From a virus (lineage: Duplodnaviria; Caudoviricetes), in IMG/VR virus record IMGVR_UViG_3300045588_000058, positions 1 through 57,624 of that record: DNA of 57,624 nt; one strand, given 5' to 3'. Position numbers and translations under genes: made by a program. The notes beneath the pieces were generated by a model. That model saw nothing but the letters and a program-made list of their open reading frames with translations, searched no databases and had not been told where the DNA came from. Of the stretch, positions 1 through 57,624 are shown one piece after another. Numbering within the stretch: the first letter of the stretch is position 1; every line of letters begins with the position of its first letter.

Positions 1-14
1 CATTTATAACCTAG

Positions 15-22
15 CAAATATA
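15..22 (-). promoter_or_regulatory. Bacteroidota sigma70-type -7 element (TATATTTG) for a gene starting at the window edge (ATG at 3..1)
   Basis: Minus strand reads TATATTTG = TAnnTTTG consensus, 11 nt upstream of an ATG; a second TATATTTG lies at 84-91. Confidence 0.5.
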
Positions 23-113
23 AATTTTATATTTCATATAATAAAATACAGAAATTATATATTTTTCATAATATAGCATAAGACAAATATATTTTAAGTT
101 TAACTAATTTATA

Positions 114-3100
114 CTATCTTATACCAAATTTTGATTGCATTCTAATATCAAGATCTTTGGCAAGTTCTGGAGAAAATAATGGTAGAAGAGCTGCCATTTG
201 ATTAGTAAATTTAAAAGACTTCATCCAGTATTTAATAACTTTGTTTTTTTCTTCTAGTTTTTCATCTCCTATTGCAATTGCATAATTTTCAATTAAAAAA
301 TTACTTAATGCTTTTCTGTAATTAGTTAACAATTGTACTGAAGGAAATATTCCTCCTGATACTAATGTACCAATACTAGTTGGATCATAAAAATATCCAA
401 TCTCATCTTTAAGTTTATCGATTGCTTTTAATGCAAACTTATGTTGATTTCTTACTAAAGGATCTTCATCAGGATCAGGAGCAAGTGCTTTTACTCCTAA
501 GTATAATGCAAACAAACCTGCATAAAACAATAAATCTACTAATTGATTTTTTAAATTTTGTTTAACAAGATCAGTAAATTCAGATTCCGTCATTTGAAAC
601 TCTTTGTTAGTATCAGTTTCATAATCAGCTTTCTTTTTTTCATAAAGCTCTCTGACAAATGACATTCCTTTATCATTTCCTTGTAATGTGTTAATAATAT
701 TTCCTAAAGATCCCATTAGATCTTCAGATATAACTCTAACAAACATTCTAGTTCTTCCCCATTCATATGCATCAGATGCAGCATTATATTTAACATTACC
801 CATACGTACATCTACAAGTCTTGGTATCCAGTTTTTAAACACCATGAATGATTTTCCATATACATTTAAATTAATTAAACGTTTATTCTCTTCTGTTAAA
901 TTTCCTAATGCATCACTAGTAAATTGTTGAACTTTTCTTCTAAGTTCAATTACAGAATCAGACTTTCTTTCAACGTTAGGGATAATAAACTCACCATCTA
1001 CAACTTTTCCTAATTCTAAAACACCTTTTTCTTTATTAAGTTTTTTAACATCTTCTTCAAACTTTTCAGATCTAGCATCTCTTTCACTTTGTGTCCCAGC
1101 ATAAAAGTCTTTATATTCATTAGTTGATTTTAAATATTCTCTAGTGTTAACCACTTCTCCATTTAAAACAATTGAGTTTTTTATAAAACTAAAGAAGTTG
1201 GTAGTCTGTACAGATTCCTCACCACTTCTCATCATTACCATTAAGAAATTTTGAACAGCTTCATCACTCAATTTATTAAGTGAAAGTTTTACATCAGCAT
1301 CTCTATTATAATTATCTGTAAATGGAATAAAATAATCTAAAGCAGCTAATGCTTTTTGTTTGTCTTCTCCCCCCATTTTATTTCCTAATAACCACATTTC
1401 TGTAGTTACAAAATCTGTTTTAGTAAAATACTTACCTGAATTTATAAAAGATTGTGTTTTACCACCAAATAAATTTGATATAGAAGATAAAGGATTCAAT
1501 CCTAATGTCATTACCTGGTATGAATTATTTAATTGTGTAATAACTTTATTTACAGAAACCTGTCGTCCATCTAATTCTTCAGGAAGTATTTTCATTCCTA
1601 ACTTTTTATTAACTCTTTCACCTAATTTACCAAATGTTCCTAATACTTGATCAAACGTATCACTCTGTATATATTGTTGTTGATAAATAATGGCTTTAAC
1701 CATATCTTCTACTAGTTTAGTATTCTCCGTATTATCTGGATTGTATTGCAATACACCATCTTTATATTCAGTTTTACCAAAATATGATGTTGCTATAGCT
1801 TTTTTATTTCTTTCTAGTCTAATAAGAGCTCTACCCTGAGCCTCTATATCAGAAAGATATTTAAACTTAATAGCAAACTCATTATACATTGCCATAGTTT
1901 TAAATAGATCTGTAGATACTTCTCCTTTTATCTTACCTGTTAAATATCTAGGTATAGTATCAATTGGCTTACCTGTGTTAGGATCAATTGCTCCATATCC
2001 TGTATCTCCTTCATCAACAGATATATTTCTTAAGAATTGTTCTCCTATTGTTACATCTCCTCCAAATATAAGTTTTTCTGTAAATCCTTTTCTAACCCAC
2101 GGAAGAAATGTTCTAGCATCTGCTGCATTTATATATCCTATACTTTGGTAGTATTGATTTCTTTCTTTAATGTAATTATAAAATTCTTTAGCTGGAACAT
2201 TTTCTGGTTTATTTAATTCTTTCCAATCAGAAGATTCCCAAGTTTCTCTTTTAGGGAACTTTTTTATTTCATTTTCAAGCAGCCATCCTACAGATTTATC
2301 TGATAAAATATTATAAAGATCACTAACTTTAGATTTCTCTCTAGCTATATCTTTGTTAATTTGTTCTTCTGTACCTACTCTATATGCAGCCTTATCATCA
2401 ATTCTTTGATACTCTTCTTCTCTTTTTTCCTCAAGGTGTTTTCTGTATGCCTCTACATCTACATTATCTTTAATCCAACTAATGTCTTTATCTTTAATTT
2501 TTTCTCTTAATGTAGAATAGAACTTAGGACCAAATTCATCAATTAATTCATTAGATTCTTTTTTCTTAAGCAAATCAAATTGGTTCTTAGCACTAAGTCC
2601 TTTACTAGATGCCCATTTTTGAAATGAATCTTTAATAGTAACAAGTTTCTTAACTTCTGTTTGAACATCCATTCCAGCTAAAGCATATGCTTTATTAGAT
2701 TTTTTAAACAACACTTCTAATGCTTTTAATTGAATTGTAGCAGTGTTACCAAACCATTTAGTTAATCCTTTTACTATCTTTTCAGCAGTGGCAGAACCAC
2801 CAACAAAGTTTTCTATATATTCTATATCAACATCTTTTAATTGGTCTTTATACTCTCTAGCATTATCAACAGTATCTCTAAGATCTTCTTTTAATTTTTT
2901 ATCTTCTTCAGATAATTCACCTTGAAATAAGAATTTTAATTCTGTATCTAGATTTATATAAGAATCCAAAGCTTGCTGTATAACTTCTAATGTATTAGAA
3001 AACTCACTAATCTCAGCTTCAGTGAACTTAGATTTATCTTCACCCTTAAATTTAGTATTATATATATCTATGGTAGATTGTATTTGTTTGTTTAATATTT

Positions 3101-4934
3101 TTGCTTGATACAATAATGGAGCAATGTTTTGTTTCATTTGCAATTGTCTAATTGCAGAAAATAAAGCATTCAATTGCTCAGCTTTATTTATTTTTTCTGA
3201 AGGAAGAGCTTTTTCTGAAGAAAGTTTTTTATAAATACCATTTAGTTTTTCTAATAAACCATCAATCTTTTTATTTCCAGTTTTTTCAGCTTCAAGTCCA
3301 ACAGGAATTAAATAATCTTCTGTTATGTTCTTAACATTTACATCACCAATTTTTATACTTAATAATTCAGGCATTGCTCCTGTCTTTCTATTAGCTTCTG
3401 AATAAACAGCTTTAATAGGAATCATCCTTGTTTGCTCAAAGTTTTCATTCTTAACATTATATACACGACTAATCATGTACTTATATTGTTCCATTTGAAT
3501 ATTCCACGCATTAATTTTATACCAAGGAATATCTTCATATTTATCTGTATTAAGATCCATAAACTTCCAGTCAAGAATATTTACCTTTCCTTCTGGTGTA
3601 ATAGCTAAGAAATCCACAGTACCAGCCATATCTCTTTTAGCATCATATAATGTAGCTTCAGACATAAATATAGTTCCTTTAGGAAATGTAGCAAGTCTAT
3701 CTTGAAGATTTTTTTTCAAAATATTATACATAGTCTTATCATTAGGATTTAATTGAGAAACATACCCATCATCATTTAATATTTCATCTCTTAATTTTCC
3801 ATTCTCATCAACAAATATTTCAAATGCATGCTCAAGATCAGCATGTCCTGCTGTACCTTTAGTTGCTTTTAAATCATTCACAGCTGTTGTGAACTCATCA
3901 TTAGTTAAGGATCCTTCACCTAGTCTTCTTTTATACCAATCTGATACAATATCAGAAACCCTTCTACTTATCTTTTTACCATCTATAGAATAGCCATCTT
4001 CTTCTTTTTGTATCTTATTAGCTATTTCTTTTATTGAATTATAGATTTGTTCTTGTTTAGTTGGTGCAGTTTGTTGTAAATAAATATCTTCACTTACTAT
4101 ATCTTTAGCTGTACCAATATCTTTACCAGAAAGTATATTCATAGAAGCTTGATCAAATCCACTTGTAATAAATAAGTTTCTTAAGTATTCAACTATTTCA
4201 GACCACCAATTTTCAACTTTAGCAATTTTCTCTGGACTCTCTGTAAGACCTTCAGATTGATTAATAACTACTTCAGCTAACACTTTACCTATAGCTTCTT
4301 TCTTTAGCTTACGAATGTCTGGTTTGCCTTCTGGAGTTTGATAATTAGGATCATCTGAGTAATCTCTAAGTACATCATTATAAATAGTATATCCACTAAT
4401 TTCTTTGAGTAATTGATTGAATAGTTTAGGATTTTTTTGTTCAATTATTTCCACAGCAAAGTGCATAGCTTCTTCAGGAAGAGCTTGCGCTTCTTTACCC
4501 TCTACTACTTGAATAAGCTTCTGCATCATTATAGCAGCACCATTAGCATCTTGCTTGATACCATCTATCACTATATTTTTTACATTTTTTATATCTACAC
4601 CAATACGTTTAGTGAAATCTTTTAATGCAGCAATAGTCTTTGGAGCAGCAGCTTTTGTTTCTGTTCCTACTTTTTGTTTGTAAACTATACCTTTAGCTTT
4701 ATCTATTTGTCTAAATACTAATCTATTAGGAATAGCTTTGTCATTTTCTTCTAAAAATAAATTTCCTTTAACATTGAACTTATTCCTAGCATACTCAGAC
4801 CATCTCTTATTTAATTTTCTAAATAAATTAGTATCCTTGATATTCAAATATTTATCTATAGCACCTTTAGTTCTTAAAGATGCTTTAGACGATGCTTCTG
4901 ATGTTACAAATTTTTTCTTATCGTTACAAGCCAT
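114..4934 (-). CDS. Large virion/ejection protein with PD-(D/E)xK nuclease-like domain and degenerate zincin-like motif
   Basis: 1606 aa directly after the vRNAP gene; KGTAGHADLE...GTVDFLAITPEGKVNILDWK nuclease motifs; LPEEAMHF; hydrophobic helix LLFYAGLFALYLGV near C-terminus. Confidence 0.75.
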   Translation of the reverse strand: MACNDKKKFVTSEASSKASLRTKGAIDKYLNIKDTNLFRKLNKRWSEYARNKFNVKGNLFLEENDKAIPNRLVFRQIDKAKGIVYKQKVGTETKAAAPKTIAALKDFTKRIGVDIKNVKNIVIDGIKQDANGAAIMMQKLIQVVEGKEAQALPEEAMHFAVEIIEQKNPKLFNQLLKEISGYTIYNDVLRDYSDDPNYQTPEGKPDIRKLKKEAIGKVLAEVVINQSEGLTESPEKIAKVENWWSEIVEYLRNLFITSGFDQASMNILSGKDIGTAKDIVSEDIYLQQTAPTKQEQIYNSIKEIANKIQKEEDGYSIDGKKISRRVSDIVSDWYKRRLGEGSLTNDEFTTAVNDLKATKGTAGHADLEHAFEIFVDENGKLRDEILNDDGYVSQLNPNDKTMYNILKKNLQDRLATFPKGTIFMSEATLYDAKRDMAGTVDFLAITPEGKVNILDWKFMDLNTDKYEDIPWYKINAWNIQMEQYKYMISRVYNVKNENFEQTRMIPIKAVYSEANRKTGAMPELLSIKIGDVNVKNITEDYLIPVGLEAEKTGNKKIDGLLEKLNGIYKKLSSEKALPSEKINKAEQLNALFSAIRQLQMKQNIAPLLYQAKILNKQIQSTIDIYNTKFKGEDKSKFTEAEISEFSNTLEVIQQALDSYINLDTELKFLFQGELSEEDKKLKEDLRDTVDNAREYKDQLKDVDIEYIENFVGGSATAEKIVKGLTKWFGNTATIQLKALEVLFKKSNKAYALAGMDVQTEVKKLVTIKDSFQKWASSKGLSAKNQFDLLKKKESNELIDEFGPKFYSTLREKIKDKDISWIKDNVDVEAYRKHLEEKREEEYQRIDDKAAYRVGTEEQINKDIAREKSKVSDLYNILSDKSVGWLLENEIKKFPKRETWESSDWKELNKPENVPAKEFYNYIKERNQYYQSIGYINAADARTFLPWVRKGFTEKLIFGGDVTIGEQFLRNISVDEGDTGYGAIDPNTGKPIDTIPRYLTGKIKGEVSTDLFKTMAMYNEFAIKFKYLSDIEAQGRALIRLERNKKAIATSYFGKTEYKDGVLQYNPDNTENTKLVEDMVKAIIYQQQYIQSDTFDQVLGTFGKLGERVNKKLGMKILPEELDGRQVSVNKVITQLNNSYQVMTLGLNPLSSISNLFGGKTQSFINSGKYFTKTDFVTTEMWLLGNKMGGEDKQKALAALDYFIPFTDNYNRDADVKLSLNKLSDEAVQNFLMVMMRSGEESVQTTNFFSFIKNSIVLNGEVVNTREYLKSTNEYKDFYAGTQSERDARSEKFEEDVKKLNKEKGVLELGKVVDGEFIIPNVERKSDSVIELRRKVQQFTSDALGNLTEENKRLINLNVYGKSFMVFKNWIPRLVDVRMGNVKYNAASDAYEWGRTRMFVRVISEDLMGSLGNIINTLQGNDKGMSFVRELYEKKKADYETDTNKEFQMTESEFTDLVKQNLKNQLVDLLFYAGLFALYLGVKALAPDPDEDPLVRNQHKFALKAIDKLKDEIGYFYDPTSIGTLVSGGIFPSVQLLTNYRKALSNFLIENYAIAIGDEKLEEKNKVIKYWMKSFKFTNQMAALLPLFSPELAKDLDIRMQSKFGIR

Positions 4935-4955
4935 TGTTAGTTTTATTTATTTTTA

Positions 4956-7900
4956 TTAAAAAGGTTCACAAGTATCATTATTTTCTTCTTGCTCCCATGT
5001 TTCATCACTGAACAAAGATAGTTGATTTGGATCTACAAATTCTTTTTCTGAAAGATCTATTCCATATTGTTTTAAATATTCTATAGCACTTAATTTTTCT
5101 TCTGCAGATAGGTATTTGTTACTTTCATCAGAAACATCTGATAATATATCTTCTATTGATTCATATTCAATACTACCAGATTTTGAAGGTATATTATATA
5201 CAGCATTAGGAACAACAGCTATAAAGAACTTATTACTAAACCCTTTAGTTACTAACTCAGCATCACCTTTTAAGTTTAAAGCATCTTCTACATTGTTCTC
5301 ATCAACTTTAACATTTTTTTCATTTACACCTTTTCCAGTAGAAATGTAATACTCTTGATTGATTAATTGATCTCTTACATTTTGTTTATCAATAGCTTTA
5401 TATTCATTTGATAATTCAGCAGCATCAACCTTAACTGAAACATTATAGTTTTTATTTAAATCCGTTATTGCAGCTTGATTGATTCTATCTTCATATTGAC
5501 CTGTAGTTTCACCTTCTTGTTTAAGAATGGTATCATGCTTCACTTCATGAATTAATGCAAATGTAAACCACTCATCCATTGTACTAAATTGATTTTCAGC
5601 AAGAGGAGTTGCAAAAGATCCATCTAATTGTTTAGCAGGTTTAGTCCAAGCTTTATCTTCAAACTTCTGAGCCATTGCTTTTTGATTAATACTTATAATG
5701 CCTGTTTTTTTACTATTACTCATTGCCACTACAGTTTCTTTTGTTGTAGCAATGTTATCTACAAAGTTAAGAGTTTTTTTTCTGAATGATTTCTGAGCCA
5801 TACCTTTTTCAAAAGTAAATAATTCTCTTTGTTTAACTACAGGTTTATCTAATGCCAACCATTCTTTCAATCCTTCTTTAGCCTCTTCAGGACTATTATA
5901 TTCATCAGCAGTTGAACCATCCTCAGTACGAATAACTTCATTACCCATCAATTTGAATTTTGGTTGTATTTCTTCAGGTACTAAATCATCACTCACTTCT
6001 TCAAACTCAGTATATTCTTTTTTTGATACTGGAGCTTCAATTGCTGGTAAAGGTACAACATCTTCTTTTACTAAACCAGCACCATAATAATTAATAATGT
6101 CAGCATTAGGAATTTCTGTATCAATTTTTATTGAACCATTATCAATAACTGATGGTTTGAAATATTCATAGTTTTCTGTAGCCCTATCACCATCTCCATA
6201 CAGATTGATAAGTTTGTATACATGATGACCTATTATCTCCTTTTTAATTTTCTTATATACAATCAATGGTTGTCCATACTCATTCTTAACTTTTACATAT
6301 CCAAAATAATCTTTTAATGAATAATCCCCTTTAGCTTTTCTTCTAGCATAATCAGCTGAACTAACCTCTCTACCAGTAACCATGTCTATACCACCTATAA
6401 CTCTAGGAATTTTAACATAATCATTTTTCAAATCCATAAAGTTATATTTCTCACTAAGAAATAAGATTTTTCTATCTTCAGATTTTATACCAAGACCTTC
6501 TGCTGATGGAAATGAGTAAGAGAAGTATTTATACAGATCTCCTTCTGGTGTGCGTATAGGTTCTTCTGTAAATGATTGGAAGAACTTGATATTTTCTACA
6601 ATAGAAAATACATCAGAGTTTCTAAAATTGTTTCTTTGGTACCATCCTTTAGTAAACTCATCAAGACTTTGATTAGCTACAAGTCCAGAAATAATTGGTT
6701 CAACTATGGCACTATAATCTTCTATTGGAATAATCTCTCTAATAGATAACGGAGAAGCATATGTTCCTTGTAATATAGATAGTTCTACAATATCTTTATA
6801 TAATTGATTTGTTGCAGGAGTATCTCTAAGTTCTCTCATCATTCCTGTATACATATTCTTATCAGTAGCATTTTCAGGTCTTGTTTTTAGTCTAATAGTT
6901 TTTACACCATCAGGTCTTTCTCCTGTATCAGCTTGTAACTCTTTGAGAATTTGTAAACTTGGATTAGTCTTTTTAGCTACCTCTAGTCTAACTGCTACAG
7001 AAGTGTTATCATCTATAAGCAATTCTTTTATTCTATCACTATATTTAGTATCATTCTGTACAACATAGTCAATGAATGCAGCTTTGATCTCCACTGCTAT
7101 TTTCTCAAACTTATCATTAGCTAAATACTCATTGTCACCAAAACTTCTAAGAACAGTGTTAGTTATTTCTTTAAACTCAAGTTGATCAAGTTTAAGAACA
7201 GCTCCCATTGCTTCTGTAGATTTATCTAAAAATTTAGACTGCGGTCCAATGAATGTAGAATTTAATATATTATCAACAGAACTTATTATATTTGTGTCTA
7301 TTGCAGTTTGTGTTCTCCATTGTTTCTTAGAAAGTGTTTCTGCACTTCTTAATTTAATAGTGTCATAGTTTGTAGCTTGTGTAAATTTAAAATTAAACTC
7401 AGCCATCTTAGCATATTTTAAGAACTCATCAAGAATTTTATGCTGTTCAGCATTTCTTATAGTATTAAATTCAATTCCTGCATAATAATCTTTAATGTTA
7501 CCATCTAAATTTGTAATATTAAGTGATGTTGATTCAAGATTAGCTTCAGTAGTTACAAATCTATCTTTAATTGCTCCAATATTTTTTTGATTGAATAAAC
7601 CCTTAGCACTTATACTATTTAAATATTTTAAATATTGTGAAATAATTGGTTGATTTACGAACATTGCTGCTTGTTCACCTGCACCAATATTTTCAAGAAA
7701 CATAAATGTACCAATAGCAAGATCTGATTGTATAATCTTTGTTATATAATCATCTTTAGCTACATCCACAAAAGATGTAGCATATCCAGAAAGTCTATCA
7801 GAAATAAGTTCAGTTGAATCTTTTACTGTTGTTCCAGATAAAGAAATTCTTTCTTCTCCATCAATCAAGACTGTGTTATGTTTCAATGCAATCTCTCCAT

Positions 7901-10900
7901 CTCCTAAGAATTTTTCATCTTGTATAGATAATCCTGAAAACCTTAAAGGATCAATGTACACTTCACTCTTTTGTTTCAACGAAAGATTTGTAATATTAAC
8001 AGCTGCAATACCTACCCAACGTTTAGCTGTAACAAATGAGTTTCTAAGACTAGTCAAATAATTTCTATTAAGCATTCTATTCTTAATAGTTGTTTCATCA
8101 TATCCTCTTAACTCATCTAATTTAATAGATAATGCTTTAAGTCCAGCATCACCAATAGGAGCAATAAGTCTATCAAAGTTTTCTGGTAATGTTATAAGTT
8201 TCTCAAGAGAATCATAATATTCATTCTCTAAGGATTTTTTATACATCTCATTTATAATAGTTTCTTTTATTCCTTGTTCAGTTAATGATTTAGTAAAGTC
8301 ATCAATAATATCTTCATCGGAGAATACACCAAGATTACTAAACATACTCTTAACAAGTCTATCTTCGTACTCAGAATCTTTACTAAAAGCAAGTTCTTCT
8401 TCTAGTTGTTTAGATTGTTCTTTAGTAAAAAGTAATCCTTTATCAAACATATCACCATAGTGCTCTTTAGTAGCTTCTTCAGATCCCATGTATTTGATTA
8501 GTCTAACATCTCCATTCTTATCTAGGTAAGTAGATTTAAGATACATGTTTAACTTATCAATATCAAAATCCGATCCTGCTTTAGTTGTAATTTCTGAGGG
8601 AACAACAACAGTTGCTCCCATATATTGTGGAAGAAACCCTTTTACTCTAATTGCTTCTACAGAAGATAATGCTTGTGTAGGAATACGGAAACCAATTCCT
8701 TGTAACAAAGCTTTTCCATCGGGTGTAGTATTTAAATATTCTATTAACTCTGTATCTGTTTTACCTACATGTTGACCAAGTTTACCTTTAAACCAATGAG
8801 GAAGTAGTATTTCACAATAAGGATCTTGTTTAGTGTAAAACTTAAGTGTATCATCAGTTAACATCACTTTCTTTTTATCTGCATCAGAAAGAGCATTGTA
8901 AGCTTCCTTAGATATTTTTTTCCAACCCTCTGCTGTTTTAATAGCAAGACTTCTTCCTTTAGTTGCTTGCTCAAACATTGTTGCAGGAACCTGCACATGA
9001 GCACCACCATTCATTTTAGGAGAGATGATAGCTTTATCAATTAATGAATAAAGAATATTTCTTATCTCAATATAAGAAGGAGATGCTTCAAATGGAATTC
9101 TAAATTGTTCATTCTCATCAAGTTGCAATGTATCAATTGTATTATCTGATACTTCTCTTCTTAACATTTCATACATAAGAGTTTCAGATACAGCTCTACC
9201 ATTTTTAAGTGTAAACCCATTTCCATTATCTACAACACCAAGTTTTCTTAAAAGAGTGTTGTACCCATTTTGATGTAAATCATTTAAGATTTTTACATTA
9301 CGATTGTACTCATCTCTAATAGCTTTTTGTCTTTCAAGTGTAGCTCCAATAGTCTGACCATTATCAAATAAATCCATACTTGATAACTTAGTAAGCTGAG
9401 AACCTCTAGTTTGTTCTTTAGGCCCTTCTGTTGTAGTTTCTACCTGAATCCCGTAAGCTTTCCAAGGAATTTGAACATTATTATTAAATGCTTCATCATT
9501 GAAGTCACCATTACTATTATATAATGAATGCAACTCTTCAGCTCCAGCCTTTCTACCAGACTCAACAATAGCATACCCTATACCAGCATTAAACATTTTA
9601 GTATAAAGTTTCTCCATAGTAGTTCCTTCTACCATACTGTAATAAATAGGCATTTGTGAAAATTTATCTAATACAATATCTAAATTGTTTTTACCATATT
9701 TATTACCAGATACAATAGGTTTTAATATTTCAATTACATGTTTAGGTTGTTTAGTCTTCATTAAATCAACATCATGTCTCTCAAGATTATTACTAGTGTA
9801 GTTATAACTAGGAAAATTTTGTCTGGTATAAGCCATTTGCCATTGATGCCAAGCTTCAGCTTCTTGACTCCATTGACCATTTTTAAGTTTAATCTCTCTA
9901 TACGTACCATCCATTAACCAAGACATTGCATCTGCCTCATTTGTTTTACCATAAACAGATATAACATTACTAAGACTTCCTGCAATAGTTATATCTTTAA
10001 ATGTAACAGTGTTTGTGTAAGCTTTGAATTGTTGGTATCCAGGATCTCCAGGTTTTAAATTAATCTCACCAATTTTATTTAAGTTTTGATTCAAGAATGT
10101 ATTAAACTCAGGAGTATCAAATGTAGTTCTTCTAGGAGATAGAAAAGATTTAATACGTTTAGGTTCATCTAAAGAACCATCTTTCTTAATAGCAAATTGA
10201 TAAGGATCTCCAAATAAAACTTTATGATACTCAATATTATTAATAATGTAATTAACATTAGCAAAAGTTAATATATCATTTACTGTTTTATCAGAAAGAG
10301 CAGATTTATTTAATGATTCATCTTTTACAAATGAATCAATTAACCCAACGTAAGAAAATGTATCAGGCTTAACTAATACAATTTGTTTATTTTCTTCAAG
10401 TATAGCTCTTGTTTCAGCAACAGTTGACTCTATGTACTCTTTTATAGAAGCATTAATATCTTCTGAATTATTACTAATATACTCATCAATTGTTTCCATA
10501 GAAGCATTATCTTCTATAAGTTCATTTATATCAGTTAGTGCTTTTTCAGAAAGTATATCTTTGAAGAATCTTAGTTCTTTAGCTTTATCTTTAACACTTT
10601 TTAATTTTTCTCTATTTGCAAAATCCAAAGCAAGAGCTATATCATCTTTTAAATATCCTTTAAATATCTTATTGATTTTACTCCAAGCTCTACCACCTTC
10701 AATCTCTTTTAGTTTTATGTTATTACCAAGATTCATCATCCATTCTGTAGAACCATCTGCAGGAATCAATACGTAATAATTACCATCAAGATTTTGATTT
10801 ATCTCTTGTGTAAATCTTTCCCCTAAAGATAGTTTACTTGTAACAATACCTTTATTAGTATCAATAAGTTTTGTTCCCTGTATGTAAGAAACTTTCATTT

Positions 10901-13900
10901 CTTTAATTCTCACACCATTGTCATCAAAAAATAATCCACCTTTCTTCAAGACTTGACTTCCTTTAGAATAAACATCTTTTAATTCAGGTCTTCTTTCTAA
11001 CAACTCATCAAGTGTATTAGATTCGTTGAATTCATTTTCAAATAATGAAGGAGCATTGTTCTCAGCAAAGGCACCCATCTTCTGTCCTTCTACTCCTGAG
11101 TATGTACTTTCTTGATTAGGGTTAGTCACCTTGTTATATAGTTCTGCTAACTTAGATAACTGACCATTAATATTACCAAGAGTTTTTCCTGTTATAGTCA
11201 TTATATTTTTCTCAGCACCTAGATATGTTTTAATAGCACTTATTGCTTTCTCAAAGGAAACTTGTTCAATATCTTTTAATTTATTATAAACTTCTAATGA
11301 AAAGTCAATACCTATCTCTTTTAAGAAATCAACTTTTTCTTGTGGAAATTTAATTGGTAGATTTTGTATTTTTTCAGTATCAACTTGATATGTTTTATTA
11401 GTTTTATTATAACTAATCAATGATGCATCAGATGAAGCTAACATTTTAATGTTCTCCATCCAACCTTTTTGAGTTTGTTTAATTGCTGTATATAAATTAG
11501 CAGGAGCTACATAAACTTCTTGTCCTTCTTTATATTGAATTAACGCATCAGGTTTTTGTTTAGTGAACGTTTGTGTAAATTGAATAAAATATCTCCAATC
11601 ATTTACATCAAAATCAATAAATGGAACACTTCTATTAGATAACTTACCACCAACACGTTGAAACAATCTAACGTAGTTAGAATCATCTTTAGCTAAGTCA
11701 CTAAGTTTATTTACCATCTTTGTAACAGATGTAGTATTTGAAAGTTTATCTAACACTGTAGCAAATGCTCTAGTAAAGTTTAAAAGTTTAAATCCAACTA
11801 CACTAGACACTTTAGGAGCAGGTAGTTTGAATGAAAGAGCATTCTCTTGATTAGTTGCTTGTACTTCTAATAATGTAGCTAATGAAAACTTAATGGCTCC
11901 TGTAGAATTCTTTTTCCAATCTGTTGAAAAAGGTTCTGGAGCATAATCATTTTTATTTGTAGCTTCATCATTAATGCTAACTTTATCTTCTTCATTGAAA
12001 CTTATACCTAATGTACGTAAAGATATTGTTGTTTTTTCTTTAAGTTGAGTCCATGCAACATCTCCTAATAGTTCTATTTTACTAAAACCATTAGCATAAC
12101 GCTCATTACTATATTGTGTTTTTATTTTATCATACATAGAATTACTAGTAATCCCATCAGGAGAAAATAATAAACCTTTCTCTCCTTCACTATATAATAT
12201 ACCTGCAGCTCTAGCTGTCATATCTTGAACAAACTCTCTTGTTTGTTGTTCAGTTAAACCTTCTACAGCTCTATATTCAGCAGCTTCATTAATTACATTT
12301 GGTGATAATGTTCTTTCTTTAAATTTACCTGTATCAATTGCTTTAAATAAATCTTGTTTTAATGAAGGGTTACTTATAAATGATCTAAAGAAATTTATTA
12401 TCTTAGCAAAGAAATTACGAATAGCTTCTCCTAATGATCTAGCTGGAAGTTTTCCTTTTCTAAAATCAGAGAAGTCATCTGCTATTCTTTCTTTAGCTTG
12501 AAGATCTGTAGCATCTGCATAGTTTATCTTCTTACCAGATTGTCTATCTGTAAATACACCTGGTTTAGCTTTAAATTCATCAAGTAATGCTTGTTGTTCT
12601 TCAGGAGATAGCATACCTTTATATATACCTTCAAATACCTCATGATATTCTGTACCTCTTAATCCACCTCTTACAAATTTAGCAACACCTTCTTCAAATA
12701 CACCCCATGCTTTTATGTCTCCTCTTTCAATGATATTTTCTAATATCTGAAAAGGAATATTTGGTACATTATCAGCATGCCATGTTTTGAATAATTGAAT
12801 CTCTGCATCAGTCATTCTTTCATTACCATCAGCACCAACAGCTCTATACCCAGGAAGATTAGCAGGTCCTCCACTAAATCTATCTGCACCTGTAGGTATT
12901 TCTTTTTTCTCTTCTTCAACAACTGGAGCTTCTTCAACAACTGTTTCTTCTACTACAGGAGCTGCAGCTGCATCTTTCTTATTCTGTAAATCACTAGCAA
13001 TAGTGTTTGCTAAATAATCAAATACATATTCCTCATCAGTTTTGGTGAGGTCAAATTCTTGTTCTTTTTCTAATGCAATATTTTTAAGTGCAGGAATAAT
13101 AACTTGATCAACAACTTTTTTACCATCAGCAGTTTTGTTTGTTGCTATTGCTTTTGTTGTATCATTACTTTCTATTTGTACAGCCACTTTACCATTCTCA
13201 TCATATGCTGCTGTAAAGCTCACAGGACGATCTCCAGATAATGTATATGTATTTGGTGTATCATTACCAATAGTATATTCTCCTATCTTCTCAGTACCAG
13301 GTGCTGATGGTTCAGCAGCTTTAACTTCAACCGTAGGAGTAGGAATAGATAATCCCATACTCTCTATTGTAGCATATCTTTGTTTGAATGAATAAGGAAG
13401 ATCTGCAGTTGGTGCAGCTACAGACGTTGTTAATGGTGTACTATCTACTGCTCTTGCAGATCCATCAGGATTCTTATCTGATAGTAAATATGTTTGATAG
13501 TTCTTCCATTCAATTGGTTCTTTGTTTAATTCTCCATTCTTATCTAATGTATATTCTAAGAACTCATCATCGAATTTTTTAGTAAGTGTAGTGTTATTAA
13601 TTGCATTGAATGCCTCTTTCAAGTTATCAACTATCTCTTTCTCATTATTTGCTATTTCAGACATAGAGTATTCTTTCCCTCCTATCTGAATAGTCATTGC
13701 ACTTGTATTAATGTTTATCTGATTGTTAGTCTTTGTTTGACCTACTCTCCAATATAAAACATTCTGTAAGTAATCACTATAGTCTCTGTTAAGTCTGATA
13801 GGAGCTCCTGATTCAGATTGAGCAACAGTATCTGCAGCAAACGCTTTTACCACTTGAAATATAGTGGAAGCTTCTTTAGTATTAAACTTCTTGTTGTTTA

Positions 13901-16900
13901 AGAATTGTAATGTAGAACCATATTGTAATACAGGCGTACCATCAGGGAACTTTATACTTTGTCCATTATGAAATATACTTCCTGTTGTTGGTATAACAAT
14001 TAGATTCTCTTGAGAACCTATCTTATCTTTATCAATAAGAATACCTCCTACATGATTTCTTTCTTTAACTCCACTAGCATCTTTATTCTCCATTGGAATA
14101 CCTCTAGATACAGCAAACTCAAAAGGTGCAGGCATTTGATCCTGATTAGCAATTAAGTCTTCTCTAAATTTAATGTATTCTTTTTTATATGCTTCAAATA
14201 GTTCTTGTTGCTTTCCTCTGAAACGTGGGTTACCTTTACTATCAGTGGTCTTGGTAGTACGCATTGTTTGGAAGATAACTTTCTTCATATCTTCTTCACT
14301 CAATTGCTTACCAACTTCTCCTAGTTGTGCACCAGTCTTATCAATAAAATAAGATTTACCACCCTCTTGTACAATAAACACTTGACCTATGAATCCATTC
14401 TCAACATCTAATACATTAGACATATCATAACTACCATATGATAACTTAACAAGTCCTTCTAGTCCTACTAATGCTTCTTGACCTGGAGTTACAAGAATAG
14501 CTCTCATGTTACCTTTATTAGGTAATGAGTCTATATTATTTAAAAACTCTCTTGAGTTCTTAACATGTTGTGCAGATAACGTAGGATCATTATAATCCTC
14601 TGATTCAGTAATACCTGATTGAAAGAATATATTAGCATCAATGATAGCACCTGCCTCATCCATAGGGGTAAAGGAAGTGTCTGTGGTAATAACAACTGTA
14701 CCAGAATTGTTTTCTATGTCAGATTGTTCTTTGGTTAACTGCTCTTTATTCTGAACAAGTTGTTTTTGTTGTGCTACTTGTTTTTCTTTTTTTGCAATAA
14801 GATCTCCAGCTTGTTTATTGAATTCTTTTTCAATAGCATCAATTAACTTTTGATTATCAAGATCATTTATAAAAGCTCTTTTATCTAATACATCTTCAAG
14901 CTTTGCTGTCTTTAGTTCAATATTATAACTAAGATATTCTTCTCTGTCCAATACAGTGTCAATAGCTTTATTTAATATATCAGCCATTTCTTCAGAAGTA
15001 TTATTTTCATCTGAAATGTTATATTCTTTAAACTCTGTCGGTGTAATAAATTTTATTTGACCATTAGGAAGTCTCACTTCAAACTCACCACCTAATGTTT
15101 GAGAGAGTACTGTAATCTTTGGAGCAAGTTGTAATGTGGTTCCTTCTTTTCTTAAAGGTTCTTTTAAAGAATATTCTTTATTAACTTCTAATTCCTTCTC
15201 TGTTATTAAAGGTTTTCTTTTTCCTGGAACTTTTTCTTGTTGTTCCACTTTAACATCTAGTTCTTCAGACTCACCAAATTCAAATTCTGGATTGTATTCA
15301 TAATTTAATGGGTTCTTTGTTATATCAGCATGCTCTTGTAAGAATAGTTTTCTACGTAAAGATAATTCAATAACATCTGATAGATCTGCTTTAAGTTGAT
15401 CTTTCAAGTCAGAACGTATGTCAAGTTCATTAATTTGTTTTAATGCTGCATCTGTAGCTTCTCTGCTAGGTTTATTATTTAATATAATACTTTGTAATAC
15501 ATTATAAGTGTCTATACCTGCTGCAGCTAAAGATTGATTAGCTAATGGTATACGAAGATCGTAATCAGCTATCTTGCTAGCTGCATACACCATCTTATCA
15601 ATAACTAAAGGAGAATATTTTCTAAGTTGTTTACCATCAGGAGATAATATTGGATTACCTTCTTCATCTTTTAATACTTCTCCAGAAAATCGTAAGTTAG
15701 TAGACTTAATTATTTCATTTGTATTTTTTGCTACTTGTTCAAAACTATTAAGTCTTTTTTGAAATGACTCAACAGTATCTTCTACATTACCTATACCTTG
15801 TTCTTTTAATGTAGCAAGTCCTTCTTCAGATATTCCCATTTGTTTTAAATCAACAATATCCTCTATAACCATATTAAACCTTCCGTAGTTTATACGAGAA
15901 GTTAAATAGTTATGCATTAAATCAGTTTGTGCATCTAAAGCCTCTAATTTATCCCCTTGTACAACAGCATCTTGATATTGTCCTTGTAATGCTACACCTC
16001 TATTAATACTTTCCATTCTTTGTAAGAATGCTTGTTGAAAGGTTGGTGCATCATTTAGTCCATTTATAAAAGTTTCAGTATTTGTTTTCTTTTGTTTGTT
16101 TTGAGTAATTGTTCCACTAGGACCAAAACTTTGCATAACTCCTCCAGTAAGAGCTCCCATGATACCTCCTTCAATTCCTTCTTTAGATCTTAATGCTCCT
16201 TTTTTTTCATCAAAAAGACTATATTGTGCACTTTCTAGAATAGCATCTAATACATCAGAAGAACTTCTATTTTGTCTTCCTTTTTCAAAATAATGTTGTG
16301 TACCAACTTGTAAAGCATATTGCCCTATTTCTTGTGCACCTTCTTTTGGATCAAACATATACCCTCCCACTCTTTTTGCAGAACTGTATAATTTTCCAAA
16401 TTTTGTTGTAGGAACTACTACATCAGCTACATATTTTCCATTTTTTAATACAGCATCTTCTACATTTCCTAATAAACCATTAGCAGCATTCTTTGTTGTT
16501 TTATATGATGAACCTAATAAGTTAGGTAATTGTTGAAACTCAGTAATTGTAAGCAATGCCATATTTCCTAAAAAAGAAGTTGCTCCCACACTTGCAGTTA
16601 AGTCATTGATATTTTCTAATTCTATTCCCGTAGGAGCATACCCATGTTCATTAGTATATTTCTGAATTAAAGATTTTTTATATTCATTAGATGTCTGTAA
16701 TGCTTCAAATGAAGCTTCTCCTGCAGATGAATAAGCAGCAATAGCAGTTCTTCTAGCAGCATCATTGAATCCTGCAAAAGCATTTGTAGATTTAGCTAAA
16801 TTTGCTAATTTAGAAGACTTAGTTGCTAAGTCAGCAATAGATGATAATTCTTTTTCTAATATAGCAGCTGCCTCAATATTTTTAGCAGAACTAAAAGCTC

Positions 16901-17654
16901 TTGATGTATTCCTCAACAATGGAGTGAATAATTTAAAAGCTTGAGAAGCTTCTGCAAGAATTGCTCCTTCAGCCGCTAATCCACCTAATGCAGCACCAGC
17001 TGCTCCTAATACACCATTAGCTATATTACCAGAAACCATTGCTCCAACAGCAAATCCTGAATTCTTAATTAACTTATCAAAAAGAAAATTTGTTGTCATC
17101 CAGTTATCTCTCTCATACCAATCAGCATTTTTTTCTTTATCTGTATAGTAATTAGGAAGATATTCTTGATCAACTTTAGTATTCCATTCATCAAGTCCTT
17201 GCATAATAGGATTATCCCATATATCAGAAAACTTACCACCAGGTAGTATTGCTTTTCCTGCACCATATAACATACCAAATCCACCTGCAATTGTAGTACC
17301 TACAAGATTGGCTCCTTTAAGAACACCGTTAAATGCTTTCTCAACTGATCCTTGACTATATGCTGCAAAGTCTTCTTGGTTTGCTATTATAGGATTATAT
17401 TCTTTATATCTTTGATTTGCTTTTAATGTAGCACTTGTAACAAATACTCCTTTTTCATTAAAGTCTGTAGTCTTTGAAATATTATCTAATATTGCAAAAA
17501 CATCTTTATCATTACGAGCAAGAGTTGGCAAATTAAAATCACTACTACCTACATTAATAGGAGCAGCAGGTCTAGGTGCCCCAATATTAATATGTTCAAA
17601 AGGAATAGAACTATCTTTTATTATAGGTTGTAAGTTTTTATCAAAATCTGGCAT
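4956..17654 (-). CDS. Virion-packaged DNA-dependent RNA polymerase (crAss-like vRNAP), multidomain
   Basis: 4232 aa; catalytic GSDFDIDK (DFDID at 8556-8570) preceded by GFRIPTQ; zincin-like HEVFE and HEVKH motifs; position at the end of the structural module. Confidence 0.93.
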   Translation of the reverse strand: MPDFDKNLQPIIKDSSIPFEHINIGAPRPAAPINVGSSDFNLPTLARNDKDVFAILDNISKTTDFNEKGVFVTSATLKANQRYKEYNPIIANQEDFAAYSQGSVEKAFNGVLKGANLVGTTIAGGFGMLYGAGKAILPGGKFSDIWDNPIMQGLDEWNTKVDQEYLPNYYTDKEKNADWYERDNWMTTNFLFDKLIKNSGFAVGAMVSGNIANGVLGAAGAALGGLAAEGAILAEASQAFKLFTPLLRNTSRAFSSAKNIEAAAILEKELSSIADLATKSSKLANLAKSTNAFAGFNDAARRTAIAAYSSAGEASFEALQTSNEYKKSLIQKYTNEHGYAPTGIELENINDLTASVGATSFLGNMALLTITEFQQLPNLLGSSYKTTKNAANGLLGNVEDAVLKNGKYVADVVVPTTKFGKLYSSAKRVGGYMFDPKEGAQEIGQYALQVGTQHYFEKGRQNRSSSDVLDAILESAQYSLFDEKKGALRSKEGIEGGIMGALTGGVMQSFGPSGTITQNKQKKTNTETFINGLNDAPTFQQAFLQRMESINRGVALQGQYQDAVVQGDKLEALDAQTDLMHNYLTSRINYGRFNMVIEDIVDLKQMGISEEGLATLKEQGIGNVEDTVESFQKRLNSFEQVAKNTNEIIKSTNLRFSGEVLKDEEGNPILSPDGKQLRKYSPLVIDKMVYAASKIADYDLRIPLANQSLAAAGIDTYNVLQSIILNNKPSREATDAALKQINELDIRSDLKDQLKADLSDVIELSLRRKLFLQEHADITKNPLNYEYNPEFEFGESEELDVKVEQQEKVPGKRKPLITEKELEVNKEYSLKEPLRKEGTTLQLAPKITVLSQTLGGEFEVRLPNGQIKFITPTEFKEYNISDENNTSEEMADILNKAIDTVLDREEYLSYNIELKTAKLEDVLDKRAFINDLDNQKLIDAIEKEFNKQAGDLIAKKEKQVAQQKQLVQNKEQLTKEQSDIENNSGTVVITTDTSFTPMDEAGAIIDANIFFQSGITESEDYNDPTLSAQHVKNSREFLNNIDSLPNKGNMRAILVTPGQEALVGLEGLVKLSYGSYDMSNVLDVENGFIGQVFIVQEGGKSYFIDKTGAQLGEVGKQLSEEDMKKVIFQTMRTTKTTDSKGNPRFRGKQQELFEAYKKEYIKFREDLIANQDQMPAPFEFAVSRGIPMENKDASGVKERNHVGGILIDKDKIGSQENLIVIPTTGSIFHNGQSIKFPDGTPVLQYGSTLQFLNNKKFNTKEASTIFQVVKAFAADTVAQSESGAPIRLNRDYSDYLQNVLYWRVGQTKTNNQININTSAMTIQIGGKEYSMSEIANNEKEIVDNLKEAFNAINNTTLTKKFDDEFLEYTLDKNGELNKEPIEWKNYQTYLLSDKNPDGSARAVDSTPLTTSVAAPTADLPYSFKQRYATIESMGLSIPTPTVEVKAAEPSAPGTEKIGEYTIGNDTPNTYTLSGDRPVSFTAAYDENGKVAVQIESNDTTKAIATNKTADGKKVVDQVIIPALKNIALEKEQEFDLTKTDEEYVFDYLANTIASDLQNKKDAAAAPVVEETVVEEAPVVEEEKKEIPTGADRFSGGPANLPGYRAVGADGNERMTDAEIQLFKTWHADNVPNIPFQILENIIERGDIKAWGVFEEGVAKFVRGGLRGTEYHEVFEGIYKGMLSPEEQQALLDEFKAKPGVFTDRQSGKKINYADATDLQAKERIADDFSDFRKGKLPARSLGEAIRNFFAKIINFFRSFISNPSLKQDLFKAIDTGKFKERTLSPNVINEAAEYRAVEGLTEQQTREFVQDMTARAAGILYSEGEKGLLFSPDGITSNSMYDKIKTQYSNERYANGFSKIELLGDVAWTQLKEKTTISLRTLGISFNEEDKVSINDEATNKNDYAPEPFSTDWKKNSTGAIKFSLATLLEVQATNQENALSFKLPAPKVSSVVGFKLLNFTRAFATVLDKLSNTTSVTKMVNKLSDLAKDDSNYVRLFQRVGGKLSNRSVPFIDFDVNDWRYFIQFTQTFTKQKPDALIQYKEGQEVYVAPANLYTAIKQTQKGWMENIKMLASSDASLISYNKTNKTYQVDTEKIQNLPIKFPQEKVDFLKEIGIDFSLEVYNKLKDIEQVSFEKAISAIKTYLGAEKNIMTITGKTLGNINGQLSKLAELYNKVTNPNQESTYSGVEGQKMGAFAENNAPSLFENEFNESNTLDELLERRPELKDVYSKGSQVLKKGGLFFDDNGVRIKEMKVSYIQGTKLIDTNKGIVTSKLSLGERFTQEINQNLDGNYYVLIPADGSTEWMMNLGNNIKLKEIEGGRAWSKINKIFKGYLKDDIALALDFANREKLKSVKDKAKELRFFKDILSEKALTDINELIEDNASMETIDEYISNNSEDINASIKEYIESTVAETRAILEENKQIVLVKPDTFSYVGLIDSFVKDESLNKSALSDKTVNDILTFANVNYIINNIEYHKVLFGDPYQFAIKKDGSLDEPKRIKSFLSPRRTTFDTPEFNTFLNQNLNKIGEINLKPGDPGYQQFKAYTNTVTFKDITIAGSLSNVISVYGKTNEADAMSWLMDGTYREIKLKNGQWSQEAEAWHQWQMAYTRQNFPSYNYTSNNLERHDVDLMKTKQPKHVIEILKPIVSGNKYGKNNLDIVLDKFSQMPIYYSMVEGTTMEKLYTKMFNAGIGYAIVESGRKAGAEELHSLYNSNGDFNDEAFNNNVQIPWKAYGIQVETTTEGPKEQTRGSQLTKLSSMDLFDNGQTIGATLERQKAIRDEYNRNVKILNDLHQNGYNTLLRKLGVVDNGNGFTLKNGRAVSETLMYEMLRREVSDNTIDTLQLDENEQFRIPFEASPSYIEIRNILYSLIDKAIISPKMNGGAHVQVPATMFEQATKGRSLAIKTAEGWKKISKEAYNALSDADKKKVMLTDDTLKFYTKQDPYCEILLPHWFKGKLGQHVGKTDTELIEYLNTTPDGKALLQGIGFRIPTQALSSVEAIRVKGFLPQYMGATVVVPSEITTKAGSDFDIDKLNMYLKSTYLDKNGDVRLIKYMGSEEATKEHYGDMFDKGLLFTKEQSKQLEEELAFSKDSEYEDRLVKSMFSNLGVFSDEDIIDDFTKSLTEQGIKETIINEMYKKSLENEYYDSLEKLITLPENFDRLIAPIGDAGLKALSIKLDELRGYDETTIKNRMLNRNYLTSLRNSFVTAKRWVGIAAVNITNLSLKQKSEVYIDPLRFSGLSIQDEKFLGDGEIALKHNTVLIDGEERISLSGTTVKDSTELISDRLSGYATSFVDVAKDDYITKIIQSDLAIGTFMFLENIGAGEQAAMFVNQPIISQYLKYLNSISAKGLFNQKNIGAIKDRFVTTEANLESTSLNITNLDGNIKDYYAGIEFNTIRNAEQHKILDEFLKYAKMAEFNFKFTQATNYDTIKLRSAETLSKKQWRTQTAIDTNIISSVDNILNSTFIGPQSKFLDKSTEAMGAVLKLDQLEFKEITNTVLRSFGDNEYLANDKFEKIAVEIKAAFIDYVVQNDTKYSDRIKELLIDDNTSVAVRLEVAKKTNPSLQILKELQADTGERPDGVKTIRLKTRPENATDKNMYTGMMRELRDTPATNQLYKDIVELSILQGTYASPLSIREIIPIEDYSAIVEPIISGLVANQSLDEFTKGWYQRNNFRNSDVFSIVENIKFFQSFTEEPIRTPEGDLYKYFSYSFPSAEGLGIKSEDRKILFLSEKYNFMDLKNDYVKIPRVIGGIDMVTGREVSSADYARRKAKGDYSLKDYFGYVKVKNEYGQPLIVYKKIKKEIIGHHVYKLINLYGDGDRATENYEYFKPSVIDNGSIKIDTEIPNADIINYYGAGLVKEDVVPLPAIEAPVSKKEYTEFEEVSDDLVPEEIQPKFKLMGNEVIRTEDGSTADEYNSPEEAKEGLKEWLALDKPVVKQRELFTFEKGMAQKSFRKKTLNFVDNIATTKETVVAMSNSKKTGIISINQKAMAQKFEDKAWTKPAKQLDGSFATPLAENQFSTMDEWFTFALIHEVKHDTILKQEGETTGQYEDRINQAAITDLNKNYNVSVKVDAAELSNEYKAIDKQNVRDQLINQEYYISTGKGVNEKNVKVDENNVEDALNLKGDAELVTKGFSNKFFIAVVPNAVYNIPSKSGSIEYESIEDILSDVSDESNKYLSAEEKLSAIEYLKQYGIDLSEKEFVDPNQLSLFSDETWEQEENNDTCEPF

Positions 17655-17665
17655 ACTAATTTATT

Positions 17666-20239
17666 TTAAAGATTTTTAATTGCTTCTTTATCAGCAGCAT
17701 TAACTGATAAATTATTTAAATACAATTGTTTGATTTGTGCTTTTGTTAGTTGTCCTAAAAAAGACATAGCATCTTGTCTAGACATTGGATTATTATCTAA
17801 TTGAAGAGGAACTACACCATTAGCTGTATTTAATTTTAATTGTATATATTGTTTAGCATTATTAGATTTATTCCAACTTAAGTCTGCTTTTATATCTAAT
17901 CCTGTATTAGGCATTTGAGATCTTCCAAAATAAGAATCTTTATATTTACCTGTTGGATTAGTATTACCATCTCCTAAATATTGTGCTTCAACTATCTCTT
18001 TATATTGTTGAGTTGGTTCATTAGGATCACTAATAGGTAATTGTTGAACTTCTCTACTTTCTAAAGGTATAGTTATTTCTTTACCATCTTTATTTAATAT
18101 TAAATAAGTCTTGTCTCCTTGAGTTAATTTTTTATAATTTATATTACCTTTTCCTTCACTACTAACCCATGATTTACCTAAAGCAATATCATCTTTACTT
18201 AATTTTTCATCACCACCTTTACCTTCAAATCTAGTTAATACAGTACTAGCAATTCCTTCCCATCTTCTTCTAGCTATATCTCCACCTTCACTACTAAATG
18301 TAATTGATGTAACTCTAGGAATATATGTTCCAGCACGTTCTAATAATTTAGCTTGAACTTGTTCATCTTTTCTATTTCCAGAAGTTCTTTTATACTCACT
18401 AACTTTTGATACAATTTTAGAAAAATTATCAAATGTTCCCGAACTTATACTTATTTTAGATAGTAATTTTTCTTTGGCAGTTAAAGGAGCGTTATAAGTA
18501 TCCTCTGATGTAAATGCAGAACCTTCTATATTTTTTCCAGGTTTAATAACTCTTTTTTCAGCAAAGTTAGCAACTTCTTGAGGTGAGAATGTTACAATTC
18601 TCCCATTATTATCTTTCATAGAAACAGGTGCAAAAGTTTTAATCTCTTGATCTAATTTCTTTTTACCTTGAATAAATTCTGGAGAATTATTTACTTCATT
18701 TATTACTTTAGTTCTAGCAGCAGTTAATCTATTAGCTTTATTTTGATTTTCTATAATTCCATCAACTTGTTCTCTCCATTCAACAGGAATAGCTTTCACG
18801 GTACTACCATCTCCTAGTTTGTACCAGTTAGGATCACCATTTTTATATTTCTCAATAGCATTCTTTATTTGGGTTGAATTAGTTCCAGGAATACCTTTTA
18901 CCATGTCAACTATTCCTGTGCTAGCAGATTGACGATATGAAGTTTCATCTTCTATCATTGCAGACATAGGATCTTTAACATTTGTATTTTCTCCTAAATA
19001 AGTTTCAAAAGGATTATCTACTCCATAAAGATCAGCATGTTGTTTAGCCACTTTTAGTTGATAATCTTTATTAGACATATCCATATCAAATTTTCCTTTG
19101 TATTCTGTCCAATTTTGACCTCTTACATCTAAGTTAAATTTTGCAAGATCAAGTGCTTGTTTCTTTTCCCAATGCTCTGCTTCTAATACAACATTAGTTA
19201 AAAGGTTTTCTTTATTATGTTCCCAAGCATAAGTATTTGAAAATTCAGCAATTGCTCCATTTTTATAAATAGTAGCTTTGGCTTGATCTGGATCTGATTT
19301 TATTGATTCTAATTCATCATTAAGTTGTACACCTAATTCTTTATTTTTAAGTTCTAAACTATCAATTGCATCTTGTGCTTTTTTTTGATACTCTGGATTA
19401 GAAGTACTTAAATTACATAAACCATTTAATTCTTCTATACGTTTATTATTTAATTCAACTTGTTTACCGAATCTAGTTTGAGAATAAACTGCCAATTTAT
19501 CTGGTGTATCAAATTGTCTAAATGTATATCTACCACTAATAGATAATTGATTTAATTCATCTGGAGATAAACTAGACCTTAATGCATTTTCTATTTTTGC
19601 AGATGATACAGTTTCTTTACTTATACGTTGCATTGCTGCAGCAGTCTTATTATAATTTATAGACCCATCATCATTTCTTGCATATGGAATATCTTGTTCA
19701 GCAAGATCTGAATGTAATGACTTCATTACATCCATCCACTTTTTATTTACATCTATATATTGAGTATATCGACCATTAAATTTATCACCTACCTTAGTAG
19801 AAGTTAAATATCTATTTGCTTTTTCTCCAAAGTCCCATTGATTTTCTTGAGAAGATTTTCCTTCTGAAATAGCTTTTTCCATTTCAGCTTGTTGTTTTCT
19901 TAACCAAGCAGTAGAACTTACAGCATTTCTTACATTTTCATCTTTAGTAATTTGATTAGTCATTCCATTAACAGAGTTAACTAATTGAAAATTAGAAAAA
20001 TCTCCAGCAGCTACAGCAGTGAGGTTATTACCTAGTTGATTAAGTTTAGATTGTAAGTATGCTTTATCAACATCATTAGCAATATCCATACCTGCAACAT
20101 TGTCAATATTAGTTTGTATTTTTTGAATACCCTCATCATATTGCTGTTGTTTAGCCATACCAACCTTTACCATTGCTTCCACTGGTAGTTGTTGTACGTA
20201 AGGATTAAATTGGGGAATTTTATCAGTGAACGAGCCCAT
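17666..20239 (-). CDS. Internal virion (ejection/cargo) protein
   Basis: 857 aa, helical; N-terminal PYVQQLPVEAM...QQQYD pattern resembles crAss-like proteins encoded just upstream of vRNAP. Confidence 0.7.
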   Translation of the reverse strand: MGSFTDKIPQFNPYVQQLPVEAMVKVGMAKQQQYDEGIQKIQTNIDNVAGMDIANDVDKAYLQSKLNQLGNNLTAVAAGDFSNFQLVNSVNGMTNQITKDENVRNAVSSTAWLRKQQAEMEKAISEGKSSQENQWDFGEKANRYLTSTKVGDKFNGRYTQYIDVNKKWMDVMKSLHSDLAEQDIPYARNDDGSINYNKTAAAMQRISKETVSSAKIENALRSSLSPDELNQLSISGRYTFRQFDTPDKLAVYSQTRFGKQVELNNKRIEELNGLCNLSTSNPEYQKKAQDAIDSLELKNKELGVQLNDELESIKSDPDQAKATIYKNGAIAEFSNTYAWEHNKENLLTNVVLEAEHWEKKQALDLAKFNLDVRGQNWTEYKGKFDMDMSNKDYQLKVAKQHADLYGVDNPFETYLGENTNVKDPMSAMIEDETSYRQSASTGIVDMVKGIPGTNSTQIKNAIEKYKNGDPNWYKLGDGSTVKAIPVEWREQVDGIIENQNKANRLTAARTKVINEVNNSPEFIQGKKKLDQEIKTFAPVSMKDNNGRIVTFSPQEVANFAEKRVIKPGKNIEGSAFTSEDTYNAPLTAKEKLLSKISISSGTFDNFSKIVSKVSEYKRTSGNRKDEQVQAKLLERAGTYIPRVTSITFSSEGGDIARRRWEGIASTVLTRFEGKGGDEKLSKDDIALGKSWVSSEGKGNINYKKLTQGDKTYLILNKDGKEITIPLESREVQQLPISDPNEPTQQYKEIVEAQYLGDGNTNPTGKYKDSYFGRSQMPNTGLDIKADLSWNKSNNAKQYIQLKLNTANGVVPLQLDNNPMSRQDAMSFLGQLTKAQIKQLYLNNLSVNAADKEAIKNL

Positions 20240-20277
20240 ATATTCTTATATTTTACATGCCTTAGCATGTTGGTTAA

Positions 20278-20309
20278 CAAATGTAATATGAATTATTAGA
20301 ACTACCAAA
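20278..20309 (-). promoter_or_regulatory. Bacteroidota sigma70-type promoter TTTG-N20-TACATTTG
   Basis: Consensus -33 and -7 elements at canonical spacing, upstream of the 857-aa gene. Confidence 0.75.
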
Positions 20310-20325
20310 ATTAATAATCAATTCT

Positions 20326-20356
20326 GGTAATTCTTTATAATTAAATTAGTTATAAA
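20326..20356. promoter_or_regulatory. Conserved 31-bp palindrome-containing box, copy 1
   Basis: GGTAATTCTTTATAATTAAATTAGTTATAAA; 28/31 identical to 35205-35235; same offset from the -33 element. Confidence 0.75.
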
Positions 20357-23300
20357 TTTTTGTATGATTTAACAATAGAACCATTTTTAGCTGGTTTAGT
20401 TTTTTCTTTTTCTTTGGAAGTTTTACCTTCTAAAGCAGATTTATACATTTCTAACTCTTCAGGATTAGCATTAGCAATCATTTCTTTAAAGTTTACTAAA
20501 GGATTCATATTAATAGCTCTTCCTTTATTGTCAAATCTGTAATTATACATATTCTCCATTACCCCAAGAGTTCTATTTTCAAGTTTGTTCTTAGCATATT
20601 TATCAGCTATAGAATTAAGGGCAGCTTGTGTTGTAGCTTTTGTATTAGACATGGCTTCAGCTTGTCTTGTGTATTGCTGATCTGCAATAGCAAGGTTTTT
20701 AAGTTTAGCATCGTTAAGAATATTTCTATTTTCTCCATACACTCTATCTTTCATCTCTTGGTTAGCTCTGAATTGATTAGCTAATACAGATTGATTAGCT
20801 TGATACTTTTGCGCATTTAGATTAGCTTGAGCTGCTGGGTTATATCCCATCATTCTTTGTGCTGCTCTATAATCTGATTGATTAGCATTCAATTGATCTT
20901 GTAAAGAAATATCATAAGGTACTCCTAACTCTGGTCTATAGAAGTTAGCTTGTACAGGTTCTAATTGATTAGTAGCCATAGCATACATTTCTGGATACAA
21001 TTGTGAGGCATCTAAATCTTCTACATCACTTGGTCTAAAATTAGGAAGTACAGCATTAGCAAATAAAGTAGCTTTATCCCACCAATCTTTATTCTTACCA
21101 GATTTTGTTGATGATTTTTTATTAGATGGAGTATCAGATTCATCATCACGCATATAGTAATCAAATATATCATCTTCTTCTTCTATTTGCCCAGATTCAT
21201 CACCCCACATATATGACTGTCTTTCTTCTGGTTCAACTTGCAAACTTTTTTTAGGTCTGATAACTACTTCATCAAGTTCTCCACCTTGCATATCTGCTTG
21301 TTTCATTAAATCTTCATCACTTAATTTATTAAGACCATCTTGTGCTTGTGTAAACTTACCACCAAACTTAGCATATTGTTTCTGGGCTTTTTTATCTATC
21401 TTTACTTTACCTCTTGCAAGATCATCAGCAACTAAACCATTTTCTTCTGCTGTATCATTGATAGCATTCTGAAGAGAAGCTGCATTTATTTTCTTATCAG
21501 CTAAATCTTTAAGTTTCATATTAGCTCCTTGTATGCTAGCTTGTAATGCTGTAAGTTTTAGTTTATCAAAAGAGTTTTTTGGATCTAATGCATTAAGTTC
21601 TTTTGTAGATTTATCTATTAATGTATTTTGTTTACTTTCTATCTTAGATAGATCATTTACATAGTTTTTAAACTTTTTACCTTTTGCATTTTTATCTCCT
21701 AACATATCTATATATTGATTAGGTATTTTTAAATTACCAAACACTACACCTGATTTTTGTACTTCACCAGTCATTGGATCTACTACACCACCTTCTTCTA
21801 ATTCAACCATAGGTTCTCCTCTTTCTACTTCTACTGGATTACCACCGTAAGTAACACCAATACCTGTTTCTCCATTAGGAGAATATTCTTCGTGACTCTT
21901 ACCTCTAAACATAACTGTTTCTCCTGTACCAGGTAAATAAGGATTACGTGATATAGTTTCAGCTCCTCCACCCCAATGTGTTTGTAACTCTCCACCTAAT
22001 CCATAAGATTTAACATCTCCACCATTCTTATAACTTTCCATAGCTCTATCACTAGGAGGTGTGTAATCTCTTAGATGTCCACCAGCTCTTAATGTATTCA
22101 TTCCTTCATGTGCATAGTCATAAACTTCTTGTTCATCAAGACCACCAAATGATGCTATAACTTGTGGTTGCCAATCATTAGATACCCATCCACCATCTTC
22201 CATAAAAGATTGATTTTGAGATTGAATTCCTTTAGCCATACCAACATTTGCCATTCCTTGCATATTTCTTTGTGTAGCAGCATTATCTTTCTTTATTCTT
22301 TTAGCATAAGGATCTAATGCATTACCAGCTATACCTCCAACAAATTCTCCAATAGCTCCACCAACAGGTCCACCAAAAGCTGAACCAATTGCTTTACCTG
22401 CTGTACCACCTATTTGTCCACCAGCATTTTGACCACCCATTAATTCTTGTCCCATACCTGTAGCTTTACTTGATATAGCTCCCCAAGGAGTTCCTCCACC
22501 ATCTTGCATTTGGTGCATTCTTCCACCATGATAATATTGTTTTACATTACTATCATTTAATGGTTCATATCCACTATCTGTATATATATCATTTGGATCA
22601 TATGTATTTTGTATTTCTGATGGGTTACCTCCTACATATCCACCATCTTGTAATCTCGTACCATTTCTAGCAAGAACATTTGTACCAACACCATTAACAG
22701 GAAATAAGTTTTCTCCTGTCATAGGTTGCATCATAGCATTTCTTTGTTTAGAAAATGTATCTTGCATTTGTCTACGTGCATCCACATCTGTACTTTGTGC
22801 TGCTTGTAAAGAAACATCACTTACTAGTTTTGTTTGTTTAGCTGCTTTAGCTGCTTCTTTCTCAGCTTTTAATGCTCCTATACCTCCAATAATTTCACCA
22901 ATAGGTCCAGCTTGTTTACCTAATGCTTTAGATGTTTTAGTCCATCCATTTTCTTGTGGTGCTGAGCCTTGAGCACCTAATTTAGAAACATCAAATCCTC
23001 CTATACCACCAGTAGCTAAAGGGTTTGTAGAACCTGCAGGTTTTAATTGATTTACAGGTTGCAATTGTCCATAATTAGTTGCTCCTGCTGGAGGGTTGTT
23101 AGAATACCAATCTCCATTTTGTGCTCTAGGAATAGCAGTTCCATATCTAGCACCTCCTAACGAAGAAGCTATATCACCCATACCTTCCATACCCTCTCCT
23201 CCTTCCATTGCACCACCAAACATTTTCATAAGACCACCAATATCAAAACCACCTCCACCACTGTCTTTTTGTGCAGCAGCTGCAGCTTGTTGTTTTTCTA

Positions 23301-23535
23301 AAGCTAATTGTCTTTCTGCACCAGTAGATCCTGTAATCATTTTATCAGCTTGGTCAAATTGATCTGAATAACTTATAGGTTTAAATCCTGATGAACCACC
23401 AGTTACTGCAGCACCCATTTGTGCTTTTTTAAACTCTTTACCATGTTGTTTCATGAATGCTTCTTCTGATGGATATTTCTTGTAAAACTCCTTTTCAGAT
23501 TTAACACCAGCGATTTTTAAAATTTGTGCTTTCAT
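20350..23535 (-). CDS. Internal cargo/ejection protein with Gly-rich membrane-type helices and repeated xQxGG motifs
   Basis: 1061 aa; GGQIGGTAGKAIGSAFGGPVGGAIGEFVGGIAG glycine zipper; GKSHEE...VEVERGE...VVFG domain; about 14 GG-type motifs. Confidence 0.75.
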   Translation of the reverse strand: MKAQILKIAGVKSEKEFYKKYPSEEAFMKQHGKEFKKAQMGAAVTGGSSGFKPISYSDQFDQADKMITGSTGAERQLALEKQQAAAAAQKDSGGGGFDIGGLMKMFGGAMEGGEGMEGMGDIASSLGGARYGTAIPRAQNGDWYSNNPPAGATNYGQLQPVNQLKPAGSTNPLATGGIGGFDVSKLGAQGSAPQENGWTKTSKALGKQAGPIGEIIGGIGALKAEKEAAKAAKQTKLVSDVSLQAAQSTDVDARRQMQDTFSKQRNAMMQPMTGENLFPVNGVGTNVLARNGTRLQDGGYVGGNPSEIQNTYDPNDIYTDSGYEPLNDSNVKQYYHGGRMHQMQDGGGTPWGAISSKATGMGQELMGGQNAGGQIGGTAGKAIGSAFGGPVGGAIGEFVGGIAGNALDPYAKRIKKDNAATQRNMQGMANVGMAKGIQSQNQSFMEDGGWVSNDWQPQVIASFGGLDEQEVYDYAHEGMNTLRAGGHLRDYTPPSDRAMESYKNGGDVKSYGLGGELQTHWGGGAETISRNPYLPGTGETVMFRGKSHEEYSPNGETGIGVTYGGNPVEVERGEPMVELEEGGVVDPMTGEVQKSGVVFGNLKIPNQYIDMLGDKNAKGKKFKNYVNDLSKIESKQNTLIDKSTKELNALDPKNSFDKLKLTALQASIQGANMKLKDLADKKINAASLQNAINDTAEENGLVADDLARGKVKIDKKAQKQYAKFGGKFTQAQDGLNKLSDEDLMKQADMQGGELDEVVIRPKKSLQVEPEERQSYMWGDESGQIEEEDDIFDYYMRDDESDTPSNKKSSTKSGKNKDWWDKATLFANAVLPNFRPSDVEDLDASQLYPEMYAMATNQLEPVQANFYRPELGVPYDISLQDQLNANQSDYRAAQRMMGYNPAAQANLNAQKYQANQSVLANQFRANQEMKDRVYGENRNILNDAKLKNLAIADQQYTRQAEAMSNTKATTQAALNSIADKYAKNKLENRTLGVMENMYNYRFDNKGRAINMNPLVNFKEMIANANPEELEMYKSALEGKTSKEKEKTKPAKNGSIVKSYKNL

Positions 23536-23536
23536 A

Positions 23537-25033
23537 TTAATTGTATTTGTTTAGCCAGCCTCCTGGTTGTGGTTTATTGTAATTGGTAAAGTTAGTCAAT
23601 TGATCTAATTGTTGCAAAGTTTTTTGATCTTGTTGGTTCACACCATTCTTAGCCATAGGATATTCTGTCACCTTCTTACCCTTGAACTTATAATTCTTTC
23701 CTGGTTTCATTAGTTTTGTATCTCCTGTATCAGATATTCCTAATAAAGGTTCATACACTCCTTCCATTGTTATATCAGTAGATCCTATCTCAACAACCTT
23801 TCCCCAGTTATCAGGATTCCAATATCCCATATCATCTTTGATAACTGAACCATCTCTACTAATAGTCTTTGGTTTCCAATCTAATCCTTGTTGATAGTAT
23901 TGCATTTCTTTACCATTCTGTGCAGAAGCATCTGTCTTATCAGTTTGATTTCTACGTGGTCCTTTACTAGGAATACTTCCTGTGCGTGCGTATGAGAAAC
24001 CTGTAGCTCCAGGGAATGATCCTCCTGTTTGTGCTTCAGGAACATAATTAACTGGATAGACAGAACCACCCATTTGATAATGAGGAATCGCAGTTCTTGT
24101 ATTATAAGGACTAGGTGCTATGTTTGGTAAATCTCCATTCTCAGGATAGTATTTATATTTACTTTCTGTTCCTCCAAAGTTTTGATTTACTGTGTCAGTT
24201 ACATCATAATATTTAGGTGTTCTAACAGGAACTCTAATATTTGGATCTGCTTCTATATCATTATCTGGATAAACTAATCCTGCTGGTTGTAAATTATTTT
24301 GTATTGGTAAATCCAAAAGAGTTTCTATGTTTTGCTTAGGTTTAGCATAAACAGGACTAACTGCATAACCATCATAATACTCTGAAATTGGTTTTATTTT
24401 TGCATCATACACATCAGGAGATGTATAAAAATTAATATTTTCATCTTTTATTCCAAGACTTTTGTAATAATTTATTACTTTTTTTGATTTATTTATTACA
24501 TGTTTATCTTCTCCACCACTTATTGCTCTTTTTTCAAAACCAGGAACTGTTGTTGCAGTATATGCATTTATATTAGGATTTTGTTTTGAAAAAGCAGCAT
24601 ACTCTTTATATGCTTTTCCAGAATAATTACCTTTTTTTGTTTCATTTAATTGTTTATTATATAATACTTTTTCTTTAGCTAGCAGTTTTTCTATTTTTTC
24701 ATAATCCATTTTTAAAGGTTTATAAGAACTTAAATTAGTGATACCTAAGTCTTTTTGTTTATTTGATGTAATAGGATTATTTTTTTGAAATTGATAAGCT
24801 TTATAAAGTCTTAAACTATCTTGATAAGCTTTATATCTAGGATCGTTTTTTGATTTTACATATATAGGTTTCTTTGTTCCACCTTGAGCAATAGGAATCT
24901 CTCCTCCTTCTTGAAACTGTCCTCCCCATGCAGGAGAACTATTTCTTCCTACATTGCTGTATCCATCTCCTTGAAATCCTTCAGGAGCAGATACTTCATA
25001 ATCATTATAATTATCTAACCACTTATTTTTCAT
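23537..25033 (-). CDS. Internal virion cargo protein with xQxGG motifs
   Basis: 498 aa; FQEGG, YQMGG, AQTGG, AQNG, AKNG; C-terminal ITMEGV...DTGDTKLMKPGKNYKFKG domain. Confidence 0.65.
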   Translation of the reverse strand: MKNKWLDNYNDYEVSAPEGFQGDGYSNVGRNSSPAWGGQFQEGGEIPIAQGGTKKPIYVKSKNDPRYKAYQDSLRLYKAYQFQKNNPITSNKQKDLGITNLSSYKPLKMDYEKIEKLLAKEKVLYNKQLNETKKGNYSGKAYKEYAAFSKQNPNINAYTATTVPGFEKRAISGGEDKHVINKSKKVINYYKSLGIKDENINFYTSPDVYDAKIKPISEYYDGYAVSPVYAKPKQNIETLLDLPIQNNLQPAGLVYPDNDIEADPNIRVPVRTPKYYDVTDTVNQNFGGTESKYKYYPENGDLPNIAPSPYNTRTAIPHYQMGGSVYPVNYVPEAQTGGSFPGATGFSYARTGSIPSKGPRRNQTDKTDASAQNGKEMQYYQQGLDWKPKTISRDGSVIKDDMGYWNPDNWGKVVEIGSTDITMEGVYEPLLGISDTGDTKLMKPGKNYKFKGKKVTEYPMAKNGVNQQDQKTLQQLDQLTNFTNYNKPQPGGWLNKYN

Positions 25034-25655
25034 AATTTATATCTTTATATTTCCATATAAATCCTCCACATGTTTTTGTAATTTTCTTTAATGCAAAAGT
25101 TATATTACTAGTACTTAAATTTAAACTAATAGAAGCAGATTTACCTGACTCCCACTCTTTTATAAATATACCATCTAAACTATATTGTAAAATAGATTTA
25201 TATTTTCCTTTTGCAGCTTTATGTTTATGCTCTTCAGAATGTTTTTTACCTAGTTTGCTTTGTTTAAATAGTTGTTTATATTCTTCTGACCATTTTCTAC
25301 CAGTTGCTTTGGTTCTAATTTTATCTCTAGTCTCTAGCGATGTTAACGATACATTATTAGGATGTGTTGGTTTTAAATTATATCCATACTTTCTATTATG
25401 GACATTTAATAATGTAGCCCAATAGTGTTCTTCAGAATACAAATACTCTTCTTTACATTCTTCTAAAATTTCAAATAAAAAATTTTCTTCACCATACATA
25501 TCCCAAGCTCTTTGTAAATATGTATTATTATGTATTCCTGTTTTTAACTGTCTTTTATGAAGCCCCCATCTAACATTAAAAGTTCTTTTAGTACAACCTA
25601 CATATATATGTCTAGTTATAATATTAGTTATGGTATATACACCTATACTGTTCAT
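25023..25655 (-). CDS. Free-standing GIY-YIG homing endonuclease with NUMOD3/NUMOD1-type DNA-binding modules
   Basis: GVYTITNIITRHIYVGCT, catalytic R/E/N pattern (RW..H, EEHY, GYN), KKHSEEHK repeats, QYSLDG.FIKEW...GGFIWKY tail. Confidence 0.9.
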   Translation of the reverse strand: MNSIGVYTITNIITRHIYVGCTKRTFNVRWGLHKRQLKTGIHNNTYLQRAWDMYGEENFLFEILEECKEEYLYSEEHYWATLLNVHNRKYGYNLKPTHPNNVSLTSLETRDKIRTKATGRKWSEEYKQLFKQSKLGKKHSEEHKHKAAKGKYKSILQYSLDGIFIKEWESGKSASISLNLSTSNITFALKKITKTCGGFIWKYKDINYEK

Positions 25656-26521
25656 TACTTATAACTTATTTGGGCTGGAGCTGTCAAAAACTGGCTCACC
25701 AAATGAACGTTTGATTGATCGTCTAAAATATGTCTCACTTTTAATTCTTTTGCTCTTAGAGGAGCTTTCTTAAAGCTTCTTGAACCATAATCCATATTGT
25801 CTTGATTAACTACCTTATCAATAGAAAGACTCTCGCATGATGTAAGAAATAATGGAACTTGAGAACTTTTTTGAAGAGCCCAGAATGTATTATATTGATA
25901 GAAGTTATCACTCTTAGTATATGTGATTGTTTTGCTATCTGTATTGAATATCGGATATTGCATATATGCTCTCATATTATTAAGAGGTTTTGCTACTAAG
26001 TTTATTACTCCTGAACTTTGTTGATTGTTATAAAGAATTACTTTATTAAACCATTTATTGTTTGTTTCTATTCTTGAGTTATAACTAAACACACCATCAG
26101 GTATATTTAGATATTCATATGCTTTTGTATAATCTTTTACATTCTGAAGAATTTCATCTTGAAATTGATAAGCAAATGGATATTCAATAATATATGGTGC
26201 TATGTTTCCATAGTAAGAGTTATACAATTGTATATTAGTTAAATGTCTCCATATACATCCTGTTACAGTTTGTACTAATTTAATATTTGCATACTCTTGC
26301 TCAGTAATATCTTTTAAAGATAATGTTTTTTCTGATTTACATGTACCAGTAGATTTTATTGTAACCATAGTTACATTGTCATTTACAATATAACTTATTC
26401 CTCTTGTTAAAACTTTTTTAGTAACTCCCTCTGCTATTACATTCCCAAACTGATCAAAGATTAAGAATGGACCTGCAGTAGGGTTTACTTGAGTTAATTT
26501 TATTGTTATTGTTTTTGACAT
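25655..26521 (-). CDS. Probable C-terminal part of tail muzzle/stabilisation protein, with added N-terminal beta domain
   Basis: 288 aa; IWRH...YYG...PYIIEYP...FNKVILYNNQQSSG...LRAK..KVRHI resembles muzzle C-termini; first ~70 aa homologous to ORF 35310-35819. Confidence 0.65.
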   Translation of the reverse strand: MSKTITIKLTQVNPTAGPFLIFDQFGNVIAEGVTKKVLTRGISYIVNDNVTMVTIKSTGTCKSEKTLSLKDITEQEYANIKLVQTVTGCIWRHLTNIQLYNSYYGNIAPYIIEYPFAYQFQDEILQNVKDYTKAYEYLNIPDGVFSYNSRIETNNKWFNKVILYNNQQSSGVINLVAKPLNNMRAYMQYPIFNTDSKTITYTKSDNFYQYNTFWALQKSSQVPLFLTSCESLSIDKVVNQDNMDYGSRSFKKAPLRAKELKVRHILDDQSNVHLVSQFLTAPAQISYK

Positions 26522-26530
26522 ATTAATTTA

Positions 26531-29500
26531 TTAACAAGGTCCGTTATTAATTAATGTTACTTCAGGAGGTGTAACTACACTTCCACTTCGTGCACAGAAT
26601 GTTTGAGTTGAAGGTCCTCCTTCTACATTACCAATGTTTACAGATTGTGGATTTTCTGAACAATCAGTATATGTTACTGTTACAACACCCACTGTTGTTT
26701 TACTTATTGTATATGAAAAACAATTTAATGTTGTACTAGTTGTAGTGGTAGTTGTAACACATATTGCTGTTTCAGTAATTATTCCTGATACAACATGATA
26801 AACTTCTGTAGTAGTGTTTGCACTTTCATCTGTAAAATACCAACCATCTGCTATTGTTGTACAATCTGTTGTACCATTATTAACATATATAATTTGTCCA
26901 ACTGTTAAACTTACAGCACTTATATTAATTAAAGTATATTCATAACCTACATTTGTTGTAATATAAGCAATTGCTGCACATGCATCAACTTGACTTCCTG
27001 TAGATACTACTGTTGATGGAGGGGCTATTATATTATATCCTGTAATAAATTGATAGTTGTTCACGGTGTTTGGTCTTTGGCATGGTGGTGGTACAGTTAT
27101 AACTCCTGTTCCTACAAGAGTACAATCAGTTAATATTACTTCTCCAGCTAATGTACAATCTAATGGAATTTCTGTAGTAGTAGTAGTGGTAGTTGAAGAT
27201 GTACTACTAGTAGTAGTAGTAGTTGTTGTACTTGGTGTAGGAATTAATTCTCCTACAACAAAATCAAAATCATCACAACATCCATTAATACCAGAATAAA
27301 AGAAATTGTTTTCTGCTATATACCAATTAGGAATATAACTATGAAAACTTATCCATGTTTTTGTATTTACATTAAATGAAAGTGTCCAAGATTTATTGCA
27401 AAAGTATTCAGAATCTTTTAAATCAACAACTGTTGTTAATACTAAGCTATTAATAACTTCCTCTATATAAAATTCTTTTGTTGTAGAATTGTATTTAATA
27501 TCTTTATTTAATGGAATGTAATCTAGTTTACTAATTATAACTCTATCAAATTTGCTATCATATACAGCATGTAAACCTACTCCATTAAAATGATTATCTG
27601 TATCTACATTTGGAAACCATCTTAATATTTCAAAAGCTAAATGGTCTGTAAAGAATCTATTCATTCCAGAACCAAATGCAGATAAATCGTCTACTTGTGT
27701 TCCTTGTATAAGAAACACTTGTCCTCTTTTAGCATCTACAGTTATTTGTCCTTGAGGAATCTTCAATAACATTTTGTTTTGACTTCCTACATACCCAAGA
27801 TCTGTTTCAGCAAAATCAATAGGAGGTGCTCCTTTAAACATATTAGGATTACCTACATATGCAGCTTGAGGATTACTTGTATCAATTGTTAATAGATTAT
27901 TATACAATAATGATTTGTTTTCAAATCTAGCAAGAATTGCTCTATTTTGTATACCATCTAATGATATAAGATTACCATAGTTTTGGGGAAAATCAAAATA
28001 AGAAATTGCTCTATATGTCAACCAGCTATTAACTCTATTATCTGCATCTGTATTTTGACTATCAGAGTATATTGCTCTAAATGGATAATTTGTATAACAA
28101 GCTTTTCCATCCCAATCAGGAGGAAGGTGTGTAAATGTATTTTCTTTATTTTGTTTAGAAAATGTTACATTATATGTATATGTATTATCATTAGCAATAC
28201 TTACAAAATCTTCTTGTAACCAATCATCAGGAATACTTGTAGATACATGTGGCCAAAAGTCTCCTTCTTTATTATTAAATGCTTGCCTAAGATCTGTATT
28301 GTAAGAACTTTCACAATAAAAATTAGGAATACCATATGCAAACAAATAAAAATATCCATCATAGAATGTTCTATTAGGATTAGTATCTGCTTTAGCAGTT
28401 GATGGTATTAACTCTTGACTATTTTTACAATCAAATTCATGTGCTTTATAAGAAATAATATTTGAAAGTTCTCCTGAATCATTTCCACTATAATTGCTTA
28501 ATATAGATCTAGCAGAATGCCAATATTTAGGATAAGCTATATTTCCTATTTCATCATAGAATACATCTGAATCATCAGGAGCATTAACTCTATTATCTAT
28601 AAAGAATGGAAGTTTAGTTTTAAATGCAAAACGAGAAATAAATGTATCTCCTCCAAATATTGTAGCACTTCCTGTAGTTTTAATATTTTTTTGAAACCCT
28701 GTATCAATTGTATCATAAGAATATATTTGTCCCCATTGATTTACAAATGTATTTTTCAATGAAGCATAGTATGATAAAACTTGTATATCTTTTTCTTTTG
28801 CTGGTGTAGCGCATGAACTACCACCACTTATAGTCATTCTAGATTTATCCGTTATTCCTAAAGCAGAAACACTAACACTATTACTAGGAAATGGAAGTGG
28901 AGATAAATATTGTTCAGAATTGTTTAATTCATTAGTTTTTATAAATACAGAAGTTTCTCTTTGATAGTTATTTATAGGAATATTATCATCTCCTACTGCT
29001 TGAACTCCAGGTATTAAATATTTTGCTAAATCAATAGTTCGTTGTTTAATACCTAGATCATTTGGTATAAATGTATTATAATCATAACTAGCAATTGAAT
29101 TATATGAATATGCATAATTCTTTCTAGTTATACCATTTATATATATCTGTAAATATGCTTGATATGCTGTAAACATAGCAGTGGCACTAAAATCACTAGT
29201 TATATTACCTAATCTACTAGAGCTATCAAGAGCATCTTCTTGTGCTTCTTTTGTAAGTAATCTATATTTAGCATTACTTTTAACTTGTACAAAATGTGCT
29301 TTACCAGCACCAAACATTACATTTTCTAATTTAAGTACATCTCCTAAAAAAGGTTGTCCAAAAGAAGTTTCTGGAGAATTAAATATTTGTCTATATCCAA
29401 GATTAGTATCAGTATCAATTGATGGTTGTGGTATAGGAATTTTACATTGATTTGCTGCACGTACATTTTGATCAGGTAAAGCTTGAATAGTTACTCCACA

Positions 29501-31705
29501 TACATCCTTTGTACTAATTTTAATAGGTTCTGTTCCAACTTTTACATGAATAATATAACTAGAATTAGTTGGCGATCCTTCTACCCATTCTTGTTGTTTT
29601 TCTCCAAACTCATCTGTCCATTCTGCTGTCCATCCAGCACATGCTTGAATAACTGTACCAGTAGAAGCAATTCTCCAAACATTATAATTACCATATGCAG
29701 ATGTACCTTTACCAGATATAATAGTTGGTTTTGCTATAGCACAAATTGAATGAGCACCTAAATCATTTAATTTTTCTTTTATTGATTTATTAGAATTACA
29801 ACTAATATATTCTATTTCAGCATATCCATCTATTCCAAATTCTGTAATGGTTACAACAAATGGTTCACATAATTGTGTCCATGCATTATTAGATGCATTT
29901 AAAAATGGATCTTCACCTAAGTCATTATATGGATAATTAGGAAAATAAAAATCTTGATCTTCTCTCGAATATTTATTTACATTTCTAAGTATACCTTTTG
30001 CTACAATAGATTTATTTGTTCCTCTATCTCCTCTTAATATTTTAAATCCTATTATAGATGATTTTTCTTCTTGCGTTAAATTAGAAGATAATATTAATGA
30101 TTTTACTTGATCAACATCTATTTTTACACCAATAGGAAATACAGAATTATTTTGCATCACCATAGAGGATGCTCCTGTGTACAATACAGTTGATTCTGTT
30201 ATTGGAGAAATTAATACATCTGGAAACTTATGATGTCTAATAGGTTCACCTGCAAGGTCTCCCCATACATTAACATTACAAGGATAAGTTTCTTCTGACT
30301 CCCAATATGCAAAGTTTCCATAATTAAATGCAGTGGCATTACCAATGTTAGTTGTTGGATCTACTGGAGATGCACCAATTAAAGAAGCAGTGTTATATAT
30401 TTTCCAATATGGTGCACTTGTTCCTTCACCAATAAAATCTTGATTTGTATTAGGAACACTAACTAAATCACTACTTACTGATTGTCTACCAGGAATATGA
30501 AAACCATCTGTTTGTTTTCCATTATCTAAAAGAAATGCAATTTCAAATGCATACACTTCATCTCTAAGATACCCTCTTAAATTAGTAGCATTTAATTCAT
30601 TTGAATAATCTTCATTAGCAGGTAATTTATATGTTTCCCATTTAAGATTTATTTGTGATGCTATTGATTGATAATTAATTCTATCTACAGATATAAGACC
30701 ATCCCATATAAGAACATCTTGAGCTGTAGTTAAATCTTCCGCTATATCATAATAAGGAAACTTTTCAAATATATCATTAATAGATAGTTTTATAGCAGAA
30801 ACATCTTGTCCTGTATAAGTAATTTGTTTTGACACATTGTCAATAAAGTATGTACCTACTAATTCTACTGAACTAATATCATTAATAGTTTTAATTACAG
30901 CAAGATTAAAATATTGAAATCCTCCTGTAACATCAAGATTATCAACGTTTATAATAATTGATTTACCTACATTATAGTTATAATTAACTGTTGTTATATT
31001 TATATCTGCAATAGGTGTAGGGTTTGTAATAGAATAATATGATGTGTACGGATTACCAGATGCATCAGAGTATTGTGCAGCAAATTGATATGTTCCTGCA
31101 AGCAATGCTCCTCCTGTAGTAATATCTACTATAGCAAGATCAGGAATATTAAAATTAGGTTGTATTTTTAATTGATTACAATCTAATATATCTGTATAAA
31201 CAGGATCACAAAGCTCTGAGGTAGGTGTTAATAAATATGGAATATTATTAATATCCAAATATCTTCTTTGATTAAAACCATCTGTCCAATATATTTCTGT
31301 TGTACAATTTGTAATTTTATGTACAGTTTTATGTATAGGATGATCAATATTAAAATTAAGACAAGAACTATTAACTAGTTTATGATATATACAATCGTTA
31401 TTATCCATATATCCTATCTCTGAACCACCATCTAGTGGGTTAGTAATAAAGAATATATGTTTGTTTTTTTCGTTAATAAAATGCGTTCCTATTAACACAT
31501 AGCTTTTTGGAAATGTTAAACAAAGTTCATTACCTTGTTCATTTTGATAATTAACAGAACTAGAATCAAAGTTTTCTAAAGCAGCATTTAATGCATAAGT
31601 TAAAGTACCTGATTTAACTTGGTTCAAAGTTTGATCCATGTTTAATCCAATATTGGCACTGTTAAATTCTATTTTAATATTTCCTTGTGATTGTTCTTCA
31701 GCCAT
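26531..31705 (-). CDS. Tail muzzle/stabilisation protein (P22 gp10-like) with Thr/Cys-rich C-terminal extension
   Basis: 1724 aa; GLNMD...NEQGN, GYLRDEVYAF, IRHHKFP, FGGDTFISRF, DAKRG, WTLSF...WISFHSY motifs. Confidence 0.85.
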   Translation of the reverse strand: MAEEQSQGNIKIEFNSANIGLNMDQTLNQVKSGTLTYALNAALENFDSSSVNYQNEQGNELCLTFPKSYVLIGTHFINEKNKHIFFITNPLDGGSEIGYMDNNDCIYHKLVNSSCLNFNIDHPIHKTVHKITNCTTEIYWTDGFNQRRYLDINNIPYLLTPTSELCDPVYTDILDCNQLKIQPNFNIPDLAIVDITTGGALLAGTYQFAAQYSDASGNPYTSYYSITNPTPIADINITTVNYNYNVGKSIIINVDNLDVTGGFQYFNLAVIKTINDISSVELVGTYFIDNVSKQITYTGQDVSAIKLSINDIFEKFPYYDIAEDLTTAQDVLIWDGLISVDRINYQSIASQINLKWETYKLPANEDYSNELNATNLRGYLRDEVYAFEIAFLLDNGKQTDGFHIPGRQSVSSDLVSVPNTNQDFIGEGTSAPYWKIYNTASLIGASPVDPTTNIGNATAFNYGNFAYWESEETYPCNVNVWGDLAGEPIRHHKFPDVLISPITESTVLYTGASSMVMQNNSVFPIGVKIDVDQVKSLILSSNLTQEEKSSIIGFKILRGDRGTNKSIVAKGILRNVNKYSREDQDFYFPNYPYNDLGEDPFLNASNNAWTQLCEPFVVTITEFGIDGYAEIEYISCNSNKSIKEKLNDLGAHSICAIAKPTIISGKGTSAYGNYNVWRIASTGTVIQACAGWTAEWTDEFGEKQQEWVEGSPTNSSYIIHVKVGTEPIKISTKDVCGVTIQALPDQNVRAANQCKIPIPQPSIDTDTNLGYRQIFNSPETSFGQPFLGDVLKLENVMFGAGKAHFVQVKSNAKYRLLTKEAQEDALDSSSRLGNITSDFSATAMFTAYQAYLQIYINGITRKNYAYSYNSIASYDYNTFIPNDLGIKQRTIDLAKYLIPGVQAVGDDNIPINNYQRETSVFIKTNELNNSEQYLSPLPFPSNSVSVSALGITDKSRMTISGGSSCATPAKEKDIQVLSYYASLKNTFVNQWGQIYSYDTIDTGFQKNIKTTGSATIFGGDTFISRFAFKTKLPFFIDNRVNAPDDSDVFYDEIGNIAYPKYWHSARSILSNYSGNDSGELSNIISYKAHEFDCKNSQELIPSTAKADTNPNRTFYDGYFYLFAYGIPNFYCESSYNTDLRQAFNNKEGDFWPHVSTSIPDDWLQEDFVSIANDNTYTYNVTFSKQNKENTFTHLPPDWDGKACYTNYPFRAIYSDSQNTDADNRVNSWLTYRAISYFDFPQNYGNLISLDGIQNRAILARFENKSLLYNNLLTIDTSNPQAAYVGNPNMFKGAPPIDFAETDLGYVGSQNKMLLKIPQGQITVDAKRGQVFLIQGTQVDDLSAFGSGMNRFFTDHLAFEILRWFPNVDTDNHFNGVGLHAVYDSKFDRVIISKLDYIPLNKDIKYNSTTKEFYIEEVINSLVLTTVVDLKDSEYFCNKSWTLSFNVNTKTWISFHSYIPNWYIAENNFFYSGINGCCDDFDFVVGELIPTPSTTTTTTTSSTSSTTTTTTTEIPLDCTLAGEVILTDCTLVGTGVITVPPPCQRPNTVNNYQFITGYNIIAPPSTVVSTGSQVDACAAIAYITTNVGYEYTLINISAVSLTVGQIIYVNNGTTDCTTIADGWYFTDESANTTTEVYHVVSGIITETAICVTTTTTTSTTLNCFSYTISKTTVGVVTVTYTDCSENPQSVNIGNVEGGPSTQTFCARSGSVVTPPEVTLINNGPC

Positions 31706-31713
31706 GATATATA

Positions 31714-32688
31714 TTAATTGTTACGTCTTCTACCATATCTATTAGTACGGTTAGGAAGTTCATACATATTAAATCTATTAAGATCATTTTTTATTCTTCT
31801 TTGCTTTTCTTCAGCAGTTTGTTTTTTAATCTCAATACTAGCCATAATAAAAGCTTCTTCATATAATTGCTTATGATACATTAACTTCTGTTGTAACTGA
31901 TTAAAAGTTTCATCATTAGTTTGATTTGTAAGCATCTCAAACACTTTAAACTTAAGGAATGCTTCTACATATTCTCTTATACGATAGTTATCAGGAATCA
32001 ATTGGTTTCCTATTTCATCATACTCTGTAGCATAAAATATTAAATGTACAACACCATTTCTGAAGTTAGTTACAAATTTATTATCTCGTATATCAAATGA
32101 ATCAATACTAGAACTACCAGGTGTAAAATTATTTACAGGAATAGGCTGATTATTAAAATCCCAGTTATTTGTATATTCAACATCACAATGTTGTTTTGCA
32201 GATATATTTCCAGGTTTAAGTAAATAATTATGAGTAAATCCTCTTGTAACGCTATTGTTTGTTTTATACACAGCTTGTACAAGCACAGGCATACATGTAC
32301 CCTCACATCCTGGATCTTGACAACCAACATTATTACAGGCAGTTCCTGCAATAGTCAATGGACTTACTTGTATTGTAGTTGCACTTGATGCTTGTGAATA
32401 AAATGAATTAGCTGATTGATAGGGATAAGCTGCTACTTCTGTAGTCATCCATGCTTCTCTTACAGCATAAAAGTTATCAGGAAGTCTAGCTTGGAAGTCT
32501 TCTACAAAAAGAATCTCATCAGTAATTACATAAGTTGTTCTTCCTAACTTTTTTAAAGCTTTGTCTAAATAAGTAGGGAATAATAAATCATCTACAGCAG
32601 CAGTATCGAAATAACTTTTAAGTTCTTCTTTAACAGTTGAGTAAACAGGTTCTGGGCTTATAAAAGCGTATTTATAGTAGTAGCTCAT
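31714..32688 (-). CDS. Tail ring/tube protein
   Basis: 324 aa; ARLPDNF, F..G.V.L.YA...DE.G..LIPD pattern; position before the muzzle gene. Confidence 0.7.
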   Translation of the reverse strand: MSYYYKYAFISPEPVYSTVKEELKSYFDTAAVDDLLFPTYLDKALKKLGRTTYVITDEILFVEDFQARLPDNFYAVREAWMTTEVAAYPYQSANSFYSQASSATTIQVSPLTIAGTACNNVGCQDPGCEGTCMPVLVQAVYKTNNSVTRGFTHNYLLKPGNISAKQHCDVEYTNNWDFNNQPIPVNNFTPGSSSIDSFDIRDNKFVTNFRNGVVHLIFYATEYDEIGNQLIPDNYRIREYVEAFLKFKVFEMLTNQTNDETFNQLQQKLMYHKQLYEEAFIMASIEIKKQTAEEKQRRIKNDLNRFNMYELPNRTNRYGRRRNN

Positions 32689-32691
32689 AAT

Positions 32692-33171
32692 TTATTTTTT
32701 CCATTCGATGTATAAATGTTGATACTTATCGTTGGTCTTTAAGTAATGCGATAATAGTCTTGATGTAAGTCTGGAAGGTTTAAAATACCAAAGATCAGAG
32801 TTTTTAAAACGTGCTGTAGATTTAAACCACATCCAACCAAAAAAATATCCTTCTGTGTGATAGTTAAAGTTATATATAACCTTTCCTTTTTCTTTAGTTT
32901 TTTGCCAATCAATAGGAAGATTAACAAACTCTTTGCCATCAATCCCTTTCATTTTTCTTCTTTTCTTTTTATTAATAGAAAATTCTCCAAATCCAAAAGG
33001 TAGTTTTGCTTTAAGGCCTGTTTCTAATATATACTCTTTAAACATTTCATTGTAAGTGTATATTATATTTCTCCAAGCATCGTAATTAATTATTATAGAT
33101 GGGTGTTTTTTACAAAAATTATTATAATTTTCTTTACTAGAAGATCTCCAATCTATTTTTGTCCTACTCAT
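32692..33171 (-). CDS. IHF/HU-like DNA-binding protein (crAss tail-region type)
   Basis: 159 aa, basic; KLPFGFGEFSINKKK, IDWQKTKE...YNFNYHTEGY. Confidence 0.75.
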   Translation of the reverse strand: MSRTKIDWRSSSKENYNNFCKKHPSIIINYDAWRNIIYTYNEMFKEYILETGLKAKLPFGFGEFSINKKKRRKMKGIDGKEFVNLPIDWQKTKEKGKVIYNFNYHTEGYFFGWMWFKSTARFKNSDLWYFKPSRLTSRLLSHYLKTNDKYQHLYIEWKK

Positions 33172-33177
33172 ATTTTA

Positions 33178-33900
33178 TTATTTTGGAGAATTAGGGGCTT
33201 GACCATCTAATCCTTCTTGAGCTAAATCAGTTTTAATATTAAAATAAGTAGATAAAAGTTTTTGAGAAGTAAGTTGTAACACTTGTTGTTCTAAATATCC
33301 TGGAAGAGGAAACTCTTTATCTAAAGGATTTTTACAGATTTCTTCTGTAGTGTATTCTGGTGTACCACATCCACATTCTGGATACATAATATCATTGGTT
33401 ACATCTTCTTCAAAAAATGCTACAAATCTAATTGCTTTAAGCATTGGATTGTTTACATATAGATATCCATTAGATATCCAGAAGTATTCTTCATTTTTAA
33501 TTACAGGAAGTTTAAGTAAGTTTAAATATCTATTAATAGAAATTTCTTTTAACTTCTTTCCTTTACCACTCATAGCATTAATAGAATAAACTCCTTGTAT
33601 TACATACTGATAATTACCTTCTGATATACGTGGGAGTTTAAATTTAGTTCTTGCTATTGTACATTCATCTACATAATCACAACATTCAGAAATTGATACT
33701 TCACACATCTCAAGACATGGTATAGTAGTAAACAATGTATCAGTAGCCCAAAGCTTTCTAAGATTTGTTTCACGTTTAATAAGCAATAAAGAATTATTTC
33801 TTATTTCGCTAGCTATTGCTCTATCTGTTATCAAAGAGTCAGTCGAAAGTATCTTGTGGACACTTCTAACATCTGATACTAATTTCCTTAATGTTGCCAT
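33178..33900 (-). CDS. Tail tubular/ring protein (P22 gp4-like)
   Basis: 240 aa; TLRKLVSDVR...ITDR, YFWISNGYLY, DKEFPLP; synteny with IHF-like and muzzle genes. Confidence 0.75.
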   Translation of the reverse strand: MATLRKLVSDVRSVHKILSTDSLITDRAIASEIRNNSLLLIKRETNLRKLWATDTLFTTIPCLEMCEVSISECCDYVDECTIARTKFKLPRISEGNYQYVIQGVYSINAMSGKGKKLKEISINRYLNLLKLPVIKNEEYFWISNGYLYVNNPMLKAIRFVAFFEEDVTNDIMYPECGCGTPEYTTEEICKNPLDKEFPLPGYLEQQVLQLTSQKLLSTYFNIKTDLAQEGLDGQAPNSPK

Positions 33901-33905
33901 GTTAT

Positions 33906-35129
33906 TTATATTCTTGATTCAAATTCTGCAATTTTTCCTGTTTCTTTATCATAAACAAGTGCTAATGCAGCTCTAATTGAATGCACAAAGTTATTATCTT
34001 CATGCCATCTATCTGTAAATGAAAGACTTGGCATTTGTTGTATTCTTACTCCTTTAATTTCTTTAGCCATATAATGATGCTTATCTCCTGTATGGATTTC
34101 TCTATATTTAGCTTCTCCAAAATAAGAACTATATTCAGGATGAGTTGCAAATAATAAAGGTAAATCATCTATTTTACAATTACCATGATGATAACCAATG
34201 AAAGTATTTCCTAATACTACTGCTTTTACTACACTATGTTCTCTTATAAAGTTTACATCATAATCTTTTTTAAAGAAAACTTCTAATGCGTGAGCTAAAT
34301 AAAAAGATTTAGTTCTATCATGATTACCTTGTACTAAAACTACTGTAACACTTTTACAATGATCTCTTAATGTATTAATAGTATCTACTAATAAAGAAAA
34401 TCCTAATTCATATTCAGAATGATATTCAAGAATTGTATCTTGAGGAGTTCCGTTTGTAGTTTGGTTTTGATAATTGTCGGTGTGAAAAAAATCGTTACTT
34501 ATAGGAAAAACTATATGTTCAATACTATAATTTTTTATTATTTTAGTAATTAAATCTTCCACTATTTTTAAGTAGTTTGAAGCTCTTTTAAATGGACAAT
34601 TGTCTCCATCTACAACTTTTTTAGCTAAGTGAAAATCAGATAAAGATAATTCAACATCCACTAAACTTTCTTCATCTAATACTGGTTTATTAATAACTTT
34701 TATGTTATTAGGAATATAATTTTCTAAAAACTTAGCAAAGTCTTCAGGGGAGTAATCTTGTGGTTGTTTTCTTTTACTAAATATTGAAGAAGTAAAATCT
34801 CCATTTGGTTGTAGTTTAGACCAGTAGTTTGTTATAACGTATTTATCTAAATTTATTTTATGTAATGCAGCTAGTTCAATATCATCTTTTGGTTCAAACT
34901 TTGTAGTGATTGTACTTTCTATTGTACCTTTTTCAACATTTACTTTTCTAATTTCTCCTATAGGAATGTTAACTATAACAGGAGTTTCTACATCTTTTTC
35001 TCTTAGTTCTTTAAGAAGTTCATTCACTTCAAATTCACTAATTCCTAATCTTTCAGCATAGAATTTTTTACTTTTCTTTTGACTTAATAACTCTTCTAAC
35101 TTAAATAATAAATCTTGATTTTCAGACAT
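33906..35129 (-). CDS. Calcineurin-like metallophosphoesterase with N-terminal HTH
   Basis: SDFH, NDFFHTD, QGNHD, HHG, HTGDKHH motifs; N-terminal YAERLGISEFEV. Confidence 0.85.
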   Translation of the reverse strand: MSENQDLLFKLEELLSQKKSKKFYAERLGISEFEVNELLKELREKDVETPVIVNIPIGEIRKVNVEKGTIESTITTKFEPKDDIELAALHKINLDKYVITNYWSKLQPNGDFTSSIFSKRKQPQDYSPEDFAKFLENYIPNNIKVINKPVLDEESLVDVELSLSDFHLAKKVVDGDNCPFKRASNYLKIVEDLITKIIKNYSIEHIVFPISNDFFHTDNYQNQTTNGTPQDTILEYHSEYELGFSLLVDTINTLRDHCKSVTVVLVQGNHDRTKSFYLAHALEVFFKKDYDVNFIREHSVVKAVVLGNTFIGYHHGNCKIDDLPLLFATHPEYSSYFGEAKYREIHTGDKHHYMAKEIKGVRIQQMPSLSFTDRWHEDNNFVHSIRAALALVYDKETGKIAEFESRI

Positions 35130-35156
35130 AAGTAGTTTAATTTAATTAAATTAGGG

Positions 35157-35188
35157 TAAAGATAAAAATAGTTTTCTTACTATCCAAA
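35157..35188 (-). promoter_or_regulatory. Bacteroidota-type promoter TTTG-N20-TATCTTTA
   Basis: Near-consensus -7, exact -33, same geometry as 20278-20309. Confidence 0.65.
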
Positions 35189-35204
35189 TAAATTTAATTA
35201 AATA

Positions 35205-35235
35205 GGTTATTCTTTATAACTAAAATAGTTATAAA
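35205..35235. promoter_or_regulatory. Conserved 31-bp palindrome-containing box, copy 2
   Basis: GGTTATTCTTTATAACTAAAATAGTTATAAA; contains perfect TTTATAACTA-AAA-TAGTTATAAA inverted repeat. Confidence 0.75.
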
Positions 35236-35265
35236 ACAAAAACTCCCCTAGTAAACTAGAGGAGT
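35232..35265 (-). terminator. Rho-independent terminator
   Basis: ACTCCTCTAG-TTTA-CTAGGGGAGT stem followed by TTTTGTTTT. Confidence 0.8.
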
Positions 35266-35309
35266 AAAAACTCTCGGAAAACCAACAAACCTTGAATTTT
35301 TATATTATA

Positions 35310-35819
35310 TTATTCTATTGTTGGGCAAGTTACAGCACTACCAATAAATTCTGTTCCGCCCCATAGTCTTGCATATTGACCATCGCAATACCAAAATCCT
35401 CCTGGTGCAAAAAGAGTCTCATTAATATCTTGGTACAGACCAGTAGATATATACCAAATTGGATCATCTAGATAATAGTAGACTTCATTACCTGGATCAC
35501 CATAAAAAGCACACGCCTGTGCGGCACTATCATTTGATACTGATAAGGTTATACCTGCTTCGGGTGGAGCAGTTGTAGTGGTTGTAGTGGTGGTGGTTGG
35601 ACTAACTAATGGAATATCTATATAGTTTACACAATTTCCTGTAGACTTTACTCTAATTGTAGTAGTAAAATCTAAAACTGCGGAAGAAGAATATCCTGCA
35701 AGCAATGCAGATTTACTTACTCCTGTAGCAAATGCTGATACATAGCCATCAAAATTTGTATAAAGATCAAAAGGACCTGAATCTGTCCCTGCTGTTGTTA
35801 ATGTTATTAATACTGTCAT
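35310..35819 (-). CDS. Two-domain Thr-linker decoration protein
   Basis: 169 aa; N-domain TLTTAGTDSGPF...KSTGNC, poly-Thr linker, C-domain ACA...GFWY...C. Confidence 0.7.
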   Translation of the reverse strand: MTVLITLTTAGTDSGPFDLYTNFDGYVSAFATGVSKSALLAGYSSSAVLDFTTTIRVKSTGNCVNYIDIPLVSPTTTTTTTTTAPPEAGITLSVSNDSAAQACAFYGDPGNEVYYYLDDPIWYISTGLYQDINETLFAPGGFWYCDGQYARLWGGTEFIGSAVTCPTIE

Positions 35820-35850
35820 TGTATATAATATTTAAAAGTTATAATAATAG

Positions 35851-36174
35851 TTATTGTTCAATAGCTGTTCCAGCAAGTGTACAATCTAAAACAACAGGTG
35901 TTGTTGTAGTAGTAGTTGTTGGTGTTACAGTAGTTGTACTTGTTGTTGTGCTTGTACTACTACTTGTTGTAGTTGTAGTAGTAGGTATTACAGTTGTTGT
36001 AGTTGTAGAAGTTGATGCACTTGTTGATGTTGTTGTTGTTAAAGGTAATGTAGTGGTAGTGGTAGTAGTTGTTGGTGGAGGAATTGTTATTACTCCTGTA
36101 CCAATAAGTGTACAATCAAATATAGGAATTGGTGTTTTTGATCCCCCGTAAATGTGCCAAGATATCTGATTCAT
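35851..36174 (-). CDS. Small Thr-rich protein with a DCTLxG motif near each end
   Basis: 107 aa; TAATG overlap with upstream gene; FDCTLIGTGVITIPPP-(T/S)n-LDCTLAGTA. Confidence 0.7.
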   Translation of the reverse strand: MNQISWHIYGGSKTPIPIFDCTLIGTGVITIPPPTTTTTTTTLPLTTTTSTSASTSTTTTTVIPTTTTTTSSSTSTTTSTTTVTPTTTTTTTPVVLDCTLAGTAIEQ

Positions 36175-38090
36175 TATAATCCTACTGTTATATATTCGTT
36201 TAAAACTCCCGTATTGGTTATTGTGTGCGATAGCTTTTCAGCCATAGTGGTTGCATCGTTGTTTATCAACACTATTGAACCCCCAAGGGCATATGTCATT
36301 GTCACACCTGCTGATGTTACAAAACTGCAATTCCATCCTAATGATAAACCATTTGGTAAAGTCACCGTGCAAGATGCTGTAAGTAGTATAACAGTACCAT
36401 TATCACTTTCAGCAAGAGTTATGTTTGTGGCTATTTTTCTAACGGTAATAGCTATGTTTGCTTTTGCGTCTAATTGACTTTTAATAACAACTTGATTTGC
36501 TGTTGTTGAGGCACTTGCACTAATTGTTCCGTTTACTTGCAATCTGTCTACATCATTATCTGTTGTAGTTCCTAATAATAAGTTACCATAAATAATAGCT
36601 GTACGTAATGTACTTATATTTCCTATTACGGTAGTATTTGAACCTAAACCAACTGCTGCATTCCCTATAACTATTGAATTGGTATTAGTTATTCCAAGAG
36701 TACTTGTTCCTTGTCCAATTGCAATATTACTACCTCCAGATGTATTATTTTGTAATGCGTTTAATCCAATTGCAACATTATTATTACCTGTTGCATTTAA
36801 TAATGCATTTGAGCCGATTGCTACATTTCCACTACCAAGTATATTGTTTTGTAATGCAAAATAGCCAAATGCAGCATTGTTATTACCATTGATATTCACA
36901 GACATAGAACCACGACCAACTGCTGTATTATTAAAACCTATTGTATTTGCTTTTAAGGATTCTCTACCAATTGCTGTATTGTTATTGCCAATTGTGTTTG
37001 AATTTAATGCTTCAGCACCTACTGCAACACCTGCAGAACCTGTTGTATTTGAATATAATGCTCCTTGACCAATAGCAACAAGTGAAGATGCATTTGTTGT
37101 TGTAAATAAAGCTTGAGACCCAATAGCAACATTATTATTACCATTTATGTTATTTCTTAATGCACCATTACCCATAAGTACACTAGTAATACTACCACCT
37201 CTACCTACATTAATTCCCTGTACTACTAAATCACTACTGAAGTCTTTAATTCCTGCAATAGTTTCATTGCCTGTTTTGTGAACAACAGTAGAATCAATTG
37301 CATAAGTATTATTATCTATTAACCCATTTGCTTTTAAAAATTGAGTGGATGTACCTCCTGGTATTCTTAATGATGCAGCAATAAAATCGCAATTTGCAGT
37401 AATTTGTCCAATTTGATCATCTATTATCAATGAAGTGTTCGCTACCTCTAAGGTTAAAAAATCTGAATTTGCAGATATTACATCAACTCTTATTGAATCA
37501 TTAAAAGTTTTAATTCCTGCAATAGTTTCATTTCCTGTTTTATGAACTAAGTTTTCATCTAATGCCATTGTACCTGTAGCATCAGGTAAAGTATATTTTC
37601 TATTTACGGTTAAATTTTGTGGGTAAAAGTTAGCAGTAATAAGATTTGTCTTAAAAATTAAAATTCCTTGTCCAGTTTCAGTATAAAATTGAGTATTGTT
37701 ATTATAATCTCTAATAGTGAATGTGCTATCAGATGCAGTTATTGATGCATAACCATCATTAGCACTATCTAATATATTAATAGATCCTGAATTAAATCTT
37801 GGAGTCGAAACGAAACTTTTTATACCATCAATAGTTTCATTTCCTGTCTTGTGAACTAAGTTTGCATCATTTATATCAATTTTCACCACAAGCCCTCCAT
37901 CAGTAGTATTATCTTTATACCAATACTCTTGATTAGCAATGTTTACAGTCAATCCTATACTTCTAATTCCTACTGGTAATAAACTATTTACCTGTGCTAT
38001 ACTTGTGTATGGTATTGTGCCATTTAAATACTTTTCATCTAATGATTCTGTACTTAAAACTTTTATTGAATATGGTAATTCTAAACTCAT
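36174..38090 (-). CDS. Tail fibre/spike with YadA-head-like repeats
   Basis: 638 aa; three (L/V)VHKTGNETIxGIK repeats; about ten N(T/V)AIG..AL..N repeats. Confidence 0.8.
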   Translation of the reverse strand: MSLELPYSIKVLSTESLDEKYLNGTIPYTSIAQVNSLLPVGIRSIGLTVNIANQEYWYKDNTTDGGLVVKIDINDANLVHKTGNETIDGIKSFVSTPRFNSGSINILDSANDGYASITASDSTFTIRDYNNNTQFYTETGQGILIFKTNLITANFYPQNLTVNRKYTLPDATGTMALDENLVHKTGNETIAGIKTFNDSIRVDVISANSDFLTLEVANTSLIIDDQIGQITANCDFIAASLRIPGGTSTQFLKANGLIDNNTYAIDSTVVHKTGNETIAGIKDFSSDLVVQGINVGRGGSITSVLMGNGALRNNINGNNNVAIGSQALFTTTNASSLVAIGQGALYSNTTGSAGVAVGAEALNSNTIGNNNTAIGRESLKANTIGFNNTAVGRGSMSVNINGNNNAAFGYFALQNNILGSGNVAIGSNALLNATGNNNVAIGLNALQNNTSGGSNIAIGQGTSTLGITNTNSIVIGNAAVGLGSNTTVIGNISTLRTAIIYGNLLLGTTTDNDVDRLQVNGTISASASTTANQVVIKSQLDAKANIAITVRKIATNITLAESDNGTVILLTASCTVTLPNGLSLGWNCSFVTSAGVTMTYALGGSIVLINNDATTMAEKLSHTITNTGVLNEYITVGL

Positions 38091-39145
38091 ATTGTTGTTA
38101 TTTGATGTCTGTGATTAGAAGAATAAGGCGCACCTATATTCATTTCGTATAAATTGTAAGTTCTTGGTGTACCCCCTATATCATTTACTATTATTGTACC
38201 TAATAAAACATAATTTGCTGTAATAACAGCATTTAAAGCATCTAAATCAATTACACTTGCAATATTTATTCCTGGAGGTAAAGCTACAGAAAATTTAGTA
38301 AGTGTTGATCCTGTATTTAAAATAAAAGTTTGAGAATTTGAAATTTGAAATTCATTTGTTAAACTTCTAACAGTTGCTGTTGTAGGTGTTAAAGATGTTG
38401 CGCCAAAAAACCTTTTAAACTTTGCAATTACAGTTATATTGTTAGATTCAAATAATACATCTTCTGTATTTAACCCTCTAATTTTCCAGTTTTGAACTGC
38501 ATTTAATGTGTTTAATAAATTATTGTTTACTGTTGCAGATTCTGTCCCATCATTAGCTAAATTACTTGCTATTAATGTAGCAGTATTTACATCAAATATT
38601 GATAAACTGTTAACCTTTACATTAGTACTATTTGATGTTGTCCAATTAAAAATTACACTACCACTAACTGTAGTACCTACTTCTACTGTACTTGCATAGT
38701 TTGACGATTGAGAAGTAAAACTAGGATTTAAATAAACAATAAGCATTTCTTTAAATAAATTTTCAAATGTTTTTCCATTTAAATCAGTACCTGCAGGTAT
38801 TCCTCCTACTGTAACTGTACTAATGCTGCTTTCATCTACAAAATTCATTTCCAAACTATTAATAACTGCATCTACTGTTGGATATTTAATACCAGATCCA
38901 TCAGGATTTAAATTATTTTGTTTATTTGCTACATTTTCAGGTGTATATCCTAACGCTTCAATTATGTCAACACTAGGGATAGGCTCACACATTACTGCAT
39001 TTATTTTTTGTAGAGCTACTGATAATGTATCATTTTGATTAACCCCTATACAAGATAGATTTGATCCTGTATAACAAATAGAGCTTGCTGGTGTACAATA
39101 ATTTTGTTCACAAGTAGTAGTAATGTTATTTAAAAATGGCCACAT
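38087..39145 (-). CDS. Fibre-associated structural protein
   Basis: 352 aa; ALGYTPENVANK...KYPTVDAV fibre motif, TVGGIPAGT, Ig-like C-terminal region. Confidence 0.7.
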   Translation of the reverse strand: MWPFLNNITTTCEQNYCTPASSICYTGSNLSCIGVNQNDTLSVALQKINAVMCEPIPSVDIIEALGYTPENVANKQNNLNPDGSGIKYPTVDAVINSLEMNFVDESSISTVTVGGIPAGTDLNGKTFENLFKEMLIVYLNPSFTSQSSNYASTVEVGTTVSGSVIFNWTTSNSTNVKVNSLSIFDVNTATLIASNLANDGTESATVNNNLLNTLNAVQNWKIRGLNTEDVLFESNNITVIAKFKRFFGATSLTPTTATVRSLTNEFQISNSQTFILNTGSTLTKFSVALPPGINIASVIDLDALNAVITANYVLLGTIIVNDIGGTPRTYNLYEMNIGAPYSSNHRHQITTI

Positions 39146-39149
39146 ATAT

Positions 39150-40223
39150 TTAAGGGATATAAATTATATAATAAACAGAAATAACTGGTTGAATATTTGA
39201 GTGTGCTAATCCTCCGCCTTCAGAAGATATAGTTACTGGGTGTGTATGAGATCCTGCAGATGTAGTAGGAACAGTTCCAAAATATCCAGCAGGTTCTCCA
39301 CCAGAACCATCATTACTTCCAGATTCAATATATCCTAATACAGTATGAGTATGTTCTCCTGCAGCAATAGTAGCTCCCACGTGTGTATGAAGAGGCATTT
39401 GTGTAGCATTTAATGTAACTTGATTAGCTCCAAATGTAGTAATACCTTTTGTATTATAATCAGGATTACCATTAAGTCCTGGTTGAGTTTGGGCTGGGAA
39501 TCCTGCCCCAGACATTGCTGTAACTCCTACAGGAACTCTGCCTCTAAGATCTGGTGTTGTGTTTAATCCATTACATAAAAATATTCTAGCCCAATCTCCT
39601 AATCCTGCTCCTGTACCATCAAATTTTCCTGTTAAATCTCCATAAAAAGGAAGAATAGAATAAGGAACCATTTTAGAACTAATTAATGTAGAAGTTCCAA
39701 TACTAGCTAAATAAGCAGCAATATAACTATCAATAGTATCTACAGATACATAATTAGTTTCAAGGTCTAAAGCTAATGCTGTAACATCTAATTGTAATGC
39801 ACAAAGTTTATTAATAGTAGCTTGAACAATTGCATGTGTATCTGAAGAAGCTGTAACTCCTGTTAAACATCCAATTGTATAATCAGCATTTAATGCAGCA
39901 AGTGTACCATCAATAACATCAACTTGTTCTTGAAGATCACAAGCAGCTTGTATAAGAGCTTTTGATATATCTACAATAGTTAAGTCTCCACATGTAGGAA
40001 GATATTTCTGTACAAGAGTACATATATCAACATCACTAACATTTATTTTTATTCCTGTACCATTTAGTGCAGATAAAAGAAATGTAGACAATGCTTGTTC
40101 TACAAATGATAATGTATCACCTGTTTGAATTCCTAAACCAGGAATAGCTATTCCTGTGTATTTGACACATCTGTCAGAAACAATTTCTGTACATCCGTTA
40201 AAACAATTTTGACAATCGCTCAT
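39150..40223 (-). CDS. Tail fibre protein with phage tail-collar domain
   Basis: LCNG..TPDLRGRVPVG, TL...QMP.HTH, H.NIQP...YYII collar/tip motifs. Confidence 0.85.
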   Translation of the reverse strand: MSDCQNCFNGCTEIVSDRCVKYTGIAIPGLGIQTGDTLSFVEQALSTFLLSALNGTGIKINVSDVDICTLVQKYLPTCGDLTIVDISKALIQAACDLQEQVDVIDGTLAALNADYTIGCLTGVTASSDTHAIVQATINKLCALQLDVTALALDLETNYVSVDTIDSYIAAYLASIGTSTLISSKMVPYSILPFYGDLTGKFDGTGAGLGDWARIFLCNGLNTTPDLRGRVPVGVTAMSGAGFPAQTQPGLNGNPDYNTKGITTFGANQVTLNATQMPLHTHVGATIAAGEHTHTVLGYIESGSNDGSGGEPAGYFGTVPTTSAGSHTHPVTISSEGGGLAHSNIQPVISVYYIIYIP

Positions 40224-40242
40224 ATTTTTTATTTTTAAAAGA

Positions 40243-40866
40243 TTATACTACTGTTGTTGTAGTGGTTGTTGGACAAATTACTTCTTCACAAGTATCTTTT
40301 CCACTAAGATTTGATATATTATTTGGAGATACATCTGCATAACATGCTGTGTAAGTTTCAATTAACATTTTAAATCCTTGATAATAATACCATTTTCCAA
40401 TAGTCAATGGTTCTGAATTTGAAACACTACCTCCACCTGCTCGTGTACAACTGTCACAATAATATAAATCTATATTATAATACCATGAAGTGCAATCTTC
40501 TGGTGCTATAGTTGTTGTAGTTGTTGTTGTAGTAGGACAAGGAGTAGTAGTGGTAGTTGTTGTCACTCTCACTGTAGGTGTATACATAGGTTTAGACTCA
40601 CAACCTAAAGTTAATAATATAACTTTACTAGCTATCTTAGATATAGAATAGTGGTAAACATAATTTGGATTAATGTTTTTATACATTAATATTCTTTTAT
40701 ATGCTATTAATTGCAACATATCAGTAGCAGGTACAGATTGATTTAACATAAATGATATATTATTATACAAACTATTACCAAGTTCTGCTAACTTACAATC
40801 TATTCTTTTAAGTAATTCTGGAATGTTTACACATTCTGGACAATTAGTTAATCTAGTATATAACAT
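40243..40866 (-). CDS. Structural protein with Thr-rich linkers and Cys-rich C-terminal domain
   Basis: Start moved from 40905 to ATG at 40866 (MLYTRL), 1 nt after the stop of the small Cys-rich ORF. Confidence 0.65.
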   Translation of the reverse strand: MLYTRLTNCPECVNIPELLKRIDCKLAELGNSLYNNISFMLNQSVPATDMLQLIAYKRILMYKNINPNYVYHYSISKIASKVILLTLGCESKPMYTPTVRVTTTTTTTPCPTTTTTTTTIAPEDCTSWYYNIDLYYCDSCTRAGGGSVSNSEPLTIGKWYYYQGFKMLIETYTACYADVSPNNISNLSGKDTCEEVICPTTTTTTVV

Positions 40867-40867
40867 A

Positions 40868-40960
40868 TTATTTATTTTTAGCTGCGCAATGTGCACATAA
40901 TCCATTAGTCAATTGACAACCACATCCCACATTAGCTCCACATGCTGTACATTGTGCCAT
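40868..40960 (-). CDS. 30-aa Cys-rich peptide (not in ORF track)
   Basis: MAQCTACGANVGCGCQLTNGLCAHCAAKNK; fills the gap between neighbours with 2-nt and 1-nt spacers. Confidence 0.75.
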   Translation of the reverse strand: MAQCTACGANVGCGCQLTNGLCAHCAAKNK

Positions 40961-40962
40961 AA

Positions 40963-41526
40963 TTAATAAAAGTTTAATTGATAATTATTACCTGAACATC
41001 CACAATTTGATTTTAAAAAACTATTTAACATATTATCTGCTTGAATATACAATTTATTTGACTCATATTCTGCGCAATTGTTAGCTGCAGCAATAGCTCC
41101 TTGAATAAAAAAGTTAATTGTATTCAAATCTACACTAGATTGCGTTTTAATAGCTCTATCACATTCCATCATATTTAATTGAAGAAAAGCATTGTCAAAT
41201 TTTTCTTGAAGCTTATCAACACGTAATATTGTTTTTTCTACATAGTTTGTAGCGGCAGGAGCAATAGAATATTTTAATCTATATATTCCATCAGGTAGAG
41301 CTTGGTCATTACCAGCTTCTGTAATCCCTAAATTAGAAGATGTAAATATATTAAGATCGTTAAAATCAAAAGGTAATACTGTTACTCCAAATCCTGGAAC
41401 ATCAATCTCTATAAGAGGAGATACTACAGCTGGTGGAGTATCTGGATATATAGAAGCATCTGCAATAGCAAGTGTAAGTAAATTATATGTAGGAATTACT
41501 AATATGTCTAATTTTAAATCTGCCAT
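40963..41526 (-). CDS. Conserved virion protein, possibly tail hub/fibre attachment
   Basis: 187 aa; ADASIYP, LPDGIYRLKYSIAP motif; position before fibre genes. Confidence 0.6.
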   Translation of the reverse strand: MADLKLDILVIPTYNLLTLAIADASIYPDTPPAVVSPLIEIDVPGFGVTVLPFDFNDLNIFTSSNLGITEAGNDQALPDGIYRLKYSIAPAATNYVEKTILRVDKLQEKFDNAFLQLNMMECDRAIKTQSSVDLNTINFFIQGAIAAANNCAEYESNKLYIQADNMLNSFLKSNCGCSGNNYQLNFY

Positions 41527-41540
41527 GTGTTTATAATAAA

Positions 41541-41581
41541 TATGCCAGAGGAATATGAGTTATCCTCTTTCCCCTGGCATA
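41541..41581 (-). terminator. Long hairpin (terminator or processing site)
   Basis: TATGCCAGGGGAA...TTCCTCTGGCATA, weak U-tract TTTATT. Confidence 0.6.
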
Positions 41582-41613
41582 GGTTATTTAATAATATTTA
41601 CTATTCTGTATTC

Positions 41614-42765
41614 TTAAGGAATTTGAGTAGTAGAAGAAGTTGTTGTTGTTGTAGGAGCACCAGAAGTAGTAGTAGTTGTAGTGATACAATCATTATTATC
41701 AACTAAAGTTCCTAAAGCAGCTTCCAATACAGTTTCAATTGCAGCAGCAATACCACTTGTTGAAGCATTTGGTGCAGAAATAATCACTGTACTATCTTCT
41801 TGGATATAATCACCCCATTGGTAAGCAGATTTATCAAGTTCATTGAATTTGATATAATAGCTATCGTAAGTTACTCCATTAGATACCCAAGACTCAAAGT
41901 TCTCATTGTATCCATTCATTCTGTAAAGGTGTTTCAAATACCCAGCTTGGTAGCTGTAGAAATTTTTCTCTAGTTGAGCAATTTCTCCAGATTGTCCTGA
42001 AGCATAAGAAGAACGTTGTGTAATTGCAGAGTTAGCAACAATGTTACAAGAATCAGCAACAATAAAGTCAGCAGTAGTAGCTGGACCAGAATATACAAAA
42101 GTTCTAAAAGACATTCTGTCATATTCAAAAGGGAAAGCAGCAATATCACAAGGTTGACCATATTTAGTTAATGGTTTTCCTGTAATACGTAAAATTGTAC
42201 CACCTATATTTTCAAATGTATAGAATGTGTTGAAACTAATGTTATCAGGATTAATACCAGGAGCTTGTGCAGTCAATTTACCAATCAATTGGTTAATCAA
42301 TGCATTTGTATCAACATCTACACATGGATCAGATCCACAATCACAACAAGGTGCTTGTACAGTTACTGAACGTGTAAATCCATTGAAATACAATGTATTA
42401 ATGTAAGAAGAACTAGCACGTAGTGTTAGTGTTAGTGTATCACCACATTGAACAGAAAAATCAGTTACATCAGTAATTTGATTAGCAGCAGTTGGACAAC
42501 CAATTACTTTGTACCATTCAGATACATTGGATCCATTTGAAGCAATTCTGTCAGATCTTTTTGATCCTTGTAAATACGTGTTAACTCTACCTTGAGCAAC
42601 ATAGAAATAAGGCTTAGCAGCAATATTAGCAGCAGTTGCTAATGAGTAATCGCTTCTAAAAATACCCACTGTACCTGCAGATAGGTCTTGGGTTGAACCA
42701 GAGCTAGGAAGAGCAGTCTGTCCTACTGGAACCACGAATAACGTGGTTAATGAAAAATCAGCCAT
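41614..42765 (-). CDS. Auxiliary capsid/decoration protein with C-terminal Thr tail
   Basis: 383 aa; third gene after MCP; beta-rich; YASGQSGEIAQLE, YDSYYIKF; high-expression-type codons. Confidence 0.65.
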   Translation of the reverse strand: MADFSLTTLFVVPVGQTALPSSGSTQDLSAGTVGIFRSDYSLATAANIAAKPYFYVAQGRVNTYLQGSKRSDRIASNGSNVSEWYKVIGCPTAANQITDVTDFSVQCGDTLTLTLRASSSYINTLYFNGFTRSVTVQAPCCDCGSDPCVDVDTNALINQLIGKLTAQAPGINPDNISFNTFYTFENIGGTILRITGKPLTKYGQPCDIAAFPFEYDRMSFRTFVYSGPATTADFIVADSCNIVANSAITQRSSYASGQSGEIAQLEKNFYSYQAGYLKHLYRMNGYNENFESWVSNGVTYDSYYIKFNELDKSAYQWGDYIQEDSTVIISAPNASTSGIAAAIETVLEAALGTLVDNNDCITTTTTTSGAPTTTTTSSTTQIP

Positions 42766-42789
42766 TTTTTATTTATTTAAATTAATAGT

Positions 42790-43521
42790 TTATTCGTTTG
42801 TTTGAATCCTATATGCTGCGCTTTGAACAGCAGATTGATTCTCTGTATACATTGCTAAATTTTGAACTGTTAAATCTAGTAATTCATCTTCTAGATATAA
42901 TTCTAATTCGCAATCTGTATTAATTGATGGTTTACCATCTAACATTATATATCCTTCTTTATTAATATATTGAGGATAACGCATGTACATTATATTTAAT
43001 GTAACTGGTGTAAAAGTTCCATCGGTAAATATACTTATTTCATCAGATGCAAGAATATTAAATGTTTCTTGATATTCAAATGATGGTTTGTAATGATCAT
43101 TATTTAATATAAATTGTAGATCCCCATGTTTAGCTAAGTCTCTATTAATCCATATTTTTCTATTCTTACATCTTCCTTTATCTGCTAATAGATAACTATC
43201 TACATAAAACATATATTTTGGAAGAAAATCATGAACACTAGCAACCCATTGATTTATATTTGGATCTTTTAGTTCTAATGATAATGGTTGATGATTATAA
43301 TCCATTACAAGACTTTGTAAATCTTCATAACGTTTTTTGAATGAATCCATTCCCATTCCATTAGCAACTGATATACCATCAACTTTTTGTTTTATCAACT
43401 TAATCTGAGCCTCATTCAAAGCTAAGATTTTGTCTTCTAATTGAATCTGTTGATGCTCATTAGTTGATAGTTTATTTAGTTTTTGATCAATCTTATATAA
43501 TAAACTATCTACTGGTATCAT
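42790..43521 (-). CDS. Head-tail connector/ring protein
   Basis: 243 aa; LNEAQ..LIK, KRYEDLQSL, D.YKPSF.Y, Y.RYP, CEL...L.DE motifs. Confidence 0.7.
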   Translation of the reverse strand: MIPVDSLLYKIDQKLNKLSTNEHQQIQLEDKILALNEAQIKLIKQKVDGISVANGMGMDSFKKRYEDLQSLVMDYNHQPLSLELKDPNINQWVASVHDFLPKYMFYVDSYLLADKGRCKNRKIWINRDLAKHGDLQFILNNDHYKPSFEYQETFNILASDEISIFTDGTFTPVTLNIMYMRYPQYINKEGYIMLDGKPSINTDCELELYLEDELLDLTVQNLAMYTENQSAVQSAAYRIQTNE

Positions 43522-43547
43522 ATGCTTTTATATTTTTAAACTAGCTA

Positions 43548-44516
43548 CTAAATAGCAGCTAGTTTTTTAGTTTTTAATTTACCTTCTAATATCAACAACT
43601 CATCTTGGTTATCATCATCAGCTAGGAATCTAATTAAATCTTCTTCATCTTTAGCAATTTCATATTCACCTTCATAAACTTTACCATTAGGTTTAATTCT
43701 ATATACTGAATGTGCTGTTGCTTGTTTGACTAAATCTTTAATATGTAATAAGTCATCTTTCATATTAGCAAACCTATTAAATACTTCAACTGGATTTAAG
43801 CCTGAATATTTACCATTCTTAAATTCTGTTTGTTTTAATACATTATCTACTTGATTGTAAACAACTTCTTCTTTTGTTTCTTCTGTTACTGGTAAACCTA
43901 AAAGTCTTGCAACTTTTTTCTTTTTATCAGGAGTCATTGAATCAAACATTACAATTGCTTTATTAATCAATTGTTTTTTCTTGTATATTACAGCGTTTTC
44001 TATCTCATCATCTACAACATAAAATTGTGTATCTGCAGCATATTCTCCTCTTTCCCAAGCTTGGTGTGAAGATGCAATTGTTGGATGTACTCTTAACCAG
44101 GAAAATGCTATCTCTTGAAAAGGTACAGATAGATCAAAATAATTATCACCATCTAATAACTTAACTGATTGTACGTGTGATTGATCATCTGTAGAAGTTG
44201 ATAAACCATAGTTCCAGAATTGTGAACGAGGCCCTAAATCAATATCACCTAATTCATATTCAAGTTTCTTTTTAAGATTTGCAACTCTTTCAGTTTCTAG
44301 TTCTCTTTCTAGAGGATCTTGAATTCTTCTGATATACGCAGCATCTGGATCTAATCCTGTTCTGTATTTACCATCTAATTCTTTATAAGGATATTTGAAT
44401 ACTCCTGTTCCAGGGATTCTTGTCATTCCTTTTTGTGCTAATCCACTATCCATTGTTTGAAGTTGTGAACTATTAAACTCACGTTTTATCGTAGAGATTT
44501 TTCCTAATTTTGCCAT
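43548..44516 (-). CDS. Conserved crAss-like protein encoded downstream of MCP
   Basis: 322 aa; YRTGL, FDLS.P, HP.IA.S, KKVARLLG. Confidence 0.7.
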   Translation of the reverse strand: MAKLGKISTIKREFNSSQLQTMDSGLAQKGMTRIPGTGVFKYPYKELDGKYRTGLDPDAAYIRRIQDPLERELETERVANLKKKLEYELGDIDLGPRSQFWNYGLSTSTDDQSHVQSVKLLDGDNYFDLSVPFQEIAFSWLRVHPTIASSHQAWERGEYAADTQFYVVDDEIENAVIYKKKQLINKAIVMFDSMTPDKKKKVARLLGLPVTEETKEEVVYNQVDNVLKQTEFKNGKYSGLNPVEVFNRFANMKDDLLHIKDLVKQATAHSVYRIKPNGKVYEGEYEIAKDEEDLIRFLADDDNQDELLILEGKLKTKKLAAI

Positions 44517-44550
44517 AATGTAGTTTAATTTAATAATTGGTTTTAATTTG

Positions 44551-44623
44551 TTGCGGTGATTGGACTCGAACCAATGACTGTCAGCTTATGAGGCTGCTGA
44601 GCTACCAACTGCTCTACACCACG
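44551..44623 (-). tRNA. trnM: tRNA-Met(CAT), initiator-like
   Basis: CGTGGTG TA GAGC AGTTGGTA GCTC A GCAGC CTCATAA GCTGA CAGTC ATTGG TTCGAGT CCAAT CACCGCA A; complete cloverleaf, CCA not encoded. Confidence 0.92.
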
Positions 44624-44629
44624 ATTTAG

Positions 44630-44905
44630 TAGAGTGGTTCCACCGAAGGAACCTGAACCTGGATACTATCCATTTCAAACACTCTGACACTTAGTTACGT
44701 TGCTATGCAAGAGGCTTGACTAAGTATTTTTTAAAGCTGTCCAAACTAAATCCTGCTTTCGCTGTCTAGATTTTATTCTGCTTTAGGATTGAGATCAACC
44801 CCCTCTAGGAGGGAGAGGAGGTGAGGGGATCTTTCTCAGAAAAATGAGTTACTCTGGTACGCCTACAACTAGTAAAAAGTAATTATTCTTCTTGGCGTAG
44901 TAACT
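44630..44905 (-). ncRNA. Putative structured RNA cluster (five stem-loop modules)
   Basis: Closing helices at 44847-44905, 44790-44838, 44732-44785, 44689-44725, 44631-44685; GAAA and UUCG tetraloops on the minus strand; no ORF in the track. Confidence 0.55.
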
Positions 44906-44915
44906 ACTGTTATTA

Positions 44916-46490
44916 TTAGAATTGTGGCATTTCCTCAATCAACACAGTTCTAGACAAATCTTCAATAAATACATCACATCTGTCTTTCATCCAGATTTCG
45001 TATCCTGGGAATTTGTTAGCACTTGACATACCTTGAGATTTTGCAAATCCTAAGTGATGACGAGTTCCATCAATATAACCCCAAGTCATAGAAGGAGCAC
45101 CTTTCATACGTACTTCTCTAATGTTATTCACCATACTACCATCACCCATTGGAGAAACATCAAACACCATAAATACAGGAGTAGATTTTTTGTTTTGTCC
45201 AAATTCTAGGTTAGATTGTGGTAAATCCAATTCTTTCAAGTGAATAAGTTCAACACGACCAGTCTCACGTGTAACCATTGCATCAAATGCAAAGTTGTAA
45301 GTAATGTGTTGTCCTTCACCTTGCATATATCTGTTTCCAGAATCTGCCATAAATGTAAGACCACTGTTAAGAGCATCTGTTTTCAAAGCTTGTTGGAATA
45401 CATCAAATCCAGCTTCGTTAGTATACATTTTAACACGTCTGTCTTTTACATCCACTCTTCTGTAGAACAAATCTCCAAAAACTGAACGAATCAAGTTAGC
45501 AGAAAATTCTCCACGGTTATATTGTACCAAGTTACCGTTGTTACGCATTCTGTGATAAACACCAGCAGATGTACGTTTAACTTCTTGTTTAGACCCACCA
45601 GATTTAACTGTACCTGGTTTAGCCCAAATCATACGTTTAACTTTAAGTTCAAGCATAGATTTACGCATCCAGAATTCAATAAACGGTTCCCATTTAACAT
45701 CATTACGAGTAAGTGGTAATTGGTTACGTCTTTGTGGAGCATATACCAAAATATCAAGAGGTTTACCTGAAGCATCTCTCATCATTTTATCATCAGCCCA
45801 TTCAGTGATTTTGTGCTCATAACCATATGCAGAACCCAAAGATTCAAACATTGTGATTTGCTCACCCAATCTTGGAAGACCCAATAAATCTTGATCGAAT
45901 TCTCCAATTGCAGCATCAACTAATTCTAGTTCAATACCATGTTGTAAAAACAAAGGATTAACAAAGTCAACAGTTGGGTTATCAGTTACAAGTGTAAATG
46001 AATACAAATAACCTGCATTCCATGGCAATGGATCTTTGATCACGTAGAAACGTGGACCATATTGACGTGTACCTACAGAAATGATAGCATTTTTAGAAAA
46101 TTCATTAGTATCCAATACTAATTGAAATTCTTGACCATCAATACCAACTTTACCAGAACCAGTAATACCTTCAATGATATCTGTAGTAGAGCTAGGAACA
46201 TCAATAATTTTTGGGAATTTGTAAGGAACTGCTACTTGCCATTTCCATGCATCACTATTATTATCTATGTAATAAGGTGTGCTTTTGTTGATCATGTCTA
46301 AGAAGTCATTACTGTACAACGAGCTCTGGGTATAAAGACTGATGATTTTTTTATCATAGTCCGCAGGCTCAGTAGAGTGAAAACTCTCTAAGTGATTTGA
46401 GTCTGTAAGTTTACCTACAGCACGTTTGTCCATAGACGCTACTCGTGCATAAGTAAAACCAGTTAACCCAGGGATTGTTTGAATACTCAT
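44916..46490 (-). CDS. Major capsid protein (crAss-like HK97 fold)
   Basis: 524 aa; portal-scaffold-MCP order; SAGVYHRMRNNGN, YTNEAG, H..ELD, GYIDG motifs. Confidence 0.9.
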   Translation of the reverse strand: MSIQTIPGLTGFTYARVASMDKRAVGKLTDSNHLESFHSTEPADYDKKIISLYTQSSLYSNDFLDMINKSTPYYIDNNSDAWKWQVAVPYKFPKIIDVPSSTTDIIEGITGSGKVGIDGQEFQLVLDTNEFSKNAIISVGTRQYGPRFYVIKDPLPWNAGYLYSFTLVTDNPTVDFVNPLFLQHGIELELVDAAIGEFDQDLLGLPRLGEQITMFESLGSAYGYEHKITEWADDKMMRDASGKPLDILVYAPQRRNQLPLTRNDVKWEPFIEFWMRKSMLELKVKRMIWAKPGTVKSGGSKQEVKRTSAGVYHRMRNNGNLVQYNRGEFSANLIRSVFGDLFYRRVDVKDRRVKMYTNEAGFDVFQQALKTDALNSGLTFMADSGNRYMQGEGQHITYNFAFDAMVTRETGRVELIHLKELDLPQSNLEFGQNKKSTPVFMVFDVSPMGDGSMVNNIREVRMKGAPSMTWGYIDGTRHHLGFAKSQGMSSANKFPGYEIWMKDRCDVFIEDLSRTVLIEEMPQF

Positions 46491-46519
46491 TTTATTTAAA
46501 TTTATTAATTATTAATTTG

Positions 46520-47776
46520 TTATGAAAACCATGATTTAGGGTGAGCACCTGCTTGTGAACCACCAGATATTTTAGCTTTAGTGACTTGTCTTGCAACTTC
46601 TCCAAACAGTTCGTTAGATTTTTTTGTAACGCCTGTTCTTTGTATAGTGGATAATGTTGGATCTTTTTCTAACATTTTTAAAAGAAGTCCCACTTTTACT
46701 TTCATTGCGTGATTCTCAGGTCTTTTCATATCCAAGATAGCACGATCAAAATCAGTTAAGGTTTCTCCTGTTGGAGTTTTCCACTTATCTACTAATAAGA
46801 AGTCTTGTAGTTCATTAGCTAATTTTGGATTGATGGGAATACCGTCAAACTCTTTTGCTTTCACCTTATCATTTAAGATGGTTTGTACATTATTTATGTA
46901 CTGATTTCTGATTTGAGCTTTTTGTTGTAGCTCAGCTGCAGATTTATTTTCTAATTCTTGTAATTTAGATGCTTCATTTTTAACTAACACTTTGTGATGT
47001 TTTGTTGCAACGCTTTCTAAATCACCATAATTTTTAAGTCTTTCAATTTCTGTCTCAACATCTTCAGGATCAAATCCTTGGTTTGTTAAAGCTTGCTTCA
47101 TTATTCTTTCTTGATTATTTTCATCAGAAAGATCCATTTCAGCAAATCCTACTACATTATTATATGTAGTGAAATAGTCTTTAGGATTAACTCCTTTTAC
47201 AAATATGGCATCAAATGCTTCTTGATAGTCTTCTCCAAACTGTCCAATAAAATTTTGTACTATTTCACTAGCACCTTTTTTCTTTTCATTGTTGAATCTT
47301 TCTAAGAATTCTTCAGCTGTAGATACAGGTTCTTGTTCATCATCATCAGATGTAAATACACCTAATTTATAAAGATCATTTGCAAGTGCAGTAAACTGTG
47401 TAGTCTCTGGTGCATCATCATCTTCTGAATTGTCATTATCAACACTTGCAGATTTTGCAGTTTTTAATACTGGTGCATCATCTTCTTCATCATCAGGATT
47501 ATCACTTAAGAAATCCGAAATCATTGATTGTCCTTCTAATTTTTCCTCATCTGTTTTACCATCAACACTTTTTGGGGGAACAATGTCCTTACCTTTAGGG
47601 ATTGCTGGTGCAACTGGTGCAGCAGGAGCTTCTGCATCTTTAATAATAGCAGTAACATCTTCTGGATTAGAAGTTGATGTTTCAGGAGAAAATAAATCAT
47701 TTAATAATTCTTGATTTCCCATTCCCATTTCCATAGTATCCTGGATACTAAAGTTTGTATCTAATTCGTTAGCCAT
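46520..47776 (-). CDS. Scaffold-like protein between portal and MCP
   Basis: 418 aa; acidic disordered N-terminus, coiled-coil C-terminus, FDGIPI. Confidence 0.65.
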   Translation of the reverse strand: MANELDTNFSIQDTMEMGMGNQELLNDLFSPETSTSNPEDVTAIIKDAEAPAAPVAPAIPKGKDIVPPKSVDGKTDEEKLEGQSMISDFLSDNPDDEEDDAPVLKTAKSASVDNDNSEDDDAPETTQFTALANDLYKLGVFTSDDDEQEPVSTAEEFLERFNNEKKKGASEIVQNFIGQFGEDYQEAFDAIFVKGVNPKDYFTTYNNVVGFAEMDLSDENNQERIMKQALTNQGFDPEDVETEIERLKNYGDLESVATKHHKVLVKNEASKLQELENKSAAELQQKAQIRNQYINNVQTILNDKVKAKEFDGIPINPKLANELQDFLLVDKWKTPTGETLTDFDRAILDMKRPENHAMKVKVGLLLKMLEKDPTLSTIQRTGVTKKSNELFGEVARQVTKAKISGGSQAGAHPKSWFS

Positions 47777-47809
47777 ATGTAGTTGTATTTTTGTTTGGTT
47801 TATTTAGTG

Positions 47810-47840
47810 TAAATGTATAATAAGAGTTTATAATATCAAA
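47810..47840 (-). promoter_or_regulatory. Bacteroidota-type promoter TTTG-N19-TACATTTA for the scaffold-MCP operon
   Basis: Near-consensus -7 and exact -33 elements in the intergenic region. Confidence 0.6.
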
Positions 47841-47896
47841 GCATTATGAATCAATGTAGTCCAATTTTGTTGATAATATAGCATTAAAATTTTTAT

Positions 47897-47913
47897 CTCC
47901 CCCGAAGAGGAGA
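47897..47913 (-). terminator. cUUCGg hairpin immediately after the portal stop
   Basis: TCTCCTC-TTCG-GGGAGA; no U-tract on the sense strand. Confidence 0.45.
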
Positions 47914-47919
47914 AGTTTT

Positions 47920-50505
47920 TTAACCTTTTTTGTTATTACGTCCCTTAGCATTTTCTTTTGCAATTTGTAAATCATTAACCATATTCTCTCTTTGCACTGC
48001 TAATTTTTCTTTTTCTATAGACATTTTATCATTAGCTTGTTTATTCTTAGATTGAATATCAGCCATCTTTATTCCATAATCTTTATTAGCTTTATTTTCA
48101 GCTTGTGTTAACTTGCTCATCTCTAATACATCAGGGATAGCATTAGCATTTACATCTTCACTTTCAACATTACCAAATCCTGTAGCTTGAATAATAGCAA
48201 TTTTTTCTTTAGACAATCTATCAAGTTCTTTTTGATAATTTTCATTTGCTTGTTGCTCTTGTGCCATTTGCATAGCTTGTTGCAACTGAGCTTGAGATTG
48301 TTCTTGTTGTTGTTGAAGTTTTTGTTGTTCAAGTTGTTGAACTTGTTGTTGTTGAGCAATTTGATTATCTCTAAGGTCTTTAAATGTTTTTTTCATTTCT
48401 CTCATAGACTTAGTAGAATACAATTCTATTACATCATAAAGCGTACCACCATTTTGTATAATAGCTTGAGATAATTGTCTAAGTTCATTAAACATTTGTG
48501 TATCTTCTGGTCTATTAGTAAGGAACACTTTTAAATCACGGAATGAAAGATCAGTACCATTTACTTGTACAAATGCTGATTCTCCCTCAGATGTAATATA
48601 AGATAGTGTAGATTGTGGTTTTGATGATTCTACATAAAGTGCAGCATCTATAATACTTTGATATAATTGTCCAAGCACATATTCATGAGCTACAAAAAGA
48701 GGCTCTGTTTGCGAATAACTTTGTTGCATGGCAGTATTTGTCCCTGTAGCACTTTCAGAGGCAGAAACAGAGCCCATACGTTGTTTAGACATACCTACAA
48801 GTTCCCAACACTCTTGTTTCATTTGTTGTGCAAGAGTATATCTTGACTGTATCTCTTGTGTACGTGTAAGATCAAGAGCTGTAAATTGATTAAATGAACT
48901 TGGAGATTTTAAATTCTCTGGGCTATCATCAATAAATACTACTCCTCTGTTACGTGCTTCCATTTCCCATATATCAAGAGCATCTTGTGCATCTCCATCT
49001 TTAGGTATAGGAATATGTCTTAATGACATTAGTTGTACTTTACCAACTTCTTTTTCAAGTAGTTTATATAATTGGTTCATACACACATTATATATCACTT
49101 GGAAAGGTTTCATTAAATCAACAAGTGACTTTGCCTCTGTATTCTTAACCTCATATGTTGTTCCTATAATAGGACAATAGTTTAATAATTTAAATGGTTT
49201 AATATGATAGATGTCTGGACCAATTTTTGTTCCTTGATACCATTGGTTAATCCATCCCCATTCTAATGATTGTTGTGTAGGAATTGTTTTTGATTTATAT
49301 GATTCATCAACAAGCATTGATTGCTCATTACCCATTTCATCTATATAAATCAATTTTCCAATTTTCTTTTTAGATATCCAGTAACTACGTACAACAACAT
49401 ACTTATATCCAAATGAACTAACGTTATTGGTAAGACCTAAGAAATCTTTAAGTCCATCGTTGTTTTCTTTCATTTCTGATTCAATCATCATTCTTGTTTG
49501 TAGAACAAGAGGGTCAAATGTATCATAGTTTACAGAATCAATACCTTCTGGTGCATTAGGATTTCCAAGATTGGATTCACGTACATTAATCAATCCATAA
49601 TCTTGTAAGGATGATCTAAGGTGATCTATTTCTTCTTTAGAAAGATCTGGTATAGATTCAATAATTTCAGATAGTTCCATAACTTGCACAGTACCAGCAG
49701 CATATGCTCCTTGTGCTCTACCTGTAGGATCTGATATATATTTTCTATCTGGTGTAGATAAAAACCAAGTGTTTTTTGGATTAGCCACTTCAACATTAAA
49801 TCCAAGTTTACTATTGTCTTCATATATGTGATAGAATTCTCTAGCTGATACTAACATATCTCTAAATGCATCTTCACTCTTTTCTTTAATATTGAATTCA
49901 GCTTTCTGACAAGTAAGAACATGATTAGCCCATTTCTCAGCAACAGATGTATAACTATCTAACTGATCCTTAACTTGTTCCATTGTCATTTGTTCTAATT
50001 GCTCAGGATCAATTTCTTCCCCTTGCATTGCTGCTTTAGCTGTAAGTTGTTGTTTTACTTGACTAATAACATATTGCTGAAGAGTGTCTGTTTTAAATTG
50101 AAGTTCTTCTGCTTGGCTATCATCATCAAAAGCTTTTACTCTAAATGAATCTGGACGTTTGCTTATTTCTCCTACTAACTCATTAATAGGGGTGGTAATA
50201 ATTGAATACATTTTTACATAAGCAGGCAAATCAAGATCAGCTGTAAGAACATCTGTAAAACTTTTTACTTCTGGTTCTTGATAGAAATCTTCCATACGAA
50301 GGATTCCTTTCATAAGATCATAATTTTTTACAAATGTGTCTCTATTTTTTACGTATTCAGCATAAGCTTTATTAGAAAAATAATCCATGGTGTTTTTAAT
50401 CCAGCTCTCATCTTCCTTTTCCTTTTCTGTTTTGAACTGATCAGGAAAAATGTTTAAGTATGCATATCGTATTGTAGCATCTTTTGTATATCTAATTATT
50501 GCCAT
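47920..50505 (-). CDS. Portal protein
   Basis: 861 aa after TerL; LVGEISKRP, WISKKKIG, W.WINQ.Y.G.KIG, SLVDLMKPFQ.IYN, Q-rich barrel. Confidence 0.92.
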   Translation of the reverse strand: MAIIRYTKDATIRYAYLNIFPDQFKTEKEKEDESWIKNTMDYFSNKAYAEYVKNRDTFVKNYDLMKGILRMEDFYQEPEVKSFTDVLTADLDLPAYVKMYSIITTPINELVGEISKRPDSFRVKAFDDDSQAEELQFKTDTLQQYVISQVKQQLTAKAAMQGEEIDPEQLEQMTMEQVKDQLDSYTSVAEKWANHVLTCQKAEFNIKEKSEDAFRDMLVSAREFYHIYEDNSKLGFNVEVANPKNTWFLSTPDRKYISDPTGRAQGAYAAGTVQVMELSEIIESIPDLSKEEIDHLRSSLQDYGLINVRESNLGNPNAPEGIDSVNYDTFDPLVLQTRMMIESEMKENNDGLKDFLGLTNNVSSFGYKYVVVRSYWISKKKIGKLIYIDEMGNEQSMLVDESYKSKTIPTQQSLEWGWINQWYQGTKIGPDIYHIKPFKLLNYCPIIGTTYEVKNTEAKSLVDLMKPFQVIYNVCMNQLYKLLEKEVGKVQLMSLRHIPIPKDGDAQDALDIWEMEARNRGVVFIDDSPENLKSPSSFNQFTALDLTRTQEIQSRYTLAQQMKQECWELVGMSKQRMGSVSASESATGTNTAMQQSYSQTEPLFVAHEYVLGQLYQSIIDAALYVESSKPQSTLSYITSEGESAFVQVNGTDLSFRDLKVFLTNRPEDTQMFNELRQLSQAIIQNGGTLYDVIELYSTKSMREMKKTFKDLRDNQIAQQQQVQQLEQQKLQQQQEQSQAQLQQAMQMAQEQQANENYQKELDRLSKEKIAIIQATGFGNVESEDVNANAIPDVLEMSKLTQAENKANKDYGIKMADIQSKNKQANDKMSIEKEKLAVQRENMVNDLQIAKENAKGRNNKKG

Positions 50506-50506
50506 G

Positions 50507-52531
50507 TTATCTAAATATTTTATTTTTTGGTGTGTTAAACATTGATCTGCTTTCTGTAAACAGAGTATTCTTTTTGTTCTTCTTGAACATTGATTGTATT
50601 CTTACATCTTGTTCTCCTCCTATTTTTCCCATAATGGGATCTAGTTTCATTGCTAAAGCTATTGCAAGCTCTGCAGCAATAATTCTATCAAAGTTACCTG
50701 ATTCATTATATTGAATCATTTCCTCAAGTAGAACAGGATCAAATATCTTAGCCATACCTTTTATCTCAGACTTGATGTTACCATCATCATCTTTTTCTGT
50801 ATGTATCACTTCTTCTGTATATTTCTTAAGACATCCATGTAAGAAGTCTCTAATCTTTTCAGAAGATCTATGTATTCCGTAATCCCTTCTAACTGTGGTG
50901 TTTGGAACTATTTCTTTTAACCAATCTGGTTGTCTCTCTAAATAATGTGCATCTCCTTTAGCTATCATGTAGTCAATAAAGCTGATCTCATCATTCTCAC
51001 ATAAAGCTCTAGCGTTGTAATACTTGATAAGGTAACGAGCTTGTTCTTCCCATGTTTCTTTTTTCTCTGGTCTAGCACAATAACTAGCAACAAACATATC
51101 TTGATACTTTTCTCCAGATATAGCATGCATACGTTTGTATATATATACAGACCCTAATGAACTTGAATATGCAGACTTACCTTGTCTATAAGGGTCAATC
51201 CCTGCTACGTATAATCCATATGGAGGAGCTTCAATTGGAAACTCATATATCACTATAGGAGCTTCTTTGTTATCTGTATTCTTTAATGGAAAATTTGATA
51301 TAGGCATTTTATCTGTAAACTCATGTTTTACACCATCACCATCATCATAAAGTACAACAGGAGTTCCTGTTCTCTCTTGTGATAACAATCTACTCTTCTG
51401 TCTTTTAGAAGCTTCTATATCAAATATGTTTGTATCTTCATTTAAGAATATATCATCTACCTCTTGTGGGTAATACATCTTCTCTTTTAAATAAGCTAGT
51501 CTATCACCAGCTTTCTTTAATCTGTCAAGGTTATCATTTGTAATCTTATCTGCTTTCTTTTCATTAGATACTAACATCTTTACATTATGCAGTTCTGATT
51601 TTGCTGGTTGATCAAGATAGGCTCCAAGTGTAGAATCTTCTTTAGCTTCCATTCTATACTTATGTGAGATAAATAGTCCATGGATTCTTTGATCATCTTT
51701 TGCACTATTATATTCTAGGAAGTTAAAGTTTTGAACATCAAACATTAAACTTTTTGCATCCATGAAGTTCTGCATATCCCCACCTGTACCTGTAAGGATA
51801 GGGCTACATCCCCATCCAAATGGTGTTGTAAAACCTGGTGTAGCAGCTTGTAATCCTCGTAAAAAGTTACCCTTACCTATCTCATCAATAATAAGCCTTC
51901 TAGGTTTTGTACCTGCAATAGCTTCTTCATTGTTACCACCATCTAAGTTACGAATAAGGATCTGAGAAAAGGGGATTCTCTCTCCTGCTTTTGTCTTGAT
52001 CCCTAATGTAACTTGGTTTTTCCAATTGTCTTCTACCCTCTGCCATCTCCAGGCTTCTGGTAAGAAGTTTAATCCTTTGTCAATCTTATCTGTAATAAGC
52101 TTTATATCGGGAGCATTCAATCCTGCTATAATGTTTTGGGAGTTCTCATCAAACGTTGCCCCATGACCTATATAACTACTCTCAATTACTGACTTAGCTA
52201 AACGACGAATGCCTAGTATCACTAGACCTTTTTTCTCGTTGTGTGCTCTATCTATTTCATTTGTGATTATCCATTCATTATCACGTAGATAAGGATTAGC
52301 ATATTTTTGTGATATTCTTCCTCGTTCATCTATCATATCAACTTCTGTATTCCAAAAGTTTAAATGCCAATATAGAAAAGGGTTAATATATACTCCTCCC
52401 ATTGTACAACCATCAATACATAGTTGTTTATGAAAAGCATAAAATGCTTTATACTCTTCTGAGTCTTTTGATGGAATTCTTTTTTGATTGATAAACCATT
52501 CATTGTAATCAATGCTTTGTAAACCATCCAT
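50507..52531 (-). CDS. terL: Terminase large subunit
   Basis: GIRRLAKS Walker-A-like, LIIDEIGK Walker B, TGTGG, YVAGIDPY nuclease, GNFDRI. Confidence 0.95.
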   Translation of the reverse strand: MDGLQSIDYNEWFINQKRIPSKDSEEYKAFYAFHKQLCIDGCTMGGVYINPFLYWHLNFWNTEVDMIDERGRISQKYANPYLRDNEWIITNEIDRAHNEKKGLVILGIRRLAKSVIESSYIGHGATFDENSQNIIAGLNAPDIKLITDKIDKGLNFLPEAWRWQRVEDNWKNQVTLGIKTKAGERIPFSQILIRNLDGGNNEEAIAGTKPRRLIIDEIGKGNFLRGLQAATPGFTTPFGWGCSPILTGTGGDMQNFMDAKSLMFDVQNFNFLEYNSAKDDQRIHGLFISHKYRMEAKEDSTLGAYLDQPAKSELHNVKMLVSNEKKADKITNDNLDRLKKAGDRLAYLKEKMYYPQEVDDIFLNEDTNIFDIEASKRQKSRLLSQERTGTPVVLYDDGDGVKHEFTDKMPISNFPLKNTDNKEAPIVIYEFPIEAPPYGLYVAGIDPYRQGKSAYSSSLGSVYIYKRMHAISGEKYQDMFVASYCARPEKKETWEEQARYLIKYYNARALCENDEISFIDYMIAKGDAHYLERQPDWLKEIVPNTTVRRDYGIHRSSEKIRDFLHGCLKKYTEEVIHTEKDDDGNIKSEIKGMAKIFDPVLLEEMIQYNESGNFDRIIAAELAIALAMKLDPIMGKIGGEQDVRIQSMFKKNKKNTLFTESRSMFNTPKNKIFR

Positions 52532-52863
52532 TATTTTCTACCCTTTAAGAAATCTTCTGCCATAGATCCAAGCTCAACACCACCTCTTACAGGCACCACT
52601 TTTGCTTCTTCTTTTTCTCTAAGCTTTTCAACTTGTTCAAGAAGAGCTAAATAGTTCTTCATTGTTTCTTGTACAAACTTACCCTGAGCTTCAATACTTG
52701 CAATCACCATAGGCATAGCACCACCAGCTTTGGTTTCTTTCCATTTTATTCTATCCTCTAATGTATGTAAGGGATTAGCATCAACGTATTGTTTCCAGCT
52801 TGATAATTGTTCTTCAGCCCAATCCAGTTCTGCTGTTATGTATGTAGTTTTCTTTACTGCCAT
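52531..52863 (-). CDS. Candidate terminase small subunit
   Basis: 110-aa helical protein translationally coupled (TAATG) to terL; C-terminal VRGG. Confidence 0.5.
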   Translation of the reverse strand: MAVKKTTYITAELDWAEEQLSSWKQYVDANPLHTLEDRIKWKETKAGGAMPMVIASIEAQGKFVQETMKNYLALLEQVEKLREKEEAKVVPVRGGVELGSMAEDFLKGRK

Positions 52864-52874
52864 TTTGTAGTTAT

Positions 52875-53147
52875 TTAATCTTCCTCCTCTTCAAATAATG
52901 TTCTTTCCAAATTCATACCATCTTTTATAATAGCATCTATTTCTTCCTCATCTATATGATTGACATCCATTTCTAGTTCTGTTTCATACTTTTTTAACAA
53001 TGTAAAAAGTTCTTTATCAGAAACTCCCCATAAATCAGAAGCATCTACTGCTGTTGATATATGTCTTCCCATATTGTATGTAGGATGGGCTTTATGTAAA
53101 TGTTCTAGGATTTGTATAATTTGCCGATAGTGATTTAATCTTTTCAT
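52875..53147 (-). CDS. Hypothetical protein
   Basis: 90-aa ORF in operon context, acidic C-terminus. Confidence 0.7.
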   Translation of the reverse strand: MKRLNHYRQIIQILEHLHKAHPTYNMGRHISTAVDASDLWGVSDKELFTLLKKYETELEMDVNHIDEEEIDAIIKDGMNLERTLFEEEED

Positions 53148-53152
53148 TTGTG

Positions 53153-53371
53153 TTATATTAAATCATTTATATCTCCTTCAAATATACTTCTTTCTGTTGC
53201 ATCATCTTCTTCTTCATTATAAAACATATATTCTTCTTTAATAGTTATGTGTATAATGTCTCTGTTTTTTTCATCATTCTTTCCTGATATGTCAATATAA
53301 TCTGCACCACTTTCATATAAATCTTGAAGAATTTCTATAAGGGATTCTAAAGGTATTTTACGTAGTTTCAT
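53153..53371 (-). CDS. Hypothetical acidic protein
   Basis: 72-aa ORF in operon context. Confidence 0.65.
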   Translation of the reverse strand: MKLRKIPLESLIEILQDLYESGADYIDISGKNDEKNRDIIHITIKEEYMFYNEEEDDATERSIFEGDINDLI

Positions 53372-53639
53372 TATCTGTAAGTGTTTGTGCAGACATCCAT
53401 TTTCTTAATGGGCATTCACATGTTAGACATTTAGTTTTTGCAGCTAATGTACAACCACAATTTGTGCAATGTGCATCTGGTCTTATTGTTTTATAATCTT
53501 TTTTATTGGAAGAATGTTCTTCACAAGAATTACATATAGACATTCTTTCTTTTGCAACTTTAATTATATCAGTATGTAAATATTGAGAAGGCGTGAGATT
53601 GTTTTTCCATCCTTCAACTATTTGGCTAATCTTAGACAT
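53358..53639 (-). CDS. Small Zn-binding Cys-rich protein
   Basis: RMSICNSC...CTNCGC...KT.C..CECP..KW. Confidence 0.75.
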   Translation of the reverse strand: MSKISQIVEGWKNNLTPSQYLHTDIIKVAKERMSICNSCEEHSSNKKDYKTIRPDAHCTNCGCTLAAKTKCLTCECPLRKWMSAQTLTDNETT

Positions 53640-53979
53640 TGACTTTTGGTTTTAAAGTTTTTATACTTGTAGCTATTATCTGTAACTTAAGTGTAACAGC
53701 ATTTTTTTTAACTTCTGTAATGTTCTCATCTAACAACATATTATTATAAGCTTTCTCAATAGCAAGTAATTTATTATATTGTGTAACAGCTTTCTTTTGA
53801 TTAAAAAAGAATTTACCAAACCCAGAAATCTCAACACTCTTATTAATATTAAGAGCATCATTAGCAGAATCAAATTGATGATTAATAACTTGATCAATAA
53901 TCTTCTCTGATATAACTAATTGAATAGACATTCTTTTAGTAATCCATTCCTTAACAGACATTGTTGCTGGTTTATTCAT
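53632..53979 (-). CDS. IHF/HU-like DNA-binding protein
   Basis: IIDQVI.HQF...AL...KSVEISGFGKF. Confidence 0.75.
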   Translation of the reverse strand: MNKPATMSVKEWITKRMSIQLVISEKIIDQVINHQFDSANDALNINKSVEISGFGKFFFNQKKAVTQYNKLLAIEKAYNNMLLDENITEVKKNAVTLKLQIIATSIKTLKPKVNV

Positions 53980-54328
53980 GTGTAAGCTTTATATCTAATG
54001 TAACATCTTTACTAAAATTAATAACAATCTTTGGATTAACTTTCACTTTACCAGCTTCTTTAATAAATATACCTATCTTCTTAAGCTTGCTTATAATGTT
54101 ATTAATCGTAGGACTTGTTGTGTTATGTAGTTTACAAAACTCTTCTCTTACATTAGCATATGTAATGTTTCCTTTAACTGCTGTAAAAGCTATAAGTTGA
54201 ATTTCTCTTTCTGTTAATTGTAAAGAATTTATAACAGATAGAATAGAATAATACTTTTCAGCTAGTTGTATATCTGTAGATATACTCTTCTTTAGTCTTT
54301 GTATTACTATATTATTTGTTGGTTCCAT
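53972..54328 (-). CDS. Winged-helix DNA-binding protein (RepL-like)
   Basis: LTEREIQLIA...TINNIISKLKKIGIF...VNP. Confidence 0.7.
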   Translation of the reverse strand: MEPTNNIVIQRLKKSISTDIQLAEKYYSILSVINSLQLTEREIQLIAFTAVKGNITYANVREEFCKLHNTTSPTINNIISKLKKIGIFIKEAGKVKVNPKIVINFSKDVTLDIKLTHE

Positions 54329-54351
54329 AATTTAGTTTTATATTCTATTGA

Positions 54352-54385
54352 CAAAGATATATAAAAAATATATATAAAAAACAAA
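54352..54385 (-). promoter_or_regulatory. Bacteroidota-type promoter (TATCTTTG -7) at the head of the minus-strand module
   Basis: Exact TAnnTTTG at 54352-54359; TTTG 22 nt upstream (slightly long spacing). Confidence 0.6.
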
Positions 54386-54679
54386 TTATATACATATTTT
54401 TATTTCATTGCTATATTATGAGCTTTTTTCTCTATATATGCTTATAGGATAGATAGTGAAAAAACCCATATTATCATTACCAAGCCCAACCACCGCCCCA
54501 AAGGTATAGAGTATTTATAACATACACAAGTTTTAAAAAAAATTTTTTTTTCAAAATTTTAGAAACCTATTGTATGTGTGCCTTTTATGACCACTCCATC
54601 TCAAGACCCCCACAACAATTTGAGCGGTTGAGGATATTCCCCCATTAAACGTAACGCTCAATTAAAAAACAGAAACACC

Positions 54680-55081
54680 ATGAGATCACTTAAAATTGTT
54701 AAAGCCAACTTCACGCCTGCAGGAAATGCTTACTTTGTTGATAAAGCTAAAGAATCTTACTTCTGCCCAAAAGCAGTGTTAGTAGAAAAAGGTTGGACCA
54801 AAGCGGAGGACATCACATTCCCATTGTACTGTAATGTTAACACATTCACATACAACAACGTTAACCCTGACACTAAAGAAGTATTGCTTAACGCTGATGG
54901 AACAGCAAGCACGTTCACAAGAGTTGACATCATTGATGCATTCACAAGTGCACAAGCATTGGCTGATGATTATGCTGACGATTTTGCATTGGACATCCTT
55001 AAAGCACAAGCAGTGAAATCAACTGCAGTGAGCGCAGGATTATCACAAGCAAACGTTGATGCATTGTTAGCACAAATCTAA
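54680..55081 (+). CDS. Hypothetical protein, first plus-strand (early-type) gene
   Basis: 133 aa; A-rich leader; marked AAC/TAC/TTC/ATC codon preference; followed by hairpin 55092-55115. Confidence 0.85.
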   Translation: MRSLKIVKANFTPAGNAYFVDKAKESYFCPKAVLVEKGWTKAEDITFPLYCNVNTFTYNNVNPDTKEVLLNADGTASTFTRVDIIDAFTSAQALADDYADDFALDILKAQAVKSTAVSAGLSQANVDALLAQI

Positions 55082-55091
55082 ACTGGATCAC

Positions 55092-55115
55092 GAGCCTCTC
55101 AATTATGGGAGGCTC
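55092..55115 (+). terminator. Hairpin after first early gene
   Basis: GAGCCTCTC-AATTAT-GGGAGGCTC, no U-tract. Confidence 0.5.
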
Positions 55116-55214
55116 AACATTCAACTTAGTGTTAAGCTTAACGTGACACAAACATTAGACTTATATATAAGGGTGGGAGTGTAACGTTTGGTTGGGTATA
55201 ACTAACGACGAACT

Positions 55215-55327
55215 TTTACTCCTATATATATACTAAAATTTTATTATCCTTAATAGAAAAGTTTACTCCTATATATATAAGAATATTATCAGCTCACAGA
55301 GAAGCAAATAGTTTATATATAGGAGTA
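55215..55327. repeat. Two 18-bp direct repeats plus one inverted 14-bp copy
   Basis: TTTACTCCTATATATATA at 55215-55232 and 55262-55279; TATATATAGGAGTA at 55314-55327. Confidence 0.85.
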
Positions 55328-55517
55328 TTATTTTTTGTAGGAAGAAATAAAACTTTTTACGAGGGAGAAATAAACTTCTTGTAAGAATATTACATAGGAA
55401 TGTTATGTTTTTGTGTGAAATGTGTGTGTAAATGTATTAACGTGTAGACCTTCAAGACATAATAGAGCTTACTAACTAAGCAATAATAACGTAAAATAAA
55501 CAAATACATATAGCATT

Positions 55518-55706
55518 ATGAAACAATTAACCTATGCAGAGATAGAACTATTACAATATACATTACTTATACATATGAGAGATAGTGGTAATCAAAGTTC
55601 TAATCTTAAATCATTATATAATAAACTTACTGTTATGAGAGCTCAGTTAGAATCTACTAAGTATTATAAAGATATTTTAGAAGAAGATATAGTTAACTCT
55701 ATATAG
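55518..55706 (+). CDS. Hypothetical protein
   Basis: 62-aa ORF with A-rich leader. Confidence 0.6.
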   Translation: MKQLTYAEIELLQYTLLIHMRDSGNQSSNLKSLYNKLTVMRAQLESTKYYKDILEEDIVNSI

Positions 55707-55854
55707 AATAATAATAATGGGCTCTTCTTAGGGCCCTTTATAATACAATCAACTACCAAGTGATATTTGGTGTAATATTAGAAGAGCATTAGAAGTATGC
55801 TATAGTTGATTGTTTTTTTACAAAAAAATTATTAACTGACTAAATAACAAAATT

Positions 55855-56058
55855 ATGACTGATAAATCAGCAATTACTCAACAAGAGTTAAATAGATACG
55901 GAATGGATAGCGTAGACAATATGTCAATAACTAAATTTAAACTTTTACTTGATAGAAGAGTAAATTTAAAAGATAGTGATTATACTACTATGTCAGATAG
56001 CGAATGGATTAAACATTTAAAAAATTCTCTTGTAGAATTATTAAATAGTAGAGATTAA
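55855..56058 (+). CDS. Hypothetical protein
   Basis: 67-aa ORF with A-rich leader. Confidence 0.65.
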   Translation: MTDKSAITQQELNRYGMDSVDNMSITKFKLLLDRRVNLKDSDYTTMSDSEWIKHLKNSLVELLNSRD

Positions 56059-56129
56059 CAACACTTTAGTCAGTCAATTACAGATAATGCTGGGTTGACT
56101 GATTATATTAACATTAAATAATATACATT

Positions 56130-56447
56130 ATGAAAAATACTAAAGAAGAATTTTTAAGACATATTAAAGAAAGAAAAGTATTATGTGCTGAAATATCTTA
56201 TAAAGATTGTTGGGATTATGAATCAGATACAAAAGAATGTAAACTACATGTTGGTTATACAGAAGAACAATATAATGCATTTGTTGAATCATTAGATTTT
56301 AAGTATGATGCAGGATATGGTGGACAAGAACTATTTGGTACTATTTGGTATAAAGATGGTACATGGTCTGATAGAGGTGAATATGATGGAAGTGAATGGT
56401 GGGAATATCATGAATGTCCTATTGTTCCTAAATCATTATTATTTTAG
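56130..56447 (+). CDS. Conserved phage hypothetical protein
   Basis: 105 aa; YDAGYGGQELFGTIW..DGTW..RGEYDGSEWW motif recalled from many phages. Confidence 0.8.
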   Translation: MKNTKEEFLRHIKERKVLCAEISYKDCWDYESDTKECKLHVGYTEEQYNAFVESLDFKYDAGYGGQELFGTIWYKDGTWSDRGEYDGSEWWEYHECPIVPKSLLF

Positions 56448-56569
56448 TTTTTTAATAATATGTATCACAGCAACAAACACAATCAAAGAATAACTAATAT
56501 ATTATGGATTATTATTATATTCTTTGTATTTTTAATTAAATTTATATTAACTCCTTAATAATAAACAAA

Positions 56570-56701
56570 ATGAAGAAAATTAAACAAGAATTAGCCTATG
56601 CTTGGAAGCATAAAGAAGCAGTATTAACAATAACATTAATATTTATTGTTATGTTTTTTAGTTTACTAATTATAGAACAAGTAATAGATAAAACATTATG
56701 A
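56570..56701 (+). CDS. 43-aa single-TM peptide (not in ORF track)
   Basis: MKKIKQELAYAWKHKEAVLTITLIFIVMFFSLLIIEQVIDKTL; ATGA overlap with next gene. Confidence 0.7.
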   Translation: MKKIKQELAYAWKHKEAVLTITLIFIVMFFSLLIIEQVIDKTL

Positions 56702-56904
56702 AAGCAACAAAACTTATGTTAGCAGCAATAGCTTCATTTATTACTACATGGAGCTCAATTAGTCTTATTGGATATGCATTATCTGATATGTCCTTACGTG
56801 AATGTTTCATTAATAATGGAACAATAATGTTTATGTTATTATTTGGTTGGATACCAGCATTTATAATAACATGTGATCTTGATACTAAACTTAAAAGATA
56901 TTAA
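56698..56904 (+). CDS. Small two-TM membrane protein
   Basis: 68 aa, two hydrophobic segments. Confidence 0.75.
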   Translation: MKATKLMLAAIASFITTWSSISLIGYALSDMSLRECFINNGTIMFMLLFGWIPAFIITCDLDTKLKRY

Positions 56905-56907
56905 ATT

Positions 56908-57099
56908 ATGAAAACAGAACAAATTGAACAAAGGTTATTAGACATCAATAATAAGATATATTTCTTAGATGGTCTTAGAGATGCACATGATGATACAAAC
57001 ATTCATGAGATAGAACAAGAACAAGAAGCATTAATCAATGAGAGATACACATTAACACAATTGTTAGATAGTTGTTTTGATGAAATGATTGGTATATAA
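56908..57099 (+). CDS. Hypothetical coiled-coil protein
   Basis: 63-aa ORF in operon. Confidence 0.7.
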   Translation: MKTEQIEQRLLDINNKIYFLDGLRDAHDDTNIHEIEQEQEALINERYTLTQLLDSCFDEMIGI

Positions 57100-57160
57100 T
57101 TTTTATTCTCTCTTAGTTATGCTAGGAGAGATTTTATAAATCCTTAATAAATTAAATATA

Positions 57161-57391
57161 ATGAGTAAAGCTATGGAACAAAAAATTAACAAAGAATTAG
57201 AACTGTTAAAATCAAATATAGATTCATATATGATTAAAACAGAAAAACAACTAATGTTGAAAGATGAAATGATTGATATGTTAGAAGAAATCAATGAATT
57301 GAGTGATAAACAAATCAAATCAATGACATTTGCTTGTGTAATAGTATCAATAGCATTGTTAGTGGTAACATGTATTGCTATATTAACATGA
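57161..57391 (+). CDS. Coiled-coil protein with C-terminal TM anchor
   Basis: 76 aa ending FACVIVSIALLVVTCIAILT. Confidence 0.75.
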   Translation: MSKAMEQKINKELELLKSNIDSYMIKTEKQLMLKDEMIDMLEEINELSDKQIKSMTFACVIVSIALLVVTCIAILT

Positions 57392-57543
57392 GAGCTAGAG
57401 TTAAAAAAGGAACATTAGTTTGCTCAACTAATCCTTACAGACACACATTGTCTAAAAGACTAATAGTAGAAGTGATATATACCTTCAGAAGAGGTATAAT
57501 AAGACAAAGAACAATAGATGTAAGACAAACACTTAATCAATAA
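57388..57543 (+). CDS. Small basic protein
   Basis: Likely start ATG 57388 (ATGA overlap) rather than 57334; 51 aa, Arg-rich. Confidence 0.6.
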   Translation: MRARVKKGTLVCSTNPYRHTLSKRLIVEVIYTFRRGIIRQRTIDVRQTLNQ

Positions 57544-57547
57544 TAAC

Positions 57548-57624
57548 ATGGAAGTAAAGATTTACAGAGAACCAGAGAATGAAGCTCTTATTCTAAATGA
57601 AGAACAATTAGCTGAATATAATGA
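57548..57624 (+). CDS. Partial hypothetical protein (truncated by window)
   Basis: MEVKIYREPENEALILNEEQLAEYN... open to the window end. Confidence 0.6.
   Translation, partial: MEVKIYREPENEALILNEEQLAEYN

Follow-up and report, generated by a model that had tools for sequence, protein, structure and literature searches.

Within the window, meaning here the whole stretch of 57,624 nt that was analysed, two loci on the minus strand each carry a gene pair, P0004/P0003 and P0001/P0002 (Table 1). At both loci a gene encoding the short motif DCTLxG lies directly upstream of a gene whose product begins with a domain termed GPF, as had been noted in a first-pass annotation of this DNA. The spacer between P0004 and P0003 reads TAA TAA ATT AAT, then ATG, and that between P0001 and P0002 is 31 nt long.

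Table 1. Coordinates of the genes and features at the two loci (all on the minus strand; socket and plug denote the proposed roles)
Feature	Protein and residues	Position	Basis
P0004	1724 aa	26531..31705 (-)	
Muzzle N-part core	P0004, 1-1474	27284..31705 (-)	PF25731, phrog_37948, P0154 alignment
Insertion start, GCCDDFDFVVGELIPTP, then 20-residue Thr/Ser linker	P0004	27173..27283 (-)	translation
Plug 1, LDCTLAGEVILT, Cys1517	P0004, 1515-1526	27128-27163 (-)	translation and motif count
Plug 2, DCTLVGTGVITVPPP, Cys1528	P0004, 1527-1541	27083-27127 (-)	translation and motif count
Muzzle-tail payload: domain A (26753-27082), second Thr linker, domain B (26534-26728)	P0004	26534..27082 (-)	
GPF socket of muzzle C-part, Cys61	P0003, 1-70	26312..26521 (-)	AlphaFold2 and conservation
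Muzzle C-part, from TG-C89-IWRH	P0003, 83-288	25658..26275 (-)	phrog_15100, P0154 alignment
P0001	107 aa	35851..36174 (-)	
N-terminal plug, FDCTLIGTGVITIPPP, Cys21	P0001, 19-34	36073-36120 (-)	translation and motif count
Thr/Ser rope, 58 residues	P0001	35899..36072 (-)	translation
C-terminal plug, VVLDCTLAGTAIEQ, Cys98	P0001, 94-107	35854-35895 (-)	complex-model interface, residues 96-107
GPF socket domain, Cys63	P0002, 1-70	35610..35819 (-)	sequence and complex model
Thr linker and C-terminal 3-Cys domain (payload)	P0002	35313..35609 (-)	

A split muzzle and a small rope protein

P0004 scores 125.5 bits as a whole protein against the crAss muzzle family PF25731 (E 2.8e-36), where membership was judged by Pfam's gathering cut-off of 27, and it matches phrog_37948 with an E value of 2e-117. 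Its residues 1-1474 share 68% identity with residues 1-1490 of P0154, an unsplit muzzle, and residues 83-288 of P0003 share 76% with residues 1496-1701 of that protein; in alignments with unsplit relatives the two ORFs lie end to end, which bears out the initial suggestion that the muzzle is split. The profile of phrog_15100 is divided in the same manner, its N-terminus being matched by P0004 and positions 1589-1776 of its 1783 by P0003 residues 89-281. Judged from sequence, P0004 together with P0003 is a split member of the crassvirus muzzle family PF25731, which departs from the one-chain form of that family in that the C-terminal 206 muzzle residues are found in the separate ORF P0003, after TAA TAA. 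This split is maintained in all 80 relatives examined. Sequence searches of the PDB with P0003 and P0004 gave no match.

The GCC and the linker that open the insertion in P0004 are missing at the corresponding point of unsplit relatives. AlphaFold2 predicts domains A and B of the muzzle tail with pLDDT values of ~80-93, domain B being a small beta-sandwich without a clear relative (best Z 4.5, VIA-align), and in relatives the place of this payload is taken by other domains.

P0001 had been described as two motifs joined by a Thr tether. Both motifs and the linker are present, but an 18-residue N-terminal leader had been overlooked. Its FDCTLIGTGVITIPPP is identical to muzzle plug 2 at 13/15 residues, and a terminal peptide of the VVLDCTLAGTAIEQ type also ends the muzzle N-part in another sub-clade. 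The 3-Cys domain of P0002 recurs in other contexts (L083 and L084). Pfam and PHROG searches with P0001 and P0002 gave no match, and tblastn of P0002 as well as megablast of 12 kb against public phage records returned nothing.

The plug unit and the GPF domain across genomes

DCTL.G occurs four times in the 29 window ORFs of at least 100 aa (17,404 aa), twice in the muzzle tail and twice in P0001, just where the copies were first noticed, compared with a mean of 0.002 and a maximum of 1 in 2000 residue shuffles of these ORFs. The DNA copies of the four motifs (families D4 and D5) are just 68-73% alike, so they do not represent a fresh duplication, and a recent DNA duplication was ruled out as their source. 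The motif is real at the locus, yet the strict form DC[TS]L.G is present in just 28/80 relatives, and the unit was for this reason redefined more widely: on sequence grounds, DCTLxG is a local form of an 11-12-residue unit with the pattern C-x-(L/I/F)-x-G and a period of 11-12, referred to below as the plug, which is carried on Thr-rich linkers. In the muzzle tail, plug 1 is the first of 1-3 tandem 11-residue C.L.G units, conserved in 73/74 evaluable relatives. AlphaFold2 gives the linker and both plugs a pLDDT below 50 in the lone chain, and we counted this combination of conservation and lack of a predicted fold in favour of docking.

The ~70-aa domain with one Cys that was recognised at the head of two ORFs is found in P0003 and P0002, each with a single Cys inside the domain, and the two copies match with an E value of 4.7e-6 (35% identity over 67 aa). 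The P0003 copy, conserved in full among the 80 kept of 415 relatives, is modelled alone as six strands and one short helix with pLDDT values of 81-93. As predicted, the GPF domain is a small Ig-like sandwich of 65-70 residues with one invariant Cys; its invariant residues are G15, P16, F17, L39, G42, and C63, with no Lys, Asp, or Glu among them. The family comprises 2006 representative clusters. GPF lies at the N-terminus of the ORF in 213/213 domains, every one of which starts 0-3 residues after a Met, and the start is at most 24 residues from the N-terminus in all of the best 150 of 2006 representative hits. The family has no match in Pfam, PHROG, or, by profile search with E values up to 10, the PDB. 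Fold comparison by VIA-align against the PDB gave Ig/FN3 matches at background level only, the best being 8gl8_D (Z 6.2, rmsd 2.3 Å, 64 aligned residues, 17% identity), and Foldseek found no PDB match at an E value of 0.001 or better. The C-terminal domain of Type IX secretion is likewise an Ig-like sandwich, of ~75 residues, that ends secreted Bacteroidota proteins; this identity was ruled out for GPF, which is N-terminal in 213/213 cases and phage-encoded.

Co-occurrence of the two modules across genomes had been proposed as a check, and the plug and GPF modules do co-occur and co-vary. A motif-first scan of viral contigs gave 16 hits, in 14 of which a Thr linker leads into a terminal peptide; a GPF ORF begins 12-19 nt past the stop in 14/14 evaluable hits. 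One of the other two hits lies at a contig end, and the other (in L168) stands beside another Thr-linker/CELTG terminus, which is followed by a GPF ORF. Among the 16 genomes with the tail module covered, which are related, so that p-values overstate independence, plug and socket numbers are correlated with a Spearman coefficient of 0.89. The number of L-type plugs equals that of muzzle-type plus TAG-type sockets in 16/16 genomes, and F-type plugs are found only with VIP-type sockets (both in 5 genomes, VIP only in 1, F only in 0, neither in 10).

Several observations speak against such pairing. The residues that distinguish TAG from VIP subtypes are not enriched at the interface modelled below (2/6, p 1.0). 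The window itself holds four plugs versus two sockets, and the sub-clade with a terminal muzzle plug has three plugs versus two sockets per whole record, while L010 retains the muzzle GPF domain and its Cys, although its 16.9-kb locus contains no plug. The gene order of the window is not general either: for 30/31 single GPF genes, the gene next upstream encodes no plug.

An odd number of Cys residues was counted in 66/77 non-redundant GPF proteins and in 117/149 representatives (p 1e-12, a value that overstates independence as the genomes are related), and in 21 proteins composed of GPF and linker the GPF Cys is the sole one. This parity fits a GPF Cys without a partner in its own chain. P0002 itself, with four Cys residues, runs against the pattern.

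Modelled docking and competing explanations

The pairing of peptide and GPF domain had been suggested for complex prediction. P0002 residues 1-72 were modelled with P0001 residues 70-107 in three runs, alongside three controls, using own alignments, of which that of the peptide has just 7 rows. The runs reached ipSAE values of 0.59, 0.61, and 0.61, compared with 0.02 for the best control; in calibration of the tool, the mark was reached by 58/80 solved complexes and 2/110 mismatched pairs. The three runs share at least 98% of contacts, with a partner pLDDT of 68-73. The C-terminal LDCTLAGTAIEQ of P0001 is modelled antiparallel to strand A of the GPF domain, facing residues 1-14 in the register 4:36, 5:35, 6:34, 7:33, 8:32, 9:31. 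The peptide also touches the last GPF strand, and the interface takes in residues 55-72, C63 among them. On the GPF side it consists of residues 1-14, 44, 55, 57, 59, 62-63, 65-67, and 69-72, and on the plug side of exactly residues 96-107. As GPF has no sequence relative in the PDB at E values up to 10, this pass is not recall by sequence. The prediction returned strand pairing, with the GPF Cys in the interface. Of the earlier proposal that the peptide is a beta-strand completing GPF, the strand beside strand A is retained, but AlphaFold2 folds GPF alone at high confidence, so nothing indicates a missing strand.

We consider it rather probable, taking the whole explanation jointly, that tail-tip proteins of an environmental crAss-like phage are docked by a system of two parts encoded here. 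One part, the plug, a C-x-(L/I/F)-x-G unit with a short beta-strand, would be displayed on the tail of the muzzle N-part, on small ropes like P0001, and on fibre-like proteins of relatives. The other part, the socket, would be GPF, with which the muzzle C-part begins, as does a large family of small proteins bearing variable Cys-containing domains on Thr linkers. According to the model, the plug would pair antiparallel with GPF strand A and pack on the last strand as well, its end meeting the start of GPF like a hairpin cut at a gene boundary. The counts suggest one socket per plug and at least two matching subtypes, and a disulfide between the invariant Cys residues of plug and socket may, as a guess, lock the pair. 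The split muzzle would have been born when a cassette of tail, stop, start, and GPF was inserted in a five-residue loop of an unsplit muzzle. Its two pieces probably rejoin mainly through completion of the propeller, and plug and socket would add a tie, as well as a site at which another protein headed by GPF could dock.

It is unlikely, in our judgement, that the C.L.G units instead self-associate or stiffen Thr-rich stalks by disulfide knots among six muzzle tails or fibre chains, GPF being an unrelated anchor to another virion surface and both sharing one mobile cassette. Plugs do occur mainly as tandem pairs with one Cys apiece, they outnumber sockets in several relatives as they do in the window, and their unfolded state in the lone chain would be expected of oligomer-dependent segments too; moreover, inter-subunit disulfides join tail and fibre proteins in crAss001, according to the available part of its description (PMC10172136). 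Such stalks are nevertheless hard to reconcile with a complex model that exceeds its controls so clearly on exactly the motif residues, with single terminal plugs that lack a tandem partner, and with the tracking of socket subtype by plug subtype.

We find it more improbable still that GPF is an ordinary member of a shuffling set of Ig-like adhesin or decoration domains joined by Thr linkers, that it stands N-terminally since recombination at repetitive linker DNA brings in cassettes with their own start codon, and that it makes no specific contact with a plug. Its generic Ig/FN3-like sandwich, with a best Z inside the tool's stated background range, the bare Thr linkers that end many ORFs of these phages, the free swapping of payload domains, and the single GPF genes that mostly lack an adjacent plug would all agree with this. 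Internal or C-terminal cases would then be expected at times, whereas all observed domains are N-terminal, and one invariant lone Cys with odd Cys parity, the complex model, and the count match in every genome likewise argue against it.

Production of a single chain from plug ORF and GPF ORF through read-through, frameshift, or hopping, the stops not being real ends, could be invoked from the short spacers (-1 to 31 nt) and the shared frame of P0004 and P0003, but was rejected as extremely improbable, as tandem TAA TAA ends P0004, spacer lengths give all three relative frames, GPF domains follow directly upon a Met, and the sole tRNA in the window is a Met one. A fused plug-GPF chain was also sought: 0/213 GPF domains are internal, 149 GPF proteins hold just 3 weak plug-like sites, and plugs are present in 0/91 unsplit muzzles, which match P0003 from about residue 83 to 288 only and hence lack GPF.

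Relation to known systems and significance

The proposed docking of plug and GPF socket recalls several known systems. In chaperone-usher pili and Bacteroidota type V pili, the Ig-like sheet of each subunit is completed or extended by a strand from its neighbour, which results in non-covalent chains, and pilins lacking one strand depend on a chaperone. GPF, in contrast, is modelled as folded alone, the donated strand would come from a linker-borne unit that is C-terminal or internal in its protein, and no chaperone or usher genes were detected, the Pfam and PHROG matches of the ORFs searched at 23.5-42.8 kb being phage structural proteins or a nuclease only. As in SpyTag/SpyCatcher (split CnaB2), a peptide would add a strand to a small Ig-like domain before being locked covalently, although GPF aligns with PDB 4mli and 9oj3 only at background level (Z 4.8-5.0, VIA-align). 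SpyCatcher/CnaB2 domains form a Lys-Asp isopeptide with a catalytic Glu; that lock belongs to an engineered split, whereas a disulfide is guessed here for a natural pair. Cys-bearing connector peptides also tie the subunits of Bacillus Ena endospore appendages. Fold and context of Ena (PDB 7a02, 'disulfide-linked pili') differ from the plug/GPF pair, and 7a02 was matched weakly (Z 3.5-4.5) by muzzle-tail domain B only, not by GPF.

Among muzzle proteins, crAss001 gp44 is, in the available part of its description, hexameric and built from a ring-joining domain, a seven-bladed propeller, two Ig-like domains, and a crass domain; muzzle length is stated there to vary by insertions in the crass and IG2 domains, and tail parts to be held by disulfides (PMC10172136). 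P0004 belongs to the same Pfam family, but gp44 is described there as one chain (PMC10172136), compared with the two ORFs P0004 and P0003, and the present muzzle carries ~340 residues, a gene break included, in a short loop near the C-terminal part of the propeller.

The first-pass annotation knew of no description of such a system in phages. This needs qualification, as the accessible text on podophage A1002, which also refers to GP4 and VP1, reports a nozzle split in two genes and fibres docked on a rope protein by beta-sheet augmentation (PMC13730344), while the Cys-plug form is different. As far as that text goes (PMC13730344), the likeness lies in a nozzle/muzzle-class protein made as two genes, and would extend to completion of the propeller in trans, to one piece carrying a long flexible rope with several docking sites, and to small fibre proteins attached via an augmented beta-sheet, strand pairing being modelled here for one pair only. 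Here, however, the phage is crAss-like, the rope is a Thr-rich linker with Cys-bearing 11-12-residue units, and, instead of a whole 140-170-aa fibre dimer, the socket would be an N-terminal Ig-like domain, monomer-sized and followed by linker and variable payloads, and a disulfide is not mentioned in the accessible A1002 text (PMC13730344). PDB searches with the GPF profile (E up to 10) revealed no sequence relation to A1002 gp40 or gp41 or to GP4 gp80, and A1002 and GP4 chains are absent among the listed fold matches of GPF. Literature searches returned nothing relevant for donor-strand or strand-complementation mechanisms of phage tail fibres or receptor-binding proteins, the A1002 paper plus a Crassvirales review for split muzzle proteins, and nothing for threonine-rich proteins in Crassvirales. 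The docking pair appears to resemble, yet to differ from, the rope-and-fibre attachments of other short-tailed phages.

More tentatively, and with considerable doubt, we suggest that orthogonal, gene-portable plug-socket pairs (C.L.G with TAG- or muzzle-type, C.F.G with VIP-type), locked by disulfides, may amount to an assembly code by which receptor-binding domains are attached interchangeably to the Thr-rich ropes of muzzle and fibres. If so, host range could be rewired via a cassette swap with the tail machine untouched, and the pairs would be a natural counterpart of SpyTag/SpyCatcher. Should both the disulfide lock and the matching of two subtypes prove true, these pairs would offer a ready-made natural peptide/domain ligation tool. 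Docking as such, if true, would assign a virion-docking function to an unannotated N-terminal domain in 2006 representative clusters and a function to the odd Thr-linker-terminated ORFs in a large, uncultured clade of crAss-like phages. It would also account for the continued assembly of a muzzle that a 340-residue insertion has split, and show how receptor-binding payloads are exchanged cassette-wise. The rope-and-fibre principle has so far been seen by cryo-EM in a few podophages; the docking pair would carry it over to Crassvirales-like phages, where its form can be recognised from sequence alone.

The split muzzle and its insertion

The 57,624-base IMG/VR virus record is about 50% complete according to CheckV, has a G+C content of about 30% and carries nearly all of its ORFs of at least 100 aa on the minus strand; its gene content indicates that its source is a crAss-like phage. 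Sequence searches found no close record in the public phage collection and hundreds of relatives of ~110 kb in IMG/VR, some with terminal repeats. Ring proteins 1 and 2 are located between the muzzle locus (P0004 and P0003, the N- and C-parts) and the locus of P0001, a 107-aa ORF, and P0002, the ORF downstream of it, while upstream of P0001 comes a 638-aa fibre that contains BppL_N repeats.

Coordinates of features in the window and in loci of relatives
Feature	Coordinates	Strand	Remark
P0004, muzzle protein	26531..31705	minus	PF25731, 125.5 bits
GCC, P0004 1475-1477	27275-27283	minus	Cys on one flank of muzzle insertion
C89 of P0003, before IWRH	26255-26257	minus	Cys on other flank of muzzle insertion
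GIY-YIG homing-endonuclease-like ORF, 210 aa	25023-25655	minus	PF01541, E 5e-6, and weak NUMOD-like C-terminal match; overlaps 3' end of muzzle C-part gene and start of next gene
Exonuclease-like ORF, 407 aa	33906-35129	minus	phrog_704, E 2.4e-53; within tail gene block, flanked by ring protein 2 and P0002
ORF, 4232 aa	4956-17654	minus	neighbouring ORFs of 1606, 857 and 1061 aa
ORF with bare Thr-linker end	41614-42765	minus	ends ...TTTTTSSTTQIP, then stop
ORF with bare Thr-linker end	40243-40905	minus	ends ...CPTTTTTTVV, then stop
Fibre-like ORF of a relative	L155:2172-5534		three C.F.G units, then array of three GPF genes
Fibre-like ORF of a relative	L130:4638-6443		two C.F.G units, then array of two GPF genes
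Relative of P0002's C-terminal 3-Cys domain	L084:5824-6327		74% identity; follows hydrophobic N-terminal segment, not GPF; viral contig looks unrelated

TAA TAA closes P0004, and the start of P0003 comes two codons further on. Residues 1-1474 of P0004 align with positions 1-1490 of P0154 (1701 aa), the closest unsplit muzzle relative, at 68% identity, and residues 83-288 of P0003 with its positions 1496-1701 at 76% identity, leaving a gap of five residues between the two alignments; the 91 unsplit relatives (868-1924 aa) align only with residues ~83-288 of P0003. At the short loop of P0154, the window has a tail of ~250 residues, a stop codon, a start codon and 82 residues (GPF domain and spacer), the tail running in the order GCC, Thr linker, two plugs, folded domain A, Thr linker and folded domain B. 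These alignments confirm the split of the muzzle named in the first-pass annotation and show that an insertion caused it. All 80 loci kept of 415 relatives have the split together with a GPF-headed C-part of full length, and plug clusters were seen in none of the 91 unsplit muzzles. Every member of the split clade has the cysteines that flank the insertion (GCC and C89), which are absent from the 91 unsplit relatives, P0154 having Ser at the position of C89; these cysteines are a candidate disulfide staple that may join the muzzle halves.

Plug units and the GPF domain, their putative socket

The DCTLxG copies that the first-pass annotation had named, two in the muzzle tail and two in P0001, are all present where it had placed them, and the same holds for the GPF domain heading both P0003 and P0002 and for the position of the motif-bearing gene directly upstream of the GPF gene in both loci (P0004 before P0003, P0001 before P0002). 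DCTL.G was observed four times in the window's ORFs (17,404 aa), against a mean of 0.002 in shuffles, the DNA of the copies being only 68-73% alike. The strict DC[TS]L.G form occurs in only 28 of 80 relatives; the conserved muzzle-tail unit, here termed the plug, is wider, with the 11-residue pattern (D/N/x)-C-x-(L/I)-x-G-x-x-x-(L/V)-(T/F). Of 74 evaluable muzzle tails, 73 carry one to three tandem copies right behind their initial Thr linker (none in locus L010, one in L047). The fibre-like proteins of relatives have the unit as C-x-F-x-G with a period of 12, and in L161, L154 and L108 further copies are strung between Thr linkers as beads would be on a rope. With its leader, plug, 58-residue linker and second plug, P0001 is by its layout a rope of this bead-on-linker kind. 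AlphaFold2 modelling of the lone muzzle tail gave pLDDT below 50 for Thr linker and plugs, with domains A and B well folded. Many muzzle N-parts and GPF proteins of relatives end in a Thr linker followed by IP, TP, LP or just one hydrophobic residue.

P0003 and P0002 are paralogous over their first 70 residues, the putative socket (E 4.7e-6). Residues 1-80 of P0003 were modelled with AlphaFold2 from 73 aligned sequences at pLDDT 81-93, with six strands and one short helix; the remainder, which needs the propeller, was of low confidence. In the model, GPF adopts a small sandwich fold of the Ig/FN3 kind. A C-terminal domain of type IX secretion, 8gl8_D, was the top fold match (Z 6.2, rmsd 2.3 A over 64 residues), and FN3 domains came next at Z ~5; all of these fall inside the tool's stated background range, and Foldseek gave no match at E 0.001 or better. 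Residues M1, G15, P16, F17, L39, G42 and C63 are invariant. The family counts 2006 representative clusters at E <=0.001 (1343 at <=1e-10) and has no sequence match in Pfam, PHROG or PDB. In the fetched loci, all 213 domains start 0-3 residues behind a Met, and among the best 150 of the 2006 representatives the domain starts at residues 1-6, with one exception at 24. A Thr linker follows in 133 of 149 representatives, and then come variable Cys-containing domains or nothing; 21 non-redundant proteins consist of GPF and linker alone. Complete genomes carry 2, 2, 2, 2 and 3 copies.

Gene order, co-variation and cysteine parity

The fibre gene's stop and the start of P0001 overlap in TAATG, and 31 nt separate the end of P0001 from P0002. 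A scan seeded by the plug motif, not by GPF, returned 16 matches, in 14 of which the motif is a terminal peptide preceded by a Thr linker, with the start of a GPF ORF 12-19 nt past the stop; these 14 represent about six sequence types in one muzzle context, in which the muzzle N-part shares its terminal peptide with P0001, and are not 14 independent events. Of the other two, L176 reaches its contig end first, and L168 adjoins another Thr-linker/CELTG terminus, behind which comes a GPF ORF. Other plug-socket contexts are the small ORF after the fibre in the window and small fibre-like ORFs in L161, L168, L130, L154 and L165.

A P0002-type GPF gene lies between the muzzle halves of one sub-clade (L114, L119, L120, L136, L147 and L156, around position 4980), whose muzzle N-part ends in a Thr linker and (D/N)CSLAGTAVE, the terminal peptide of P0001.

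The expected co-occurrence of both modules was also found across genomes: in 16 related genomes, with the tail module of each covered by two loci, the number of plugs correlates with that of sockets (Spearman 0.89). The count of L-type plugs matches the sum of muzzle-type and TAG-type sockets in all 16 (2 = 2 fifteen times, 3 = 3 once), and C.F.G plugs are restricted to genomes with VIP-type sockets (both in five, VIP only in one, F only in none, neither in ten; Fisher 0.0014, uncorrected for relatedness). In addition, 66 of 77 non-redundant GPF proteins (p 1e-10) and 117 of 149 GPF representatives (p 1e-12) have an odd Cys count, a parity that fits a GPF cysteine without a partner in its own chain.

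Several observations count against plug-socket pairing or do not fit it. The window has four plugs and two sockets, the sub-clade with the terminal plug has three and two in the whole record, and L010 has a GPF domain and no plug. The plug is missing from the adjacent upstream ORF in 30 of 31 single GPF genes, P0002 has four cysteines, and the modelled interface is not enriched in residues that tell the socket subtypes apart (2/6). The folding of GPF alone in the AlphaFold2 model likewise does not fit. We surmise that the partner of single GPF genes would be a spare plug on the muzzle tail, which agrees with the 2 = 2 counts.

A modelled plug-socket complex and known phage tails

The P0002 GPF domain (100-row alignment) and P0001 residues 70-107 (7-row alignment) were modelled together, giving ipSAE of 0.59, 0.61 and 0.61, compared with 0.02, 0.01 and 0.00 in three controls; in the tool's calibration, which is only approximate here as custom alignments were used, the mark is reached by 58 of 80 complexes with solved structures and by 2 of 110 mismatched pairs. 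Contacts agreed at >=98% among the three runs, with partner pLDDT of 68-73. On the peptide side, the interface coincides exactly with LDCTLAGTAIEQ, which runs antiparallel to GPF residues 3-11 and contacts residues 55-72 including C63. Strand pairing of plug with socket has good computational support for one pair. The model agrees with the proposal that the peptide is a strand beside the GPF domain; in the AlphaFold2 model of P0003 the domain folds without the peptide. The register of the strands leaves C63 within reach only of P0001 residues near L96-T99, including C98, and a disulfide between plug and socket cysteines would be conceivable. Since the C-terminal end of the peptide adjoins the GPF N-terminus, the strand pair would resemble a hairpin cut at the gene boundary.

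Our literature search turned up nothing on Thr-rich linkers or a split muzzle in Crassvirales, nor did the literature library searched yield a paper on strand complementation in phage receptor-binding proteins. According to PMC10172136, the crAss001 muzzle is a one-chain hexamer with a ring-joining domain, a seven-bladed T7-nozzle-like propeller, two Ig-like domains and a crass domain, and disulfides hold the tail parts. In podophage A1002, the nozzle is made of two proteins, nozzle-rope and nozzle-base, each completing the other's propeller, and the rope has 11 sites, each with a fibre dimer forming an augmented beta-sheet; similar chain-like fibres occur in GP4 and VP1 (PMC13730344). Compared with that account, the present system shares a split nozzle-class protein and would share a flexible rope with strand-augmented docking, the docking as modelled here for one pair. 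In contrast to A1002, to which a sequence relation is undetectable, it has short Cys-bearing units on Thr linkers and a putative socket that is a portable N-terminal domain heading many different payloads; matched subtypes and a disulfide may be further differences. We speculate that plug and socket would rejoin the split muzzle, and that P0001 would serve as a tether.
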